A stretch of DNA of 64,000 nt from a virus. How positions within the stretch are numbered: position 1 is the stretch's first letter; each line of letters starts with the position of its first letter. The notes under the pieces are model-generated. The model ran no database searches, had not been told where the DNA came from, and saw nothing but the letters and a program-made list of their open reading frames with translations. The stretch lies in the IMG/VR virus record IMGVR_UViG_3300032285_001177. One strand, written 5' to 3'. The translations under genes were made by a program, and so were the position numbers. Of this stretch, positions 1 through 64,000 are shown piece after piece.

Positions 1-261
1 ACCTTGTGCAGAGACAGACCCGCACGAGATCTCATCACCTATACGAGTTACACCTTTACCGTTTACAAATACCTTTGATGATACTGTCTTTGATACACCA
101 TCATGACAGATGATCGTACAGCAATGGGTTTCCCATGGATCGTCTTTACGTACCACTCCTAATCCATTTACAAAGACGTTAGTACTACCTGAGACGGCAT
201 GCCTCGGCGGAAAACATCCATGACCTGAACATATATCAGTAACTCTTGTAACTGCTGGCAT
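1..261 (-). CDS. PAAR-domain spike tip protein (T4 gp5.4-like), runs off the window edge
   Basis: Not in the ORF track. Manual translation gives [19 protein letters not shown]...VFVNGLGVVRKDDPWETHCC...VFVNGKGVTRIGDEISCGSVSAQG, i.e. PAAR repeats with Cys/His. Its ATG overlaps the TAA of the upstream fibre gene. Confidence 0.9.
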   Translation of the reverse strand, partial: MPAVTRVTDICSGHGCFPPRHAVSGSTNVFVNGLGVVRKDDPWETHCCTIICHDGVSKTVSSKVFVNGKGVTRIGDEISCGSVSAQG

Positions 262-3200
262 TAGTTATGTGCTCCTTGCATAGCTAGTACGGTATAAGTT
301 GGAGCTGTAGAAGTTTTAATGATGGTGAAGTCATACTTATCGATACCCACACTTCCTGCAGTTGGTGCTCCAACTGGTACACCAGTTCTTAAAGAAACCC
401 ATTTAGTCGTAACACCAGTGGCTGTACCATCAATAGTAACTGAGTTAGTATAAGTTGTTGTGACTGTATTTGTACTGAGTAAAGATACGTTTAATGTATC
501 ACCTACTGCCATCAATGAATTTAATGACGCAGTAGAATTTCCTCTAAAGTTAGTAATCCATGTTGTGGTTGCTGCAATTGTAGAATACCAACTTTGATAT
601 AATTGTGTATCAAAGTTAACTGTTGCAGTTGGAGCTGTAGGACTAATAAATGTATAGTCAACTATGTTATTACCGTTCTTAACACCAAATGCCGTTATAC
701 CTGTAGCAGCAAATGTTTGTAATGCAGTAAAGTTATATGCTGTTGCAGTATTAATTAAACCTGTAGAACCAGTTAAACCTGTGCTACCTTGCGGACCTGT
801 TAAACCAGTACTTCCTGTCGGACCGGTTAAACCCGTACTTCCTGTCAAACCTGTTGAACCTGGTGCACTAGGACCGGTTGCTCCTGTTGCACCGATAGCA
901 CCAATAGTTGATGCAACTTGCCATGTATTTCCATCATATATGAAGTATATTAATGCATCATATACATCTGCTATAAGATCTTGTGTTAGACCTTTAATAG
1001 TTGAACCATTTGCTAGTACAGTTAATGGGTTTGTTCTAAAGTTTGCACCATCTTGTATGATAAGGATATTACCAAGAGTTGGTGATGGAGGTAAAGCTAC
1101 AGAGAATGATCCAGCTGTTGTCTTAGCTATGATCTGATCGCCGTTTAATAGCTGTGTTGCACCTGTAATTGTTTTCCATGGTGTTAATATACCCATTGGA
1201 CCAGTAGATCCTGTTAAACCTATTGGACCTGTTGCACCACTTGCACCTGACGCTCCACTAGCTCCTTGATAACCTGTAGCACCTGACGAACCTTGTACAC
1301 CAGTTGCACCTGATGCACCGCTTGCTCCTTGTAAACCTGAAGCTCCTTGAGTACCTGTTGCACCTGAGGCACCTGTAGATCCTGTTGCACCATAAACACC
1401 GGTCGCACCTACAGGACCATCATAACCAGTTGAACCTGTATAACCTGTGGCACCAATGTTACCTTGTGGACCAGTAGATCCTGTATAACCCGTAGCCCCT
1501 GTAGCACCTGTATATCCTGTCGCACCTGTGGCTCCTGTTAAACCGGTCGAACCACTTGCACCTTGGAAACCTGTAGCACCTGTTGAACCTGTTACACCAG
1601 ATGCACCAGTTGCACCAGTACTTCCCGTTAAACCTGTAGAACCTGATGCACCTTGGAACCCTGTGGCTCCAGTAGCTCCTGTAAATCCTGTTGCTCCACT
1701 AGCACCAATTGGTCCCGCTAATTGTATCGACCAGCCAGTGAATGTTCCAGATCCGAATGTATTATCAACATTAATTGTAAGTGTTGTACCACCAAATGAT
1801 TGAACTGCACCTTCCATCCACTGATTTGTTGGGTTAGTAGTTCTTGCAGCTCTAACTCTTGATCCAACACCATAGGCAGAGAATGCAGAACCAACTGTTG
1901 TAGTAAAGCTTATTGTACCAGTAGCTATAGTACGGCTACTATTAGAAATTAATGTGGTGTATCCAAGACCAGTTGCACCAATACCGGTTGAACCTATAGG
2001 ACCAGTTGATCCACTAGCTCCTTGAAAACCTGTAGCACCACTTGCTCCAGTAATACCAGTCGCTCCACTTGCACCATCAATGCCGGTTGCACCTGTCGAA
2101 CCTGTGTATCCTGTGGCACCTGTACTTCCTGTTAAACCAGTCGATCCGCTTGCACCTTGGTAACCAGTTGCACCTGTAGCACCAGTATAACCTGTTGCAC
2201 CAACAGGACCAGTAGATCCAGTGGCACCGGTAGCACCAGTATATCCGGTGGCACCTGTAGCTCCTGTCATACCAGTTGCACCAGACGCTCCGCTTGCACC
2301 CGTCGCACCAGTTGAGCCAGTAAATCCTGTGGCGCCAGTGGCTCCTGTAAATCCTGTTGCTCCACTAGCTCCGCTTGCACCAGGGAATCCTGTGGCACCA
2401 GATGCACCGCTTGCACCGTCAACACCTGTTGAACCTTGTACACCAACAGAACCAGATAAGTTAACTGACCATGTGTTATAAGTTCCGGAACCAGCATCAC
2501 CGGTTCTTAATATGTTTAGTTGACCAGTAACTTGATCATATGACACTACAGTTGCATATTGAATATTATTGATATCATGAGCGATGATAACAGTTTGGCC
2601 AGTTGAATAGTTATAAGCTAATCCTGCAGCAACAGTAATTCCAGTCGCACCGCTTGTAGCAAGAGTTAAAGTAGATGTAGATGTAGTTGAGTAACGATCA
2701 CCATCTGCACCTTTTGGACCTGTAGATCCGGTAGATCCTGTATACCCCGTTGCACCAGTACTTCCTGTTAAACCTGTGCTACCGCTAGCTCCTTGGAAAC
2801 CTGTGGCTCCAGTTGAACCAGTATAACCTGTGGCACCTGTGGCACCAGTATAACCTGTAGCTCCACTCGCACCTTGATAACCAGTGGCACCGGTTGAGCC
2901 TGTTAAACCTGTACTACCGCTAGCTCCTTGATAACCAGTTGCACCTGTGGCACCAATGATACCATCTGGACCTTGTTGACCCGTTGCTCCTGTTAAACCA
3001 GTAGAACCTGAAGCACCTTGGAAACCCGTGGCTCCACTTGCACCAGATGCACCATCAATACCAGTTGCACCACTAATACCTGTTGCGCCTTTTGAACCTG
3101 TGGCACCAGTTAAACCGGTTGAACCACTAGCTCCTTGATAACCTGTAGCTCCACTTGCACCATCACTACCTGTGGCACCAGTCGAACCTGTGTATCCTGT

Positions 3201-3458
3201 GGCACCGGTAGTTCCTAATGTACCTGTCGCACCAGCACCGCTTGCACCGCGTGGACCTTGAGGACCGGTCGCACCTGTTAAACCTATAGGACCAGTTGCA
3301 CCTGGAACATCAGATATACCAGTTGCACCAGTAGCACCCTGTGGACCTGTAGAACCAGTTGCACCTGGAACATCAGATATACCAGTTGCACCAGTAGCAC
3401 CTTTTGCACCAGTTAAGGTGTTATGCGCTAAGTCTCTTAAGCTAATCAATCCTGTCAT
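261..3458 (-). CDS. Collagen-like long tail fibre protein
   Basis: Long Gly-X-Y runs (GAT/GST/GAS) interrupted by two related globular modules, followed by a fibre domain ending YDGNTWQV and a Thr-rich C-terminal domain; located in the tail module. Confidence 0.8.
3291..3401. repeat. 48-bp perfect direct repeat (3291-3338 and 3354-3401)
   Basis: accagttgcacctggaacatcagatataccagttgcaccagtagcacc occurs twice and encodes [16 protein letters not shown]. Confidence 0.9.
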
Positions 3459-3460
3459 TT

Positions 3461-3673
3461 TTATGGTCCCTGAAACTGCTCTGTCTCAATCACTGGAAAC
3501 AGATTAAATGTTTTATTTTCTTCATCATACCAATATTGGTCTGCCACTATATCGTCATCGCAATCTACCCAAACTAAACCTTCATGAACTGGAAACGTAG
3601 CATCCTCTACCTGTGCTACACGGTATCCACCTTGTCTTATCTCGTTCATCGATATTAATGCTTTGCGTGACAT
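3461..3673 (-). CDS. Small acidic fibre-associated protein (possible chaperone)
   Basis: The MSRKALIS start at 3673 has a GGAG RBS; the gene lies between two fibre genes. Confidence 0.55.
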
Positions 3674-3680
3674 AATTCTC

Positions 3681-5342
3681 CTATGCGTATTCGTATACAA
3701 CTATAATTCCGTTACCGCCAGATCCACCATATGATGTACCACCTTGACCACCACCGCCACCACCTCCAACAGTGCCTGCACCCGGAGGAGTACCGTTTGC
3801 GCCGCCTTGTCCACCGCCTGCACCCATAAATCCAGCTCCACCAGATCCACCGCCACCGACAGCATAGATACCGCCAGCTGATGCACTACCACCTGATCCT
3901 ACCATGTTCAAGTCCCCACCTGAACCAACTCCGCCGGCACCACCATAACCTGCACCAGTATTACTACCACCAGTTCCGCCTTGTGAACCACCTGTTGCAC
4001 TTACAAAGTTACCAAATGATGATGTACCTGATGGTGAACCTACTTGAAGATTAACTGTTCCACCTAAAGCAGACGTAGCTAGACGAATTATTGCTTGTCC
4101 ACCAGCTCCACCACCTCCACCACCATAACGATAAGATCCGTTTTGTAAACCGTTACCGCCAGCACCACCACCTCCAACTACATGAACTACTACGTATGTT
4201 GGACTATTTGTAGCGGGATTATATGTATATTGGCCTGGAACATCAAACTTAGTGATAGCTATCAATGATCCAGCAGCTCGATCGCTTACTGCACCTGATG
4301 CACCTTGTGGACCAGTAGATCCAACATCACCAGGTCTACCTTGTTCTCCTTGTGGCCCTGTTGCTCCAATTCCTGAAGCACCTTGAGTTCCTGTTGCACC
4401 GCTTGCACCTGTATCTCCAGTTAAACCTGTGGAACCACTCGCACCTAATGGACCAGTAGAACCTTGCACTCCTGTTGCACCTTGTGGACCGATAGATCCT
4501 GTATAACCGGTGGCACCAGTATAACCTTGAGTTCCTGTAGCACCGCTTGCTCCATCACTACCAACATAACCTGATGCACCAGTTAAACCTGTTGCACCAA
4601 TACCTGTTGCTCCACTTGCACCATTAATACCTTGAATGCCTTGATCACCTTGTGGACCAGTAGATCCGGTGTAACCCGTAGCACCTGATGCACCGATTAC
4701 ACCCTGAATACCTTGTGAGCCTGTTGCTCCACGTACACCCTGAATACCTTGAATGCCTTGCACACCTTGAATACCAGTTGCACCAGCAATACCTGTTAAA
4801 CCTGTAGAACCTCTGCCACCAGTTGCACCGCTTGCGCCTTGAATACCTTGAGGACCTGTTGAACCTGTTGCACCTGCAATACCAACTGTTGTGGTAACTT
4901 GCCACGTATATCCATCATATACGACCCAAACCATGACATCTCGTATGTCTATTAATAGATCGTCGTCAAGGCCTTCTATCGTATGACCGTTTGATATTAA
5001 TGTTACTGGATAAGTTGAGAAGTCTCCACCATCTTGAATTAATAAGTTTGTACCTAATATCGGGTTTGCTGGCAATACGATATCAAATGCACCTTGAGAC
5101 GTATCAGCGATGACTTGTCTACTTGATGTATATGTGGTTGTGCCAGTAATACGTTCCCAACCTGGTGCAGGTGGTAACACCCATGATCTATTTCCAGATG
5201 TATCAGATGCTAAGATATACCCGTCATACGGTGGTACACCTAAGTCCGGTTCAGTTTCGGCAAGCTCAATGAAGGTATGTCTAACCTCAGAAACCTGAGT
5301 AGACGGTATCTTCTTGACTTTACCTGATAGTAATCTAGCCAT
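3681..5342 (-). CDS. Collagen-like fibre protein with C-terminal glycine-rich domain
   Basis: N-terminal fibre domain (YDGYTWQV), then Gly-X-Y repeats, then a VVGGGGAGG...[11 protein letters not shown] glycine-rich tip. Confidence 0.8.
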
Positions 5343-5673
5343 TTACAGATTCCAACACGCTTAGTGTAATTTTTAATGAATGATCATCGCTGCCTTTAAC
5401 TAATAAAGAACCACCAGTTTCAAGTACAAGTTTACCAGTAATAGCAGATAACGCGTCATTACCTGGGATTGTAAAGTCTTTAACTAGTTCAGTAATAACA
5501 TTGGTAGTACCGTTCTTACTTGCAAATTCTACAGTTAAAGGGCCGCTTGTAATATTAGCTATCTGAGCCATCAAGATAATAGCAGACTTACCGGCTGGAG
5601 CAGTGTAAATAGTATCGAGCGTTGTCGTGATCTCGTATGTTACGGTCTTAAAGACGTTTAATGCTATAGCCAT
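5335..5673 (-). CDS. Small virion/fibre-associated protein
   Basis: 112 aa, beta-rich; overlaps both flanking fibre genes. Confidence 0.5.
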
Positions 5674-8237
5674 TATGCGGTTCCTTCGATTGCTAAAATG
5701 TATGGTGTTAAGATGGCAAACAAGCTCTTATCAAAAGAGGTTCCTGAAATAATACCATCTGCTCTGTTAATTAATAATCCTGTACCGATCCTAAAGTTAC
5801 CTTGTTCATCAGTACTTGTAAATACTACCTGACCACCGTTTGTTTGTACGACTTGGTTTGCAGCAATAGGTATGCCACCTAGTTGCGGTAAACACTTAGT
5901 GATGTCATTACCTGAACCAACATACTCCATAGTATGGTCAGATGTAGATATAAAACTTCTTCTATAAAACTTAACTTCAGTATTGTCAGCTATAGGTGCT
6001 GTATCTGGTATAGTTTCTAATATCCTAACAATAGATGTACCTGTACCAGCATCTAAGTTCGCTGGAGTTACACTAGGCCCATTAGTAACAATATCATTTA
6101 TAGTAGATATCAAATTACTTATAGTGCTTCCCGCTACAGAACCACCAGACTTTGTGAAGTCATATTGTTGTGCATGGGTTTGTAGTCCACCTAATAAGTT
6201 ACCTGCACTTGAATTATCAATGATATAATTAGCTATACTACCAAGGTATGAAAAGCCATCAGTTGATGGTTTAATCAAAGATGGTATAGGATCGATCGCT
6301 GCATACCAATATTTTAATACTGCATCAACAACCTTTTGATTACCACCAAACTTCGTGTCATTTGCTATCTTATCTACAAAAGTTCCGACATCTCGATAAC
6401 ATAAATCTTTATCATATGTATAACCAGGATTTTGCTGGTCTATGTAAGCTATGACTTGTTCTTGTATGAATGATTTGTTTAGTAATAATAGATCTGCTGC
6501 ATTACTGTATCCCAACCTTGATGAAGGAGCAGTAAGTTCTCCAGCAACATCAACAGTATACCATGTAGTTCCATTATCAACCGTTATTGCATCTCCAACG
6601 CTTGGTCTAAACTCAAGCTCATCAATGACTAATACCGAACCAATCTGATCTACACCATTACTTCTACCGATTTGTTTTACTGGACTATGTCCATCTGCAA
6701 CTAACCCATATGTACCAAACGATGAGTTAGAGTTCGTAATAGAACAGTAACCACCGTTAGTAGCCCATACTGCAATTTGGGTACAAATAGTGAATATAGA
6801 AACTAGCTGTGCGTATGCTTCGTTATCGATATGGATACCGATACCGCCTTGATTGTATTGTGTGAACGCATCGAATACCATTGACTTAAGTCCATCGACA
6901 GCATTACCATCGATGTATACACCTTTACCCGCAGTCTCTCCGTTTGGACCAGGGCCATTCAATGATGTACAGTTTTGTACATATGGGCTTCGTTTAATAT
7001 ATGCAGGAACTGCTGTGATTTTACCAGCGTTATCTCTTGGTGGATATGCAATGGCAGCAGCAGGGTTTAAGTGACCGCTAAACGTGAATCCCCAAATGTA
7101 ACTTCCCATATTAACATGGAATATATCTTCGACAGGATGTAAAGGTTTAATTGTAGTTGTTCTAAGGTTATCACCTATGATTGCAACTTCATATGGTACT
7201 ACAACTGGATTGTTTTCAATGTATTCACCAGACTTAACAAAGATAGTTGTGTTTGCTGTGGCTACTGAACATGCTTTCTTAATCGTAGCGAATGAGTCTG
7301 CTAATGACTGTCCACTATTTGAATCTGATCCACTCTTAGAAACATATAGTACGTTTAATACTACGCCTTGGGCTCCAGTTGCACCTGATGCACCTTGAAT
7401 ACCTGTTGAACCTGAAGCTCCTTGATAACCAGTAGCTCCTGTTGCACCCGTGTAACCTGTTGCACCAGTACTTCCTGTTAAACCAGTCGATCCACTTGCA
7501 CCCCTAATACCAGTTGCACCTGTGGCTCCAGTATAACCAGTGGCTCCTGTTGCTCCATCTGGCCCGGTGGATCCAGTCGCTCCAGTATAACCAGTTGCAC
7601 CTGTGGCACCAGTTGGACCGGTTGCACCTGTGGCTCCACTCGCACCTATAGGACCTGTTGATCCTGTGGCACCAGTGGCACCTATAAATCCTGTTGCACC
7701 TGTGGCTCCTGTTAAACCAGTCGAACCACTAGCGCCTTGAGTTCCTGTCGCGCCGCTTGCACCTGTTGCTCCAGTTGCACCGACTGGACCAGTAGAACCT
7801 GATGCACCTTGTACACCAGTTGCGCCACTAGCTCCTGAAGCTCCTTGATATCCACTAGCACCTTGCACACCTGTAGAACCTGATGCACCTTGAATACCCG
7901 TCGCACCAGTTGCACCTACATAACCGCGTGGTCCTTGAATACCTGTTGCACCTGTATATCCTGTTGCACCGGTAGCACCTGATGCACCTTGTGGGCCCGA
8001 TGCACCACCGGTAGGACCTTGTGGACCAGTTGTACCTGGAACACCTATTGAACCTGTTGCACCAATACTACCTTGTATACCACCATATGGAAGTGCTGTC
8101 CATGTAAGTACGCCATCACCTATCTTAAATTGATGTGTGTCTAATTCGAGACCGACTTCACCTTCTGCAAGAACTGGGTTTGATGCAACCCATTCTGCTG
8201 CAGTACCGCGTCTAAGTTGTAATTGTATATAAGCCAT
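5673..8237 (-). CDS. Tail fibre/spike: Mtd/hyaluronidase-type N-terminal anchor, collagen stalk, pectin-lyase-like beta-helix region
   Basis: [32 protein letters not shown]-terminus; Gly-X-Y run; [14 protein letters not shown]...TIKKAC...IFVKSGEY beta-helix cap motif. Confidence 0.75.
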
Positions 8238-8428
8238 TAAACCACATGTCCTGCGTCAAATGCTGCGCCTGTTGGAGGGAATGTAGCAGGAAGACCACCG
8301 TCTAATGCAAGAGTGGCACCACCACCAGCTGCGGCAGCAAGAGCTGCAAAGTTATCGTCAAGATCCTTTAATGGGATCGATCCAGTCATATGCTGGAAGG
8401 TATATGGTAGTGTTATAGGTGTTGTCAT
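8237..8428 (-). CDS. Hypothetical small tail-region protein
   Basis: 63 aa; start and stop overlap both neighbours. Confidence 0.5.
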
Positions 8429-9465
8429 AGGTTACTATTTTCCCAGTCTACTGCTTCTAATACGTTGTTTATCCATGTAACTTTATCACTATTACTATTT
8501 ATCCATTGTACCAGATAGTCTTTCTGATATTTCGTTAAATTAGTGTACTTAATTAGTTGGTTCCTACCGCTATTCCAGTCATTATCCACGTTAATATGAT
8601 ATGTTTGGCCTGTTACATAGTTAGCTGATATAGCAGCATAAAATGTACCAACTGACATAGAACCATCCCCATATAATGTTGTATTTGATAGATCTAAAGT
8701 AAAAGTAAGCGTTTTGCCATCTGAACTAGTAACTATTTTTCTACCTGGGTTATTAGTAAAACTATTAGATCCTACATTTATTTGGCCTGAATTATTCTTA
8801 CCATAAACACCAGCGCCTGCATTATAATTTTCTGATGGTGCAAACTCTATCTCAAGCTTTTCTGTATATTTGCATGTACCACCACTTGTTACTATAACTC
8901 TACAGTTACTTAATATAGTAGCATAGTCATAAGTCTTATCAGCGCCACCTACAAATAATCCATTTGCATCTGTCAATGAAACTGTTGCAACACCATTAAC
9001 AAAAGCCACGTTTAAGTACGTCATAGTTAATGGCGAAGGAGATACTGATGCAACATAGTCATATATTATCCTTGTCCTAGTATCTGCTTTATAGTAATAA
9101 AGCTCTGAAAAGGTATTGTTAGCTATCGCTAAAGCTATATCTTTCCATTTTTTTGTTGTAACAAATTGGTCATCTTTTGTTCTATACTTAATCTGGTTGT
9201 CAAAACAATCTGTATAGTATCCAGTAATCTTGTTACCAGAAACAATAACAGATGGAACATCTTTAACAGCTGTTAAGATTACCTCTCTTGCTGTAGTGTA
9301 CGTTGCGGCTCCAGATGATCCGCTTCCAGCAGTTTGTAACCAACCTTTATTTGGATCATAACTAAACCCAGCATTTGGTTGTGTATCAACATAAGTTACA
9401 GCAACTCTATCTAAGTTCTGTTCTAAACCTACAGTCGTAAGAGTTGTATTTTCTGGTGAGAACAT
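8425..9465 (-). CDS. Hypothetical protein, probably virion-associated
   Basis: 346 aa, Asn/Thr-rich; coupled to the gp5 stop codon. Confidence 0.5.
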   Translation of the reverse strand: MFSPENTTLTTVGLEQNLDRVAVTYVDTQPNAGFSYDPNKGWLQTAGSGSSGAATYTTAREVILTAVKDVPSVIVSGNKITGYYTDCFDNQIKYRTKDDQFVTTKKWKDIALAIANNTFSELYYYKADTRTRIIYDYVASVSPSPLTMTYLNVAFVNGVATVSLTDANGLFVGGADKTYDYATILSNCRVIVTSGGTCKYTEKLEIEFAPSENYNAGAGVYGKNNSGQINVGSNSFTNNPGRKIVTSSDGKTLTFTLDLSNTTLYGDGSMSVGTFYAAISANYVTGQTYHINVDNDWNSGRNQLIKYTNLTKYQKDYLVQWINSNSDKVTWINNVLEAVDWENSNL

Positions 9466-11882
9466 TATGCAATCAGTGTGTATTGACCCATAGCACCATA
9501 GCGTTCATGGTCTCTCATCGTAAATGCCATCTTACGGGCTCCAGTGTATGCAAACGAGCAGTGGATCCAAACCGTAGTAGCGCCAGAATATTCAAGTATT
9601 AGTTGGTCATATGGAACTATCTGTTGTATAGCTTGAATAGCATCATACATCTTCTGTCTATTAAATCCTGGGATAACGATGTCTGCTGCTTGACCATTAT
9701 AGTGTTGTGATGTTTTACTTGAAGCAGCCACATCACCAGGTCTTCTAAATCCAGATGTAATGATCATGCTTGGATACAACTTAATGATAGGTTCAAGGCA
9801 GTTTTCAGCAAGGCCTTTAAGGTTACATACGATCTGTTGTGCAGTTAAACCAACTTGATCCACTGGCATACGTGTACCGTTTGCTGTCAGTGCACCTAAC
9901 GTAAAGTGATCTGATAGTTGTAGGTCAGCAGTAAACTTAGACATACCAAATATAACATCACAGCTTTGTGGTGCAGACGTTGCATTATTTGCTGGAGCCG
10001 AAGCTGATGCTTTTGGTGTACCTGAATTAATATCTGCTGGATCTAATGTACCGTCCGCGATCTGTTTAGCTTGATATGCAGCAGGATCTCCCTCTTCAGG
10101 AGTTTCATAGTGTGCTGCAGCTTGTGCACCACGAGTAATCACGATAAGATCTTCAAACACTGGTTCTTCAGGTTGTTGTGCTGGTGGTATAGTTAACTCA
10201 GTTTTGTTAGCAGAAGCAGCAGTACCATTACCAATGTCTGTTCGAACGCCATCGATGTTAACAGTTGCTCCAGCTAAAATGTGTGTTGCTGCAGCAGAGT
10301 TTAAGTTTAGTGAATTACCAGAATATACGTTTGTAACACCAGTTGATTCTAAATTAATAGATGCAGCCTTAACATTGTATGAACCTGTCACAGCAGTATT
10401 CATGTTACCAGCTACATTCATGTTCACGTTACCATAAACATCAAGGTTCATGTTGTTTTTAATCAACACATTACTGTCACCATCAATCGTAACGTTTGCA
10501 GCACCTTTAATATGTACAAACCCGTTACGTTCAAGGATCTCGTACTTATCACCAACTATACGCGTAACCTTTGTACCGTTGGCATCTATCTCCATATATG
10601 TACCAGTTTTATGGTAGAGATGGATACGTTCTGAGTTCTCTGTGTCGTCAAACTCCATAACATGACCAGACTCGGACATGAATACTTTATTGAATGGGTA
10701 TGTGGTGTTGTATGGTATGTGTGATTGATCCCAGCCTGTTGCACCCGGAATCGGTACACCTTTATCTCTTGCTAGTTCTTTCTTATAGACGATCGTCTTC
10801 TTGATATCTTCATGTCTTGCAAGCTTATTAGTATCTGGTTCGTTTAAGTAAAGTGGGTACTTACCTTTTGGATCTTTAAAACCAAGTATAACGTTTGTGC
10901 CGCTGTTAGCTGTACCTGATGGGTTTGCTGGATCAGTTCCAACTGGTGCCACAGGTGGGGTGTTTACAGGTGTTACATCACCTGATACGTTTGGGATACC
11001 ATCTTTAAGGTATAGTGTTTGTTCAGCTGAACGACGTCTTGTTAAACCAGCAAGTACTTGTCCACCAGCTTTATTCCAATCCATAAAGTTGGTTGCAGCT
11101 TGTGTATAGTTTGTAGCGTCTGTGTTTTGTTTTAGTGTAGACTTACCAAATGCACCCGATCCAATGTTATATGTTAGACAACACATAGCATCAAACATAG
11201 ATTGTGTGATAGGAGCTTTAACCTTTTGGATAGCTGGAGCTACCTTAGTATTGATATGTGCTAGTAAGTATTCTTCTGCTTGTGCATCTGTAATGGTCAT
11301 ACCTGCAACAACAGGAGATCCATTAATCATCGTTGTACCATACCCAATAGTCCATATACCTACAGAATCTTGGTATGATGTTAAGCGCTTACCTTCAAAC
11401 TGTTTAATTAGGTTGACGGCATCAGCTGATGCAGTATATGAACTTGCGGCGTTTAATGTTGAGGGTGCTGATGTTGGTGTTGAAGATGTATTAGTAACTG
11501 TATTACCATTGTTATCAGTCGTTGTTTGACCATCAGAACCAGGCAACATACCATCTGCCTTGAGGATCATCTGATCATCGTCTTGATCTACAGTTCCTTG
11601 TTGTTGCGGTATACCACCTACAGAACCAAGCATGATAGGTTGTTGTTCGTCTTCATCTCTAAACATGATGACGACCCATGTTCCTTCAACTGGACCGATA
11701 GGAGTGTGACCGATACCTGAGATACCAGCTGAAGTGATTGGTTGCATAGGATATGCCCATGGCAAGTCCTCAGTCTTTAGCTGTGACTTATCATAGTTAT
11801 GCAGACCAACAACACGAACTTGGCATCTACCAAGTTTTAATGGGTCTTGTCTATTCTCTACGCATCCTGTGTATAACTTCAT
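9465..11882 (-). CDS. gp5: Baseplate central spike gp5: OB-fold, GH24 lysozyme, beta-helix, C-terminal M15 Zn-peptidase
   Basis: VENRQDPLKLGRCQVRVVGLH (gp5 N-terminus); FEGKRLTSYQDSVGIWTIGYG (lysozyme E-D-T triad); SESGHVMEFDDT plus beta-helix repeats; ITSGFRR..SQH..GQAADI..WIHCS (M15). Confidence 0.9.
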   Translation of the reverse strand: MKLYTGCVENRQDPLKLGRCQVRVVGLHNYDKSQLKTEDLPWAYPMQPITSAGISGIGHTPIGPVEGTWVVIMFRDEDEQQPIMLGSVGGIPQQQGTVDQDDDQMILKADGMLPGSDGQTTTDNNGNTVTNTSSTPTSAPSTLNAASSYTASADAVNLIKQFEGKRLTSYQDSVGIWTIGYGTTMINGSPVVAGMTITDAQAEEYLLAHINTKVAPAIQKVKAPITQSMFDAMCCLTYNIGSGAFGKSTLKQNTDATNYTQAATNFMDWNKAGGQVLAGLTRRRSAEQTLYLKDGIPNVSGDVTPVNTPPVAPVGTDPANPSGTANSGTNVILGFKDPKGKYPLYLNEPDTNKLARHEDIKKTIVYKKELARDKGVPIPGATGWDQSHIPYNTTYPFNKVFMSESGHVMEFDDTENSERIHLYHKTGTYMEIDANGTKVTRIVGDKYEILERNGFVHIKGAANVTIDGDSNVLIKNNMNLDVYGNVNMNVAGNMNTAVTGSYNVKAASINLESTGVTNVYSGNSLNLNSAAATHILAGATVNIDGVRTDIGNGTAASANKTELTIPPAQQPEEPVFEDLIVITRGAQAAAHYETPEEGDPAAYQAKQIADGTLDPADINSGTPKASASAPANNATSAPQSCDVIFGMSKFTADLQLSDHFTLGALTANGTRMPVDQVGLTAQQIVCNLKGLAENCLEPIIKLYPSMIITSGFRRPGDVAASSKTSQHYNGQAADIVIPGFNRQKMYDAIQAIQQIVPYDQLILEYSGATTVWIHCSFAYTGARKMAFTMRDHERYGAMGQYTLIA

Positions 11883-13171
11883 TTACCGCCCTTATCCAAA
11901 TCAATGATGAATGAATCCTTCATCAACTCCATATGACATTGATGTTTATCTCTGTCAACAAAATGATTAATACCTGATATTAAGTAATTACCGGAGAACA
12001 TGTTATCATATGTATCTGCGTTAGAATCTTTACCTTCTATCGGGTTAAACTTATTAAGGTTTACATGTACCTTCTTGCCAACTGTATAGTCAGTTCTGCC
12101 AGGTACGATTATATCTATACGTGTTATCTCTGCTTGCATTAAAGTAGACATACGTTTTTGTATAGTCTTAGCGTTCGTTACATCGCCAAAGTTATTAAAG
12201 TTGCCGTGGTATTTTGGATATACAAAACCCATAGAGTTAAACCTACGGATAGCTTTCTTGGATGCTCCAGGGAATTCATTAAGGTGAGAACTCTTTTCCC
12301 AGTCTTGTAACATGTCAAACGTCTTAACTATATACTTCTTAGTTACAAGATCATAGTTAGTCATCTTGTTTGCATACATACCGCCTCTTACACGATCCAT
12401 ATAGTTGAATGGTTCAGGTATGTGTATCTCTATGATACGTTGGTATTCTTTCTCAACGTTTCTGTATGATCTACCATCAGGACCAAACTCTCTCATATAG
12501 TTATCAGATACAAATTCTTGTATGATAGGTGCTTTATATAATGAGTCTAATGATACAAAGTTTAAACCTAATCTGTTCTCAAAGAATAGGTAGTTTGACG
12601 CGCCGTCTTTATTAGCTGATGTCTCTGCAGCATAGTTAAGACTCTTTACTGGTGGCCAATAGTTTGCCACGAACTTAACACCGTTTGGAGTCTCTTCTAT
12701 GTTGATAGGTTTCTTAGATTCAAGTCCATCTGATGCAGATATAATCTGCTTTGCGATGTCAGAGCATTTACCTTGATAAGCTTTACTTGTGGCTTTGTTT
12801 AGGTCTACGATAGCTTCACGTGATATAAAGTGTAGTTCATAGATAACGTTACGATCACCAGAAAGTTCTCTGTTTGCCATCTTGTAGATATAGAACTGGT
12901 CATCGATAACCTTGTCTTTACCTTCAAATGATGGTGTATGGAACTTTAAGTTGACATACTCCTCACCCACAAATGGGAATAAGTTTGCAAGGTCTAATGA
13001 ATCTTTAAACGCGATAACACCAGAAAAGAATGGAGACCAAAGATCTTCATAGAACTCAATGGCTACTACTTGGTTAGTAACCTCTTGACCAAACCCGTTC
13101 GAAGAAACGATCTCAATCTTATCGATCGAGACATCTCCCGCGAACCGTATTGCTTCAGAATTTGCAGCCAT
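11879..13171 (-). CDS. Baseplate hub protein (gp27-like)
   Basis: Position between gp53 and gp5, size, and C-terminal FSGNYLISGINH motif typical of hub/VgrG-like proteins. Confidence 0.6.
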   Translation of the reverse strand: MAANSEAIRFAGDVSIDKIEIVSSNGFGQEVTNQVVAIEFYEDLWSPFFSGVIAFKDSLDLANLFPFVGEEYVNLKFHTPSFEGKDKVIDDQFYIYKMANRELSGDRNVIYELHFISREAIVDLNKATSKAYQGKCSDIAKQIISASDGLESKKPINIEETPNGVKFVANYWPPVKSLNYAAETSANKDGASNYLFFENRLGLNFVSLDSLYKAPIIQEFVSDNYMREFGPDGRSYRNVEKEYQRIIEIHIPEPFNYMDRVRGGMYANKMTNYDLVTKKYIVKTFDMLQDWEKSSHLNEFPGASKKAIRRFNSMGFVYPKYHGNFNNFGDVTNAKTIQKRMSTLMQAEITRIDIIVPGRTDYTVGKKVHVNLNKFNPIEGKDSNADTYDNMFSGNYLISGINHFVDRDKHQCHMELMKDSFIIDLDKGGK

Positions 13172-13656
13172 TATATAAGATCTTTAAAGTTTTTGATTAT
13201 CGTGTTTAGTAGGGATGGAGCTATTAGTTTGATTCGTCGTTTAGTTTCATTAAGAGTAAACTCATAGTCATAATTAGATACAGATGTACCATGTGCAGAG
13301 CCAACTATATAACCATTTGCATCAACATAATGATGTGTTGCATACTTATTAGCACCGTACTTAGTATCTATATACTTTTCTAGTTGTGGTATGGTTAGTG
13401 GAAAGTCATCCACATAACTATACTTATCATTACATAACATAACAACCCAATGATAGTGGGGTGAACCATATACTTTCTCAGCTATGATCTCAGGTGTCTC
13501 ACCATCTCGGATATCATACTCATCATATAGTGTTACATTAGAAAGGATCTCCTTACGAACGCGAACGTTCTGTGAGATGTCCTTAACAAGCTTATGCTCG
13601 ATCTTACCGTTGATCTTGAATGGATATAAAAATGATGGGAATTTGTCGAAGTACAT
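13171..13656 (-). CDS. gp53: Baseplate wedge protein gp53
   Basis: YDIRDGETPEIIAEKVYGSPHYHWVVMLCN LysM-like signature. Confidence 0.9.
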   Translation of the reverse strand: MYFDKFPSFLYPFKINGKIEHKLVKDISQNVRVRKEILSNVTLYDEYDIRDGETPEIIAEKVYGSPHYHWVVMLCNDKYSYVDDFPLTIPQLEKYIDTKYGANKYATHHYVDANGYIVGSAHGTSVSNYDYEFTLNETKRRIKLIAPSLLNTIIKNFKDLI

Positions 13657-14858
13657 TACATGTAATCCTGTATTTTCTCTTTAGTAAGAGTTGCAAGCTC
13701 TTTAAAGGTTAATGTCACGTTGATCTGTGTTGGCATACCATTTGCAAAGGTTGTAAACTGACCGTTAGGTGAATAGTTAACTACCATGTCTGTAAGTACA
13801 CATGATGTTTGTCTGTTAACGTTAAGGTTCTCTTTACCACCATTATAGTAGAATATATCAAACTCTGATGGGTAGATGTATAAGAAGTTGTTTGCATCTT
13901 TAAACTCTGGATGCATATGAAGTTTAAACTGATAGATGATGTTTAGTACGTTCTCAGCTTCCTTAGCATCCCTTGGATAGAACTGATAGTCGAATGTAAA
14001 CGTTCTAAAGTTAACATGTTTAAAGATCTGTTCTTTACGTGGGTTAGGTGCAAGTCCTGTAACCTTTGAGATACCTGCACTGCCAGGTAACTTAAGGCCT
14101 TGAGATAGTACTGCTGCAGCTATTGAGCCAGAAACATCTGACATACCTTTTTGTTCTGCGGCTTTTTTCCATGCTGGAGTAACACTACCTACAGCTGCAA
14201 CACCCATAGCAAATGTGTCTGTATCTTCTTCATCATAGTTAACACTATATGTAGTTGATAGGTTATTAGGTGTATGTAATGCGATAGCTGTGGCAAGGCG
14301 TTTCTTTTGGCCTGAGAAAGTAGATGCGACAGATGCTAGTACACCAGCACCAACTGCTGCGGTTCCAAGTGTTTTATATGTAGCGCTTGATAAGCCTGTA
14401 CTTGTGTAACCATTTTTTGTAGTAGTACTAGTTAAACCACCACCTAATGCAAGTCCACCTAATGCAACACCTGTTTGACCAGCCACTGCACCAGCAGCTC
14501 CAGTTCCATACTTAGTTGTTATGGCTGTGGCATTACCAGTATCCCTTGGTGTAGCATCATTGACTGTTTGTACAGAAGGATCTTTGAGTAGTTTTGAATC
14601 GATAGCTACGTTGATATAGAATACCACATAGTTTCCGCCATACTCACCCAATGGACTCATGAGGTCACTAGGATACGAGTGTTGCTCTATCTTATAAGCG
14701 TTAGCATCAAACGTTGCTGCACCACCACGAGCCTGATATAGATCACTTCCAGCTAACTTAGGATCATTGGTGTTTGGTGCCGCTTGGTTAGCTGGCTGAC
14801 TAGGTTGACTAGCTGCTGCAGCTTGCGCTGCACCGGCTGCTCCGATGCCTCTTCCCAT
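13656..14858 (-). CDS. gp48: Baseplate tail-tube cap gp48
   Basis: NPRKEQIFKHVNFRTFTFDYQFYP...CVLTDMVVNYSPNG...LTFKE. Confidence 0.85.
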   Translation of the reverse strand: MGRGIGAAGAAQAAAASQPSQPANQAAPNTNDPKLAGSDLYQARGGAATFDANAYKIEQHSYPSDLMSPLGEYGGNYVVFYINVAIDSKLLKDPSVQTVNDATPRDTGNATAITTKYGTGAAGAVAGQTGVALGGLALGGGLTSTTTKNGYTSTGLSSATYKTLGTAAVGAGVLASVASTFSGQKKRLATAIALHTPNNLSTTYSVNYDEEDTDTFAMGVAAVGSVTPAWKKAAEQKGMSDVSGSIAAAVLSQGLKLPGSAGISKVTGLAPNPRKEQIFKHVNFRTFTFDYQFYPRDAKEAENVLNIIYQFKLHMHPEFKDANNFLYIYPSEFDIFYYNGGKENLNVNRQTSCVLTDMVVNYSPNGQFTTFANGMPTQINVTLTFKELATLTKEKIQDYM

Positions 14859-14888
14859 TATAGTATTCCCACAAAGATGTTTATTAAT

Positions 14889-14896
14889 TATTTATA
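14889..14896 (-). promoter_or_regulatory. T4-type late promoter TATAAATA (gp48-gp5-fibre operon)
   Basis: Exact consensus in the divergent intergenic region. Confidence 0.8.
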
Positions 14897-14923
14897 ACAC
14901 TTTTCAGGCATAATAAATATCAT

Positions 14924-15361
14924 ATGTTTCATAAACGTAAGTACAAACCTATGTTTCCTGAGAAGTATGAGGGTGATCCAACTAATATCATAATGAGATC
15001 CAGTTGGGAAACACGCTTTGCCTCATGGTGTGATAAGAACCCATCAGTCGTTAAGTGGTGTTCTGAGGAGACTGTTGTGCCATATAGATGTCCTACAGAT
15101 AATAAGGTTCATAGGTACTTCATCGACTTTAAGATAAAGGTTAAGACGAAGGATAACTCTTATAAGACTTATCTTGTTGAGGTTAAACCTGCAAAACAAA
15201 CCCAACCTCCCGTGTACCCGGGCCGGAAGACAAAGCATTATATAACAGAGTCAGTAACGTTCGTTAAGAACCAAGCAAAGTGGAAAGCTGCGAAGGAATG
15301 GTGCAGCGATAGAGGTTATGAATTCATCATTATAACCGAACATGAATTAGGCCTGAAATAG
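14924..15361 (+). CDS. gp4: Head completion nuclease gp4
   Basis: KYEGDPTNIIMRSSWE...HRYFIDF...LVEVKP...NQAKWKAA. Confidence 0.92.
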   Translation: MFHKRKYKPMFPEKYEGDPTNIIMRSSWETRFASWCDKNPSVVKWCSEETVVPYRCPTDNKVHRYFIDFKIKVKTKDNSYKTYLVEVKPAKQTQPPVYPGRKTKHYITESVTFVKNQAKWKAAKEWCSDRGYEFIIITEHELGLK

Positions 15362-15363
15362 AG

Positions 15364-15371
15364 TATAAATA
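15364..15371 (+). promoter_or_regulatory. T4-type late promoter TATAAATA
   Basis: Exact consensus just upstream of the gp2 ATG. Confidence 0.75.
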
Positions 15372-15375
15372 ATAA

Positions 15376-15954
15376 ATGGCGCAACTTAAAGACGTATTTA
15401 AACAAAACCCATATGATCTAAAGCAAGCAGCTTTAAGATCGAAGGCATGGTTCCAACAACAGGCTATCCTATTAGGTAGACAAAACATCACATCTCAAAA
15501 GGTGATGAACTCTAACCCTAAACAAGTAAAGCCTCAAGTTGTACCTGGCAGCCTTTATATGTTTTTCTATGATCCAAAACACAAAGATACTTTACCATAC
15601 TATGATAAGTTTCCTCTTGTGTTCCCTTTCAAACGTGTTGAAGGTGGGTTTTATGGTTTAAACATGCATTATCTGCCATACCAAATGCGTGTTATGTTGT
15701 TACAAAGATTAATGGACTTTGCATCAGATAGATCATTAACAGAAAACACAAGACTTAAGCTATCATGGAGACTTATTGGTGGTGTATCTAAGTTTAAATG
15801 GGCAGAACCATGTGTTAAGCACTACTTAAATGCTCACGTTAAGTCTACATTTAGAAAGATAGATGCTCCTGACTGGACGACAGCTATGCTATTACCAGTA
15901 GAGCAGTTCGTAGGTGCAAACAAAGCAAGAGTCTGGAAGGACTCAATAGGATAA
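15376..15954 (+). CDS. gp2: DNA end protector gp2
   Basis: YMFFYDPKHKDTLPYYDKFPLV...GLNMHYLP...CVKHYL. Confidence 0.92.
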   Translation: MAQLKDVFKQNPYDLKQAALRSKAWFQQQAILLGRQNITSQKVMNSNPKQVKPQVVPGSLYMFFYDPKHKDTLPYYDKFPLVFPFKRVEGGFYGLNMHYLPYQMRVMLLQRLMDFASDRSLTENTRLKLSWRLIGGVSKFKWAEPCVKHYLNAHVKSTFRKIDAPDWTTAMLLPVEQFVGANKARVWKDSIG

Positions 15955-15955
15955 T

Positions 15956-16702
15956 ATGGCAACGTTAAACGAATTCATATCAACAGTAGCTGGTGAAGGC
16001 CTAATGAGGACCTCACGGTTTGCTGTCATGTTTACCATCCCATCTGCAGTAGCTGAAGGAAACTATAGTGGAGACATGCGTAAGGTATTATTATATTGTG
16101 ATAACATCAACTTGCCAGGTATTACATTAGAAACTACTCCAGCAAAAACCTTTGGTGAACATCGTGAGATGCCGCATAATAAGTTATTTGACACTATTAA
16201 TATGGGTTTCTATGTTGACAATTCAATGTCAGTTAAGTTATTATTTGACAACTGGATGGGAGCAATCCAAGATCCTGTAACCCGTAACTTTAACTATTAT
16301 AGAGAATATACAACTGACATAGTAGTGGATGTGTTTGATGTAGCAGATCAAAGTAGATATCAAGTAACATTATTTCAATGTTATCCTAGATCTATAAACC
16401 CAATAACAATGGACTATGGTAATAAAGAAGTAATGAAGATGACTGTAGCAATGCAATACAAGTATTGGAGATCTACAGCATCTACTAATACATATGGCGG
16501 CGCTCCAGCTGGCAATGGTCAAGTATTCTCTAATTCACAAGCAGCGCTTAACCAATATTTAGGTGATACTGCACAAGTACCAAGTACATACTTTACAAAT
16601 TTCCAGCAATATCAAACTGGATTTAACTCATTTGAGCAAGGTAGGGCTTCGTTATTCTCATCAGAAACCGCTTCTGTAGGACGAGGAAGCATTAGCTTTT
16701 AA
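15956..16702 (+). CDS. gp54: Baseplate tail-tube initiator (gp54/gp19 family)
   Basis: Tube-fold motifs LYCDNINLPG...LFDNWM...CYPRSI...MQYKYW; follows gp2. Confidence 0.75.
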   Translation: MATLNEFISTVAGEGLMRTSRFAVMFTIPSAVAEGNYSGDMRKVLLYCDNINLPGITLETTPAKTFGEHREMPHNKLFDTINMGFYVDNSMSVKLLFDNWMGAIQDPVTRNFNYYREYTTDIVVDVFDVADQSRYQVTLFQCYPRSINPITMDYGNKEVMKMTVAMQYKYWRSTASTNTYGGAPAGNGQVFSNSQAALNQYLGDTAQVPSTYFTNFQQYQTGFNSFEQGRASLFSSETASVGRGSISF

Positions 16703-16711
16703 GGAAGAAAA

Positions 16712-17209
16712 ATGGCAGATTTAAAACAAGGTGTAAGTGATAACGCTTATCCGTATTTACAAGACGCAGATACAAACGGTGATGGTTATGTAAGTAGCCA
16801 AGAACTAGCAATGTATCTAGAGTTCAAACGCAAAGAACTTGAAGATCAAGATGCACAACGCGATGCTATGCGTAAGATGACATGGTTCGCTCTATGGGGT
16901 ATGTTGCTGTATCCAGTAACTATTGTTGTTGCTTCATGGTTAGATGTAGATGATGCAGCAACTATTATTGGTAATATTGCTCCTACATACTTTGTAGCTA
17001 TCTCAGCTTTAGTCGCAGCTTTCTTTGGTGCTAATGCATACTCAGCATCAAAAAAGTCTGAGGCGGCACCACAGCCGCCAAGACCGGTGTTCCCAACACA
17101 AGCACCAATGGTTGTACCTAAACCTGCAGATACTCCAGCGCCTCCAGTATTTGGTGCTGATCCACCTGCTGATGAAACAAGAGTAACACCGACACGTAAA
17201 ATTACGTAA
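16712..17209 (+). CDS. EF-hand membrane protein (holin-like architecture)
   Basis: DTNGDGYVSSQE 12-residue EF-hand loop, two hydrophobic segments, Pro-rich tail. Confidence 0.6.
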   Translation: MADLKQGVSDNAYPYLQDADTNGDGYVSSQELAMYLEFKRKELEDQDAQRDAMRKMTWFALWGMLLYPVTIVVASWLDVDDAATIIGNIAPTYFVAISALVAAFFGANAYSASKKSEAAPQPPRPVFPTQAPMVVPKPADTPAPPVFGADPPADETRVTPTRKIT

Positions 17210-17224
17210 CATAAAGGCAATATT

Positions 17225-17653
17225 ATGAAAGCTGATGATAATTTATCAAAGATATTTGATGTAGAACCTCTTAAACCTGGTGAAGTTGCAAGTACAGGAC
17301 AGGAGATTATACCTGCCTCTAATAGAGTTAATGAGAACATTGATTTCGACTATGACTCTGCTAGAAACAACTTGCATAAGTTATTGAATCAAGGACAGGA
17401 TGCACTGTACCATGCGCTAGAGATAGCCAAACAGTCAGAGCATCCTCGAGCCTTTGAAGTTGTAGGTAACCTTATGAAACAACTTGCTGACACTAACGAA
17501 CAACTGTTAGCACTTTCGGAACGTAAGCAAAAGCTAGATACACCTAAAAATGGTGAAGCAACACCAGGGAAACAAGTCACTAATAACGCAATATTTGTGG
17601 GATCTACAAGTGAATTGAGTAAGATGATTAAAGACATGAATAAAGGAGAATAG
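17225..17653 (+). CDS. gp16: Terminase small subunit gp16
   Basis: DYDSARNNL...SEHPRAFEVVGNLMKQLAD...NNAIFVGSTSEL. Confidence 0.88.
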   Translation: MKADDNLSKIFDVEPLKPGEVASTGQEIIPASNRVNENIDFDYDSARNNLHKLLNQGQDALYHALEIAKQSEHPRAFEVVGNLMKQLADTNEQLLALSERKQKLDTPKNGEATPGKQVTNNAIFVGSTSELSKMIKDMNKGE

Positions 17654-17654
17654 T

Positions 17655-18368
17655 ATGGCACTACCAAAGATGAATGCGCCACTGTATAATGTGACGATAC
17701 CTTCGTTAAAGAAGGAAGTAAAGTTTAGACCGTTCTTAGTCAAGGAAGAGAAAGCTCTTTTATTGGCACAGCAGTCTGAGGATTCAAAGGTCATGATCAA
17801 TACACTCAAGAACATCATTGAGAACTGTATTGTAGATGAGATCGATCCAGACAAGTTAGCTATATTTGATTATGAGTATTTGTTTACTCAGATCAGAGCA
17901 AAGTCTGTAGGTGAGATCGTTGAGTTAATCTTCTTATGTGATGACTGTGAAGACGATAAAGCTAAGACACAGCTTAACATTGATATCACTAAGTTCCAGG
18001 TAGATTTTCCTGAGGGCCATACAAACAAGATCGAGTTGTTTGATGATGTAGGTATCATGATGAAGAACCCAAGCATCGACACATTAGATAAGCTTGAGAA
18101 GCTAAATGATGGAGATGTAAACAGTATATTTGATGTAGTATCAGAATGCATCGAAAGCATCTATACTACTGAGGAAGTATTTAATGTTAAGGAACAAACT
18201 AAGGAAGAAGTTATTGACTTCCTTGAGAACTTAACACAAGAACAGTTTAAAAAGATAGAGCAGTTCTTCTTAACTATGCCTAAACTAAGACAACCTATCG
18301 AGTATGATTGTCCTGTTTGTGCTAAGCACCATGTTAAGTCGATGGAGGGTCTGGCAAGTTTTTTTTAG
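17655..18368 (+). CDS. gp26: Baseplate hub assembly protein gp26
   Basis: MALPK...KFRPFLVKEEKALL...IRAKSVGE, two CxxC motifs, ends GLASFF. Confidence 0.9.
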   Translation: MALPKMNAPLYNVTIPSLKKEVKFRPFLVKEEKALLLAQQSEDSKVMINTLKNIIENCIVDEIDPDKLAIFDYEYLFTQIRAKSVGEIVELIFLCDDCEDDKAKTQLNIDITKFQVDFPEGHTNKIELFDDVGIMMKNPSIDTLDKLEKLNDGDVNSIFDVVSECIESIYTTEEVFNVKEQTKEEVIDFLENLTQEQFKKIEQFFLTMPKLRQPIEYDCPVCAKHHVKSMEGLASFF

Positions 18369-18544
18369 TTAATCTCAGTCACGAGAGCTTAGTTAACTAT
18401 TATAAGATGAACTTCGCTCTCATGCAATACCACAAGTATTCGTTGACTGAGATTGAAGAGATGTTCCCATTTGAACGCGAGATCTATGTTGCTATGTTGA
18501 TTAAACACTTAGAAGAAGAGAAACAAAAACTGGAAAATAGGTAA
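18359..18544 (+). CDS. gp51: gp51-like reading frame (first ATG at 18407; probably entered by -1 frameshift from gp26)
   Basis: Not in the ORF track. The -1 frame reads FFLVNLSHESLVNYYKMNFALMQYHKYSLTEIEEMFPFEREIYVAMLIKHLEEEKQKLENR*; its stop overlaps the next ATG (TAATG). Confidence 0.85.
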   Translation, partial: FFLVNLSHESLVNYYKMNFALMQYHKYSLTEIEEMFPFEREIYVAMLIKHLEEEKQKLENR

Positions 18545-20202
18545 TGGCAAAGAGAAGCGGTTTAACATTTAAAGACGAACAAGCATTCGCTAAGGAATGG
18601 ACTCCTAATAAGTTGAGTCCTACTGCCCTTAAGCAGATCGTAGAACAACTACGCACTAAGAATGCCGCTGTCGCTGACGTTAAACCTGCGCTTGATCCTT
18701 CTAAAGTAATAGCTCCTCCTGCCCCTGCCCCAGTACAAACACAAGAAGTTAAGAAAGCAGCTGAGACTGATAAGAAGTTAGTAGAAGGTAATAAGAAACT
18801 TAACACCAATATAGAGAAGCTTACTAAGGTGATGGCATCAGCTATCGTTCGTAATAAGATGGGTGCGAACAGAGCCGAAGAGATTGCTGGTAAACAACAA
18901 CTAGATTATAGAGGTATCGGCCAACAGTTTAAAGAGAAACTAATGGGTCGAGGTGGTGATAAGTGGGATAGGAACTCACTACGCTATAAGTTTGGTTCTG
19001 TACGAGGTTTAGCTGGCACATTAGGTATGCGAGGCGACTTCGTAGATAACAAGATGGCTGTCCGTGAAGAAGGTAAACAAACTGCAACCCGCATGATGGA
19101 AGCAAATGCTGGGATGGAGAACCTCAAGCAGTTTGGTGGTGATAAGAAGAAGGTCGAAAAGTACTATGAAGGTAAAGCTAAGACTGCGCAGGCAGCTAAG
19201 GCTAACCTACAATCCGAAGAATACAATCGTAACAAGTTCAGAGAAGCTGGTATATCAGACGAAGAGTATGATCGCACCACTGGTGGTAAGAGACAGAATA
19301 AGAAGCTAGCTGAGGCTGGCCAAGCAGTAATCAATACAGATCCAAGGATGCAAGGCGAGAAGAAGGGTGCATTCGCTACACCGCAACCTGCTGCCAAAGA
19401 AGATACTAATAGCGATAAGCTTAACGTATCACAAGAAGAAGAATCACAAACAGCTGCTATCCAAAGTATATCTAAACCATCAGAAGAACTAGTAGCTATC
19501 ACTAAGGCTGAGAATGCCCGTAAAGCAAAAGCTGACGAAGCATTACTTGCAGCTATTACAAACATGAAAGCAGCGGGTGGTGGAGGTGCATTAAGTAGTA
19601 TCGCTGATGCAGCTTCAAATCTTGGTGGTAAAGGCAAGATGTTAGGAAGAGCTGGAAGTTACCTATCAAAAGTTGGTGGTGCTAAGAACTTAGTTAGAGG
19701 TTTAGGTATTGGCGCCATTGGTGCTGCAGCTGGTTCAGCTATGCAGTGGGGCGGTGACAAGCTTAAAGAGTCTGGTCATGAGACTGCAGGTAAAGCATTA
19801 GGTGCCGGTGGTACTGCTGTTAAGTATGCTGGTTATGGCGCTATGATTGGCTCTGTAATCCCAGGTGTGGGTACGGCAATTGGTGGTGCTGTAGGTGGGG
19901 TTATTGGTGCTGGTAAAGGTATCTATGACGAGTACATTAAGAATAAACCTGCTGCAGCAGTTAAGACTGCTACTAAGGTACAAGCAGCTCAGATACCTGC
20001 AGAAGCAGCTGTAGCTGTTGCAACTAAGTCAGCTAACAATGAAGCTGCTAAGTTTAGCGGTACACTTGATAAGTCACCAACTAATATCGTTAACGCTCCA
20101 ACGACTATCAGTAAACAAACACAGAATTCAGTTATGCATGTGCCGATCAGAGATCCTGATCATTCAATCAGATCTTACTATAGATCAAGGTTTGCTAGTT
20201 AA
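18544..20202 (+). CDS. Tape-measure-like baseplate hub protein (gp29-like)
   Basis: Helical and Ala/Lys-rich with a Gly-rich hydrophobic segment (GAMIGSVIPGVGTAIGGAVGG); follows gp26/gp51. Confidence 0.6.
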   Translation: MAKRSGLTFKDEQAFAKEWTPNKLSPTALKQIVEQLRTKNAAVADVKPALDPSKVIAPPAPAPVQTQEVKKAAETDKKLVEGNKKLNTNIEKLTKVMASAIVRNKMGANRAEEIAGKQQLDYRGIGQQFKEKLMGRGGDKWDRNSLRYKFGSVRGLAGTLGMRGDFVDNKMAVREEGKQTATRMMEANAGMENLKQFGGDKKKVEKYYEGKAKTAQAAKANLQSEEYNRNKFREAGISDEEYDRTTGGKRQNKKLAEAGQAVINTDPRMQGEKKGAFATPQPAAKEDTNSDKLNVSQEEESQTAAIQSISKPSEELVAITKAENARKAKADEALLAAITNMKAAGGGGALSSIADAASNLGGKGKMLGRAGSYLSKVGGAKNLVRGLGIGAIGAAAGSAMQWGGDKLKESGHETAGKALGAGGTAVKYAGYGAMIGSVIPGVGTAIGGAVGGVIGAGKGIYDEYIKNKPAAAVKTATKVQAAQIPAEAAVAVATKSANNEAAKFSGTLDKSPTNIVNAPTTISKQTQNSVMHVPIRDPDHSIRSYYRSRFAS

Positions 20203-20568
20203 AACTACGAAAGCTATAGCAACTTTATTCTCGTCTGCTATAGATACATGGTTACAGCTAATCTTATTTTGATCTAAGTATCCCTGTAAGTCTTCTTCAA
20301 ACTTAAGTTCAGGTTTACCTAACTCATCATGAGTTACTGTAATGTTCTTGAGTACTGCTGGATATTTGAACCCAGTTCCTAACGCCTTTACGAAGGCTTC
20401 CTTTGCGGCAAACCTCTTAGCTAGAAACTTTCCTTGGTTCTTTACTTTCTTATAGTCAACAAACTCATCGTCTGTCAACATGTTTTGTGCATAAGATTGA
20501 CCAAGCCTACTTAAAGACTTGGTCATCCGTTTCACTTTAACAACATCTGTGCCTATACCATATATCAT
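20185..20568 (-). CDS. acpS: Holo-[acyl-carrier-protein] synthase (4'-phosphopantetheinyl transferase)
   Basis: GIGTDVV...LAKRFAAKEAFVKALGTG...GKP...VSIADE. Confidence 0.92.
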   Translation of the reverse strand: MIYGIGTDVVKVKRMTKSLSRLGQSYAQNMLTDDEFVDYKKVKNQGKFLAKRFAAKEAFVKALGTGFKYPAVLKNITVTHDELGKPELKFEEDLQGYLDQNKISCNHVSIADENKVAIAFVVLTSKP

Positions 20569-21095
20569 TTATAAAAATCAACCATCAATATGACACGTTC
20601 TTCGTCAGAGCCATTATATGCATTGTGGGTAACCATATCATCAAAGACAAACATCTTACCCTGTTCCCATTCAACCTTTTCACCAGCAACTTCTAAGTAT
20701 GCACCTTTTGGTGTAATCAGACCTAAGTGAGATCTGTATACATCTTTAGTGTATCCTGTATGTGGGTATATCTTAGTTTTTGGTTCAAGTATAGAGAACC
20801 CTGCAATATAAACTCCAGGAACTTCCATCACTAGTTTATTGGTAATAGGAAAATGTTTCTTGACTTCTTGTGTATACCTAAAGTCATCTCGACCTTTATA
20901 GATTAAGCCAACAGCCTTCCAACCTTGGTTGTACAAGTGTTTTTCAGGCCATGGCCAAATCAATCCAGGCATATCCATCATACCGCTTTGGCTGTTTAAC
21001 TTGACATGCTCGTTAAACTCTCCAAGGATATCCTCCCATGCATCTTGTATCTTGTACAAGAATGGATACTTATCGATAGGATAGATATAACTCAT
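20565..21095 (-). CDS. Asp/Asn beta-hydroxylase-family (AspH/LpxO-like) dioxygenase 1
   Basis: FSILEPKTKIYPHTG...RSHLGL...FDDMVTHNAYN...RVILMVD. Confidence 0.85.
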   Translation of the reverse strand: MSYIYPIDKYPFLYKIQDAWEDILGEFNEHVKLNSQSGMMDMPGLIWPWPEKHLYNQGWKAVGLIYKGRDDFRYTQEVKKHFPITNKLVMEVPGVYIAGFSILEPKTKIYPHTGYTKDVYRSHLGLITPKGAYLEVAGEKVEWEQGKMFVFDDMVTHNAYNGSDEERVILMVDFYK

Positions 21096-22006
21096 TAGCC
21101 CTCGTCTGCAATCTTTTGGAAGAATGACATTACGTCGTCATCATCGTCATTGATCTCAGGTGCTTTCGCTGCTGGTGTAGGAGCTGGAGCTGAGGCGAAT
21201 GTTGGTGGTGGAGCTACAGGTAACGGCTCACTTGTAAGCTGTTCTGCTGTAGGAACTTGACCATCACCACTCAATACTGAATCAAGTTTAGCTTTAAGTT
21301 CTTCGTATGACTTGAAGTTCTTAGCTTCAAGGAACTCTGCTAATTTAACTTGCTTGTTAGCAATAGCAAGAATAGCTTCATCACTTGGTGCTACTGGACT
21401 TGGTTCAGCGAATGCTGATTGGTCATAGTTAGGGTAACCTTCAACCGTACGCATACGGATCTTGAAGTTTGCACCTTCCCATAGATCAAACACATTAACT
21501 GGTTTCTCATCTTCAAATGTAGGGCGAGCCTTATTCATGATCATATCAAAGATCTTTTTACCATACTTGAATAGCATTACTTTGCCTTCATTTTCTGGAT
21601 GTTTAGGATCTGATACGACTAGGATGTTTGAGATGAAATGTAGTCTACGTTTTTGTTGTCTTGCGATCTCTTTGTTTGCATCTGAACCAGAGTTCCATAG
21701 TTTTGTATTGAGTTCACCTACTGGATCGTTCTGACCCAATGTTGTAAGAGAGTTCTCAATGTACCATTTACCTGTTGGTCCTTTGAAGCCATGAGAGAAG
21801 ATCTTTACCCATGGAAGTTCATCACCTTCTACACGTGGTAGGAAGCGAATGACTGCTGTTGCATTACCAGCTTTATCACGTTCCATCTTCCAGAAACGGT
21901 CATCTTCGTATGAGTTTGATTGTTGTGGGTTTGCGACTTTTTCGAATTCTTTTGCAATTGCACCAAAGTCTTGATTGCGCGAAGCGCGGAGTGAATTAAT
22001 GTCCAT
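21095..22006 (-). CDS. gp32: ssDNA-binding protein gp32
   Basis: DDRFWK...AVIRFLP...WYIENSLTTLG...YGKKIFD, with acidic tail. Confidence 0.96.
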   Translation of the reverse strand: MDINSLRASRNQDFGAIAKEFEKVANPQQSNSYEDDRFWKMERDKAGNATAVIRFLPRVEGDELPWVKIFSHGFKGPTGKWYIENSLTTLGQNDPVGELNTKLWNSGSDANKEIARQQKRRLHFISNILVVSDPKHPENEGKVMLFKYGKKIFDMIMNKARPTFEDEKPVNVFDLWEGANFKIRMRTVEGYPNYDQSAFAEPSPVAPSDEAILAIANKQVKLAEFLEAKNFKSYEELKAKLDSVLSGDGQVPTAEQLTSEPLPVAPPPTFASAPAPTPAAKAPEINDDDDDVMSFFQKIADEG

Positions 22007-22065
22007 CGTATTTTCCTTATATTTTTAGTATTAAATGTGTATAGAGTATAACTTCTACTCACTTT

Positions 22066-22073
22066 TATTTATA
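22066..22073 (-). promoter_or_regulatory. T4-type late promoter TATAAATA upstream of gp32
   Basis: Exact consensus, intergenic. Confidence 0.7.
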
Positions 22074-22082
22074 CATCCCACA

Positions 22083-22688
22083 TTAGAAGATTGTAATAAA
22101 TTCGTTAAAAATTGGTTTAATTCTTTCTGGTTCATACTTAACAAAACCTTTAACCTTTTCTATCTTACGGATATCTGCTTCTAGTATAAGCATTGCAGAC
22201 TTGTTTTGTTTCCACTTTGGTATGAAGGCAAGCAAGTCATTAAGTATTGATACTGACTCGATGCTTATCTTTTTACCGAGGTATAGTTTAATTATACTCG
22301 GATATTCATTTAAAGTAAAATTAATTATCTGATCCAATGATAATACATTCTTTTGGGATTCAAGCTCGATAGTATTAAGATCATCCTTGAATATACGTGT
22401 TATGCTTTGCTTACGCTTCTGCCATTCCAAGTAATACTCATTGGCTTCCTCTACAGCAAATATCATGTTATCATGACCATAAGCAAAGTTTGCAACGAGG
22501 AACTGGATCAACTCTTTATCAGAGTCAAACTTCCTAGCTAGCTTCTCAAATATATGCCTATCATTACGAGAGTTAAAGTTTTCGTACGAGTACTTAACGT
22601 TACCTCTGTTCTCAAATACATTAAACTTATCGTTATTGAAATGCAGCTTTAAGGCTAGATAGTATCTAAATGCCTTAAACCCTGTCAT
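22083..22688 (-). CDS. gp59: Helicase loader gp59
   Basis: YLALKLHF...RNDRHIFEKLARK...FLVANF; lies between gp33 and gp32. Confidence 0.9.
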   Translation of the reverse strand: MTGFKAFRYYLALKLHFNNDKFNVFENRGNVKYSYENFNSRNDRHIFEKLARKFDSDKELIQFLVANFAYGHDNMIFAVEEANEYYLEWQKRKQSITRIFKDDLNTIELESQKNVLSLDQIINFTLNEYPSIIKLYLGKKISIESVSILNDLLAFIPKWKQNKSAMLILEADIRKIEKVKGFVKYEPERIKPIFNEFITIF

Positions 22689-22912
22689 ATATCAAGCGTC
22701 CCTCGTTTTGGTAGGTAGTTGTTCTCAATCATATTAAGTTCGATCTTTTGTTTTAAGTTCTTATTGATTAACTTTGATATGTCCTCAGGATCTATAAAGT
22801 TCTTTTCACAGTATAGTAACACTGCATCCATATGGCTGATACGCTTCTCTACTACTAAGCTTTCAATGAATAATGCAAACTCATTGGTAGTCTTAAATAT
22901 CTTGCCTTCCAT
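22685..22912 (-). CDS. gp33: Late transcription coactivator gp33
   Basis: FALFIESLV...MDAVLLYCEKN.IDPE...LKQKIE; gene order. Confidence 0.88.
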   Translation of the reverse strand: MEGKIFKTTNEFALFIESLVVEKRISHMDAVLLYCEKNFIDPEDISKLINKNLKQKIELNMIENNYLPKRGTLDI

Positions 22913-23175
22913 TATAACATACCTAAATAATAGTTTGCAAGCTTTAAGTTTGATTTGGTTTCAGAGTATTGTTCGAGGTAATCATTATAAGCTTTCCACT
23001 CTGGAGTCTTTTGATTGGGTGCAGCATTTAACTTGTCATCAAACATCTCAAGGTACTCTTCAAAGAATACGTCGAATTCCTTGATTTGTTTGGTTAAGTT
23101 TTCTTTGATTGTTTCTAGGCCTTGTTTATCATGGCGACTATATTGATTCACGATTACTTGATTCATATTCATCAC
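22912..23175 (-). CDS. Hypothetical protein
   Basis: Helical ORF with an RBS, downstream of a promoter; exact start uncertain. Confidence 0.55.
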   Translation of the reverse strand: MMNMNQVIVNQYSRHDKQGLETIKENLTKQIKEFDVFFEEYLEMFDDKLNAAPNQKTPEWKAYNDYLEQYSETKSNLKLANYYLGML

Positions 23176-23197
23176 ATCTTCCTTGGTTTAAAATTAT

Positions 23198-23226
23198 ATT
23201 ATACCACACATATCAATTAATGTACA
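23198..23226 (-). promoter_or_regulatory. Phage promoter TGTACA-TTAA-N13-TATAAT
   Basis: One of ten copies, all with a 17-nt spacer. Confidence 0.8.
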
Positions 23227-23229
23227 CAA

Positions 23230-23916
23230 CTAATCGATAGCGCCGTCTTCAACTTTAACTTTAATCTTAGGTTGTTTCTTAACCGGCTTTGGTGGCTCCA
23301 CGATCTCGTTCTTCTTTTCAAGCAGCTTCTTCTCCTGCTGATCTACAGCAAGGAAACGCTTAACTAAACGTGGTTTGATCTCTTCTGCATTGAACCATAA
23401 TTCTATACCATTAAGGACCTTATCAAGTTCAGTTCTAGATAAGAACCCTTCGTATGCATCTAATAGAAGCTTCTCACACTGTTTGACTGTAAAGTCTGTA
23501 TGTGCCTTGACTGTTGGTGTGTTACCAGCAGATCCAAATGAGGCTGTATGGATCATGATGTATGCTGTATCATAAACATGGACAGCATGGCAATACATGG
23601 CAATAAGAGAGGCAGCAGAGTGACATGCACCCATAAGGAATGCAGTCACCTCTGCCTGAGATGAGAGGATGGCAGATATGATGGCACCAGCAGTATCGAG
23701 GTTACCACCTGGTGAATTTATAAACAGGTGGACTCGGTCGTTCTCTGATGCATTAACTAGTAAAGAGATTAGTTCTCTATACTTGCCAGGCTCCTCTATC
23801 TCTTGATCGAGGAATACTTCATGAGTTCTAGCTACAGACTCAATCGTGTTAATATGTACATTGTTAAGCAGTCCACTAAAGATATTAGATGGATTTTCAT
23901 TTGCAAGTTGTGTCAC
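23230..23916 (-). CDS. ClpP-like serine protease
   Basis: LFINSPGG, ACHSAAS (catalytic Ser), IMIH (His), WFNAEE. Confidence 0.85.
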   Translation of the reverse strand: MTQLANENPSNIFSGLLNNVHINTIESVARTHEVFLDQEIEEPGKYRELISLLVNASENDRVHLFINSPGGNLDTAGAIISAILSSQAEVTAFLMGACHSAASLIAMYCHAVHVYDTAYIMIHTASFGSAGNTPTVKAHTDFTVKQCEKLLLDAYEGFLSRTELDKVLNGIELWFNAEEIKPRLVKRFLAVDQQEKKLLEKKNEIVEPPKPVKKQPKIKVKVEDGAID

Positions 23917-24443
23917 GACTGAGCCTTCTTTCTTTTATAAAATATATGGTTGCCAATTACTGTAGTTACCTTGACATTGTTCCATCCAGGTTTTACATCT
24001 TTTGTGTGGAAGAACAATGCACCTTTTGTCACATCTTCAATATGCTCATAGTTCATGTAAGCATATAGTGCTACAGCTCGCGCATGATCGAATACTTCTC
24101 TCTCATGCCTTGAATATGTATGTGCCATAGCTTTAGCTCTTTTATCTGCATCACACCACCAAGAAAATTGACATACTTGTGCGGCCTGTTGCATCATGGT
24201 GCCGCATATAGTCGTTGGGTATTTTCCCGAGTAAACACGATTAAGTGTTACCATTGCTACAGCGATCTGACCTTTGGTTGGTTCGTATCCAGCTTCGTAG
24301 TATACGTTTTGTGCTAGACATTCTACTTGTTTCTTTTCTGACTTAGTCAGAACTTTTATCTTTTCATATAGTGTTTGTGGTTGTGCTGTGTTGTAACACA
24401 ACAGGTAACACGTAGCCAATATTGCGGCGAAAGTCTTTCTCAT
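23913..24443 (-). CDS. SleB/Hydrolase_2 cell-wall hydrolase with signal peptide
   Basis: CLAQNVYYEA...VAMVTLNRV...CQFSW...GALFFH...IGNHIFY. Confidence 0.9.
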   Translation of the reverse strand: MRKTFAAILATCYLLCYNTAQPQTLYEKIKVLTKSEKKQVECLAQNVYYEAGYEPTKGQIAVAMVTLNRVYSGKYPTTICGTMMQQAAQVCQFSWWCDADKRAKAMAHTYSRHEREVFDHARAVALYAYMNYEHIEDVTKGALFFHTKDVKPGWNNVKVTTVIGNHIFYKRKKAQS

Positions 24444-24493
24444 GGGGATATTCTCCTTACGATTGGTACTTAGCTTTTTATGCGCTTAGTATT

Positions 24494-24522
24494 ATTATAC
24501 TTTAGTTGTCAATTAAAGTAAA
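24494..24522 (-). promoter_or_regulatory. Phage promoter TTTACT-TTAA-N13-TATAAT
   Basis: Repeated motif with 17-nt spacer. Confidence 0.75.
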
Positions 24523-25163
24523 TTTAATTTTTTAAATTGTTGACGAAGATCAACTAGATTAAGAATGAAGCCCTTACGCTTCTGTTTGAAGATTTGAGGT
24601 TTTGCATCGTCTACTCCTATGATTATCGTTAAGTCTGGAACTTTAATACCTGTAAGTTCTTCGAACATAACTGAATAAGCAGTTGCCTGAATAAAATAAT
24701 TATCTATACTACCAATATCTTTGGGTCTTTTGGATGTCTTAAAGTCAATGACACTAAGTTGTCCATCAAACTCTCCGATACAGTCAACGGTTCCTGCTAA
24801 TTGTAGTTTATCGGAATATAGCTTGCTTTCTAAAGCATGTATATTGTCTATCTTATCCACGACTGGTTTTAAATCATTCCACATCTCAACATCGAACATG
24901 TCGGGTTGGACGGGATTGCCTAAAAGAAAGTCTTCACATAGTCCGTGGATACGAGTACCGCGACCGGAAGCCAGTGTTGATACTCTATTTGCCTCTTCCT
25001 CACCCACTCGCTTACGCCATTCGGTGATGAATTGTTTATTTAAGAGGCCTGTTACTTGTGTTACACTAGGATATTTATCTCCAGAAGGGGTTTGATATAC
25101 GCGCCCCTGATCTGAATCTATCCGCTGTAACACTGGAAACTCATGATGTATAAAGTTCTTCAA
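24513..25163 (-). CDS. PD-(D/E)xK exonuclease (Cas4/RecB-like)
   Basis: YPSVT...RGTRIH...AGTVDCI...IDFKTS...QATAY. Confidence 0.88.
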   Translation of the reverse strand: MKNFIHHEFPVLQRIDSDQGRVYQTPSGDKYPSVTQVTGLLNKQFITEWRKRVGEEEANRVSTLASGRGTRIHGLCEDFLLGNPVQPDMFDVEMWNDLKPVVDKIDNIHALESKLYSDKLQLAGTVDCIGEFDGQLSVIDFKTSKRPKDIGSIDNYFIQATAYSVMFEELTGIKVPDLTIIIGVDDAKPQIFKQKRKGFILNLVDLRQQFKKLNLL

Positions 25164-25400
25164 TTATTTTTTATCTGCGTATTTCGCTTTAAGTGTAGGT
25201 TTCTTTTTATGTTCTTTTTTAACTTCAACTGGCTTAGCCGCTTCTTTCTTAACTGGTTTAGCTGCAGGTTTTACTGCTTTAACTTCAACTTGTTTTGCTT
25301 TGATTGGTTCTGCTGCACATACGTAGATCGTATAGCTTAATAAACCAAATGCGATAGCGATCGCTGATAATTCTTTTTTATAATGATTTAACACTTCCAT
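25164..25400 (-). CDS. Small membrane-anchored or exported Lys/Ala/Pro-rich protein
   Basis: Hydrophobic segment followed by a KPAAKPVKKEAAKP-type tail; AGGAG near the start (ATG 25400 or GTG 25394). Confidence 0.55.
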   Translation of the reverse strand: MEVLNHYKKELSAIAIAFGLLSYTIYVCAAEPIKAKQVEVKAVKPAAKPVKKEAAKPVEVKKEHKKKPTLKAKYADKK

Positions 25401-25908
25401 CTCCTTTAATAAAATTAAATGATACATTAGGGTTACCTTCAATCATCCTAGTAAATTCAAGTCTCCAATCCGGAGTCATGTTCATACCTTCATGATCTTT
25501 AAAATTTCGGGTATAACTTTTATCATGCGTATTATTCATCGTGTTATTACAGGTGAACGCATCAGCACCGTATATATCTATATCCTTGTAGCCAAGCTCA
25601 ACAGCTTTTAGGCATGCTACATTACCGCTTGATCTTCCTTTTCTAGTATAATTAATTATACCTAAAGACAAATCTTGAACCTCTCGCTTTACTTCTGGTG
25701 AGATAGCTTCCCAAGCATCTTTACCGAAGTATATATCACAGTCTATTAAGCTGCGATCCTTTGCTATCATCTCGACCATACCTGGATCGAGAATCACAGT
25801 GCAGTCAACCTTTGTCCATGGGATATTGCAACCTATGCGGTATGCATATTCTTTATTGGGATCATAGGCTGACCGACTGGGACCGTTACATAATACTGCG
25901 ACTTTCAT
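25378..25908 (-). CDS. Hypothetical protein with NGPS motif (Maf/sialyltransferase-like fold possible)
   Basis: VAVLCNGPS...SSGNVA...LGYKDIDIYGAD. Confidence 0.5.
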   Translation of the reverse strand: MKVAVLCNGPSRSAYDPNKEYAYRIGCNIPWTKVDCTVILDPGMVEMIAKDRSLIDCDIYFGKDAWEAISPEVKREVQDLSLGIINYTRKGRSSGNVACLKAVELGYKDIDIYGADAFTCNNTMNNTHDKSYTRNFKDHEGMNMTPDWRLEFTRMIEGNPNVSFNFIKGDGSVKSL

Positions 25909-25913
25909 AATAC

Positions 25914-25942
25914 ATTATACCACAAGTACTATTTAAAGTACA
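25914..25942 (-). promoter_or_regulatory. Phage promoter TGTACT-TTAA-N13-TATAAT (leaderless)
   Basis: Repeated motif; ATG 6 nt past the -10 element. Confidence 0.8.
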
Positions 25943-25944
25943 TG

Positions 25945-26586
25945 CTAGGCAGATAATACGTGAATGGCATGGTCATAGTGTTTGATACGGTCTTCTAAAC
26001 CAATGTATCCACCATTGATAACCTTTGTCATTCCCTTAATATCGCCCGAGTCAGCATACTTGTTTAGGTTATTTTTATTCCAAAACCAGAGTGCTGAGTA
26101 TAATGATGTAGGTACGTCATCAGTCACGAGATCAGGGTCGTCCATCACTGTCTCAGGATCTTCAAAGAAGTCTGAGGCAAAAGCGTGATAATTGGCCTTA
26201 CCTGTTAGTTGAATTGGACCACGCCCTCTGTACTTGTAACCTTCACCGCTTGCTGTATCTCCGTTACCCATACGATTAGCATAGATTACATTTGCAATCA
26301 TTTCAGGTTTACGGTGATATGGCGCTGCGTCCCTACCAGCTTTAATAAAGTATTTTCCGAATAGCTTATTAAGAGCATCAGCAGAGTAGTTTAAGTTTTC
26401 AGATAGGACCGTGAAGTCAGCTGATTCATGTGCACACTGAGCAACAAATGCAGCAACACGCTGAGGAGTAGTTACATCAAACTGAGGTAACTGTGTCTTC
26501 ATTGCTTCATACCACTCGTGTACGTTCTTATTACGAGTAATAATAGCTGCTAGTTTTTGTTCAGTAAAATCGAATTCGAAGCTCAT
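25945..26586 (-). CDS. Glycoside hydrolase family 19 endolysin
   Basis: AAFVAQCAHES...ENLNYSA...YRGRGPIQLTGKANY...SALWFW...INGG..GLEDR. Confidence 0.92.
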   Translation of the reverse strand: MSFEFDFTEQKLAAIITRNKNVHEWYEAMKTQLPQFDVTTPQRVAAFVAQCAHESADFTVLSENLNYSADALNKLFGKYFIKAGRDAAPYHRKPEMIANVIYANRMGNGDTASGEGYKYRGRGPIQLTGKANYHAFASDFFEDPETVMDDPDLVTDDVPTSLYSALWFWNKNNLNKYADSGDIKGMTKVINGGYIGLEDRIKHYDHAIHVLSA

Positions 26587-26729
26587 TATTTTTTCGCCAC
26601 TAATCCAGCTACTTTAGCCCATACTTCTTTTGCTAAAGCTACTGCCTTGTCAACGATTAAAGTTGCATATTGTGGGTACTTAGCGCCTAAATGTGCGCCT
26701 ACTAAAAATACAATAATGTTTGTTAACAT
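26586..26729 (-). CDS. 47-aa hydrophobic/amphipathic protein (holin-like candidate)
   Basis: Not in the ORF track: MLTNIIVFLVGAHLGAKYPQYATLIVDKAVALAKEVWAKVAGLVAKK. Has an AGGAG RBS; its stop overlaps the endolysin ATG. Confidence 0.65.
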   Translation of the reverse strand: MLTNIIVFLVGAHLGAKYPQYATLIVDKAVALAKEVWAKVAGLVAKK

Positions 26730-26739
26730 GTGTTTCTCC

Positions 26740-26862
26740 TTAAGTTTTGTATGGAACTTGACGACCCTTACTGTAACGAATTCTTACAGTCTTGATCTTA
26801 CCGTTCTTTAACTTCTTCATCCTGAAAGATCTTGTTTTTATTGCTTTGATCCTTGCAGCCAT
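26740..26862 (-). CDS. 40-aa highly basic peptide
   Basis: Not in the ORF track: MAARIKAIKTRSFRMKKLKNGKIKTVRIRYSKGRQVPYKT, with a strong AGGAGG RBS. Confidence 0.65.
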   Translation of the reverse strand: MAARIKAIKTRSFRMKKLKNGKIKTVRIRYSKGRQVPYKT

Positions 26863-26871
26863 AATAACCTC

Positions 26872-27120
26872 CTAAAAGTGACTACTAGTTTTGTCAAGTT
26901 TACTGCCCGCAGTTTTCTCATGTACTCGCTGTAGCACTTCTTTGAACCCTTGATCTGGCTTAACTAAACCTAATCGATAGGGATCAATTAATGGAGCCAT
27001 TCCAGTAATTAATGGCTCAATGTTTGGATTTTCTTTTAAGTATTCAGCCTTAGCTGCAATACTCATAACCTTCTCAAATACCTCACCGGTATCTTTGTTT
27101 CTAAAATCATAGATTGGCAT
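26872..27120 (-). CDS. FmdB-like small regulator
   Basis: MPIYDFRNKDTGEVFEK...GFKEVL, typical of T4-like phages. Confidence 0.7.
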   Translation of the reverse strand: MPIYDFRNKDTGEVFEKVMSIAAKAEYLKENPNIEPLITGMAPLIDPYRLGLVKPDQGFKEVLQRVHEKTAGSKLDKTSSHF

Positions 27121-27138
27121 GTCGTTTCCTCTGTCTTT

Positions 27139-27146
27139 TATTTATA
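27139..27146 (-). promoter_or_regulatory. T4-type late promoter TATAAATA (FmdB-like to endolysin unit)
   Basis: Exact consensus, intergenic. Confidence 0.75.
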
Positions 27147-27692
27147 CTATTTTTTATTAAAAAACATCGCCAAGGAGAATCTATAATGTGGAGCAGATGT
27201 TGATTGTACGGTGATAGAATGCGGTATCTCACCATCAAAAATGATTAATCTTCTTGGTTTATATACAGATGCATAGATTATTTCATTTAATTCTTCATTA
27301 TAAAAGTGTGTTGAACCCGCCCATTCAGGCTGCCATCTTATATTTACATAGTATAACACAGCTATTTGGTCTTTATGTGTATGGAAATAGTTCTGATCTG
27401 ATGGCACTGATAGGTTTACAGATGTCCTAACTAATTCAAGATCTTTATACTGTTGCCATACATCTAACTTATTTAGTTCTTCTAATATACCAATATGATT
27501 AACATCAGCTTCGTTATATTCAGATGTTAAGTATACATGTGATCGTGTATCAAGTGGTGCTGGACCATCTTGTCCACCAATCTTAAAGAATGAGTTCGAA
27601 ACAAAATGATATAAGTTCTCGTGGAATGCTTGTGTAAAAGCTTCATCGATGACATAGATCGGTCTGTTAAGGTTATCTAATATAGTTTTCAT
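27147..27692 (-). CDS. 2OG-Fe(II) oxygenase
   Basis: HKD...LYYVN..W..EWAGST.FY...IFDGEIPH...RFSLA. Confidence 0.85.
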   Translation of the reverse strand: MKTILDNLNRPIYVIDEAFTQAFHENLYHFVSNSFFKIGGQDGPAPLDTRSHVYLTSEYNEADVNHIGILEELNKLDVWQQYKDLELVRTSVNLSVPSDQNYFHTHKDQIAVLYYVNIRWQPEWAGSTHFYNEELNEIIYASVYKPRRLIIFDGEIPHSITVQSTSAPHYRFSLAMFFNKK

Positions 27693-28435
27693 TTAAAGAT
27701 CTTTCCAAATACACACTTAGCTCTACCATGATCTGTAATAAATGATCTGGTGTTTTCAAGTTCTGTTATCTTATCTGCTTGGATCTGTTCAGGTGTTGCA
27801 GCAGAAACTTTAAGTTCAGGTTGGTTCTTAGGCATCAACATATAATGTGCAAGAGGCGTGCCAGCTTTGATAAGTGTTTCACCTTCAAGTACATGCCATT
27901 TAAGTTGTATATTTAGTTGAGCCACTCCATATTCTTGTGAGAAGAAACCAGGTAACGTAGTGAATCGTTTCTCGTCTGTATATGGTAATGGTCCTTCATG
28001 TAAGTAGTATCCTTTTGGAACTATAACCCTCCATGGGGTGTTTATCTTGATGACACAACTTAATGAATCATCCCAACCATCCATGTAATCTGATAGTTGT
28101 TCTTTGCCTATGAATGATACTGCAGGCGCATCATATAAACTCTGATCTATAGCAGATCTCCATTCAAACGTATGCTTATCTCCATTTGTGGTGATGACTA
28201 TGTCTTGCCATGTAGTTAATACGTATCCATATCTAATTAGGTTGAATATACCTGGACATCTAGCAGTATGTGTTTGGCGATATTTGCCATGAGATGGATC
28301 TTTTATAGATGTAACGAGATCTTGTGTTGCATCATTAAACCACATCGGTTTAAACTGGTTAGCTGGAACTATAGGTGCCAATTTAGTTAATTCTGGCATC
28401 ACTGAAAAGAATTCTATCTTAGGCTGTTTGAACAT
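27689..28435 (-). CDS. Hypothetical protein, paralog of 29628..30362
   Basis: TARCPG...GYVLTTWQD...KINTPW...LPG...IKAGTPLAHY. Confidence 0.65.
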   Translation of the reverse strand: MFKQPKIEFFSVMPELTKLAPIVPANQFKPMWFNDATQDLVTSIKDPSHGKYRQTHTARCPGIFNLIRYGYVLTTWQDIVITTNGDKHTFEWRSAIDQSLYDAPAVSFIGKEQLSDYMDGWDDSLSCVIKINTPWRVIVPKGYYLHEGPLPYTDEKRFTTLPGFFSQEYGVAQLNIQLKWHVLEGETLIKAGTPLAHYMLMPKNQPELKVSAATPEQIQADKITELENTRSFITDHGRAKCVFGKIFK

Positions 28436-28973
28436 TTTTTATCCAATTTGGTTGATCACGTTTCTTCCATGAGAACATACGTTGCTTCTCACCATTATAA
28501 TAATTTTGATATGACATTACAGAATTTCCTGGTATCTTATATTGTTGCGGCATTGCAGGTGTTGGTTGAGTAAATTCACCATGAGGTAAATTATTAGGGA
28601 ACCATTTTAAAGATTCTACAAGACCTGAGCTCTCACATTTATGAATCTTACCATATCTATATGTATATTCTGTACATAATGCTTTAAGTAAAGTCCACAA
28701 CCAATAATAGTTTTCTCTGTTATGTCGCGCCCATACTGCGGATGGATGGTTGATATGTGTGGCACTATATAGCTTCTCATCTCTGTCATCTTCCAGCTTC
28801 CACACTTTCTTCTTACGGCCAGATAATGATAGTCCAGCTGTTTCTGTACCATCTAATATGCGGTGGGCGGTGGACAGGAGTTGACATGTCTCGAGTATCA
28901 TCTTGACACAATGCTTGTCAACGTGGTACTGAGCGGCTATTGTAGGATTATGATGTAGATAAAATATGTTCAT
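28419..28973 (-). CDS. Pyrimidine-dimer DNA glycosylase / endonuclease V-like protein
   Basis: MNIFYL...HVDKHCVKMILETCQLLSTAH...HINHPSAVW...EYTYRYGKIH. Confidence 0.8.
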   Translation of the reverse strand: MNIFYLHHNPTIAAQYHVDKHCVKMILETCQLLSTAHRILDGTETAGLSLSGRKKKVWKLEDDRDEKLYSATHINHPSAVWARHNRENYYWLWTLLKALCTEYTYRYGKIHKCESSGLVESLKWFPNNLPHGEFTQPTPAMPQQYKIPGNSVMSYQNYYNGEKQRMFSWKKRDQPNWIKNVQTA

Positions 28974-29641
28974 ATGTTCATGTATGGTAATAAGTATGGA
29001 TCTATTCTAATATCGCAAGAAACGATTATACGTTCTTTGGTTCCTTCATGTTTAACTGAATGTAAGTATGGTCCGCCATCTTTAAATGCTAAGATCTTTC
29101 CATCATACCATGTTTGTGTTTCATTTCCAACTGTTATCTGACAACCTGGATCACACGACAGCCCAAAATGTACACGCATGAACTTATCTGTCGTGCCGTC
29201 GTGGGGTCTTATTATAGAACCTGGAACCAACCTACTGATGAAACAGTTCCTAAGATTGCCATCCTTTTCTAATGGGAATATAACACTATTAAGTATAGGA
29301 CACGCCTTCTTACCAGCTTTGATAACTCTGTATAGTATATCTAGCTGAAATGGATTTGCACCGCCGTCGATGTACTCATCTTCAAAGATCGACATAGGTG
29401 CAGCTTTCCAATAGTGTGAGTATAAGTCATATGTTACTGCATTATACTTTACATTATACTTTGGATAGTTCCATAGAGCTCCAGGATTTTTAAGAAACTC
29501 TAGTACTTCAGATCTAATACCTTCAAAGTTAGCCATAAGATCTTTACATATCGGAGCATCTTTGATGATGTCATGCCAAAAGTAAGGTTCTTTTGCGTTT
29601 ACTGTAGTAGTATCTATTTTTATATTATTAGGACTTACCAA
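28970..29641 (-). CDS. Asp/Asn beta-hydroxylase-family dioxygenase 2
   Basis: FISRLVPGSIIRPHDG...RVHFGL...AFKD...HSVKH...RIIVSCD. Confidence 0.82.
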   Translation of the reverse strand: MVSPNNIKIDTTTVNAKEPYFWHDIIKDAPICKDLMANFEGIRSEVLEFLKNPGALWNYPKYNVKYNAVTYDLYSHYWKAAPMSIFEDEYIDGGANPFQLDILYRVIKAGKKACPILNSVIFPLEKDGNLRNCFISRLVPGSIIRPHDGTTDKFMRVHFGLSCDPGCQITVGNETQTWYDGKILAFKDGGPYLHSVKHEGTKERIIVSCDIRIDPYLLPYMNI

Positions 29642-30362
29642 AAGGACATTTCCCTTCTTTGCTTTGCATTATCTTTTTATTTGTATAATACTTTTTTATA
29701 AACTTACTTGTATATAACGGAGTTTCTAACTTACGATATTCCTCTTCTGATACCACATGCGTTTTAACTTCTACATCTTTATCAGTCATAGGGATAAAAT
29801 GCACCATAGGTGTACCAGCTTCTAATAACATTCTATTGTTAGTTTTAGGTAAGAATAAATTTATATTAGATCCAAAGTTATACTTATACTCTATCATTCC
29901 TGGTAATATATGATAATCGTTTAGTCTATCGATCTGGTTATAGAAGGCATTAGTCCATATAAAGTTAACACCAGATTTTTCGCTGATGATCCACGGTGAT
30001 ACTAACTTCATATGATGATATACTTTACCCATGCTACCAAGTTGCTCTTCATCATGGCTTTCAACTTTAGATGCTGCTGAGAACTCATATAACCATCTGT
30101 CTTCTGTAGTTTCTATTAATAAGTCTGCCCATAATGGGATCATGAATCCATGTGTATATAGGTTAGTAAACCCCACACATCCTTTTAATGTGGCCAGTTG
30201 TATACTTAAACCCCAGTCGTTTTTACGGTCGTAAGTTTTTGGCAAATCTTTCCACCATTGTGGATAAAATTTGCTTGATTTTTCTATCGGAAATAAATCA
30301 TTGATTGCAGGTCTAGTAGTAAAACAATCAACTACGATCTTGCTGCGTTTGAAGAAGAACAT
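29628..30362 (-). CDS. Hypothetical protein, paralog of 27689..28435
   Basis: TLKGCVG...GFMIPLWAD...KLVSPW...LPG...LEAGTPMVHF, ending KCPF. Confidence 0.65.
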   Translation of the reverse strand: MFFFKRSKIVVDCFTTRPAINDLFPIEKSSKFYPQWWKDLPKTYDRKNDWGLSIQLATLKGCVGFTNLYTHGFMIPLWADLLIETTEDRWLYEFSAASKVESHDEEQLGSMGKVYHHMKLVSPWIISEKSGVNFIWTNAFYNQIDRLNDYHILPGMIEYKYNFGSNINLFLPKTNNRMLLEAGTPMVHFIPMTDKDVEVKTHVVSEEEYRKLETPLYTSKFIKKYYTNKKIMQSKEGKCPFGKS

Positions 30363-30389
30363 TCATATCTCTCATAATTATATACCACG

Positions 30390-30905
30390 TTATAAAGCTA
30401 ATTTGATTTTCCTATTAGGATTATTTAATAGCCACTTTTTAATTTTCAATGCACCTTTATCTTGTAATGCGTATGCTTCAATTTCCCATGGTTGGCGTCT
30501 GTAGATGTATCTGTGTTTGTCATCCTCGTATGTTAAGTATTTGATCTTAACATTATACTTTAACTGACCAGATATAAACTGCCTGGCATGGACTAACTCA
30601 TGAGCTATGGTCTTACTTAAGCTAAATGTATTCTTAGCGTTTAACTCTATCATGATGTCATCATCATACTCTTGATCTGTAGTCCCTAAAGTTTCATCGG
30701 ATTTAAAGTTCTTGAATAAGAAAGTATACTTGACGTTCTTAGACTTTCTTGGATACTTCTTAGTGATGTCCTTAATCAATGTCTTCTCTGCTGCCACACA
30801 TTGTTTGACAAACGTTGTTAACCTGCGTGCAGAAAATCGTTCTACTGCCGGAGTGCAATAGACCGATATCTTATCAGATTTGTACAACAGGATTTGTCTT
30901 ATCAT
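30390..30905 (-). CDS. HExxH metallopeptidase-like protein
   Basis: TIAHELVHARQ...PWEIEAY. Start moved to the ATG at 30905 because the promoter overlaps the longer ORF. Confidence 0.7.
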   Translation of the reverse strand: MIRQILLYKSDKISVYCTPAVERFSARRLTTFVKQCVAAEKTLIKDITKKYPRKSKNVKYTFLFKNFKSDETLGTTDQEYDDDIMIELNAKNTFSLSKTIAHELVHARQFISGQLKYNVKIKYLTYEDDKHRYIYRRQPWEIEAYALQDKGALKIKKWLLNNPNRKIKLAL

Positions 30906-30911
30906 ATTAGC

Positions 30912-30940
30912 AGTATACCACATCCATTAATTAAAGTACA
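30912..30940 (-). promoter_or_regulatory. Phage promoter TGTACT-TTAA-N13-TATACT (leaderless)
   Basis: Repeated motif; ATG 7 nt past the -10 element. Confidence 0.75.
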
Positions 30941-30964
30941 TGCTACCATATTATTTATGTAAAA

Positions 30965-31384
30965 CTAAGCTTTGGGATCAGCTGGGGCAATGAACCCTGC
31001 CTCCTCTACTAGCTTACGGGTGACCTTTTTATATAGCTTATGCAGCTTTTGGTCCTTGACAGCTATGAGTAACTCTGCCTCGGAGGGGTGTACAGACTCC
31101 AATAGGCTGATGAATAGGCCTTCCCTCTTGATAGCAGTTAAGTCGTTCCTTAGGAATACATAGAAACGTCTAAGTTCCTGTGTAAGGATAGCTGGACTCA
31201 TACCGATCGGTGCATCATCTGGTTTGTACGGAGGCGCATCTTCAGGTAGGACGAACTTCTTTTCAGGTAAGAACGCATACTCGAATATGATCCGTAATGC
31301 TGCATTGCCTTTGTACTTTGTACCTAATAGCTTAGGATCTTTATTGACCTCAGCTAGTATCTCTGGTAAAAACGTTGTTGCCAT
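30965..31384 (-). CDS. Conserved T4-like hypothetical protein
   Basis: LPEDAPPYKP...KREGLFISLLESVHPSEAELL; follows rnh. Confidence 0.65.
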   Translation of the reverse strand: MATTFLPEILAEVNKDPKLLGTKYKGNAALRIIFEYAFLPEKKFVLPEDAPPYKPDDAPIGMSPAILTQELRRFYVFLRNDLTAIKREGLFISLLESVHPSEAELLIAVKDQKLHKLYKKVTRKLVEEAGFIAPADPKA

Positions 31385-32278
31385 TTAAAACTCCTCTATC
31401 TCGTCTAGAAGCAGACGACACTGGTTTTTGATTAAATACTCCATTATTGAATTCTTGTCACCGTTAGGCTTCACATTCATATAACTATCTATGATCGTTT
31501 GTGCAAGGGGCGTGGGTATAAAGTCAAAGTTAACCAACATTTGGTTACGTTGGTAGTTCCTCTTCTCTTCTTCAGTCTTACATGCTTCAATACCCTTTTC
31601 GTAAAACTCTGGTAACCTCTTGGCTGAGAACGGTTTCTGACGATTGCCTGAAACAAAGACGTCATCATTCGAAAGGATATTAGGTATACCGTCTCCTGAG
31701 TCGCCTTTGACGATGTGCTGGATCGTGTACTCTTGGATTTCCTTTTGGGATCCTTCGACAAACTTACGTTGCATAGGCGACCACTGACGTACATTTTTAT
31801 TCCTTTGTAATTGGATAAAGTCTTTATCTGATGAGACGATCAATACCTTTTGTGGTTCAGAGAATAGTCCTTGCTCCACTAATAGGTTTTCTTGTGTATA
31901 CTCTGTAAGTACCGCGATGATGTCATCCGCTTCAGCTGTATCAATAACCAATACCTTATATGGGAAATGATCGATAAGATCTTGTCTTAACTCTGATAGC
32001 GTTTCAAAGATAAACTTCCAATCAAGATCTGATTTGTCTCGATTGGCTTTACGCATCGCTTTATAATGAGGAAATACTGACTTACGCCAATAGTTAGGAC
32101 CATCACATGCGATCACTACTTCACCATACTCCTTATACTTCTTCTTATAAGATTTAATGGTGGATAGCGTCGTATGACGGATCAGGTTCTTAATCTCCTC
32201 AGGAGTTTGACGTTTGATGTCATTCTGAAAAGGTAAGATGTTACTCAGCGCGATTTGGCTGTAGTCGAGGATAATCAT
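31385..32278 (-). CDS. rnh: T4-type RNase H (5'-3' flap exonuclease)
   Basis: MIILDYSQI...YWRKSVFPHYK...EADDII...SSDKDFIQL...GDSGDGIPN. Confidence 0.95.
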   Translation of the reverse strand: MIILDYSQIALSNILPFQNDIKRQTPEEIKNLIRHTTLSTIKSYKKKYKEYGEVVIACDGPNYWRKSVFPHYKAMRKANRDKSDLDWKFIFETLSELRQDLIDHFPYKVLVIDTAEADDIIAVLTEYTQENLLVEQGLFSEPQKVLIVSSDKDFIQLQRNKNVRQWSPMQRKFVEGSQKEIQEYTIQHIVKGDSGDGIPNILSNDDVFVSGNRQKPFSAKRLPEFYEKGIEACKTEEEKRNYQRNQMLVNFDFIPTPLAQTIIDSYMNVKPNGDKNSIMEYLIKNQCRLLLDEIEEF

Positions 32279-33375
32279 TAAAATGCACCTAACAAAATTG
32301 TTTCTTCATTGATACGGCCGTTTGGAGCCGTGGGTTTTGTAGTTAAAGCTTTTGCTGCTGTATTAAGGTTACGTTTACTTATAGACAAAGTCTTAAAGAA
32401 CTTCTCAGGATCTCGTAGAGTCCATGACCATGATTTAGCTACACTATAGTTTACGATAGTTGTACCCTTAACAGTCAACGCATCCGAGTCATCTGCCACA
32501 TACGCTACAAGCTTACGATATTTAATATTGTATGCCCATAGTTCCTTAGCACCAACGATGTCTGCTGGATTACATGACTTAAGGTTCAATAGATCATGCT
32601 TAAACATATACTTAAGCTTCTTAACGATGACCGCTGGAGGTTTAGCCTTCATAACACGTGGCTTCTTAACTGTAACCTGATGCTGAGCACAATCATCTAC
32701 GATAGATTGCAGTGCAGCTCGGAACTTCTTAAGTTCAGCTTTAGTTAAGAACGAATAGCCTTCAGCAAGTTGTTCGTCTTCGCCTTTAAGAGCTTCATCG
32801 ACCTCGTCAATATTATTCTTATAGTACTCACCGATCTTGCGTGCTACCATACCAGAGATATTATTGGCTAAGAGATGTGCCTTAGTTGAGAATTCCCATT
32901 GCTTAGAATGGATGAACTTATCGATAGCATAGTCGATCTCTTCAGATGCAGATCTTGCAGCTTCAATCACCCGCTTATCGATAGGGATCACAGGAGCTTT
33001 TGGCTTTTGTGGTTCATCGTCTTCTGGTTTGGCATCATACTTAATATAAAGTTCAATGATCTTGTCTTGTACCTTTTGTTTGTCTTGATCCGACATGTAC
33101 TCGCCCTTATTAAGGATAGTAACAAGAGATCCTAATGATAGGAACTCATAGTCAGGTGCCTTAGATAAGACATCATAGTACTTCTTATTAAGCTTTCTAA
33201 TATAAGCAAGAGCGACCTTAGCACGTTCGCTGTTATCCATATTAAGGTTATAATATCCTAAAGCAGTCATAAGAGTCGTACGATAGTTGTCTTGTGTTAC
33301 CACAGGAGCACCATCGCCTCGACCTTTAGCGATAGCTTTATCTTTCCATTCTTGAGTAGGTTTTTTAGTTTTCAT
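32278..33375 (-). CDS. Conserved T4-like hypothetical protein
   Basis: 365 aa; C-terminal IVGAKELW.YN.KYRKL...TLRDPE...NGRINEETILL. Confidence 0.65.
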   Translation of the reverse strand: MKTKKPTQEWKDKAIAKGRGDGAPVVTQDNYRTTLMTALGYYNLNMDNSERAKVALAYIRKLNKKYYDVLSKAPDYEFLSLGSLVTILNKGEYMSDQDKQKVQDKIIELYIKYDAKPEDDEPQKPKAPVIPIDKRVIEAARSASEEIDYAIDKFIHSKQWEFSTKAHLLANNISGMVARKIGEYYKNNIDEVDEALKGEDEQLAEGYSFLTKAELKKFRAALQSIVDDCAQHQVTVKKPRVMKAKPPAVIVKKLKYMFKHDLLNLKSCNPADIVGAKELWAYNIKYRKLVAYVADDSDALTVKGTTIVNYSVAKSWSWTLRDPEKFFKTLSISKRNLNTAAKALTTKPTAPNGRINEETILLGAF

Positions 33376-33381
33376 AATAAG

Positions 33382-33410
33382 ATCATACTATAATTAATAA
33401 TTAATGTACA
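33382..33410 (-). promoter_or_regulatory. Phage promoter TGTACA-TTAA-N13-TATGAT (leaderless)
   Basis: Repeated motif; ATG 7 nt past the -10 element. Confidence 0.75.
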
Positions 33411-33411
33411 A

Positions 33412-33669
33412 TTATTCAGCTTCTTGGTTGGTAACATTTTGATAGATGGTCTCAAACTCATCGTTTAAAGCCACTTCTTCGTTGAAGTTTTGGCGATGGT
33501 ATGTATTAGCCAACTTAGCTAATGTCTTTTTAGGGATCTTAAACTCATCGTATAGGTTCTTAAGAACTTCTTTGACAAAGTCTTTCTCAGCTTCTACACG
33601 TGTCATAGAGTCAGAGATCTCACCTAAGCAGCCTTTAATTTTCTTACGGTCTTCTTCAAGCAATTGCAT
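33412..33669 (-). CDS. dsbA: dsDNA-binding protein (T4 DsbA-like)
   Basis: EISDSMTRVEAEKDFVKE...LAKLANTYHRQNF; near rnh as in T4. Confidence 0.75.
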   Translation of the reverse strand: MQLLEEDRKKIKGCLGEISDSMTRVEAEKDFVKEVLKNLYDEFKIPKKTLAKLANTYHRQNFNEEVALNDEFETIYQNVTNQEAE

Positions 33670-33698
33670 ATATTACCTTTCACTGTTAAAATGTTTTA

Positions 33699-33775
33699 TG
33701 GTGGGCCCACTTGGGTTTGAACCAAGGACCAAAGGATTATGAGTCCTCTGCTCTGACCAACTGAGCTATAGGCCA
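33699..33775 (-). tRNA. tRNA-CAU, most likely Ile2 (lysidine type)
   Basis: Cloverleaf with anticodon arm GAGGA-CTCATAA-TCCTT, C4-G69/C5-G68, encoded CCA; lacks the initiator GGG/CCC anticodon stem. Confidence 0.88.
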
Positions 33776-33777
33776 GA

Positions 33778-33854
33778 TGGTATGCCTAATTGGATTCGAA
33801 CCAATGACCCCGAGCTTAGAAGGCTCGTGCTCTATCCAACTGAGCTATAGACAT
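33778..33854 (-). tRNA. tRNA-Arg(UCU)
   Basis: Cloverleaf with CGAGC-CTTCTAA-GCTCG arm, GGTTCGAATCC T-arm, encoded CCA. Confidence 0.95.
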
Positions 33855-33962
33855 ATTAGTGTAGGACTCTGCCCGGTTGTACGACCGGTAACCCGCGGAA
33901 GCATGTAACCTAGGATATGTCCGCATATATGTATTAAGTGGCACAAAGCCCTACACTAATAT
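33853..33962 (-). ncRNA. Candidate ~110-nt structured RNA directly 5' of tRNA-Arg
   Basis: Closing stem ATATTAGTGTAGGGCTT/GAGTCCTACACTAATAT (G-U pairs on the minus strand only) enclosing hairpins GCGGA..TCCGC and CCGGT-CGTACA-ACCGG. Confidence 0.65.
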
Positions 33963-34132
33963 TACTCGTCGTAACCAGGACCCCAGAAGTGTGGATCCAT
34001 ACCACCCATTTGATTGAGCATCTCACGTTCGTCTTCAGACAAAGCATCCTCATCGATCGGATCTGGGACCGCATACATGCGGCCTTCTTTTTTGTCTTTA
34101 ACGTTATACTTGATGTTAGTTTTATTTTCCAT
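33962..34132 (-). CDS. 56-aa hypothetical protein
   Basis: Not in the ORF track: MENKTNIKYNVKDKKEGRMYAVPDPIDEDALSEDEREMLNQMGGMDPHFWGPGYDE, directly behind a promoter. Confidence 0.6.
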   Translation of the reverse strand: MENKTNIKYNVKDKKEGRMYAVPDPIDEDALSEDEREMLNQMGGMDPHFWGPGYDE

Positions 34133-34139
34133 AATGGTC

Positions 34140-34168
34140 ATTATACCCTAATAATGAATTAATGTACA
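34140..34168 (-). promoter_or_regulatory. Phage promoter TGTACA-TTAA-N13-TATAAT (small ORF, ncRNA, tRNAs)
   Basis: Repeated motif; ATG 8 nt past the -10 element. Confidence 0.8.
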
Positions 34169-34171
34169 TGC

Positions 34172-34579
34172 CTACCACCAACTATTGTAGTAAACACTGT
34201 CGCCTCGTTTAAAGGCTTCACGAGCTAACCTGATGAACTCAACGTCTTTGTCATAGTCATCGTTATCGAAGCGTGAATCATGACCAAAGAAGAACCCTGA
34301 AGTTTCAGGTAGTGCCTGATCCATAACTAGCTTCTCGATCATGTCAACATCTTCGACGGTTAACTCGAGCTCAATGCAGTTGAAGTCAATGTCCTTAATA
34401 GAACGACCTTCGCGAAGCTCAAAGCCTTCTGGCACTGGGCGGCCTTTAGATTCCCAGATCTGATTCATCAGACCATGCATAGCGTTATGCTTGCGCCAGT
34501 ACATAAGCTCATGATCTTGCTCGTGCGTATCTAGCGTTGTGTTCTTAGCTCTTGAATAAGCTGTCATATCTAAACCCAT
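34172..34579 (-). CDS. Conserved phage hypothetical protein
   Basis: MGLDMTAY...YWRKHNAMHG...LPETSGFFFG...VYYNSWW. Confidence 0.7.
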   Translation of the reverse strand: MGLDMTAYSRAKNTTLDTHEQDHELMYWRKHNAMHGLMNQIWESKGRPVPEGFELREGRSIKDIDFNCIELELTVEDVDMIEKLVMDQALPETSGFFFGHDSRFDNDDYDKDVEFIRLAREAFKRGDSVYYNSWW

Positions 34580-34581
34580 AA

Positions 34582-34854
34582 TTAAGCTGCCTTTCTTTCT
34601 TCGTTCATAAGACCAAACATGATTGCTTTGGCACAGTTGATGTATTGACGAGCTTGATTAGCTGTCTTAGGACTTACCCATCCTTGATCATTAAATTCAG
34701 GATCCATGATAGTTTGAGCATCGCTTAACATACCAGCTGCAAACATCATCTCTGTACCTGGAAAAGCTTGTTGCTTAACCATCGCCATAAGTTGAGCTTT
34801 GCTCATACCGTATGCTTGTAATTCCCAATCTAACTGCTCTTTATTTGTTTTCAT
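34582..34854 (-). CDS. Hypothetical early protein
   Basis: The MKTNKEQ start has a GGAG RBS; the longer ORF start lies inside the -10 element. Confidence 0.65.
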   Translation of the reverse strand: MKTNKEQLDWELQAYGMSKAQLMAMVKQQAFPGTEMMFAAGMLSDAQTIMDPEFNDQGWVSPKTANQARQYINCAKAIMFGLMNEERKAA

Positions 34855-34885
34855 AATTCTCTCCGTTGTTTGATTTAATATAACC

Positions 34886-34914
34886 ATTATACCCGAAAGT
34901 GCATTTAATGTACA
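34886..34914 (-). promoter_or_regulatory. Phage promoter TGTACA-TTAA-N13-TATAAT
   Basis: Repeated motif with an A/T-rich UP-like tract upstream. Confidence 0.8.
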
Positions 34915-34941
34915 TAGGGCCCCCTAAAATAAATACAAAAT

Positions 34942-34976
34942 AAAAAAGCTATATAAATCATAGACTTATATAGCTT
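34942..34976 (-). terminator. 11-bp inverted repeat with T-tract after the cyclase gene (terminator or operator)
   Basis: AAGCTATATAA-N9-TTATATAGCTT followed by Ts on the minus strand. Confidence 0.5.
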
Positions 34977-34985
34977 AGGGTATTG

Positions 34986-34998
34986 CAAGTTATTGATT
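34986..34998 (-). promoter_or_regulatory. IHF-consensus site
   Basis: AATCAATAACTTG matches WATCAANNNNTTR. Confidence 0.45.
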
Positions 34999-35006
34999 AT
35001 ATTAGA

Positions 35007-37019
35007 CTATTTGGAGGTAGCCCTATATACGCCGTCCCATTCAGGGGGTAGGCCCTCCCGGATGCGCTCCAGCATCTTTTCATAGTAGTCACTAATGGTT
35101 ACATCGTCCCCCAGTGCCAAGAGCTCCTGGAGCCACCCCTCAGCTCTGGACCAGTTTCCTCTATAATACTCTTTGAGGAACTCATCATGCATATAACCCT
35201 GAGTCTTGCCAATCGTATACACCTTCACACCCTGAGTCTTTCCTTTAACCGCTATAGTATCCATCTCAACTACTGGGTATGTGTCTTTGACGAGCTCTGC
35301 TGTGCGTTGACCAAGGACGATTCGAACTCCATAATTCTTTGATTGGCCTTCAAGACGGCTTGCGAGGTTGACTGAGTCACCGAGGCAGGTATAGTCAAAA
35401 CGCTGCTCACTGCCCATATTACCCACAACGACGACCCCGGTATTAACACCCAGGCCCATACCAAAAGGAGGAATACCTTCTTTAGTAATCTCTTCATTGA
35501 ATCTATCCAAGTCATCTAACATCTCCAATCCTGTTTTAACTGCATTGATAGCATGATCTTTGTCATCCAATGGTGCATTCCAAAAAGCCATCTGCGCATC
35601 ACCGATGTACTTATCAAGTGTACCGTTGTTGTCTATGATCTTACGAGTCATAGCTGTCATGTAACGGTTCATAATCTTAGTTAGACCTTGTACATCTGCT
35701 CCATAGTGTTCAGAGATGGTAGTAAAGCCACGAACGTCTGTAAACATTATGCTTAGCTCGCGACTATCACCACCAAGTTGTAGCAGATCTGGGTTCTTTT
35801 GTAACTTCTCAACCATTGCTGGTGATAGGTATGTCCCAAATTGTTTCTTTATCCTAAGCTTTGCGTTAAGCTCGGTGATAAATTTGACAGTATAGGCATG
35901 AGCGTATACCACAGAAAGGATAATAATAGGGAAGAGAACATCAATAAGATAGCCGTAGTGAGTGAATATCGCGCTACCCACACTATAAAGACCGCCCAAA
36001 ATACCAAGAATAAGAATAATTCCATACTTCCACCTTGTTAATAAGATTAATACGATTGATAAGATGATGGTCGCAAGTACTTCTGCACCATCTGCCCAAT
36101 CAGGTCGCGATATGACTGTGCCTGATGTGAGTGTGTCTAGAACGTTCGCTTGAACGTAATGAGGAAAGAGTCCACCTCGAGGGGTTGCAACTGGGTTGTT
36201 GAGCCCACGGGCTGTGAGGCCAACGATGACGATACCTCCATCAAACGATTTGGGGAGGTCCACAAGAGAGTGTTGAATTGGACTCGCGCTCCAGTCAATC
36301 CAGATACGACCGATACTGTCGGTTTGGATCTTGGCGAATTTAGGGATGCGAACAGCTTCGATTCCTCTATCGGAAGATTTAACTTGGAAACTTGGGTCTC
36401 CGACTGCGACACGCAAAGTTTCGAGAGTAATACTTGGGTAGAGCAAGCCTCCGCTTGATACGACCATAGGGATACGGCGAGTAACACCATCAATTTCGGG
36501 TAAGACATTTACGACTCCTATTCCAGCAGCGCTGTTGTTAAATAATGATATATTAGGTTGGATACCAGGATAATCTACAGTGAAGTCATGTGCTGGTGAT
36601 CCGATCTCACTGACTCCAGGTCTAAATGCAAGTGCTTTTTGTTTCTGATCTGTTGCTACCTGAGGTAAGACGACAGGGTGTCTAGCAAGACTATCAGCCA
36701 AGTTGGCATCGCGTCCAAAGCGATCAGTGTCAGGCATAAAAAGATTAAAAACAACAAGACCAGCATTGCGTTGGTAAAGGTCCTCGATAATGTTTGCATA
36801 TTGGCTCCTTGGAAATGGAAATTGACCAAGTCTTTCAATTGATGCATCATCGATGTTTACGACATGGACTTGTTTAGATTGTACTACGGGTTTACTTGTA
36901 ATCAGTGTATCAAAGTATCTTAACCTAACTGACTGTACAAATGATGGATCAGTTGCTCTAACTCCTATTAATAAGGCTAAAGTTAATAGAGCAAACCATG
37001 GTGATAATAGTCTTTTCAT
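35007..37019 (-). CDS. CHASE2-domain membrane class III adenylate cyclase
   Basis: N-terminal TM; CHASE2 (VVNIDDASIERLGQFPFPRS...DGVTRRIP...HYVQANVL); three TMs; catalytic FTDVRGFT, DKYIGDA, YTCLGDSVNLASRLE. Confidence 0.93.
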   Translation of the reverse strand: MKRLLSPWFALLTLALLIGVRATDPSFVQSVRLRYFDTLITSKPVVQSKQVHVVNIDDASIERLGQFPFPRSQYANIIEDLYQRNAGLVVFNLFMPDTDRFGRDANLADSLARHPVVLPQVATDQKQKALAFRPGVSEIGSPAHDFTVDYPGIQPNISLFNNSAAGIGVVNVLPEIDGVTRRIPMVVSSGGLLYPSITLETLRVAVGDPSFQVKSSDRGIEAVRIPKFAKIQTDSIGRIWIDWSASPIQHSLVDLPKSFDGGIVIVGLTARGLNNPVATPRGGLFPHYVQANVLDTLTSGTVISRPDWADGAEVLATIILSIVLILLTRWKYGIILILGILGGLYSVGSAIFTHYGYLIDVLFPIIILSVVYAHAYTVKFITELNAKLRIKKQFGTYLSPAMVEKLQKNPDLLQLGGDSRELSIMFTDVRGFTTISEHYGADVQGLTKIMNRYMTAMTRKIIDNNGTLDKYIGDAQMAFWNAPLDDKDHAINAVKTGLEMLDDLDRFNEEITKEGIPPFGMGLGVNTGVVVVGNMGSEQRFDYTCLGDSVNLASRLEGQSKNYGVRIVLGQRTAELVKDTYPVVEMDTIAVKGKTQGVKVYTIGKTQGYMHDEFLKEYYRGNWSRAEGWLQELLALGDDVTISDYYEKMLERIREGLPPEWDGVYRATSK

Positions 37020-37147
37020 TGGATAACTTGTGTCTTCTTATGTTGTAAACTTTTCTTTAGTGATTTAAGCCAAAGCTTCTTTTGTTTCTTTTTTTGATGT
37101 CTAACGCATGCTAGATACATCTTACGAATTAATTTTTTAACTTTCAT
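37016..37147 (-). CDS. 43-aa Lys-rich peptide
   Basis: Not in the ORF track: MKVKKLIRKMYLACVRHQKKKQKKLWLKSLKKSLQHKKTQVIQ, with ATGA overlaps at both ends. Confidence 0.6.
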   Translation of the reverse strand: MKVKKLIRKMYLACVRHQKKKQKKLWLKSLKKSLQHKKTQVIQ

Positions 37148-37890
37148 TTTATCTTGTTCCAGTAAATTATCTTCCACTCACCCTCGTGAGTCTCGACCAA
37201 TGCTGAGCATGATTCTACCCAGTCCCCGTCATTCATATAGATAATATCACGTATTACTTTGATCTCAGGAGTATGTATATGACCACATATAACTCCATCA
37301 TAACCTTTCTTTTCACAGTAATCGGTTATGGTCTCTTCAAACTTAAACACAAAGCCTACAGCTTTCTTAACGTTTCGTTTAAGGAAACGGCTTAGTGACC
37401 AATAACTAAATCCTAATCTATGTCTTATATAGTTAAACTTAGTGTTTACCCATAATACAAAGTCATAGGCATGATCACCTAATACAGAGATCCACTTTGC
37501 CATACGAGTGATACCATCAAACATATCACCATGTGTTATAAGGAACCTACGACCATTCAAGTCTGTATACTCAGCTTGGTTACATAAGACTATGTTCTTA
37601 CCAAGCGAGAAGTAATTTACGAATGGTCTAAGGAACTCATCATGGTTTCCAGTAACATAAACAACCCTAGTCCCGCGTTTACTAAACCCTAAGATCTTAC
37701 GTATAACATTGGTATGGCTTTGCTTCCATCTCCATTTGTTTAGATGGATCTTCCAACCATCAATGATGTCACCTATAAGGAATAGGTTCTCACAATCGTT
37801 ATGCTTAAGGAAATTATTAAGCAGATCAGCCTTAGCTTCACCAGCCCCCAAGTGTGTATCTGATATACAAATGGTCTTATACTTTTTCAT
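37144..37890 (-). CDS. Calcineurin-like metallophosphoesterase, UDP-2,3-diacylglucosamine hydrolase (LpxH/YbbF)-like
   Basis: SDTHLG, GDIIDGW, GNHDE, HGDMFD, CGHIH, NDGDWVES. Confidence 0.85.
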   Translation of the reverse strand: MKKYKTICISDTHLGAGEAKADLLNNFLKHNDCENLFLIGDIIDGWKIHLNKWRWKQSHTNVIRKILGFSKRGTRVVYVTGNHDEFLRPFVNYFSLGKNIVLCNQAEYTDLNGRRFLITHGDMFDGITRMAKWISVLGDHAYDFVLWVNTKFNYIRHRLGFSYWSLSRFLKRNVKKAVGFVFKFEETITDYCEKKGYDGVICGHIHTPEIKVIRDIIYMNDGDWVESCSALVETHEGEWKIIYWNKIK

Positions 37891-37917
37891 TATATCCCAA
37901 TATTCAATTAAAGTAAA
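37889..37917 (-). promoter_or_regulatory. Phage promoter TTTACT-TTAA-N13-TATAAT overlapping the LpxH-like start codon
   Basis: Repeated motif with 17-nt spacer; the -10 reads TATAATG. Confidence 0.65.
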
Positions 37918-37918
37918 A

Positions 37919-38575
37919 TTAATTAATCTCTATAGCTGGGAATTCGCTCTTGTCAAATGCATGCGTTTCAATATATGCAGCTTCAGCTTCTTTACCTATC
38001 CATGGAGTTCCTGGTGGCAGATCTAATACTGTACGAGATACATCAATGATGAATATTAAACGCTTCTCATTTGTATTATTCCATGCGCTATGTAGCTTTT
38101 GGTTGTCAAAAGCAAATATATCATCCCATGTTACCTCTTCACTATCTACTTCAAACCCAATATCTCCTTCAGGTACTAATAGTGGAATGTGTATACGAAC
38201 CATCTTAGCTTCACGGTTTTCTATACCTGAATGTCTACGTATAACAGAGTTAGCATCAAACACGGCATAAGATGCACAGTTACAATCATCTCCATACTTT
38301 TCTACCAAAGCTGCAGCTGTTGGGAATTTAATCTTGGCTGCTTGACCTGCTAGTACAGCTGCAGCTTTAATCTCGTCAGATGATCCATCAAACTCATACT
38401 TAACACAATAGTTTACCCAACTGTCAGGTCTTGGATATTGGTTTCCGATATAGGTGTATCCACCTTCACCTTCATAGTTTGGATGCGCTGCAAAGAACTC
38501 ATCCTTTAATGCTTGTTGTATAGACTTAAGCTCATCGTATATCTTAAGTTCTCTTCCACGCCAAATGTTTTGCAT
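37919..38575 (-). CDS. Asp/Asn beta-hydroxylase-family dioxygenase 3
   Basis: IRRHSG...RIHIPL...FAFDNQKLHSAWN...RLIFIID. Confidence 0.82.
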   Translation of the reverse strand: MQNIWRGRELKIYDELKSIQQALKDEFFAAHPNYEGEGGYTYIGNQYPRPDSWVNYCVKYEFDGSSDEIKAAAVLAGQAAKIKFPTAAALVEKYGDDCNCASYAVFDANSVIRRHSGIENREAKMVRIHIPLLVPEGDIGFEVDSEEVTWDDIFAFDNQKLHSAWNNTNEKRLIFIIDVSRTVLDLPPGTPWIGKEAEAAYIETHAFDKSEFPAIEIN

Positions 38576-38576
38576 A

Positions 38577-39644
38577 TTAATTGCCCCTCTGATTAATCGT
38601 TATAGTATTCGTAGTGCTATCCTTTGACTGCACCGTTGTAGATGATCCGCCTTGATTAATATTTATTAGATATCCAGTGTCTTTATTTATTAATATCGTG
38701 GCATTTTGATTGTTCTTTGGCCTATTAACTACATAGTGAGATGTCTTATCGAATATGTAAGTTCCAGTCAATGCATTGTATCCGGTTTGGAATGCTGTTA
38801 GTAGTTGGTTATCAAACGCATTAGTTAGGTTCTCTCCATCGAGAAAGTTGATGTCTAGTTCTGCAAAGTCTTTGTACGGATCTTTATATACTTTAGCATC
38901 TAATAGGTTTGTATCCAGCCCATTAAAATCCAATGAAGATCCAGACTTATCTTTGATCTCTTCTGTAATCTGCTTAAGCACTTCTTTTGGAGGCTTAACG
39001 ATAAGCATGTTATCGATAGCTGACTCTGATAATAACAATGTTACTGGTTTGGATGGTTTAACTTCTGAGGATGAAGTAGTTGTAGCTTGGAATGCTTGGT
39101 TGAGTGTTACTGTACCGACTGCGGTGATGACATCGATCATGCCAACTGATCCGTCTTTGTTGGGAAGTAAGATGATGAGTGACTTTCCCACCTCGTCAAC
39201 CGTCATAGTAAAAGCAGTACCACGTACAGCCACAGTTGCGGTAGGTGTATTGATAGCCACATTTTTATTGTTCTCATGAGCGATATTACCTGATGCATAT
39301 CGTACTGTGCCCATAGCTACCTTAAGAGCTAGCTTACCAGCACCCTTATTTTTTGGATCATAGACGAAGTCATCTATGAGTAGTTTTGAATTCTCGGTTA
39401 CACGAACCTGTGTGTTGTCTTCAAAAGTAATACCGACCACACCTGCACCGGTCTGTACTAAATCATTTGAATCTATAGGGGATTTGGGTTTGGCATCCAC
39501 CGACGCCTTATTGTGCGTGATGGATGCATTCCCTTTTTGCTCAGTTACTGAACCAATTGCTGCTTGACTAGTGTTGTGTAACAGTAATAGCAGAGTTAGA
39601 ACCAGTAAGGTTGATAACCGCGCTATTTGCAATTGTGTTGCCAT
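38577..39644 (-). CDS. FecR-domain exported protein
   Basis: Signal peptide followed by DLVQTG...ITFEDNTQVRVTENSKLLID...GTVRYASG...INTPTATVAVRGTAF. Confidence 0.88.
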   Translation of the reverse strand: MATQLQIARLSTLLVLTLLLLLHNTSQAAIGSVTEQKGNASITHNKASVDAKPKSPIDSNDLVQTGAGVVGITFEDNTQVRVTENSKLLIDDFVYDPKNKGAGKLALKVAMGTVRYASGNIAHENNKNVAINTPTATVAVRGTAFTMTVDEVGKSLIILLPNKDGSVGMIDVITAVGTVTLNQAFQATTTSSSEVKPSKPVTLLLSESAIDNMLIVKPPKEVLKQITEEIKDKSGSSLDFNGLDTNLLDAKVYKDPYKDFAELDINFLDGENLTNAFDNQLLTAFQTGYNALTGTYIFDKTSHYVVNRPKNNQNATILINKDTGYLININQGGSSTTVQSKDSTTNTITINQRGN

Positions 39645-40263
39645 CTTGACTCACAGTGATATTATTATTATCGCCAATTACATTAGTATTGATATTATGA
39701 CCACCACCAGCTAGTGTACCAAAACCAGTTTGTGTAGTAATCACTTTATTTAGATCACCGGCTAAACTAAAGTTATTAGTGGTATAAGCACTGTTAACTG
39801 TGCTTGTAACAGTATTAGTGTCACCAGTTATGTCTAAGTTATAAATGTAATTACTTGAGTTACGTAATGTACCGATGTTTAAGATAGAACTGTTGTTCGA
39901 ACCATTGAATGTGATACCCAATGAACCAGAACTTGTACCAAAGTTACCATAGTTTAATAATGTAGAGTTGCTGTTACCAATTTGACTAATAGTAGCTGTT
40001 GAGTTACCACCAATAAAATTACCTAAGATGCTGTTGTTCATACCATCTTGTGTAATAGTCAAGAACATACTGTTACCATCAATTACAAATGGATCACCTG
40101 TTGTAGTGTTTGCACTTCCAACGTTGTTGTTAGAACCAGTTTGCGTAATAGTTACAGCTGATTGATCAGCATTTGTCTGATCTATATAGACTGAGTTGCC
40201 TCCGTCTGCCAATGCACTGCCTGCCAATAATAAACCCATCACGAGAGTGGTGGATCTTTTCAT
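39568..40263 (-). CDS. Curlin-repeat (CsgA/CsgB-like) secreted protein
   Basis: Signal peptide (ALA); repeats ITQTGSNN, ITQDGMNN, ISQIGNSN, ITFNGSNN, VSQDGN; Asn/Gly/Thr/Ser-rich; next to csgG. Confidence 0.78.
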   Translation of the reverse strand: MKRSTTLVMGLLLAGSALADGGNSVYIDQTNADQSAVTITQTGSNNNVGSANTTTGDPFVIDGNSMFLTITQDGMNNSILGNFIGGNSTATISQIGNSNSTLLNYGNFGTSSGSLGITFNGSNNSSILNIGTLRNSSNYIYNLDITGDTNTVTSTVNSAYTTNNFSLAGDLNKVITTQTGFGTLAGGGHNINTNVIGDNNNITVSQDGNTIANSAVINLTGSNSAITVTQH

Positions 40264-40265
40264 TG

Positions 40266-41033
40266 TTATTTCTCCTGTTTAAACTGCCACATTCCTTGTT
40301 TTTCACCTTGAATAATTAACTCTTCCACTGCCCTATCTGTAGCAGACTTGATAGCGTGGATACTTGCTTCAGTTTGTGATATACCAATCTCAGACTCAAA
40401 GTTTTTAGTGCCATTATCAAAGAACTTAAATACTGCAACACCTATCGTATAGCTTAATATAGTTTTCTGAGTATTCACTGTTAATAATACTTCACCCGTT
40501 TGTGTACTAATAGCACGAATGCTGATAGTCACTACGTCTTCCTGATACTGTTGATCAGGACCGATCCCGAGATATCGAACTCCAATACCACCTGTTCGTA
40601 TATTGGTGTCATAAGAAACTATGCCACCTTCAATCATCATGCCCGCATAGAGTATAGGACCAAGACCTTTATGATCATTTGCCTCTTCTCTTGCAGATCG
40701 AATTAGTTGTCTTTCTTTAAGTAGGTTATCAAGACCTACACGTTCTACGATCCTAAACCACTTACCATCACCAGCTTCTTGTAATGATTTGATTAATACT
40801 GTCTCGCCGCCTTGGGTTACAGCAGTTGAGAACTTAGCTATATTACCTGAATCTTTTCTTTGTCCAGTCTTATCACCAAACCCATATAGTGCAACTACGA
40901 TCTTACCATCCTTTGGTGGCGGGATGTGTTTCTTAACCTTAACTTCAGGTATAAGTTCTGCATCCTTCTTGATAGGGATCGGTCCGCATCCTGTCAAGAA
41001 AACACATAACAAAACTAACAGTAACTTTTTCAT
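40266..41033 (-). CDS. csgG: Curli secretion channel lipoprotein CsgG
   Basis: LTGC lipobox; VALYGFGDKTGQRK...FSTAVTQG...WFRIVERVGLDNLLKERQLIR...EGGIVSYDTN. Confidence 0.93.
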   Translation of the reverse strand: MKKLLLVLLCVFLTGCGPIPIKKDAELIPEVKVKKHIPPPKDGKIVVALYGFGDKTGQRKDSGNIAKFSTAVTQGGETVLIKSLQEAGDGKWFRIVERVGLDNLLKERQLIRSAREEANDHKGLGPILYAGMMIEGGIVSYDTNIRTGGIGVRYLGIGPDQQYQEDVVTISIRAISTQTGEVLLTVNTQKTILSYTIGVAVFKFFDNGTKNFESEIGISQTEASIHAIKSATDRAVEELIIQGEKQGMWQFKQEK

Positions 41034-41473
41034 TAGAATTTTAATGTTCCGATTGGTATATCTACTTGAGTTACAGTGCCATCTGCAGCCGTAACCGTTA
41101 ATGATATAGAGTCAGCATTCTTAACATATACTATGGTGTTACCTTCAATGGTAACGGTACCACTGTTCTGTGGATTCTCACCAAAAAGGTTATTGATTAA
41201 TTGTGTAGATAGTTGAGCATAGACTCTGCTCTCAAAGTTGTTAAGGAACTTAGCTAGGTTTGTATTTTTAGCTGCGGCGGCCGCGTCCTTTGCTGCTTGT
41301 AGCTTCGCGTCTTCTATTGCTTTCTTACGCGTGCTCTCTGTGTTCTCGATCGTTTGTACGTGAGAACTATATCCTATCCCGTTGAAGGATGGAGACTTAA
41401 ACTGATACGTAAGCTCCGCATGGGCGCTACTTGTCGTTATCAGTAAAAATATTAGGCTTCTTGTGAACTTCAT
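41033..41473 (-). CDS. csgF: Curli assembly protein CsgF
   Basis: Signal peptide then ELTYQFKSPSFNG; directly upstream of csgG. Confidence 0.85.
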   Translation of the reverse strand: MKFTRSLIFLLITTSSAHAELTYQFKSPSFNGIGYSSHVQTIENTESTRKKAIEDAKLQAAKDAAAAAKNTNLAKFLNNFESRVYAQLSTQLINNLFGENPQNSGTVTIEGNTIVYVKNADSISLTVTAADGTVTQVDIPIGTLKF

Positions 41474-41711
41474 CTTGTTCCTTGTCTCTTAGAGATAAAA
41501 TGACGTTCACTTTTTGATTAAGTCTAATAAGATCGTTATCTAACATCCTAACACGATCGATCAGTTCAATCAATACCTTATTTGATTCACCTATTACAGG
41601 GTCGATTTCCTCAGTTACCCACTTCCAAATATAGTAGACGAAGTACCCTAATCCGCCTGCTGCTATAATGGGAAACCCATACTTATTAACTAAATCTGCA
41701 AACTCTTCCAT
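41427..41711 (-). CDS. Small single-TM coiled-coil protein B
   Basis: YGFPIIAAGGLGYFVYYIW followed by LIDRVRMLDNDLIRL; paralog of 41860..42138. Confidence 0.7.
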   Translation of the reverse strand: MEEFADLVNKYGFPIIAAGGLGYFVYYIWKWVTEEIDPVIGESNKVLIELIDRVRMLDNDLIRLNQKVNVILSLRDKEQDEVHKKPNIFTDNDK

Positions 41712-41860
41712 TATTCTTCCGTTGGTAGTGGATCTATAACCCAACATCTTAGTTGTCCACCAATAATCATACAGTTTGGTGGTACATGTATTCTCTTCTT
41801 ACGTGGTTGTTCAGCGTATGCTATGCCACTAATCAATAATAGTATGATTAATAGTCTCAT
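41711..41860 (-). CDS. 49-aa secreted peptide with a Cys pair
   Basis: Not in the ORF track: MRLLIILLLISGIAYA|EQPRKKRIHVPPNCMIIGGQLRCWVIDPLPTEE, with TAATG overlaps at both ends. Confidence 0.72.
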   Translation of the reverse strand: MRLLIILLLISGIAYAEQPRKKRIHVPPNCMIIGGQLRCWVIDPLPTEE

Positions 41861-42138
41861 TAATCTCTTCTTGCATCTGATTGCTCAGCTCTTGCAATCC
41901 TATCTAGATCAGGTGGGATGCCTAATGCATGACTTACTTTTGTATCAATACGGATAACATCATGGTTCATGGCTGCTACACGTCTATCCAAAGCTTTGAT
42001 AATATTTGACATGCCCTTTACAGATCCAGTAACACCATCGAGGATGAACTTAACTGTAAGGAACACAAAGTAACCTGCCGCACCAGCTGCAGCAATTGGA
42101 AACCCTAAATCGGCAACTAGTTTTAGTATATCTCCCAT
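41860..42138 (-). CDS. Small single-TM coiled-coil protein A
   Basis: LGFPIAAAGAAGYFVFLTV followed by LDRRVAAMNHDVIRI. Confidence 0.7.
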   Translation of the reverse strand: MGDILKLVADLGFPIAAAGAAGYFVFLTVKFILDGVTGSVKGMSNIIKALDRRVAAMNHDVIRIDTKVSHALGIPPDLDRIARAEQSDARRD

Positions 42139-42143
42139 ATACC

Positions 42144-42151
42144 TATTTATA
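42144..42151 (-). promoter_or_regulatory. T4-type late promoter TATAAATA heading the csg locus
   Basis: Exact consensus, 6 nt before the first ATG. Confidence 0.78.
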
Positions 42152-42174
42152 TGGATTGATCTTAGGTAGGAGAA

Positions 42175-43473
42175 CTACTTATCTTTTTTTACAAACCCAA
42201 CACCTCTATTTGTTATAGATTCTTGGGCTCTTAGTTCTCTTGTTTTTAACATATCAACTTTACGTACAACAGGGTCAGCATCATACTTTTCATTTAATCT
42301 ATCTATTGAATTCAAAGGCTTATGATTAAGTTCTTCAACCTCATCTTCAATAGTTTTAGATGGACTATTGTATTCATTGATGTTTATACCTAAAGATGGT
42401 TCTTCAGGTGGAGGGGGTGGCGGTGTTGGTATTACTTCTTCATAATGGTCACCGTCATTACCATTCTGTCCGATTATATCAGTTCTTATATCATCCTTAG
42501 GCCATTCAACCTGAGCGGGTTCTTCGGGTCTTGGATCAAAGTCTTCTGTAGCTAAAAGAGTATCATCCCAATTTGCCCACGGATTCTCACTCTTTGGTTG
42601 CCATACTTGTTCCCATCCGTCTGGTGTCCTTCCAGCTAAAGCATCTGCATAACCTTTAACTACTTCTGGATCATTTTCTTTTTCTACTATTGGTTCAATA
42701 GGCTTTCTTTTTTTTAGAGACCAGTTAACTGCGACTAACATAAGAACTGCAAGAGGATCAAATACTGCTACGATCATGAGGATAACAATCCTGACCGCCT
42801 TCTCTAAAAGAGTTTGGTCAAGACTGTCACCATATATCAATGCTGCAATATATTTTATTGGCCCGACTTCGGCTTCGACTTTCCTGAGTTGACTTGCCAC
42901 TGGTTGCCTTTCTTCATTGAGCTTCGCGATCTTTGTCTGCGAGGCTTCGATTGTGGCGTAGAGGGATTTGCGTTCTTTGGATTGGCCTTTTCTGATCGAT
43001 ATTGATCTAGAGACACCACTGTCGTCGGTGGCTCCGGCTGTACGTGACAAGGTTTGGTCAACTTGCGAATCCAGTTGAGAAAGAGATTTACGAGCTTCAT
43101 TAATTGTTTCCTTTTCTGTCTTGAGTTTCTCATCTATTAGTGATAGTTTTGATGAGACATCTCCAGTTGGGACTGCTTGATCTAAGTGTGCCTTAGATAA
43201 GAATCCAAATATGCCCATCGATGTGAGCGTCATAAGAATGATTAGTGCTGAGGTAAAATATATCTTGAATAGTCTTGGAACCTCCTTCCAGTTTCTATAT
43301 AGCCATGATGCTACCACTAACTTAGACACTTCTAAGATAGATCCCATCACCATGATAGGGATTGCTGCCGCAGCAAAGATTGCTACCAAACCTGCGATAG
43401 AATAGAACGCAGCGATGCAACTCAGCGAGATAGCTGAGACAAACATTACACTGGTCATTACTTTATCGTTCAT
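42175..43473 (-). CDS. Multi-TM coiled-coil membrane protein with acidic Pro-rich tail
   Basis: Three N-terminal TMs (GIFGFLSKAH), coiled coil, EVGPIKYIA...FDPLAV TM. Confidence 0.65.
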   Translation of the reverse strand: MNDKVMTSVMFVSAISLSCIAAFYSIAGLVAIFAAAAIPIMVMGSILEVSKLVVASWLYRNWKEVPRLFKIYFTSALIILMTLTSMGIFGFLSKAHLDQAVPTGDVSSKLSLIDEKLKTEKETINEARKSLSQLDSQVDQTLSRTAGATDDSGVSRSISIRKGQSKERKSLYATIEASQTKIAKLNEERQPVASQLRKVEAEVGPIKYIAALIYGDSLDQTLLEKAVRIVILMIVAVFDPLAVLMLVAVNWSLKKRKPIEPIVEKENDPEVVKGYADALAGRTPDGWEQVWQPKSENPWANWDDTLLATEDFDPRPEEPAQVEWPKDDIRTDIIGQNGNDGDHYEEVIPTPPPPPPEEPSLGININEYNSPSKTIEDEVEELNHKPLNSIDRLNEKYDADPVVRKVDMLKTRELRAQESITNRGVGFVKKDK

Positions 43474-43751
43474 CTTTTCTTATTCCTTATTCGCGCTTCT
43501 GCAATGAGAGCGTCTTGTATACGGATCTTATCGTCTTGATCTTTAATCTTTTTATTCTGTTGATCTATGCGCCTGTTAGCTATCTGCAACTCTTCGTATA
43601 CTCCTTGAGTTACTTGTGCTTGTTGGTTTAATAGAACGTTTAATGATACTATCTTACTATCATATTCATTTAACTTGCATACACCCACTATAACGCCGTA
43701 TACACATAACAATGATAGTACTACTAACACATAACCTATAATCTTACTCAT
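43470..43751 (-). CDS. Single-TM coiled-coil protein
   Basis: N-terminal TM followed by a heptad pattern. Confidence 0.55.
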   Translation of the reverse strand: MSKIIGYVLVVLSLLCVYGVIVGVCKLNEYDSKIVSLNVLLNQQAQVTQGVYEELQIANRRIDQQNKKIKDQDDKIRIQDALIAEARIRNKKR

Positions 43752-44172
43752 ATTTAATATGACTCCTATGTACCCGACAGTTTACGATACCGTTGTACCA
43801 CATGTCAGGATGTTCAAGCACTTCATTAATCATCTGGAACTTGGCCTCAAAGTATGAGGCTGTCCCCTTAGATAGACAAAACATCAGGATTTCCCGTTTG
43901 AACTTATCTTCTCCGAGTGTTTTGACATCATCGATAACTTCCTTTGATGAAGACCAGTAGGTCTTCCAGTCCGATTCGATCTTACTTCGGATCTTCTTTT
44001 TCTTCTTGACACCGCTCTTAAGAGTAACCGTTCTTGTAGCAGTCTTAGAAAATTTAGTGAGTTTTTTACCAATATACTTTTTATTGGTAACGCAGTTAGT
44101 AATGATATATACAAACCCAACATATTTATCGTCAATAGTCTCAACGGGCACATTGTTGTAGGTCCATGTCAT
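43744..44172 (-). CDS. Short GIY-YIG nuclease-like protein
   Basis: GFVYIITN...KYIGKK...WKTYWSS...FKREIL...E...YN. Confidence 0.75.
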   Translation of the reverse strand: MTWTYNNVPVETIDDKYVGFVYIITNCVTNKKYIGKKLTKFSKTATRTVTLKSGVKKKKKIRSKIESDWKTYWSSSKEVIDDVKTLGEDKFKREILMFCLSKGTASYFEAKFQMINEVLEHPDMWYNGIVNCRVHRSHIKYE

Positions 44173-44312
44173 TCGTCTTCATCTTCTTCATAGATATCGG
44201 CTCCACATACTGGACAGTATACGATGTCTTCTGCGGTAACATCGTTAGTCTTTATGGTGACTTTACCTATGCTCTCACAGTTTTCACATTCGAAATACTT
44301 TACTGATGCCAT
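44169..44312 (-). CDS. 47-aa zinc-ribbon protein
   Basis: Not in the ORF track: MASVKYFECENCESIGKV...YCPVCGADIYEEDEDE; overlaps both neighbours. Confidence 0.75.
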   Translation of the reverse strand: MASVKYFECENCESIGKVTIKTNDVTAEDIVYCPVCGADIYEEDEDE

Positions 44313-45292
44313 TACTTGGCTCCTCCCCAGACATCTTCCCAAGAACCTTTAAGTGCACCCTTAGCATAGTCGGTTACACGGTTCTCAAAGAAGTTACCAT
44401 GAACTGGAGCGTTGATCATCTCTTCAACCCATGGTAGTGGATTCTTTTTGCGTTTAAAAATACCCTTTAATCCTAACGAGATCAAACGTCTATCAGCGAT
44501 ATATCTAATATATTCTTTCACGTCTTCAGGTGTTAGGTCTCTCATATGGGTTCCAGCAAAAGATAGGTCGATGAACTTGTCTTCAAGCTCTACCATCTTT
44601 TCTGCTATAGTATATATGCGACCCTTTAAGTCATCATTCCAGATCTCGTTGTTCTCTTTGATGAATGTCTTAAACAACTTAATCATGTTCTCAGCGTGCA
44701 TGGTTTCATCTACGATTGACCATGTAACGATCTGACCCATGCCTTTCATTAACCCATGACGTGGGAAATTAAGGAGCATAATGAAGCTACTGAATAGCTG
44801 CATGCCCTCAGTGAAAGCACTAAAGACAGCAATATGAGTAGCAGTACTAGATAAGTTGCCGTTTTTGCTAGAAAGTTCCGTAACATAATCGTGTTTGTCC
44901 TTCATCTCTTGGTATTCAAGGAATTCATTATAAGTTGATTCAGGCATGCCAAGCGTCTCGATAAGATGCGAGTATGCTGCAATGTGTAATGCTTCACGAG
45001 CTGCAAAGCCCATCAACATCATTCTTACTTCAGGTTGTGGGAAGTATGGTAGATAGTTCTTAACATATCCACCTGCCACATCGATATCACCTTGTGTAAA
45101 GAACCTAAAGATGTTTGTAAGGAACTTCTTTTCCTCATCAGTTAGTTTCTTTTTCCAATCTTTAACATCTTCCGCCATCGGTACTTCAGTATGCAACCAA
45201 TGTGCTTGTTCATGTTTCAACCATGCATCGTATGCCCATGGATAGTTGAAAGGTTTGAAGTATTCCCGGGTATCTGTTAATTGATATGACAT
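44312..45292 (-). CDS. nrdB: Class I ribonucleotide reductase beta subunit
   Basis: FFTQGDIDV, EALHIAAY, FTEGMQLFSSF, DETMH, NFFENRVTDY. Confidence 0.96.
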   Translation of the reverse strand: MSYQLTDTREYFKPFNYPWAYDAWLKHEQAHWLHTEVPMAEDVKDWKKKLTDEEKKFLTNIFRFFTQGDIDVAGGYVKNYLPYFPQPEVRMMLMGFAAREALHIAAYSHLIETLGMPESTYNEFLEYQEMKDKHDYVTELSSKNGNLSSTATHIAVFSAFTEGMQLFSSFIMLLNFPRHGLMKGMGQIVTWSIVDETMHAENMIKLFKTFIKENNEIWNDDLKGRIYTIAEKMVELEDKFIDLSFAGTHMRDLTPEDVKEYIRYIADRRLISLGLKGIFKRKKNPLPWVEEMINAPVHGNFFENRVTDYAKGALKGSWEDVWGGAK

Positions 45293-45834
45293 TAGATGTT
45301 CAGCTCTTTCTTAAGTTCGTTAAATAGGTCGATACAATAGTCAAAGCCTGTTAGTGCTTCTTCGGCTAGATCTACTGATATCTTAGAGTTAATTCCAGCA
45401 ATACACTGTCTGCTGTCTTCAAATTTATATGCATTCCCAGAACCAGGAATTAGTTTAGCTATCATCTTACCACCATATAGATCTCCCATGTGTCTAACAT
45501 ATACATGAGCCATGATCTTTTGCGGATCAGTGATGCTTAACTCTTTAAGGTGATCAATATATCGTTGAGTACTTTGGAATGGTGTACCTACTCCAACTCC
45601 AAACTCTTCAAGATCTTGCTTGATCTTATCTGTACGTCTAAGATCTGGTATGCCATCAAATAAGTAGATACGTTCAGCAGCTGATTCAATGGTATAGTAT
45701 ATATGATACATCTGCTGAAGGTAAACGATATAGTGTTCCTTAGTTATAGTACCAGTGAACATATACTTAACAAAGTCTGATGACTCTGCTTCTTTATGCT
45801 TTTCTCTGGTATATTCAGTAAGGACTGTTGCCAT
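45292..45834 (-). CDS. Heme oxygenase
   Basis: TREKHKEAE (proximal His) and AHVYVRHMGDLYGG (distal helix). Confidence 0.88.
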   Translation of the reverse strand: MATVLTEYTREKHKEAESSDFVKYMFTGTITKEHYIVYLQQMYHIYYTIESAAERIYLFDGIPDLRRTDKIKQDLEEFGVGVGTPFQSTQRYIDHLKELSITDPQKIMAHVYVRHMGDLYGGKMIAKLIPGSGNAYKFEDSRQCIAGINSKISVDLAEEALTGFDYCIDLFNELKKELNI

Positions 45835-46550
45835 TATTTTGCTAGTGATAAGTTAAACTTAATACCAGTTGCTTGCTCGATTGCTGGCACTGTTACTTGA
45901 TACTTAGGTAAGTCTGCTACAGGTAATGCAGCGTTAGGCATTAAGTATGCTGTAGCTTTTTGGCTTTTCTTTTCATACACGATCTTGTATAAACGGGTAG
46001 GGATACCTAAACCATTACCGGTTTTAGGATGACCTGCATCAAAGATACCGCCTGAGATAATATAGAAGTCTGTGTTAGGTGTTAATGCCCATTGACGTTC
46101 ATATGTCTCTGCTTGTTTCCAAATACCACGGTTATTATTAGCAACTTGTGCTACCATGTTTGATAAGAAAAATGACTCTGACATGATATCAGCATTTTGT
46201 GTGTTGTTACCCGCTGGTGCCATATGACCACGATCATGGGTCTTACCAACTGTTGCGTAGTCAGCTAAAGATGCTGAGCAGTTTGGTGTTACTAATGGAT
46301 CTGGGCGGAAATCATCTTTACGTTTTGAACCACCATTGATTGCTGCTGGTGTTAAGTGTTCAAACACTGCAACTGGTGCCTTAGCTGCACAGCTATGGAT
46401 AACTGCATAGTTCTTGTGACATAGTTCTTGATCACCAGCTTTTGCTGTATATGTTGGTAATGCTGCTTCAAACTGACTACAATCTTTTAAACCTGCAAAT
46501 GCTGCTGTTGTTGCTGATGCAAAAAATAATGCTGCAATAATTTTCTTCAT
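45834..46550 (-). CDS. Exported sugar-nonspecific DNA/RNA endonuclease (NucA/EndoG family)
   Basis: Signal peptide (AFA); DRGHMAPA...ESFFLSNM..Q...NRGIW...E. Confidence 0.9.
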   Translation of the reverse strand: MKKIIAALFFASATTAAFAGLKDCSQFEAALPTYTAKAGDQELCHKNYAVIHSCAAKAPVAVFEHLTPAAINGGSKRKDDFRPDPLVTPNCSASLADYATVGKTHDRGHMAPAGNNTQNADIMSESFFLSNMVAQVANNNRGIWKQAETYERQWALTPNTDFYIISGGIFDAGHPKTGNGLGIPTRLYKIVYEKKSQKATAYLMPNAALPVADLPKYQVTVPAIEQATGIKFNLSLAK

Positions 46551-46566
46551 ATTTTTCCTTTGTTAA

Positions 46567-48351
46567 TTAACCTTCACATGCCAAACATGTTTCGCCTTCA
46601 GTCATCGCTTTAAGATCTATCTCGGCGATCACTTCACGCTCAATACGTTTTGACACCTTATCTGCCTTAGCAATCTTATCACTTCGACAGTAGTACATAG
46701 TTTTAAGTTTTTGTTTCCATGCTTGAAAATGCACAGCATGAACATACTTAATATTACTATCTGGTCTAAAGAATACGTTCAAGCTTTGTGCCTGATCTAT
46801 ATATTCTTGTCTGTCTGCCGCATGTTGGACAACCCATCTTTGATCGATCTCCATAGAAGTCTTAAACACATCTTTGGCCCAATCGTCCAATATATCCAAA
46901 TGTTGTACTGAACCATCATTCGCAATGATTGAAGACCAAACCTCATCATACTTATCACCGGCTTTCTCCTTTATAATCTTGTCGAGGTACTGGTTCTTGT
47001 GTAGATGGGATCCTGATAAGGTGTCTTGTCTATAAGCATTGGCTCGAAACGGCTCGATTGAGGGGCTTGTATTTCCCATGAGGATAGAACTACTAGCGTT
47101 AGGAGCAATAGCCATAAGATGACTAAACCTATTACCCGTGCCTTCTGCGTCAGGGGCTTCTCCTCGTTCTTTACCCAACTGTTGATTGGCTTTATCAAGA
47201 TTGGATCGAATATGCTGGAAAATTTGCTTATTAAGACCTGTGGCCATCGCAGACTCCCACGGGATATTCTTTCGCTGCAGTAAAGCATGCCAACCAAGAG
47301 CACCAATACCAATGCTCCGTTCGCGAGTAGCAGAATAACGAGCACGCTTAATATAACTAGGAGCAGTGTCAATAAAATATTGAAGCACATTGTCCAGCAT
47401 CTCTGCAACATCTTTGAGGAAAAGTTTATCATTTTTCCAATCATCATAATACTCCAAGTTTAAACTAGATAAGCAGCAAACCGCTGTTCTCTTTTCATTA
47501 GTAGGTAAGATAATCTCAGAGCATAGGTTTGATTGATGTACTTTTAAACCTTTGTCCTTTAACCATTGTGGTAGTTTTCTATTAGACTCATCGATAAAAT
47601 GCAGGTATGGTTCACCCGTAGTGATACGTAGTTCTAATAGTTTTTGCCATAATTCTTTTGCTGATACAGTCTCTGTTACAACACCTGAATGTGGATCTTT
47701 TAATTCCCAATCATCGTTTGCTTCTGGATCCAACATACAGTTCTCAATGATCTCCATGAATGCATCAGGAATATTAACACCATGATGTAAGTTCAAGCAA
47801 CGCATGTTTTGGTCGCCTGTTGGCTTACGCATCTCAAGGAACATCAAGATGTCTGGATGAGAGATGTCTAAGTAAGCAGCATAAGAACCACGTCGTGTAC
47901 GACCTTGGCGATATGCCAAACTACTTGCGTCGTACATTTTAAGATGAGGCATAACACCTGTTGACTTGTCGTCAGCAGACCGTATCCCAAATCCGATCCC
48001 AACACCGCCACCAAGCATACTAAGCCAATTAGTCTCAGAAAGGTTTTCAACTAAGCCCTCCGCTGTATCTTCAATAAAGTTTAAAAAACAAGAGATCGGT
48101 AATCCTCTCTTGGATCTACCGAACGAGAGGATAGGTGTAGCATAGGATAACCAATGTTTACTGCTATACTCATATAATCTTTGTGCGTGAAATTTGTCTG
48201 ATGCGAATTGATTTGATACGAACGCGAACCTTTCTTGTGGGCTCTTCTCATCATCCTTCATATACGACTCTTTTAACCTAATCATTCCTAATTCATCGAA
48301 CAATGAATCTCGTGAATAGTCAATCTTTACTCCATGAACTTCTTCAGTCAT
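46567..48351 (-). CDS. nrdA: Class I ribonucleotide reductase alpha subunit (short, no ATP cone)
   Basis: ISCF, SNLCSE, VCCLSS, APNASSS, TMYY, C-terminal CLACEG. Confidence 0.96.
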   Translation of the reverse strand: MTEEVHGVKIDYSRDSLFDELGMIRLKESYMKDDEKSPQERFAFVSNQFASDKFHAQRLYEYSSKHWLSYATPILSFGRSKRGLPISCFLNFIEDTAEGLVENLSETNWLSMLGGGVGIGFGIRSADDKSTGVMPHLKMYDASSLAYRQGRTRRGSYAAYLDISHPDILMFLEMRKPTGDQNMRCLNLHHGVNIPDAFMEIIENCMLDPEANDDWELKDPHSGVVTETVSAKELWQKLLELRITTGEPYLHFIDESNRKLPQWLKDKGLKVHQSNLCSEIILPTNEKRTAVCCLSSLNLEYYDDWKNDKLFLKDVAEMLDNVLQYFIDTAPSYIKRARYSATRERSIGIGALGWHALLQRKNIPWESAMATGLNKQIFQHIRSNLDKANQQLGKERGEAPDAEGTGNRFSHLMAIAPNASSSILMGNTSPSIEPFRANAYRQDTLSGSHLHKNQYLDKIIKEKAGDKYDEVWSSIIANDGSVQHLDILDDWAKDVFKTSMEIDQRWVVQHAADRQEYIDQAQSLNVFFRPDSNIKYVHAVHFQAWKQKLKTMYYCRSDKIAKADKVSKRIEREVIAEIDLKAMTEGETCLACEG

Positions 48352-48361
48352 CGTAACTCCG

Positions 48362-48781
48362 TTATTTTTTAAGTTGTTTTTCTACTACTTGCTGTCTTAA
48401 TGCTGATGTTGAAAAGCGATGGTCTCTCTTATTGAAGTAGAGTTGGATGCCACGCTTCTTACAAATATCTTTCCCAGTAAAGTCTTGATCTCTGTATTCG
48501 TCACCTAGTATTCTTATATCTATATGATACATCTCAAGTATATCTTCAAGGTCTTTCTCAGTTCTATATACTACAATCTCATCTACGTACTTAACTGCTG
48601 ATAGTTGGACTTGTCTTTCAACTATGGTTTGGATTGGTGAGTTCTTAGTTTCTCGGTCAACTGACGGATCCACTTGTAATCCACATATCAAGTAGTCACA
48701 GTGTTCCTTTGCTTCCCTTAGCATGGTTATATGGCCAGCATGTAAGAGGTCAAACGTTGAAGCAGTAAAGCCTATTTTCAT
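48362..48781 (-). CDS. Cytidylyltransferase (TagD/RfaE-like)
   Basis: TFDLLHAGH...AVKYVDE...RFSTS. Confidence 0.87.
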   Translation of the reverse strand: MKIGFTASTFDLLHAGHITMLREAKEHCDYLICGLQVDPSVDRETKNSPIQTIVERQVQLSAVKYVDEIVVYRTEKDLEDILEMYHIDIRILGDEYRDQDFTGKDICKKRGIQLYFNKRDHRFSTSALRQQVVEKQLKK

Positions 48782-48785
48782 TTTG

Positions 48786-48793
48786 TATTTATA
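48786..48793 (-). promoter_or_regulatory. T4-type late promoter TATAAATA
   Basis: Exact consensus overlapping the galE stop, 5 nt before the next ATG. Confidence 0.55.
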
Positions 48794-49670
48794 CTCGAGT
48801 TTTCTCAGCCGTGTATGCAGACAGACACATATCTTTTAGTTGATATTGTGGATGCAACAGATTGAATTGGTTATCAATTGACAAAGATGCTGGATCCCCA
48901 GGTCTGCGGCCAGCCTTCCTAACCTTAAAGTTTACGCCTGTTACTTCGTGCATTGTTTCGACGACTTCTTTGACTGAATAGCCTTTGCCCGACCCAATAC
49001 ACTCATATGGCGTGTTAAACGGACCATGCTTAATCGTATCGCGAATAGCATTAACAAGATCCACAACGTGAATATAATCTCTAACACAAGTACCATCAGG
49101 TGTATCATAATCATCTCCATAAATTGCCATAAAATCTCTTGTCCCAACTGCCGCTTCAGCTGCAATACGTATTAGATGGGATGATCTACCTACTTGTCTA
49201 TGCATACCATCAGATCCTGCCACATTAAAGAACCTAAATATGGTGTACTTCTTTGATTGTTCTTTGATCACATCTTCTGCAGCTAGCTTAGATCTTGCAT
49301 ACGGTGACTGCGCATCAAATGCTCCAGCTGTAGATGCAAATATAAAATGTGGTTCACCATTAAAACCTTGTCGTAGCATATTAACCGTACCACCAAGGTT
49401 TGTTGCATAGTATTTAGTAGGGCGCACGACGCTTTCTTCTACTTGGATTAATCCTGCAAGGTGAACGATGACATCATAGTCTTCGTCGATGACATGTCGT
49501 GTTACGTCTTTGATAAGGATACGATGACAATATCTCTTGACATCATTATGCTTCTTCCACTCAAGATCAAGACCTGTGATGTTATGACCAGCTTCGAACA
49601 ATACCTTTGCTAGGTGAGAGCCAATATAACCAGTAACCCCGGTAATCAATACTTTCAACATTTTCTCCAT
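48789..49670 (-). CDS. galE: UDP-glucose 4-epimerase
   Basis: ITGVTGYIGSH, HLAG, YARSK, FRFFNVAG, DGTCVRDYIHV, RRPGD. Confidence 0.88.
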   Translation of the reverse strand: MEKMLKVLITGVTGYIGSHLAKVLFEAGHNITGLDLEWKKHNDVKRYCHRILIKDVTRHVIDEDYDVIVHLAGLIQVEESVVRPTKYYATNLGGTVNMLRQGFNGEPHFIFASTAGAFDAQSPYARSKLAAEDVIKEQSKKYTIFRFFNVAGSDGMHRQVGRSSHLIRIAAEAAVGTRDFMAIYGDDYDTPDGTCVRDYIHVVDLVNAIRDTIKHGPFNTPYECIGSGKGYSVKEVVETMHEVTGVNFKVRKAGRRPGDPASLSIDNQFNLLHPQYQLKDMCLSAYTAEKTRV

Positions 49671-50662
49671 TGAGTAAACTTAAGCTTTGCTTCCATACCT
49701 TGGAAGGTATTTGTATTTATAGTATCCATGATTGATTCTATAGATTTACCGTGTAATACCATCTCATTGATATCCTTCTGTTGGATGGTATCTGGCCACA
49801 AACATACAGCATAGTCTTCATCGATTAACTTCTCAATAAACTTACAGATCTCTTTGGATCTTGGTTCATTATCCATGATAAGCGTTGCATTATCTTTGAT
49901 AGCTTGTACAAACTTAGTATCAAACCCTGCACCAGCAACAGCGATAGCATTAGGTATAAACATAGAATCGATTGGACCTTCTGTTACATAGATCCGTTTA
50001 GTATGATCCATACGATCAATACCATAGATCTTTTCTTGGGTCTCATCTAACTTGATAGTGATATACTTTGGTTGTTCATTACCAAACGCTCTACCTTGCA
50101 ATGCGATACACTTACCATCTTCGTCATAGAACGGGATGATTAACCGTGGTGCATCATACTTGGTATCGGGAAACGTGTACTTAAGGTTATTAACAAAGTC
50201 TTTAAACTTAGGTGCATAATACAGATCTTCCCATCTTTCTTGTGGGATCTTACGAGATATGACGTATTGTAAAGCTTCTTGGTTTAATTGTAAAGGTTGT
50301 GCACCAGCTTTGACAAGATCTACACTGACCGGGTTTGTAATCAATGGTACAGCTTGTTCGATCTTAGCATGAGGCATATGCTTAGAAGTATTCTCTTTGT
50401 ATCGTTCTAATACATACTCGCTATAAACTGTAGGATCAAGATGCTTTAATAGACCACCGATAGACTTTGATACACCACAGTTATGGCACTTATACACCAA
50501 CCTGTCTTGGTTCTTATAAACAAAGCCTCGAGCCTTTAACTCGTTCTTTTTGGAATCACCACATATGGGACAACTGAAGTTCCAATAGTAGTCGTTCTTC
50601 TTTTTAAAGTTACGGAGTTTGTAGGAGATTTGACCTACGAATTTAGCATCAATATACAACAT
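49655..50662 (-). CDS. gp61: DNA primase gp61
   Basis: CPICGDS...YKCHNC zinc finger, QGRAF, TEGPIDSMF, DNEPR, KDINEM. Confidence 0.95.
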   Translation of the reverse strand: MLYIDAKFVGQISYKLRNFKKKNDYYWNFSCPICGDSKKNELKARGFVYKNQDRLVYKCHNCGVSKSIGGLLKHLDPTVYSEYVLERYKENTSKHMPHAKIEQAVPLITNPVSVDLVKAGAQPLQLNQEALQYVISRKIPQERWEDLYYAPKFKDFVNNLKYTFPDTKYDAPRLIIPFYDEDGKCIALQGRAFGNEQPKYITIKLDETQEKIYGIDRMDHTKRIYVTEGPIDSMFIPNAIAVAGAGFDTKFVQAIKDNATLIMDNEPRSKEICKFIEKLIDEDYAVCLWPDTIQQKDINEMVLHGKSIESIMDTINTNTFQGMEAKLKFTQWRKC

Positions 50663-50668
50663 AATATA

Positions 50669-50697
50669 ATTATACCCTGGTTAGCTATTAAAGTACA
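50669..50697 (-). promoter_or_regulatory. Phage promoter TGTACT-TTAA-N13-TATAAT (leaderless primase mRNA)
   Basis: Repeated motif; ATG 7 nt past the -10 element. Confidence 0.8.
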
Positions 50698-50698
50698 T

Positions 50699-51262
50699 TT
50701 ATTCTTTGATATAATCCTTAAATATCTCATGTACTTGATCCATTTGGATATTTTTACCATTCCTATGTACTATAACATGGCTTAGACACCAGCGCCCTTC
50801 ATCTGATTGGTTATCAACAGAATGTGGTATTCCAGCATTGATAAAGGTTGATTTTTTTACTTGAAACCTAAACTCTTCAGTTACCATTTGTTCCGTGTAT
50901 AATAAGTACTTTGTGCCTATGGGTGTAGTAAACTTGTTCTTTTGTTCAGGATTCTTAGGCTTCCACCAAACCATATCTCCTGTCCCACCCCAAATCCAGT
51001 TTAGTTTTGCCATGTTACTAAAAACTTCGTTATCAACATGGATAGGCAACTTCTGATGAGCTGGAGTATAGAACATCTCTTGATGGGATATCAAACATCC
51101 ATGGCTCTCAATGAGCTGGATTAAGTTCTTATCAAGATCATGCCTACTATAAGGAAAGATATAGTATTGCTTAGGATGTTTCCATCCTTCAGCGATCTTA
51201 TATGCTGGAGCTAGGTTTATCTCAAACGGTAACTCAAGTTCTGTGACAAAATTATTCTTCAT
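50699..51262 (-). CDS. Cupin/2OG-oxygenase-like protein
   Basis: IHVD...KLNW...NAGIPHSVDN...RWCLS. Confidence 0.6.
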   Translation of the reverse strand: MKNNFVTELELPFEINLAPAYKIAEGWKHPKQYYIFPYSRHDLDKNLIQLIESHGCLISHQEMFYTPAHQKLPIHVDNEVFSNMAKLNWIWGGTGDMVWWKPKNPEQKNKFTTPIGTKYLLYTEQMVTEEFRFQVKKSTFINAGIPHSVDNQSDEGRWCLSHVIVHRNGKNIQMDQVHEIFKDYIKE

Positions 51263-51527
51263 TCTCTAACACAGCAACGATGAACTCTTCTAATAGGACA
51301 ACACGTTGGTTGCCATCCACTGTTGCAACTTGTGCCTTAGACCAATCTAATAATACTTTGTCGCCAACCTGTACAGATGTTACTTCAGGACCAATAGCCA
51401 ATACTGTACCAGTCTTTGATTCACCATGACGATCAGATCCTTCGATCACGATACCTGATGCTGTAGTGTTCTCACGTTTGTTTTCTGCTACTAATACCTT
51501 CTTACCTAATACTCGTACTGTTGACAT
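51252..51527 (-). CDS. groES: Co-chaperonin GroES
   Basis: TTASGIVI mobile loop; GTVLAIGPEV..VQVGDKV. Confidence 0.88.
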   Translation of the reverse strand: MSTVRVLGKKVLVAENKRENTTASGIVIEGSDRHGESKTGTVLAIGPEVTSVQVGDKVLLDWSKAQVATVDGNQRVVLLEEFIVAVLENEE

Positions 51528-51529
51528 AA

Positions 51530-51763
51530 CTATCCTTTAAATAACCAGATATAACTGGCAAAAATGTTTAAGAAAAAGAAGTATACATTTTGAATTAACA
51601 ATGGTTTATTCGGGTGTACCTTATAGAAGTGGTGGATCAATACCCCATGGGATATGACAAATCCTGGGAATGCATAAGCCATCCATGGCATCTTGAGTGC
51701 TACTGAGGTACCGGAGACGATGAAAAGAGTAGTGGATAACCACTTAATATCAAATGACTTCAT
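51530..51763 (-). CDS. Small membrane protein
   Basis: Three hydrophobic segments; has its own promoter. Confidence 0.6.
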   Translation of the reverse strand: MKSFDIKWLSTTLFIVSGTSVALKMPWMAYAFPGFVISHGVLIHHFYKVHPNKPLLIQNVYFFFLNIFASYIWLFKG

Positions 51764-51768
51764 AATGT

Positions 51769-51797
51769 ATTATACCTTAAAGGCGGATTAATGTAAA
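51769..51797 (-). promoter_or_regulatory. Phage promoter TTTACA-TTAA-N13-TATAAT (leaderless)
   Basis: Repeated motif; ATG 6 nt past the -10 element. Confidence 0.78.
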
Positions 51798-51798
51798 A

Positions 51799-52515
51799 TT
51801 ATAAACTTAGCGATTGGTCTTGTGCAGATTTGGTATACTCAGACATCTTGTCTAGGTAACCTTGATTACGTAGTTCTTTGAATACGAGGTTTTCGAAAGA
51901 GAACTCACCGCCTTTTTTAATGGCAGCACCTCTCATCTCTCTAAACTTCTCTTTGAGGTTCTTGAATGCCTCTGTGTCAGACTTATTCTTGATCATATCA
52001 TCGATTAGATGCATATAGAACTTAACCTTCTTTTTAAGGTATGGGTTCTTAAGCATATCATCACCAACAAACTCAGGTTTGGCTACCCACTCATTCTTAG
52101 TTAATGAGTATACACCTTGATCTTTAGGATACTCGACAGACTCATCTTGTGCATAAGGTTCAAGACCATAACCTAAGATGTTTATCTTGTGGGCCATAGT
52201 CCACATGACTTTCTTATCTTGTAGGTAGTCGTCTAGTAACGGATTATTTGGAGCAATCTTGGACTTATCAACAACCAAATGAACATCAATATCAGATAGA
52301 TCAGTATAGTTGTAGTTAGCGTTACCTCCGAGCATGATAACTTCTTTAACTGCACTTTTAGGGATCTTAGCAAAATCTCTCCATGCTTCCGCAAACTGTA
52401 ATAGCTTTGCTCTTACTTCTGGTTTCAATACGAAGTCATCCCATAATTTAGGATTGAGCTCCTTATGATATTGAAGTTGAAGCTTTAGTTCTGTAATGTA
52501 TTGCGCATATTTCAT
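51799..52515 (-). CDS. Pol-beta superfamily nucleotidyltransferase
   Basis: MLGGNANYNYTDLSDIDVHL (G[GS]...DxD), followed by a third acidic residue in GLEPY. Confidence 0.75.
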   Translation of the reverse strand: MKYAQYITELKLQLQYHKELNPKLWDDFVLKPEVRAKLLQFAEAWRDFAKIPKSAVKEVIMLGGNANYNYTDLSDIDVHLVVDKSKIAPNNPLLDDYLQDKKVMWTMAHKINILGYGLEPYAQDESVEYPKDQGVYSLTKNEWVAKPEFVGDDMLKNPYLKKKVKFYMHLIDDMIKNKSDTEAFKNLKEKFREMRGAAIKKGGEFSFENLVFKELRNQGYLDKMSEYTKSAQDQSLSL

Positions 52516-52901
52516 TTTAGGAACTTATTCACGAACCACATTGCAGCAATACCACCACCGATGATTACCCATCTCCACATCTCTAGCACTTTAAGACGGT
52601 CATCATAGACTTGAAGTTTTTCGTCTATTGCTTTTTGGATCTTGTCATGACCAATTGAAGAGTTCTTCATTGACTCATCGATCTTGTCGCTAAGAGTCTT
52701 AGTTGCAGAATCTAGTTTACCATATAGATGACGAATGTCATCTTGGTTCCTATCTGTATCCTTCTCTATAGTGTTCATGCGTTGTTCCTGTACTGCAAGT
52801 AGCTTACTAATGTTAGCTGATACCTCGGTTAACTTATCGATCGAGTCATCTAACTTAAGGACTATGCGCTCTAATTGTTCTACTTCGTTACTAGTTGCCA
52901 T
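52512..52901 (-). CDS. Coiled-coil protein with C-terminal TM
   Basis: Heptad repeats ending LEMWRWVIIGGGIAAMWF. Confidence 0.6.
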   Translation of the reverse strand: MATSNEVEQLERIVLKLDDSIDKLTEVSANISKLLAVQEQRMNTIEKDTDRNQDDIRHLYGKLDSATKTLSDKIDESMKNSSIGHDKIQKAIDEKLQVYDDRLKVLEMWRWVIIGGGIAAMWFVNKFLK

Positions 52902-53496
52902 TATAGATCTTTTCCTGTTGTGCAACCCAGTCTTGTAGAGCTTTCAACCTCTCACTTAACTGGTGGTAGTTGTTGTAGTTGATCGTTACTGTTTCTCCAA
53001 CGGCAGAGAGTTTAATGGAACTGGCGGTTCCATCAATTCCGGCGGTGGAGTCGGGAACTTCATTTTTTGCGGCAGAATCGTGGAGCACGACAAAAGATTT
53101 AGGGATAACGCAGTTAGCGTCAGCATCCTTATTGACATACTCAGTAACTTTCTTAATGATAACATCGCCCTTCTCCTTAACTACCTTTGTTTGTGTAATA
53201 TATTTTGTAACAATTTGTTTTGAATGTTTTTCAGATAATGCAACCTTACGGTCCATATCTTCTTTGAGTTTAGCTGCTTCAGCTCTCCACTTCATTTCAG
53301 TACCGTATCCGCCATATAGGTAAACACTACCTATGAGTAGCAAACTACCAAGTGTTCTGGCTATCATACCCCAACCTTTAACGAAAGGAAGGAACACCGT
53401 GAATGTACCAAAAACGAATAATGCTGCACCAATACCCATTACAGATAGGATAAAACCATATAGCACACTGTCTGGGATAATACTCAATAACCACAT
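52891..53496 (-). CDS. Membrane protein, inner-spanin (Rz)-like
   Basis: N-terminal TMs, coiled coil, DANCVIPKSFVVLHDSAA motif. Confidence 0.55.
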   Translation of the reverse strand: MWLLSIIPDSVLYGFILSVMGIGAALFVFGTFTVFLPFVKGWGMIARTLGSLLLIGSVYLYGGYGTEMKWRAEAAKLKEDMDRKVALSEKHSKQIVTKYITQTKVVKEKGDVIIKKVTEYVNKDADANCVIPKSFVVLHDSAAKNEVPDSTAGIDGTASSIKLSAVGETVTINYNNYHQLSERLKALQDWVAQQEKIYNGN

Positions 53497-53497
53497 A

Positions 53498-54055
53498 TTA
53501 AAATACCTTGTTGTTACGGCGAGCCATACTTACTGCGCCTGTGTTTGTCTTCTTATACTTATCTATGTCTTTCTTCTTTAATACTGGTGTTGTTGCTGCA
53601 TCTGTAGATGTCATGACTCCAGTTGAATTTGCTGGAGCGCTACCTGCGCCCTCACCATCTTCTTCTAGACTCTTGATATACTTCTCAACCAATATAGTTT
53701 CTTCTGCTAAGATAGCATCATTTTCCATTAGCTTATGGAACTTCTGCTCCATCATAGAGACGGAGCGTTCGTTCTTTTCGTAATACTCACGGATTAGGAA
53801 ATACGCAGACACTAGACTCTTCAACTTACTTTCCCCTCCAGGCAGTTTGTTGATTATCTTCTTCATGTTAAAGACTAATCGATGTAGGAACGTGTAAGCA
53901 CTCTTCTGTTCAACAGTCGTGAACATAGAAGGCTTTATGAGGTTTTTTCCCTTTTTATCGATAATACCAAGTTTAAAGGCATCAGTCTCGCTGAATGGTT
54001 TAACCAACATAGAGAGGACTCTAAGTGCTATTAAGTTGTCTATTACTTGCGCCAT
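53498..54055 (-). CDS. Conserved T4-like hypothetical protein
   Basis: PFSETDAFKLGIIDKKG...YTFLHRLVFNMKK. Confidence 0.65.
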   Translation of the reverse strand: MAQVIDNLIALRVLSMLVKPFSETDAFKLGIIDKKGKNLIKPSMFTTVEQKSAYTFLHRLVFNMKKIINKLPGGESKLKSLVSAYFLIREYYEKNERSVSMMEQKFHKLMENDAILAEETILVEKYIKSLEEDGEGAGSAPANSTGVMTSTDAATTPVLKKKDIDKYKKTNTGAVSMARRNNKVF

Positions 54056-54432
54056 CAGATCTTCCTAAGTGTTTGTATTATATAATCGTCTAACTCAACT
54101 TCAGATAGCTTTAGGTTATACTGAGTTAACTCTTCTGGCATCCTGTTAAGGAATACCAAGAATGTAATGAGTGTATCCCAATACTCTTCCTCTATCTTAA
54201 AGAATAACATATTCGTGGCATGATCGCCAAATAAGTTATATAGTACTATCAAGTGGTTTAAGATGAGGTTCTCTTTCAGATCGCACTCGCTCTTATACCT
54301 ATTAAATAGTTTCTTTAAATATAGAAACCTTTTGAGGTCATCATTAAACTCCTCCAACGAATAGCATTGGGTATTGTCGTAATGATGCATCGCATAGGTT
54401 ATAAAATTATCTTCGGTCAACATTTGATTCAT
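54055..54432 (-). CDS. Conserved T4-like hypothetical protein
   Basis: AMHHYDN.QC...EF.DDLKRF.YLKKL...LILNHLIVLYNLFG. Confidence 0.65.
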   Translation of the reverse strand: MNQMLTEDNFITYAMHHYDNTQCYSLEEFNDDLKRFLYLKKLFNRYKSECDLKENLILNHLIVLYNLFGDHATNMLFFKIEEEYWDTLITFLVFLNRMPEELTQYNLKLSEVELDDYIIQTLRKI

Positions 54433-54435
54433 ATT

Positions 54436-54459
54436 AAAAGGAGGGGAGTTACCTCCCCC
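54436..54459 (-). terminator. Rho-independent terminator
   Basis: GGGGAG-GTAA-CTCCCC stem with GNRA loop, then TCCTTTT, just after a stop codon. Confidence 0.75.
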
Positions 54460-54466
54460 ACTTAGA

Positions 54467-55369
54467 TTAAGTTACTGTTAATGTTACTGCGTTAGATGTA
54501 GCGTTTGTATTAGCTGTATCAGTACCACAGATTACACGGTATTTCTTACCATTTAATCCTGTTGAGTTGCTAACTATTAATGTATCAGTAGAAACTCCTG
54601 AGTATACACCAGCATTACTGAGGTTAGACCATGTAGATCCACCGTTTGAACTGATTTGCCATTGGTATGTCAATGAACCGTATGCACCAGTAGCAACTGA
54701 AGTAACTGGGAAGTTTGTACCACCAGGAGCAACTGTAGTTCTGTTTGGTGGTTGAACTGTAATAGTTGTAGTAGCATCAACAACGTTTGTATCATCGTAT
54801 GTGTTATCACCAGTTTGAGCTTGGTATGTACCAGAACCAGTTGCGCCAGCGTATGCACCCATAGCGATTAAGATCTCTGATTTATGTCTAACATTACCAT
54901 TAGCATCAGTGTATGAACGATAACTTGTCCAACCTGGTGTTTTAATACCGCGAGCAATGTTTTCGCCTTGTTGAGCTTCATCAGCATCAACGAAGTATAA
55001 ATCACGGCCGTTGTAATTATGATCATAGCCTTCGTTACCTTCAACGTTACGTTGTAAGTAGCCATAAGCACCAGATGCGCCAGCTGTTAGATTGATACCT
55101 GTAGCGCCAGCTTTTGCACCAGCTTCTGTAGTAGCAAGCTTGATCGTGTTGTCTGTTTGTCTCATCGCATAGTATGTTGAACCTTGTGTTAAACCAATGC
55201 CACTAGCACCAGTATAAACAACGCCATCACCTGTCGCGAAGTTTGTATTTGCATTCGTTAGATCGATAGTATCTGCACTTGAACTTACTTTATCAAGCGT
55301 AAATGCTGCCTTTCTAGTAATATACTTTGGAGCCGAAGCTAAAGTATCTGTTTTTCCCCATAAAGCCAT
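54467..55369 (-). CDS. Virion surface protein with C-terminal Ig-like domain
   Basis: MALWGKTD start; ITVQP...LTYQWQ...TLIV...KYRV...SNAVTLTV. Confidence 0.75.
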   Translation of the reverse strand: MALWGKTDTLASAPKYITRKAAFTLDKVSSSADTIDLTNANTNFATGDGVVYTGASGIGLTQGSTYYAMRQTDNTIKLATTEAGAKAGATGINLTAGASGAYGYLQRNVEGNEGYDHNYNGRDLYFVDADEAQQGENIARGIKTPGWTSYRSYTDANGNVRHKSEILIAMGAYAGATGSGTYQAQTGDNTYDDTNVVDATTTITVQPPNRTTVAPGGTNFPVTSVATGAYGSLTYQWQISSNGGSTWSNLSNAGVYSGVSTDTLIVSNSTGLNGKKYRVICGTDTANTNATSNAVTLTVT

Positions 55370-55397
55370 TTTAATTACTCCTTAAATTTATATTTAT

Positions 55398-56390
55398 TTA
55401 TTTTGGCAAGTGAAGTTGATATTCTCTGTCATCAACATCTTTGTCAACTGACTTAGAACCTCTAGCTTTGTACTTACCTACTTTACCAGCCGGTCTGCCA
55501 CGGCCTCGTTTTTCTTGAGTCTCATTATCTGGTTTCTTCTCATCACCTTCATCATCTTTTTGATTCGCACCACCATATGAAGTACCTTTATTTACTGTAA
55601 TATGTGGATGGCTTGTATCAGGTTTATAGCTCTTAGAGTAAGCAGATGTGTTATCTTTTCTTAATCTTTGAGCATCTCTTAAGTCATCGATCTTACCTTC
55701 ATCCATAACTTTAAGCGTTCCTTTAAGGTATGGTGACATCTCAGCTGAAACTTCTTCACCTATAGATCCTGCAGGTTTGCCTTTAGCTTTCTCTTTATCT
55801 TTAGGCATATATGTTGTACCTTTTGGAGCTGAATCGCCAGTTTTCACACCAGATGCTGGGAATGATTTTTCAACTTCGTGTTTATAAGTACCTTCGCCTA
55901 ATTGTGCTAACTTTTCTTCGATACGTTCTACTTCTTCTTTAGATAATGATTGCATACCGCGTTGAGCTAAAGATTTTGCGCGATCCATTTCATGGCCAGG
56001 TTGTACTGGTTTCTTGAAGTTTGTAGGATCATAGTGCGACTTAGGGTTACCATATTTTTTATGGAACTCATCATGTGCCATGTCTTTAATGTCCATTGAA
56101 AGCTCTTTCATCTTACCTTCATCGAGCTCTTCAACTTCTTCTTTACGAAGCATCTTAAAGTCTTGCGCATCAAGTTTACCGTTATGGTTCTTGTCTAGTT
56201 TCTTTTGGTTACCGATGAGTTCTTCCTTCTTCATCTTACCATAATCGCACTCGTCAACCGGTTTCTTACCAGCTCTTAGCGCAGCTAGATCAGCAGCATC
56301 GATCTTATCTTTGTCGCCAGCAATAGCAGCGATCTTCTTTTGCTTTGCTGATAATGCTTGTTCTTTTAAGTAATCATTAAACTTTAACAT
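55398..56390 (-). CDS. Probable internal head protein with EF-hand-like and AT-hook motifs
   Basis: MLKFNDYLKE start; DKNHNGKLDAQD; KRGRGRP; several E-rich sites. Confidence 0.6.
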   Translation of the reverse strand: MLKFNDYLKEQALSAKQKKIAAIAGDKDKIDAADLAALRAGKKPVDECDYGKMKKEELIGNQKKLDKNHNGKLDAQDFKMLRKEEVEELDEGKMKELSMDIKDMAHDEFHKKYGNPKSHYDPTNFKKPVQPGHEMDRAKSLAQRGMQSLSKEEVERIEEKLAQLGEGTYKHEVEKSFPASGVKTGDSAPKGTTYMPKDKEKAKGKPAGSIGEEVSAEMSPYLKGTLKVMDEGKIDDLRDAQRLRKDNTSAYSKSYKPDTSHPHITVNKGTSYGGANQKDDEGDEKKPDNETQEKRGRGRPAGKVGKYKARGSKSVDKDVDDREYQLHLPK

Positions 56391-56402
56391 ATTAGGTTCC
56401 TT

Positions 56403-58835
56403 TTATTTTAAGTTCGTCCATTTTTCATCTTTAGGCATATCAGCAGTTGTTTGTGCTGGCTTTGCATCCATCTTTGAAGCTTTAAAGTTAACACGATGAG
56501 GTCTAACTTTACGTTGTTTATTTTCACCTGTAACCGGATCTACATACTGTTTAATTTTATATTCTGATGTGTATTGATCTTCAGTTATTTTCTTTTTCTC
56601 TTCAGGCTCTTTCTTAGGCTCTTGATTTTCAGGTGTTTTATTAAAAGCTTTCTGAGCGATCTCTCTGTTCTTAAGGAACGTTGCGATGACCTTATGACCT
56701 CTAGATTCTTTAACTGTAGTATGCAATGGTTTAGCTTTTACTGGATCTCCTGGAACTTCTTCTGCCATTGGAGTATTCTTCTTTGCTACTTGCTTATCAT
56801 ACCAAGCTTGACTCATCTTCTTACCAGATTTTTCGGCTTGTTTTAATCTGTGTGAAGCCATAGTCTTTACGAATGCTGCATGTTCTTTATCACCTTGAGA
56901 TGCTTCATTAACCGTCTTAGCACCGAACTTACCTTGTTCAAGACCACCTGGAGTATCATATCCAGGATGTTCTTTATTTAATTTATTCATAGCATTAACA
57001 GCTTTTTTATATGTATCATGTGTACTATGAACTTTATGGGTCTTAGTATCATATACTTGATGTGTTGCTTCGTCTACTTGTACTTCTTCTTTTTGTGTAG
57101 CAAGTTTCTTAGTAGCTTTATCGATACCAGCGATACGTTTGTTTGCTTTCTTAAAGTCTGCATAAGACTTCTTAGAATGTTTTTCCGCTGCAGCCCAATC
57201 ACCAGCTCTTGTGTAATGGTTTGCCCATTCACCAGATTCTTTACCTGAATATGTATGAGAACCAACATCTCTTGCGGCAGATGGGATATATCTTGCTAAT
57301 GTAGACTTAGAGATCTCATCGATTTGCTCTTCATGTAACTCTTTAAACTTAGCTCTTGCTTCTTTTTCATTGTCATATGAATGTAATAGTTTTGAACTAT
57401 GTAGATCTTTAACAGCAGGTGAGCTCTTCTTATTATGTAATACATGCCATTTATCAGATGACTTAGTTAAGATAACATGACCGCTTGTCTTATGAGGAGC
57501 ATCAGCTTTAACTTCATGCTTAGCGATTAATTCTAGATCTTCTTTTAACTTATCAACAGCTTTGTCATGACCTTTCTCACGCTTCCATGCTTGAGATTGA
57601 TACTTCTTAGCGATGCTACCCCATGTTTCTTTCTTTCTTGGGTTTCTAGCATGAGCTTCTTTACTCTTAAAGTCTGCTGCTACGTGTTGTTTGATACGTG
57701 CATCGTGTGATGCTTTCTTAGCGTATGAAGCTAATGTATCTTTTGACAACTCGTCGATCTGTTCTACTTCTTCGTGTAACTTATCATAAAGCTTCTTATG
57801 AATTTCATATGCAAGGTTTGAATGATGACGACCTAATATATCACCACCATAACCATTGTGTTTATCTCTATAAGCTTTAGCCTTAGCTACTTGGTTTTGA
57901 TCGCGTTTTGAACCAAAGTGTTTAGCAAGTAACTCTGCGTTTTCTGTATGACGATTATCAGATTCGTTTTTCTTATATTGTTTTCTGATTGCTTCTTTGT
58001 CAACGTCTTCAGCAATAGTTTCTTCTTTAGCTAATTTTTTAATTGCAGTAGCAATGCCTTTATTGCGGTTATTGTCTTTGCGTTCGTATTCTGAGGCAAA
58101 ATCATGAGCATCTTTGTCTCCACGACCTTGTTTAAATGCTCTATTTGAAGCATGTTGCACTGTTTGGTTATGTGCTTTAGTTGCATATGAACCTAATGTA
58201 CTCTTTGATAACTCATCGATCTGTTCTACTTCTTCTTTGTTTAATCTTTTCTTTTCAAGCTCAGCTTGTTCTTTACGTTTGTAAGCAGGCTCATCAGTAT
58301 TGAAACCAGTCCAGCTAGACTTCTTAGTCGGTTCTTTTGGATTATTTCGTAAGTACGTTGGCTTATCATAGTCTACACTTTCTGTCATGTGTGCATCACA
58401 TGATCTATGTGGGCACTTGTTAACATGACTAATAAAATTATGAGCATCTGAATGGTTCTTAAACTTAAATAGTACACCTTTGTCTGTAAGACCAGCATTT
58501 TCACCACCATGCTTCTTAACGCCGTGCATAACATGCTCAACGTCTTTCTCGTGTGGCTGTTCATCATACTTTGAACCGTCATTGACATGTACTAGATGAT
58601 CTTCGTTCATTTGAGTTTCAGCTGTGCTGTTTTGTGAAGCGGCAGCAGACTCATTAGCTTGTTCTTTTTGTTTAGAATAGTATGCAGCTAGAGCCATCTG
58701 TTTACGTTTAGCTGGAGATTTACCAGCAAACTTAGGATTATCTGAATCCACAAAATCTTTAATCCAAGTACCAGCAGGTGTGGACTTAGTTAACACTTCG
58801 TCTAGTTGTTGTACTATATCTTTATATGATTTCAT
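56403..58835 (-). CDS. Probable internal head polyprotein with EEVEQIDELSK repeats
   Basis: Repeated acidic linkers separate His/Lys-rich segments. Confidence 0.65.
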   Translation of the reverse strand: MKSYKDIVQQLDEVLTKSTPAGTWIKDFVDSDNPKFAGKSPAKRKQMALAAYYSKQKEQANESAAASQNSTAETQMNEDHLVHVNDGSKYDEQPHEKDVEHVMHGVKKHGGENAGLTDKGVLFKFKNHSDAHNFISHVNKCPHRSCDAHMTESVDYDKPTYLRNNPKEPTKKSSWTGFNTDEPAYKRKEQAELEKKRLNKEEVEQIDELSKSTLGSYATKAHNQTVQHASNRAFKQGRGDKDAHDFASEYERKDNNRNKGIATAIKKLAKEETIAEDVDKEAIRKQYKKNESDNRHTENAELLAKHFGSKRDQNQVAKAKAYRDKHNGYGGDILGRHHSNLAYEIHKKLYDKLHEEVEQIDELSKDTLASYAKKASHDARIKQHVAADFKSKEAHARNPRKKETWGSIAKKYQSQAWKREKGHDKAVDKLKEDLELIAKHEVKADAPHKTSGHVILTKSSDKWHVLHNKKSSPAVKDLHSSKLLHSYDNEKEARAKFKELHEEQIDEISKSTLARYIPSAARDVGSHTYSGKESGEWANHYTRAGDWAAAEKHSKKSYADFKKANKRIAGIDKATKKLATQKEEVQVDEATHQVYDTKTHKVHSTHDTYKKAVNAMNKLNKEHPGYDTPGGLEQGKFGAKTVNEASQGDKEHAAFVKTMASHRLKQAEKSGKKMSQAWYDKQVAKKNTPMAEEVPGDPVKAKPLHTTVKESRGHKVIATFLKNREIAQKAFNKTPENQEPKKEPEEKKKITEDQYTSEYKIKQYVDPVTGENKQRKVRPHRVNFKASKMDAKPAQTTADMPKDEKWTNLK

Positions 58836-58836
58836 C

Positions 58837-59289
58837 TTAGTTAAGTCCTGTGTTTTTTATTGTTGCTCTTAGTTGCCATTCAAACTTCTTGTGTTTGTCC
58901 ATACGGTCTGCAATAAAGTTTGCAAGACCTTGTTGTTTTTGTGCTGTTGCTTCATCAAATAGTGGTATTAAACATTGTAATACCTCAGTGTTTGCTACTA
59001 ATAGGTTAGCTACCATATCACCCGCAGTAATAGGTTTAGTATCATCTTCTGCGATAGTCTTATAGCTATGTATCTCTTCTACACTGATAGGTGCATAAGC
59101 ATCAAGCTTACGTAGCTCTTCAGCAAGAGGATCTACAGCACCATACACGTCTTCATAGATCTCACCAAAGAAGTCATGGAACTGGGTAAAGAACATGCCT
59201 TCAACATTCCAATGATATGAGTGTGCCTTAAAATACATGATGAATGTATTACCTAATGCTACCTTCAAAGATGCGATTAACTTTTCCAT
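58837..59289 (-). CDS. dps: Dps/ferritin-like protein
   Basis: KAHSYHWNVEG..F...H.FF.E.Y...D.LAE...HKK..W.L. Confidence 0.9.
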   Translation of the reverse strand: MEKLIASLKVALGNTFIMYFKAHSYHWNVEGMFFTQFHDFFGEIYEDVYGAVDPLAEELRKLDAYAPISVEEIHSYKTIAEDDTKPITAGDMVANLLVANTEVLQCLIPLFDEATAQKQQGLANFIADRMDKHKKFEWQLRATIKNTGLN

Positions 59290-61070
59290 TATCCCTTAGC
59301 CTTCGGTGACTGTTGTCTTAACCATGAATCTAAGTCTAGATAATCAAGGTTTTCTGTCTTAACTTTCTTCTCTTTCTTCTCAAAGAAAGCACTACTAGAT
59401 TTATCTTTTTGTTTACCTGGTTCATCAGCTGTAGGTGATAGTTCAGGCGGTAATGGTTTAATCTTAGCTACTGTTTGGCCTTCTACTTCCCCATCAGAAA
59501 CTGATGCAGCCTCATGTACGTATCTAACCTTTTGTCTACGTAGATGATGACGTGTAGCAAGTGTATGTCCAGCTGTTGTATGAGGTTCACCTACATACTT
59601 CTCAGAGTTTTCTGGTTCTGGCATCTTACCAGCTTTCATGTAGTCTTGATAAGATAATACGGTACGAGCTAGTTCATTGTTATGTGGGTCATCAAGCTTA
59701 CGGATAACATCTTCAGCAGCTTTAAACTTTTCTGCATGTGCATCAAATACACCTATCTTTTGTAGAGCTTCTTTAGTCTTGATATGTGCATATTTCCAGT
59801 TCTTAACTTGATCTATAGATGGATTATCACCTATGTTAAGATGTAAGTCCATGTATGCATCAGTTGTCTTAATAGCATTAAGCATAGCTACAGGATCTGT
59901 AGCATCTACTGCTGCAAGCTTAAATGATTTAACCATGTTAAGGTCATGGTGCAAGTTCTTAGAAGTATAACCTTTATAGCTTACTTCCTTCTCGTCTTCA
60001 CCCATAAACTCTGAGTGTGGTACATGGATAGTCATGTTACCATGGATACCTGTATCATCAGGATGTCTTTGGAAGTGGAGATTATCTCCTACTCTATGCA
60101 CGCCGTACTTAATACCGTCCATGCATTCAAACATATGTTGTTCATTGTGGTTAAGACCTTTGATCTTTTCATGATGATCCTTATGGATCTTAAATGAAAA
60201 GTCTGGACCATGTGTAATCACTTTATGATCAGCATTATGTGCTATGTCTGTATACTGTTCGCTTACTTGTTCTGGTACACAGTTAGGAACTGTCTTACCG
60301 TTCTTCTTCTTAAGGCCAATAGCTTTATAGCCTTTCCAGCATGCTTTATTAAGGCTCTTAGACTCAACCATCTTTACGTCTTTGATCCACTTACGTGATA
60401 GGTCACCAGTGTTATTAACCACCACAAGGTAGTTTGCACCGCGGTCCATGATCTCGTACTCTTGACCAGCAGACTCAACGATATCGCCTACATGATAGAT
60501 CTCGCCTTTGAAATACTTCTCTCTTAGTTGGTCTACTGAGAACTTAACTTCTTCTTTAAGCAACTCAAGGCCACTCACATGTCTCATCTCGTTCATCAGC
60601 CTACGAGCATCCAGCTCTCTTAGTGTAGAAGGCATTTGTTTCTTAAATGAGGCAAAGTCTCCCTTTGATACGTATGACTTGATCTTAGAATGATCAAGAT
60701 CTTTATCTGTTGTGATGACTTGTAATGATTCGTATAGTTTAGCTTTATCTTCTGGGGCTACCACAATAACATCTTTGTACTTACTCTTTAGTCTGATTAG
60801 TTCAGATGTAAGGTTTGACTCGTTCAATGCTTTGAAGTTCATAGCACCAAACATGAGCTCAAGGAAATGCATCTTACGATCTATTGGTAAGTTATCTTTG
60901 TCTTCTGTTATATAGATGATGTGGTCGGCATGATGGGTTTCAACTAGCTTGTCTACTAGTTTCAATGCCATCTCGTTGACCGAGGTAGGAGGATTAAAGC
61001 TGCCAACCGTCATGATAACGGTTTTTGGAGGCAAGCCCTTTACGAGCTGTCTATAGTTCTTCATTGTCAT
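59289..61070 (-). CDS. Degenerate cytidylyltransferase-like multidomain protein
   Basis: GSFNPPTSVNE (HxGH motif lost), paralogous to 61676..62293; followed by LREKYFKGEIYHVGD and CWKGYK..KTVPNCVP modules. Confidence 0.6.
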   Translation of the reverse strand: MTMKNYRQLVKGLPPKTVIMTVGSFNPPTSVNEMALKLVDKLVETHHADHIIYITEDKDNLPIDRKMHFLELMFGAMNFKALNESNLTSELIRLKSKYKDVIVVAPEDKAKLYESLQVITTDKDLDHSKIKSYVSKGDFASFKKQMPSTLRELDARRLMNEMRHVSGLELLKEEVKFSVDQLREKYFKGEIYHVGDIVESAGQEYEIMDRGANYLVVVNNTGDLSRKWIKDVKMVESKSLNKACWKGYKAIGLKKKNGKTVPNCVPEQVSEQYTDIAHNADHKVITHGPDFSFKIHKDHHEKIKGLNHNEQHMFECMDGIKYGVHRVGDNLHFQRHPDDTGIHGNMTIHVPHSEFMGEDEKEVSYKGYTSKNLHHDLNMVKSFKLAAVDATDPVAMLNAIKTTDAYMDLHLNIGDNPSIDQVKNWKYAHIKTKEALQKIGVFDAHAEKFKAAEDVIRKLDDPHNNELARTVLSYQDYMKAGKMPEPENSEKYVGEPHTTAGHTLATRHHLRRQKVRYVHEAASVSDGEVEGQTVAKIKPLPPELSPTADEPGKQKDKSSSAFFEKKEKKVKTENLDYLDLDSWLRQQSPKAKG

Positions 61071-61095
61071 CCATCTATATAAAAGGTATTACTAT

Positions 61096-61103
61096 TATTT
61101 ATA
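61096..61103 (-). promoter_or_regulatory. T4-type late promoter TATAAATA
   Basis: Exact consensus upstream of the 59289-61070 / dps / polyprotein unit. Confidence 0.7.
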
Positions 61104-61335
61104 CTGCAGAGAGTATCACTTTTGTAATATTTACGACCCATCTTGAAGTTACTTCATCATTTGCAAGATCATCGTTAGCTTGGACGTCGCCAATTTGGGC
61201 TACCAAGTCTTTGAACTCTACATCTGTAAGGATGCCATCGTTGAACTGTTCTGTGATGTCATGTAGTTGTGTAGCTAGTTGACCTTTAATACCAGGTTCA
61301 TCCATTGCTGCTTGTAATTCTGCTAAGATTGACAT
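61099..61335 (-). CDS. Hypothetical acidic protein
   Basis: 78 aa, coupled to the upstream lipoprotein. Confidence 0.55.
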   Translation of the reverse strand: MSILAELQAAMDEPGIKGQLATQLHDITEQFNDGILTDVEFKDLVAQIGDVQANDDLANDEVTSRWVVNITKVILSAV

Positions 61336-61679
61336 TATCTACCTTTCCATGCTTTCTCAAGTACTTGGACTCGAGTCTTGTTAAGTTTAAGTGTAGCCTC
61401 ACAGTATGCTGTGGAGCCTTCGTGTGCTTTCTGCACTGCTACATATAACTCACTGATAGTTTTGTTTTGTGGATCTTCTTTCCATGCGGTATGAACATCC
61501 AACCATCTTACATCATCAATTAACTTTTGCCATTCGTTCTTATCTTTATCGATACAGCTTACCTTATCAATTTGTACTGCGATATCTGTTAATGCTGCAC
61601 CAGCTGAAGGATCATATGGTACTGGCATGATCATACTGCAACCTGATAATAGAGCTGCTACTAATACTAATCTTTTCAT
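61335..61679 (-). CDS. Lipoprotein
   Basis: MKRLVLVAALLSGC lipobox. Confidence 0.7.
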   Translation of the reverse strand: MKRLVLVAALLSGCSMIMPVPYDPSAGAALTDIAVQIDKVSCIDKDKNEWQKLIDDVRWLDVHTAWKEDPQNKTISELYVAVQKAHEGSTAYCEATLKLNKTRVQVLEKAWKGR

Positions 61680-62293
61680 TTATGACTCCCGTGTTGTACG
61701 TCGTGCATTAATTCTTTAGCATGAGCATGTGATACATGTTCTGGTACACCCTTACGGAACGCTGCATAGTTACCTGTGCGAGCATGTTCCCTTTGCTTTG
61801 TACCTGATACTCCACTTGTACCTTCTGCATCTGGATCTCTTTGACCAGCAGAGTGTACAGTTATCTTCTTAAAGTTATAGTGGCCGTGACCAGCTTCTTT
61901 ACCATTGTATTTATGTAGTAAAGTATGCATCTCTTTCTTACGATCAGATCCAACGACCACATGTAGGTGTGTTACACCTTTCTTATGTAGCTCTGCAGCA
62001 TGATGTAAGATTGTAGGATGAGTCTCAGATGCAGCCTTAAACTTAGTCTCTGGTGAGAACCGTTTGAGGTGTTTAAGCTTTTGTTGTGGTGTCAATGGGT
62101 TTTTCTTAGGGTCATGGCTATGAGAAGTCACCACAGTATGCTCTGCGTTATGCTTCTTAGCCACATCATGGACCTTATGGATAACTTGCATATGACCTGT
62201 AGTTGGAGGGTTCATACGACCAAAAGCCAAAGCATGATGCTTCTGCGGCTCTTTATCCTCTGTAATAAATTCTTTAAAGTTTAGCAATTCCAT
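61676..62293 (-). CDS. His-rich cytidylyltransferase-like (HxGH superfamily) protein
   Basis: AFGRMNPPTTGH...KNPL...VVGSDR...SAGQRDPD...SGTK.R. Confidence 0.8.
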   Translation of the reverse strand: MELLNFKEFITEDKEPQKHHALAFGRMNPPTTGHMQVIHKVHDVAKKHNAEHTVVTSHSHDPKKNPLTPQQKLKHLKRFSPETKFKAASETHPTILHHAAELHKKGVTHLHVVVGSDRKKEMHTLLHKYNGKEAGHGHYNFKKITVHSAGQRDPDAEGTSGVSGTKQREHARTGNYAAFRKGVPEHVSHAHAKELMHDVQHGSHK

Positions 62294-62556
62294 TTCCTTA
62301 ACGCCAATGCTTTTCGTGTTGGTTTACCGTGTTCATCCTTCATAGGACCTTTATTACCACTCATACGAGCACAGAAAGACTTACGTCTACCTGCAGCTTT
62401 ACCTTTAGGGTCAAGCTTGGATGGTGGAGTAGTCACAGCCATCTTTAGGTGATGACCAGGATTTTCTCTATTATACTTATCTACACCAGCTTTTGTCAAC
62501 CCACCGGTCTCAGACTTATATTTATTTTCTAGTAAGTACTCTTTAAACGTTAGCAT
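62281..62556 (-). CDS. Small basic conserved phage protein
   Basis: GGLT.AG...RRKSFCARM.G...ALRKWNC. Confidence 0.7.
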   Translation of the reverse strand: MLTFKEYLLENKYKSETGGLTKAGVDKYNRENPGHHLKMAVTTPPSKLDPKGKAAGRRKSFCARMSGNKGPMKDEHGKPTRKALALRKWNC

Positions 62557-63733
62557 TTGGCTTCCTCACTTTCATTAAGTTAGCTCTACTGAACTCTGCT
62601 CTATTTACTAACTTTGTAGGCTCGTTCTTGTGAGTAACAACGTAACCCTCTGGATGTGTTTCCTTGCCTTCGATATGATGGCTAAGGGTGCCAGGGTGTT
62701 GGTTAAGAGTCCTAACTAATACGTCTTTGGCCTTTTGGATATGCTGATGCATCTTCAATAGGTTCTCATATGACTCTCTGTGTTTTTGGATATGTGCTAC
62801 TTCAGCGTTAGCTTCTTGTTGTTTCTTATGTGCTGCAGCAGCTGTCTTTAGTCTTGATTGGACGATTTGTGCTTTGTCCATGACATGTTGTTGTAGACCT
62901 TGTACTGTAGGTTTTGCTACGTTACGAACTGTCTGGTTGATGTATGTAGCCAAATGGCCTGCACCACCTTGATGTTGTTCTGTATCCTTATACATCGTTT
63001 TACCTGCTGCAGTATGGATCTTTTGTGCAGCTTCCATATGCTTATGGAACTCCATCTCGTCCTTAGGACCATAGTTGGTGATCGATGTATCATGTGTTGC
63101 TGGTTTATTCCATACATCTGGATGTGCCTTAAACTTATGAGTGATCTCAGGCGAGGCTGTCATGTTATGTAGGTTAGGACCATTGTACTGAGTATGGATG
63201 ACCACACCAAGTTTTGCCTTCTTAACCTTTTGTGACTCTGTGCCATGCGCAGAGTATGTGATCGTATTAGGTGTGAATGAAGCGGATCCGTTTGGGTTAT
63301 GTACCACATCCTTACCGCTAAACATTAGGTCGCCTTGGAATACGCCATGTTTTGGCGCAACCTTTGGTAACTCTTTAAGAGCATCCTTAAGTTTCTCGAC
63401 CAAACCTGGTGCATGACCATGGTTTCGTTCTATATCCTCTGGAGTATAGTTGATCTTAGGTGTCTTATTGAATGCAGACTTGGAAGCTACGAAGAACTTA
63501 CCAGTCTTTGGATCATGACCGAACACGATAGCTGGAGAGCCATCATACTTCATAGTCATGGTAGAATCGTGCTTGCCTTTTTTAATATGCTCAGAAGCTT
63601 GATGAAGTACACCCATAGTATGCTCAAACCCCTTCTTGCCATGGATAATAGGTCTATCCTCTGGATGATGGATGTGCTTTACTTTGCCGTCATCGGCATT
63701 AGCTTCTGTTAGGAATTCGTTGAATCTTATCAT
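62543..63733 (-). CDS. Conserved T4-like protein with ligase/nucleotidyltransferase-like KxDG motif
   Basis: TMKYDGSPAIVFG...FFVASKSAFNK...QGDLMF...EGYVV...KLVNR. Confidence 0.6.
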   Translation of the reverse strand: MIRFNEFLTEANADDGKVKHIHHPEDRPIIHGKKGFEHTMGVLHQASEHIKKGKHDSTMTMKYDGSPAIVFGHDPKTGKFFVASKSAFNKTPKINYTPEDIERNHGHAPGLVEKLKDALKELPKVAPKHGVFQGDLMFSGKDVVHNPNGSASFTPNTITYSAHGTESQKVKKAKLGVVIHTQYNGPNLHNMTASPEITHKFKAHPDVWNKPATHDTSITNYGPKDEMEFHKHMEAAQKIHTAAGKTMYKDTEQHQGGAGHLATYINQTVRNVAKPTVQGLQQHVMDKAQIVQSRLKTAAAAHKKQQEANAEVAHIQKHRESYENLLKMHQHIQKAKDVLVRTLNQHPGTLSHHIEGKETHPEGYVVTHKNEPTKLVNRAEFSRANLMKVRKPNANV

Positions 63734-63999
63734 TTTATTTCGTTAACCGTTCCATCAATATGTGCGTGCCATGCTTTAAATTTTACAGCAGGGAATAGCT
63801 TCTCAAGTTTAAGAAACTCTGTTAGGTTATTTATACTATCATCAAAGAGGCGAACCTTATTGAACTGTTTTGTATTCAAATAGTTATTAATAATGATAGC
63901 TTTTGCTTGACCTGGGGTTGCTGCATTGAGCTTACCAGCGCGTTCTACACGTACATTGTCAATATCAAAGCCATACTTCCTAAAGGTATCTAAGAACTT
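63730..63999 (-). CDS. 3' part of a HAD-like phosphatase protein (truncated at the window edge)
   Basis: Open frame ...AKAIII...KVRLFDDSINNL...; its stop overlaps the next ATG. Confidence 0.55.
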   Translation of the reverse strand, partial: KFLDTFRKYGFDIDNVRVERAGKLNAATPGQAKAIIINNYLNTKQFNKVRLFDDSINNLTEFLKLEKLFPAVKFKAWHAHIDGTVNEIK

Positions 64000-64000
64000 A

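Follow-up and report, generated by a model that had tools for sequence, protein, structure and literature searches.

Pelagiphages carry a curli-related block known as the viral T8SS (PMC9599517, Wittmers et al. 2022; PMC7029224, Zaragoza-Solas et al. 2020; PMC9004378, Buchholz et al. 2022). The whole block was described by Wittmers et al. as two small genes labeled "HK," CsgF, CsgG, CsgA/B, FecR, a second CsgA/B, and an adenylate cyclase; that study also reported the co-occurrence of these genes, their alphaproteobacterial origin, and their expression. FecR and the cyclase were proposed as regulators and were sometimes found outside the curli region, and import and iron were raised as ideas (PMC9599517). 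In bacteria, operons of FecR with CHASE2 kinases have been published (PMC5192318), and the FecR-domain protein SMc02177 of S. meliloti, listed with CHASE2-cyclase-dependent genes, was dispensable for signal perception in the study concerned (PMC5498481).

We analyzed a 64,000-nucleotide stretch of viral DNA (the window; IMG/VR record IMGVR_UViG_3300032285_001177). One locus within it, in a marine T4-like phage, belongs to the pelagiphage viral T8SS block already published. It has the same gene set and order as the pelagiphage block, whose counterparts in cultured phages are HTVC008M gp11-19 and Melnitz gp97-104, with proteins only 38-47% identical to those here; the nearest cellular relatives are alphaproteobacterial. 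The co-located small "HK," csgF, csgG, csgA/B-like, and FecR genes that define a pelagiphage T8SS are all present, as is the cyclase that often accompanies them; the second csgA/B, also frequent, is absent. The locus further differs from the pelagiphage block in having a hydroxylase gene, an LpxH-like gene, and a 43-aa open reading frame (ORF) between FecR and the cyclase, and an extra 49-aa ORF between the two TM genes. The preliminary description had stated that csgF and csgG are reported in some marine T4-like phages but understated the precedent, as the whole block, including FecR and the cyclase, was already published (PMC9599517).

Organization of the locus

The features, all on the minus strand, are as follows.

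42144..42151 (-), TATAAATA, late-promoter-type motif, exact match, 5 nt before the first start codon
41860..42138 (-), TM protein A, 92 aa, phrog_18771 (PHROG E 9e-35)
41711..41860 (-), lineage-specific 49-aa ORF with two Cys and a start that resembles a signal peptide
41427..41711 (-), TM protein B, 94 aa, phrog_18771 (PHROG E 1.8e-34)
41033..41473 (-), CsgF with signal peptide (Pfam CsgF E 4.6e-17; phrog_35372)
40266..41033 (-), CsgG outer-membrane lipoprotein pore (Pfam CsgG E 7e-54)
39568..40263 (-), secreted CsgA-like curlin subunit (Pfam Curlin_rpt E 2.7e-6)
38577..39644 (-), exported FecR-domain protein (Pfam FecR E 5.9e-9)
37919..38575 (-), Asp/Arg-hydroxylase-type dioxygenase (Pfam Asp_Arg_Hydrox E 1.3e-16)
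37144..37890 (-), calcineurin-like metallophosphoesterase, distant LpxH-like (Pfam Metallophos E 2.2e-13)
37016..37147 (-), 43-aa Lys-rich ORF, read from sequence
35007..37019 (-), CHASE2-3TM class III (IIIb-type) adenylate cyclase (CHASE2 E 3.2e-40; Guanylate_cyc E 2.4e-21; phrog_35576 full length)
34946..34976 (-), strong terminator-like hairpin of the intrinsic type, with a 14-bp stem and a T run, 30 nt past the cyclase stop

Pfam confirmed the identities earlier assigned to these minus-strand genes for CsgF, CsgG, curlin, FecR, hydroxylase, metallophosphoesterase, and cyclase. A single late promoter had also been placed ahead of them, and an exact TATAAATA does precede the first gene; in 53 of 95 distinct relatives, the same 8-mer stands no more than 60 nt ahead of the TM-A-family gene. 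By analogy with T4, the motif at 42144-42151 probably acts as a late promoter. From this motif to the terminator, with overlapping genes between, the locus forms one transcription frame: the 5' end of the FecR gene overlaps the curlin gene by 77 nt, and the 43-aa ORF has ATGA overlaps with both the LpxH-like stop and the cyclase start. A sigma-70-like promoter match lies at 37917-37889, just upstream of the LpxH-like gene.

TM proteins A and B are single-TM paralogues; A has one N-terminal hydrophobic helix followed by a charged helical tail and no match in Pfam or NCBIfam. Their orthologues are HTVC008M gp11 and Melnitz gp97 for A and HTVC008M gp12 and Melnitz gp98 for B, and A was found in 41/42 CsgG-anchored and 25/25 cyclase-anchored IMG/VR contigs. 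The start of TM protein B, previously set at 41747, is most likely the ATG at 41711 (TAATG overlap), and in the longer ORF the phrog_18771 match begins only at residue 14 (PHROG search). The Cys-pair peptide, earlier counted as part of the locus, is not conserved: across 161 related loci, the 49-aa ORF has a single homologue (in L012, at 61% identity), and relatives have no space for it between the two TM genes. The published "HK" (histidine kinase) label of the small proteins (PMC9599517) finds no support in our searches: neither protein had a Pfam or NCBIfam match, HisKA/DHp and HATPase_c included, at E values up to 0.01. TM proteins A and B are 92-94 aa long, and the only candidate for a phospho-accepting His, in an NHD motif of A, is replaced by Asn in Melnitz gp97 and has no counterpart in B.

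The gap between FecR and the cyclase is an insertion hotspot, which in other phages holds DUF4337, RimK, URO-D, or a second curlin gene. Both the hydroxylase gene and the LpxH-like gene, although present as first described, vary among relatives and lie outside the conserved core. The hydroxylase, a distant LpxO/OlsC-like protein, has no homologue in the 161 related loci; the LpxH-like gene, whose match falls far under equivalog cut-offs, accompanies the module in a minority of contigs (3/25 to 9/48). Here, FecR and the cyclase are parted by unrelated cargo and by the promoter-like site inside the locus, an arrangement that speaks against the mechanism proposed below.

Curli components

CsgF scored 62.9 bits against a Pfam cut-off of 25.8, with no direct sequence match to solved CsgF chains; judged by eye, its mature N terminus resembles the CsgG-binding segment of E. 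coli CsgF. CsgG aligned over its full length with E. coli CsgG structures (E 2.9e-49), with the lipobox Cys aligned (LTGC versus LSGC) and the FSTAV constriction-loop motif conserved. The curlin has a signal peptide and about nine strand-turn-strand repeats, and the closest structural match to its AlphaFold model (pTM 0.80, pLDDT 83.5) was CsgA, a curli subunit (8c50; Z 19.7 over 197 aligned residues). A separate nucleator in the role of CsgB was not identified in the block. CsgE and CsgD had been reported as not evident; likewise, Pfam found no match to csgE, csgC, or csgD among the ten proteins of the block.

FecR-domain protein and CHASE2 cyclase

The FecR protein is predicted to comprise a signal peptide, a FecR/PupR-like domain (about residues 27-213), a disordered acidic linker (214-282), and a small beta domain (285-352) closing with a curlin-like N-x-I-x-I-x-Q motif, in which the Gln is invariant. 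Its model matched the PupR CCSSD (Z 15.0) and BDI_1681 (Z 14.1), and residues 27-122 matched 5ix9, the periplasmic anchor of the MpIBP adhesin (Z 7.4, rmsd 2.1 Å, 73 residues, 27% identity). New here is this modeled architecture: a PupR-like periplasmic domain, similar in its first half to the periplasmic plug of type-1-secreted adhesins, with the disordered linker and the small beta domain behind it. The predicted fold would fit a protein that partners an outer-membrane channel from the periplasm. The signal peptide leads straight into the FecR domain, and the protein has neither a cytoplasmic anti-sigma domain nor a membrane-spanning helix beyond that peptide. Pfam found no sigma factor in the block, in agreement with the earlier statement that no ECF sigma factor is evident.

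The catalytic residues of the cyclase, earlier called intact and indicative of ATP specificity, are all present (metal-binding D428 and D474, substrate residues K470 and T544, and transition-state N551 and R555) and line up with those of class III cyclases of known structure. At the position of K470, the adenylate-cyclase form of Cya2 (6fht) likewise has Lys, and native Cya2 (2w01) has Glu; judged by sequence, the enzyme looks active and ATP-specific. In the Melnitz cyclase, Ser replaces the catalytic Asn. CHASE2 spans residues 13-325, and hydrophobic segments read from the sequence at about 5-22 and 315-382 suggest an N-terminal TM segment, a periplasmic CHASE2 domain, three TM helices, and a cytoplasmic output domain. 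A search of five related phage genomes gave no cNMP-binding domain or protein, an observation that is likewise new.

Linkage across phages and bacterial relatives

The preliminary description had proposed surveying related phages for co-occurrence, and csgF, csgG, FecR, and cyclase proved to be strongly linked. All 42 CsgG-anchored IMG/VR contigs with at least 7 kb downstream carry FecR and the cyclase; all 25 cyclase-anchored contigs with 7 kb on both sides carry both TM genes, CsgF, CsgG, and FecR, and this holds also when the cyclase or the TM pair has undergone inversion. In 50,697 GenBank phage records, CsgG is confined to two species and the cyclase to the same two, and the related phage Mosig matches neither. 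The module is present in complete genomes of 160, 236, and 337 kb; 2/48 contigs have no csg gene within 7-10 kb of the cyclase. These data support the locus genes behaving as one inherited unit. Because all phage copies may descend from one acquisition, part of this co-occurrence would reflect shared ancestry.

The pairing of FecR with CHASE2 in bacteria, also claimed at the outset, recurs in published operons (PMC5192318) and in our neighborhood survey. Among the 50 nearest bacterial CHASE2 cyclase loci with full flanks, a phage-type FecR gene lies within 10 kb in 23 and a type I secretion ABC plus HlyD pair in 19. At about ten bacterial loci, the gene that ends 4-98 nt before the cyclase encodes a giant cadherin/RTX protein beginning with a FecR domain, and in one marine alphaproteobacterium an HlyD type I secretion adaptor with a fused cNMP-binding domain sits next to the homologous cyclase. 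No csg genes were found in 80 bacterial CHASE2 cyclase loci. This neighborhood of the closest cyclases, with type I secretion and FecR adhesins and without csgG, is new here.

Proposed mechanism and alternatives

The best explanation as a whole, to which we assign about an even chance, is a pore and fiber combined with a FecR/CHASE2 cyclase sensor pair at a viral T8SS block. Late in infection, phage-made CsgG/CsgF would form an outer-membrane pore through which the CsgA-like curlin would be exported. The exported FecR protein, most likely periplasmic at or under the pore, and the inner-membrane CHASE2 cyclase would form a sensor pair, probably originating from alphaproteobacterial loci with type I secretion genes and FecR adhesins. 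The disordered linker of FecR may thread the CsgG channel. FecR would convey the state of the pore or fiber, or a cue passing through the pore, to the CHASE2 domain, which would set the level of cAMP synthesis; the physical contacts, the direction of signaling, the cue, and the role of cAMP are those that we infer. The trans-envelope relay of the preliminary description is therein plausible, as read from sequence and models: gene linkage, the FecR-CHASE2 pairing, the cyclase, and the FecR fold favor it, whereas the lack of a cNMP-binding domain in five related phages and the dispensability of S. meliloti SMc02177 weigh against it. The two contigs with a cyclase distant from csg genes and the Ser in place of the catalytic Asn in Melnitz also count against the best explanation.

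A more specific version, which we regard as improbable, makes FecR a pore-threaded tether, with its N-terminal domain at CHASE2, the 70-residue linker through CsgG/CsgF, and the C-terminal domain on the fiber, such that pull on, growth of, or loss of the fiber would alter cAMP synthesis. If so, a bacterial way of sensing surfaces not described before, in which a type-1-secreted adhesin that has a FecR-like plug in the periplasm is coupled to a CHASE2 cyclase, would have been remade by the phage around a type VIII pore.

Alternatively, the hypervariable island may hold two independent functions, curli adhesion ("sibling capture" or shielding against other phages) and a cyclase that rewires host metabolism via cAMP. 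The unrelated cargo at the hotspot, the promoter-like site before the LpxH-like gene, the two contigs with the cyclase in another context, and the published cases of FecR and cyclase outside the curli region (PMC9599517) are consistent with this, and HTVC008M gp18, a PA14 sugar-binding domain with curlin repeats, suits adhesion. However, the co-occurrence is near-complete and survives inversions and insertions, GenBank phages have CsgG and the cyclase together or, as in Mosig, neither, and FecR is separately linked to CHASE2 sensors in bacteria; we consider independent functions unlikely.

We think it rather improbable that signaling runs inside out, with cAMP controlling fiber secretion or assembly, or that FecR/CHASE2 senses a periplasmic solute such as iron via an ungated CsgG pore. 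The cNMP-binding HlyD beside a homologous cyclase, the absence of the pore gate CsgE, and the import and iron ideas of Wittmers et al. (PMC9599517) favor these readings. Nonetheless, the five related phage genomes yielded no cNMP-binding domain. The FecR/PupR domain is a protein-protein signaling fold and not a known iron binder, and the T8SS is not known to have an inner-membrane motor on which cAMP could act.

Very unlikely is a lysis-timing device, which extends a published proposal for Melnitz (PMC9004378, Buchholz et al. 2022): CsgGF would be a gated secretin/pinholin-like channel, the TM pair would be holin/antiholin-like, and cAMP would tune timing. The operon does start with a late-type motif and TM protein A, but not B, weakly matches the holin family phrog_4898, yet that match (E 0.0045) is below any useful threshold, an atlas search with the TM protein gave phage proteins of unknown function (YvrJ at 0.89 being a lead only), no endolysin adjoins the TM genes, neither endolysin nor spanin lies within the block, and a complete CsgA-like secreted subunit is needless for a lysis pore. 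Moreover, CsgG is an outer-membrane pore and cannot depolarize the inner membrane.

Phages with the module are abundant in the ocean and infect SAR11, OM43, and relatives, to which it supplies a surface structure and a second-messenger enzyme that these hosts reportedly lack. If pore, fiber, FecR, and cyclase are one sensor, this would explain the retention of the block across phage families and could reveal what CHASE2 domains sense.

Comparison with known systems

The alphaproteobacterial curli operon has csgF, csgG, and curlin in the order seen here, a CsgG 41-47% identical to the phage protein, and likewise no CsgC, D, or E; unlike in the phage block, FecR, cyclase, and TM-A/B genes are missing from the seven alphaproteobacterial curli loci examined. 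Cell-surface-signaling anti-sigma factors of the FecR/PupR type share the periplasmic domain fold of the phage FecR protein (Z 14-15), but the phage block has no anti-sigma domain, ECF sigma factor, or TonB-dependent transducer. In the LapA/MpIBP retention module, the RIN plug (5ix9) resembles phage FecR residues 27-122, and in LapA a flexible linker follows the domain, as in the phage protein. The latter differs in being Sec-exported and small, with CsgG as its putative pore, and no LapG/LapD genes were seen.

Alphaproteobacterial CHASE2 cyclase loci (relatives, by domain type, of S. meliloti CyaD1/CyaD2/CyaK) encode full-length cyclases 30-37% identical to that of the phage. As in the phage, a phage-type FecR domain is nearby and an envelope-spanning secretion channel is next door; the bacterial channel is type I (TolC-like, ABC, and HlyD) and that of the phage is CsgG, and in bacteria the FecR domain forms part of giant cadherin/RTX fusion proteins, whereas the phage FecR stands alone. 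These bacterial neighborhoods, with type I secretion, FecR adhesins, a CHASE2 cyclase, and once a cNMP-binding adaptor, offer a concrete, testable model that applies to the phage and bacterial systems alike.

Organization of the gene block

The window is a portion of a T4-like marine myophage, with baseplate, tail-fibre and ribonucleotide reductase genes aboard, and among cultured phages its nearest relatives are HTVC008M, a Pelagibacter phage, and Melnitz, a Methylophilales phage. The gene block outlined in the preliminary description was borne out; the elements located are listed below:

42151 to 34946, minus strand: whole block, in the order of the lines below
42144-42151, minus strand: exact TATAAATA, 5 nt ahead of the first ATG
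41860-42138, minus strand: TM protein A
41711-41860, minus strand: 49-aa ORF
41427-41711, minus strand: TM protein B, a paralogue of TM protein A
next in order after TM protein B, minus strand: CsgF, CsgG, curlin-repeat protein, exported FecR-domain protein
after the FecR gene, minus strand: Asp/Arg-hydroxylase-type dioxygenase, calcineurin-like phosphoesterase (LpxH-like), 43-aa Lys-rich ORF
last gene of the block, minus strand: CHASE2 class III cyclase
30 nt 3' of the cyclase stop, minus strand: terminator with a 14-bp stem

Junctions between the genes are mostly overlaps or gaps of a few bases. The 49-aa ORF has 1 homologue among 161 related loci. The 43-aa ORF (37016-37147, minus strand) shares an ATGA with each neighbour: its ATG overlaps the stop of the LpxH-like gene, and its own stop the ATG of the cyclase, an arrangement that suggests translational coupling into the cyclase. 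The gene directly upstream of the block (42175-43473, minus strand) encodes a 432-aa protein without family assignment, with TM helices at its N-terminus as well as a long coiled coil and a Pro-rich region; 12 of 25 related contigs, about half, carry a homologue near the module. A SegE-type GIY-YIG homing-endonuclease-like gene (43744-44172, minus strand) separates this neighbourhood from nrdB.

The window holds 9 copies of TATAAATA versus 7 expected, and the motif is thus not enriched. Nearly all copies lie on the coding strand just upstream of start codons, and in 53 of 95 distinct relatives the gene of the TM-A family is preceded by the exact motif at a distance of no more than 60 nt. Given the lack of enrichment in the window, the case for a late promoter rests on this position and conservation. 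In this clade the motif ends 5 nt before the ATG and so would yield an almost leaderless mRNA. Three copies in the window end 4-5 nt before a start codon (15364-15371, plus strand; 42144-42151 and 48786-48793, minus strand), and other copies lie 18-59 nt upstream of one; if those three are late promoters, nearly leaderless transcripts would result.

Linkage of the module in related phages

We surveyed IMG/VR contigs anchored on CsgG or on the cyclase and located the window's proteins in their flanks. The co-occurrence of csgF, csgG, fecR and cyclase genes, which the preliminary description had proposed to survey, was confirmed from both anchors. FecR and the cyclase were present in 42/42 CsgG contigs that extended 7 kb or more downstream, and both TM genes and CsgF in 41 of these 42, the exception being without upstream sequence. 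Conversely, both TM genes, CsgF, CsgG and FecR accompanied the cyclase in each of the 25 contigs anchored on it that had 7 kb of sequence to either side. The set remained together even where the cyclase was inverted or the TM pair had moved to its far side. Two of the 48 contigs having upstream flank only placed the cyclase in a different context, among genes for gp45, gp44, RegA, Hsp20, peroxiredoxin and a glycosyltransferase. Across 50,697 GenBank phage records, the two species with CsgG were also the two with the cyclase; Mosig, a related phage, matched neither, and one extra CsgG match came from an unannotated 'Salmonella phage' record of 1.5 kb. The module also occurs in complete genomes of 160, 236 and 337 kb (G001, G002 and G003; records behind L094, L112 and L157) and is therefore not limited to pelagimyophages of ~140 kb.

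Within the module, the FecR-cyclase gap is a hotspot for recurrent insertion. Melnitz has a second curlin gene there and HTVC008M a PA14-curlin fusion; other relatives carry DUF4337, RimK-like (ATP-grasp) ligase or uroporphyrinogen decarboxylase genes (e.g., related loci L008:12470-14313 and L058:12577-14594). In the window the gap is occupied by the hydroxylase and LpxH-like genes, which resemble LpxO and LpxH only distantly. Both are cargo outside the module proper. The idea that the LpxH-like gene encodes a cAMP phosphodiesterase was dropped because NCBIfam gave weak LpxH and YfcE-type matches far under the cut-offs and the gene is not conserved in the module. The HTVC008M fusion, gp18 (L002:5466-6791; annotated 'hypothetical protein'), has curlin repeats joined to a sugar-binding domain of the PA14 type, which suggests a fibre subunit displaying a lectin.

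Pore, fibre subunit, cyclase and small TM proteins

CsgG could be aligned over its full length to structures of E. coli CsgG (E 2.9e-49), with the lipobox cysteine and the FSTAV constriction-loop motif in register. CsgF scored above the Pfam cut-off; a sequence search of solved structures with it returned nothing but designer-repeat noise. The curlin protein has a signal peptide, and its model, built from an alignment of 25 phage homologues, comprises about nine strand-turn-strand units (pTM 0.80). Foldseek alone gave no significant match to this model, and a second structural comparison ranked CsgA, the solved subunit of curli, first (8c50; Z 19.7, 197 residues aligned), with other beta-solenoids lower. 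Thus, the phage encodes a fibre subunit besides the pore, as Wittmers et al. 2022 (PMC9599517) also concluded, whereas the Melnitz paper (Buchholz et al. 2022, PMC9004378) states that csgA/B are lacking.

The cyclase matches solved class III adenylate cyclases and retains D428, D474, K470, T544, N551 and R555, in agreement with the intact catalytic residues noted previously. At the position of K470, the adenylate-cyclase version of Cya2 (6fht) also has Lys, in contrast to the Glu of native Cya2 (2w01). The residue set is kept across eight phage homologues apart from substitutions in Melnitz (Ser for Asn, Asp for Thr) and HTVC008M (Ser for Thr).

TM proteins A and B belong to one phage-only family, phrog_18771, with orthologues in HTVC008M (gp11, gp12) and Melnitz (gp97, gp98). 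Pfam and NCBIfam searches gave no match, a holin PHROG match was marginal (E 0.0045), and a protein atlas search returned nothing but viral proteins of unknown function. Genes at this position were labelled histidine kinases by Wittmers et al. 2022 (PMC9599517). That label is unsupported, since the proteins are 92-94 residues long, lack a conserved histidine and matched neither HisKA nor ATPase domains.

A possible plug-like domain in the FecR protein

The FecR protein model, built from 26 homologues, has a beta-rich N-terminal domain (residues ~27-213, pLDDT 80-90), a disordered acidic stretch (214-282) and a small beta domain (285-352) with weak Ig-like structural matches only. Structure comparison matched the N-terminal domain to PupR, at its periplasmic cell-surface-signalling domain (Z 15.0), and to an anti-sigma factor from Bacteroides (Z 14.1). 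True FecR, however, has a cytoplasmic anti-sigma part that the phage protein lacks; the latter is therefore not an anti-sigma factor. Residues 27-122 match 5ix9 (Z 7.4, rmsd 2.1 Å, 73 residues, 27% identity), a periplasmic domain from the N-terminus of the giant adhesin MpIBP. The MpIBP domain, proposed to plug the TolC-like pore and to keep the adhesin cell-bound, was also the template for the LapA retention module. When solved structures were searched by sequence, the whole FecR protein had no match and its C-terminal part gave designer-repeat noise alone.

The extreme C-terminus carries an N-x-I-x-I-x-Q motif resembling the end of the curlin protein. A curlin repeat at this site was rejected (BLASTP E 0.64; no Pfam Curlin_rpt match; hhalign E 0.013, probability 3%). 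The likeness, statistically not secure, is kept as a lead because the motif and an invariant Gln352 are conserved in 26 sequences with identity down to 31%.

Bacterial relatives of the cyclase and of the curli genes

The nearest cellular cyclases are 30-37% identical at full length and almost all alphaproteobacterial. CsgG, CsgF, curlin and the TM proteins were found in 0/80 of the nearest bacterial cyclase loci, nor was CsgG found in five bacterial genomes carrying the nearest cyclases. We then counted neighbours within 10 kb in the 50 bacterial cyclase loci flanked by 8 kb or more on either side. A phage-type FecR gene was present in 23, consistent with the FecR/CHASE2-cyclase co-occurrence already ascribed to bacteria, a type I secretion ABC + HlyD pair in 19, and either of them in 34. 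In about ten loci, giant proteins of 1,200-2,100 residues end 4-98 nt before the cyclase and join an N-terminal FecR domain to cadherin-like, Big_9, LamG or RTX repeats (L162, L164, L165, L168, L170, L174, L181, L185 and L208, from Bradyrhizobium and relatives).

A locus of the marine alphaproteobacterial single-cell genome AG-337-E20 (L207:3580-20994) encodes a TolC-like protein, an ABC protein with a C39-like domain, an HlyD adaptor fused to a cNMP-binding domain and then a CHASE2 adenylate cyclase, with a FecR-RTX protein and its own, second ABC/HlyD pair close by. The arrangement suggests type I secretion that is gated by cAMP and coupled to a CHASE2 sensor; we found no published description of such a locus.

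Among alphaproteobacteria, the csgG loci closest to the phage one (41-47% identity; 7 of 401 genomes) consist of a simple csgF-csgG-curlin operon and, unlike the phage block, have neither FecR nor cyclase. Since the bacterial cyclase loci are without csg genes and the csg loci without FecR and cyclase, the phage block is a chimera of a curli core and a FecR/CHASE2-cyclase pair, restricted to phages in the data examined.

Proposed working of the block

From the observed parts, linkage and folds we infer a coupled sensor. The FecR protein would stay periplasmic, at or through the CsgG/CsgF pore, and would modulate the CHASE2 cyclase, so that the state of the pore or fibre, or an outside cue, could set cAMP. 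We consider this reading about evenly balanced against all others together. Several points count against it. The phage copies may all go back to a single acquisition; FecR and the cyclase have cargo genes and an internal promoter-like site between them; signal perception in S. meliloti reportedly did not require the FecR-domain protein SMc02177 (PMC5498481); and a search of five related phage genomes gave no match to the cNMP-binding domain (PF00027). The other half of the probability is divided among independent functions of the genes, a role in lysis timing, and inside-out or solute sensing.

Comparison with known systems

Wittmers et al. 2022 (PMC9599517) reported the full block in Pelagibacter myo- and podophages, with alphaproteobacterial affinities, transfer between phage families, matched gene frequencies over 65 ocean stations and expression in metatranscriptomes, and regarded FecR and the cyclase as putative regulators missing from bacterial curli operons. 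The curli part was discussed by Zaragoza-Solas et al. 2020 (PMC7029224) and Buchholz et al. 2022 (PMC9004378), and exported FecR proteins adjoining CHASE2 histidine kinases are documented in Burkholderia (PMC5192318). New here are the search for a cAMP receiver in five related phage genomes, which found none, the rejection of the histidine-kinase label, the plug-like reading of the FecR protein and the observation of type I secretion and adhesin genes around the closest bacterial cyclases. The block in the window is of the same kind as the published pelagiphage block, somewhat rearranged. Its bacterial FecR/cyclase relatives are linked to a type I secretion channel and a retained substrate, whereas the phage pair is linked to a curli core.
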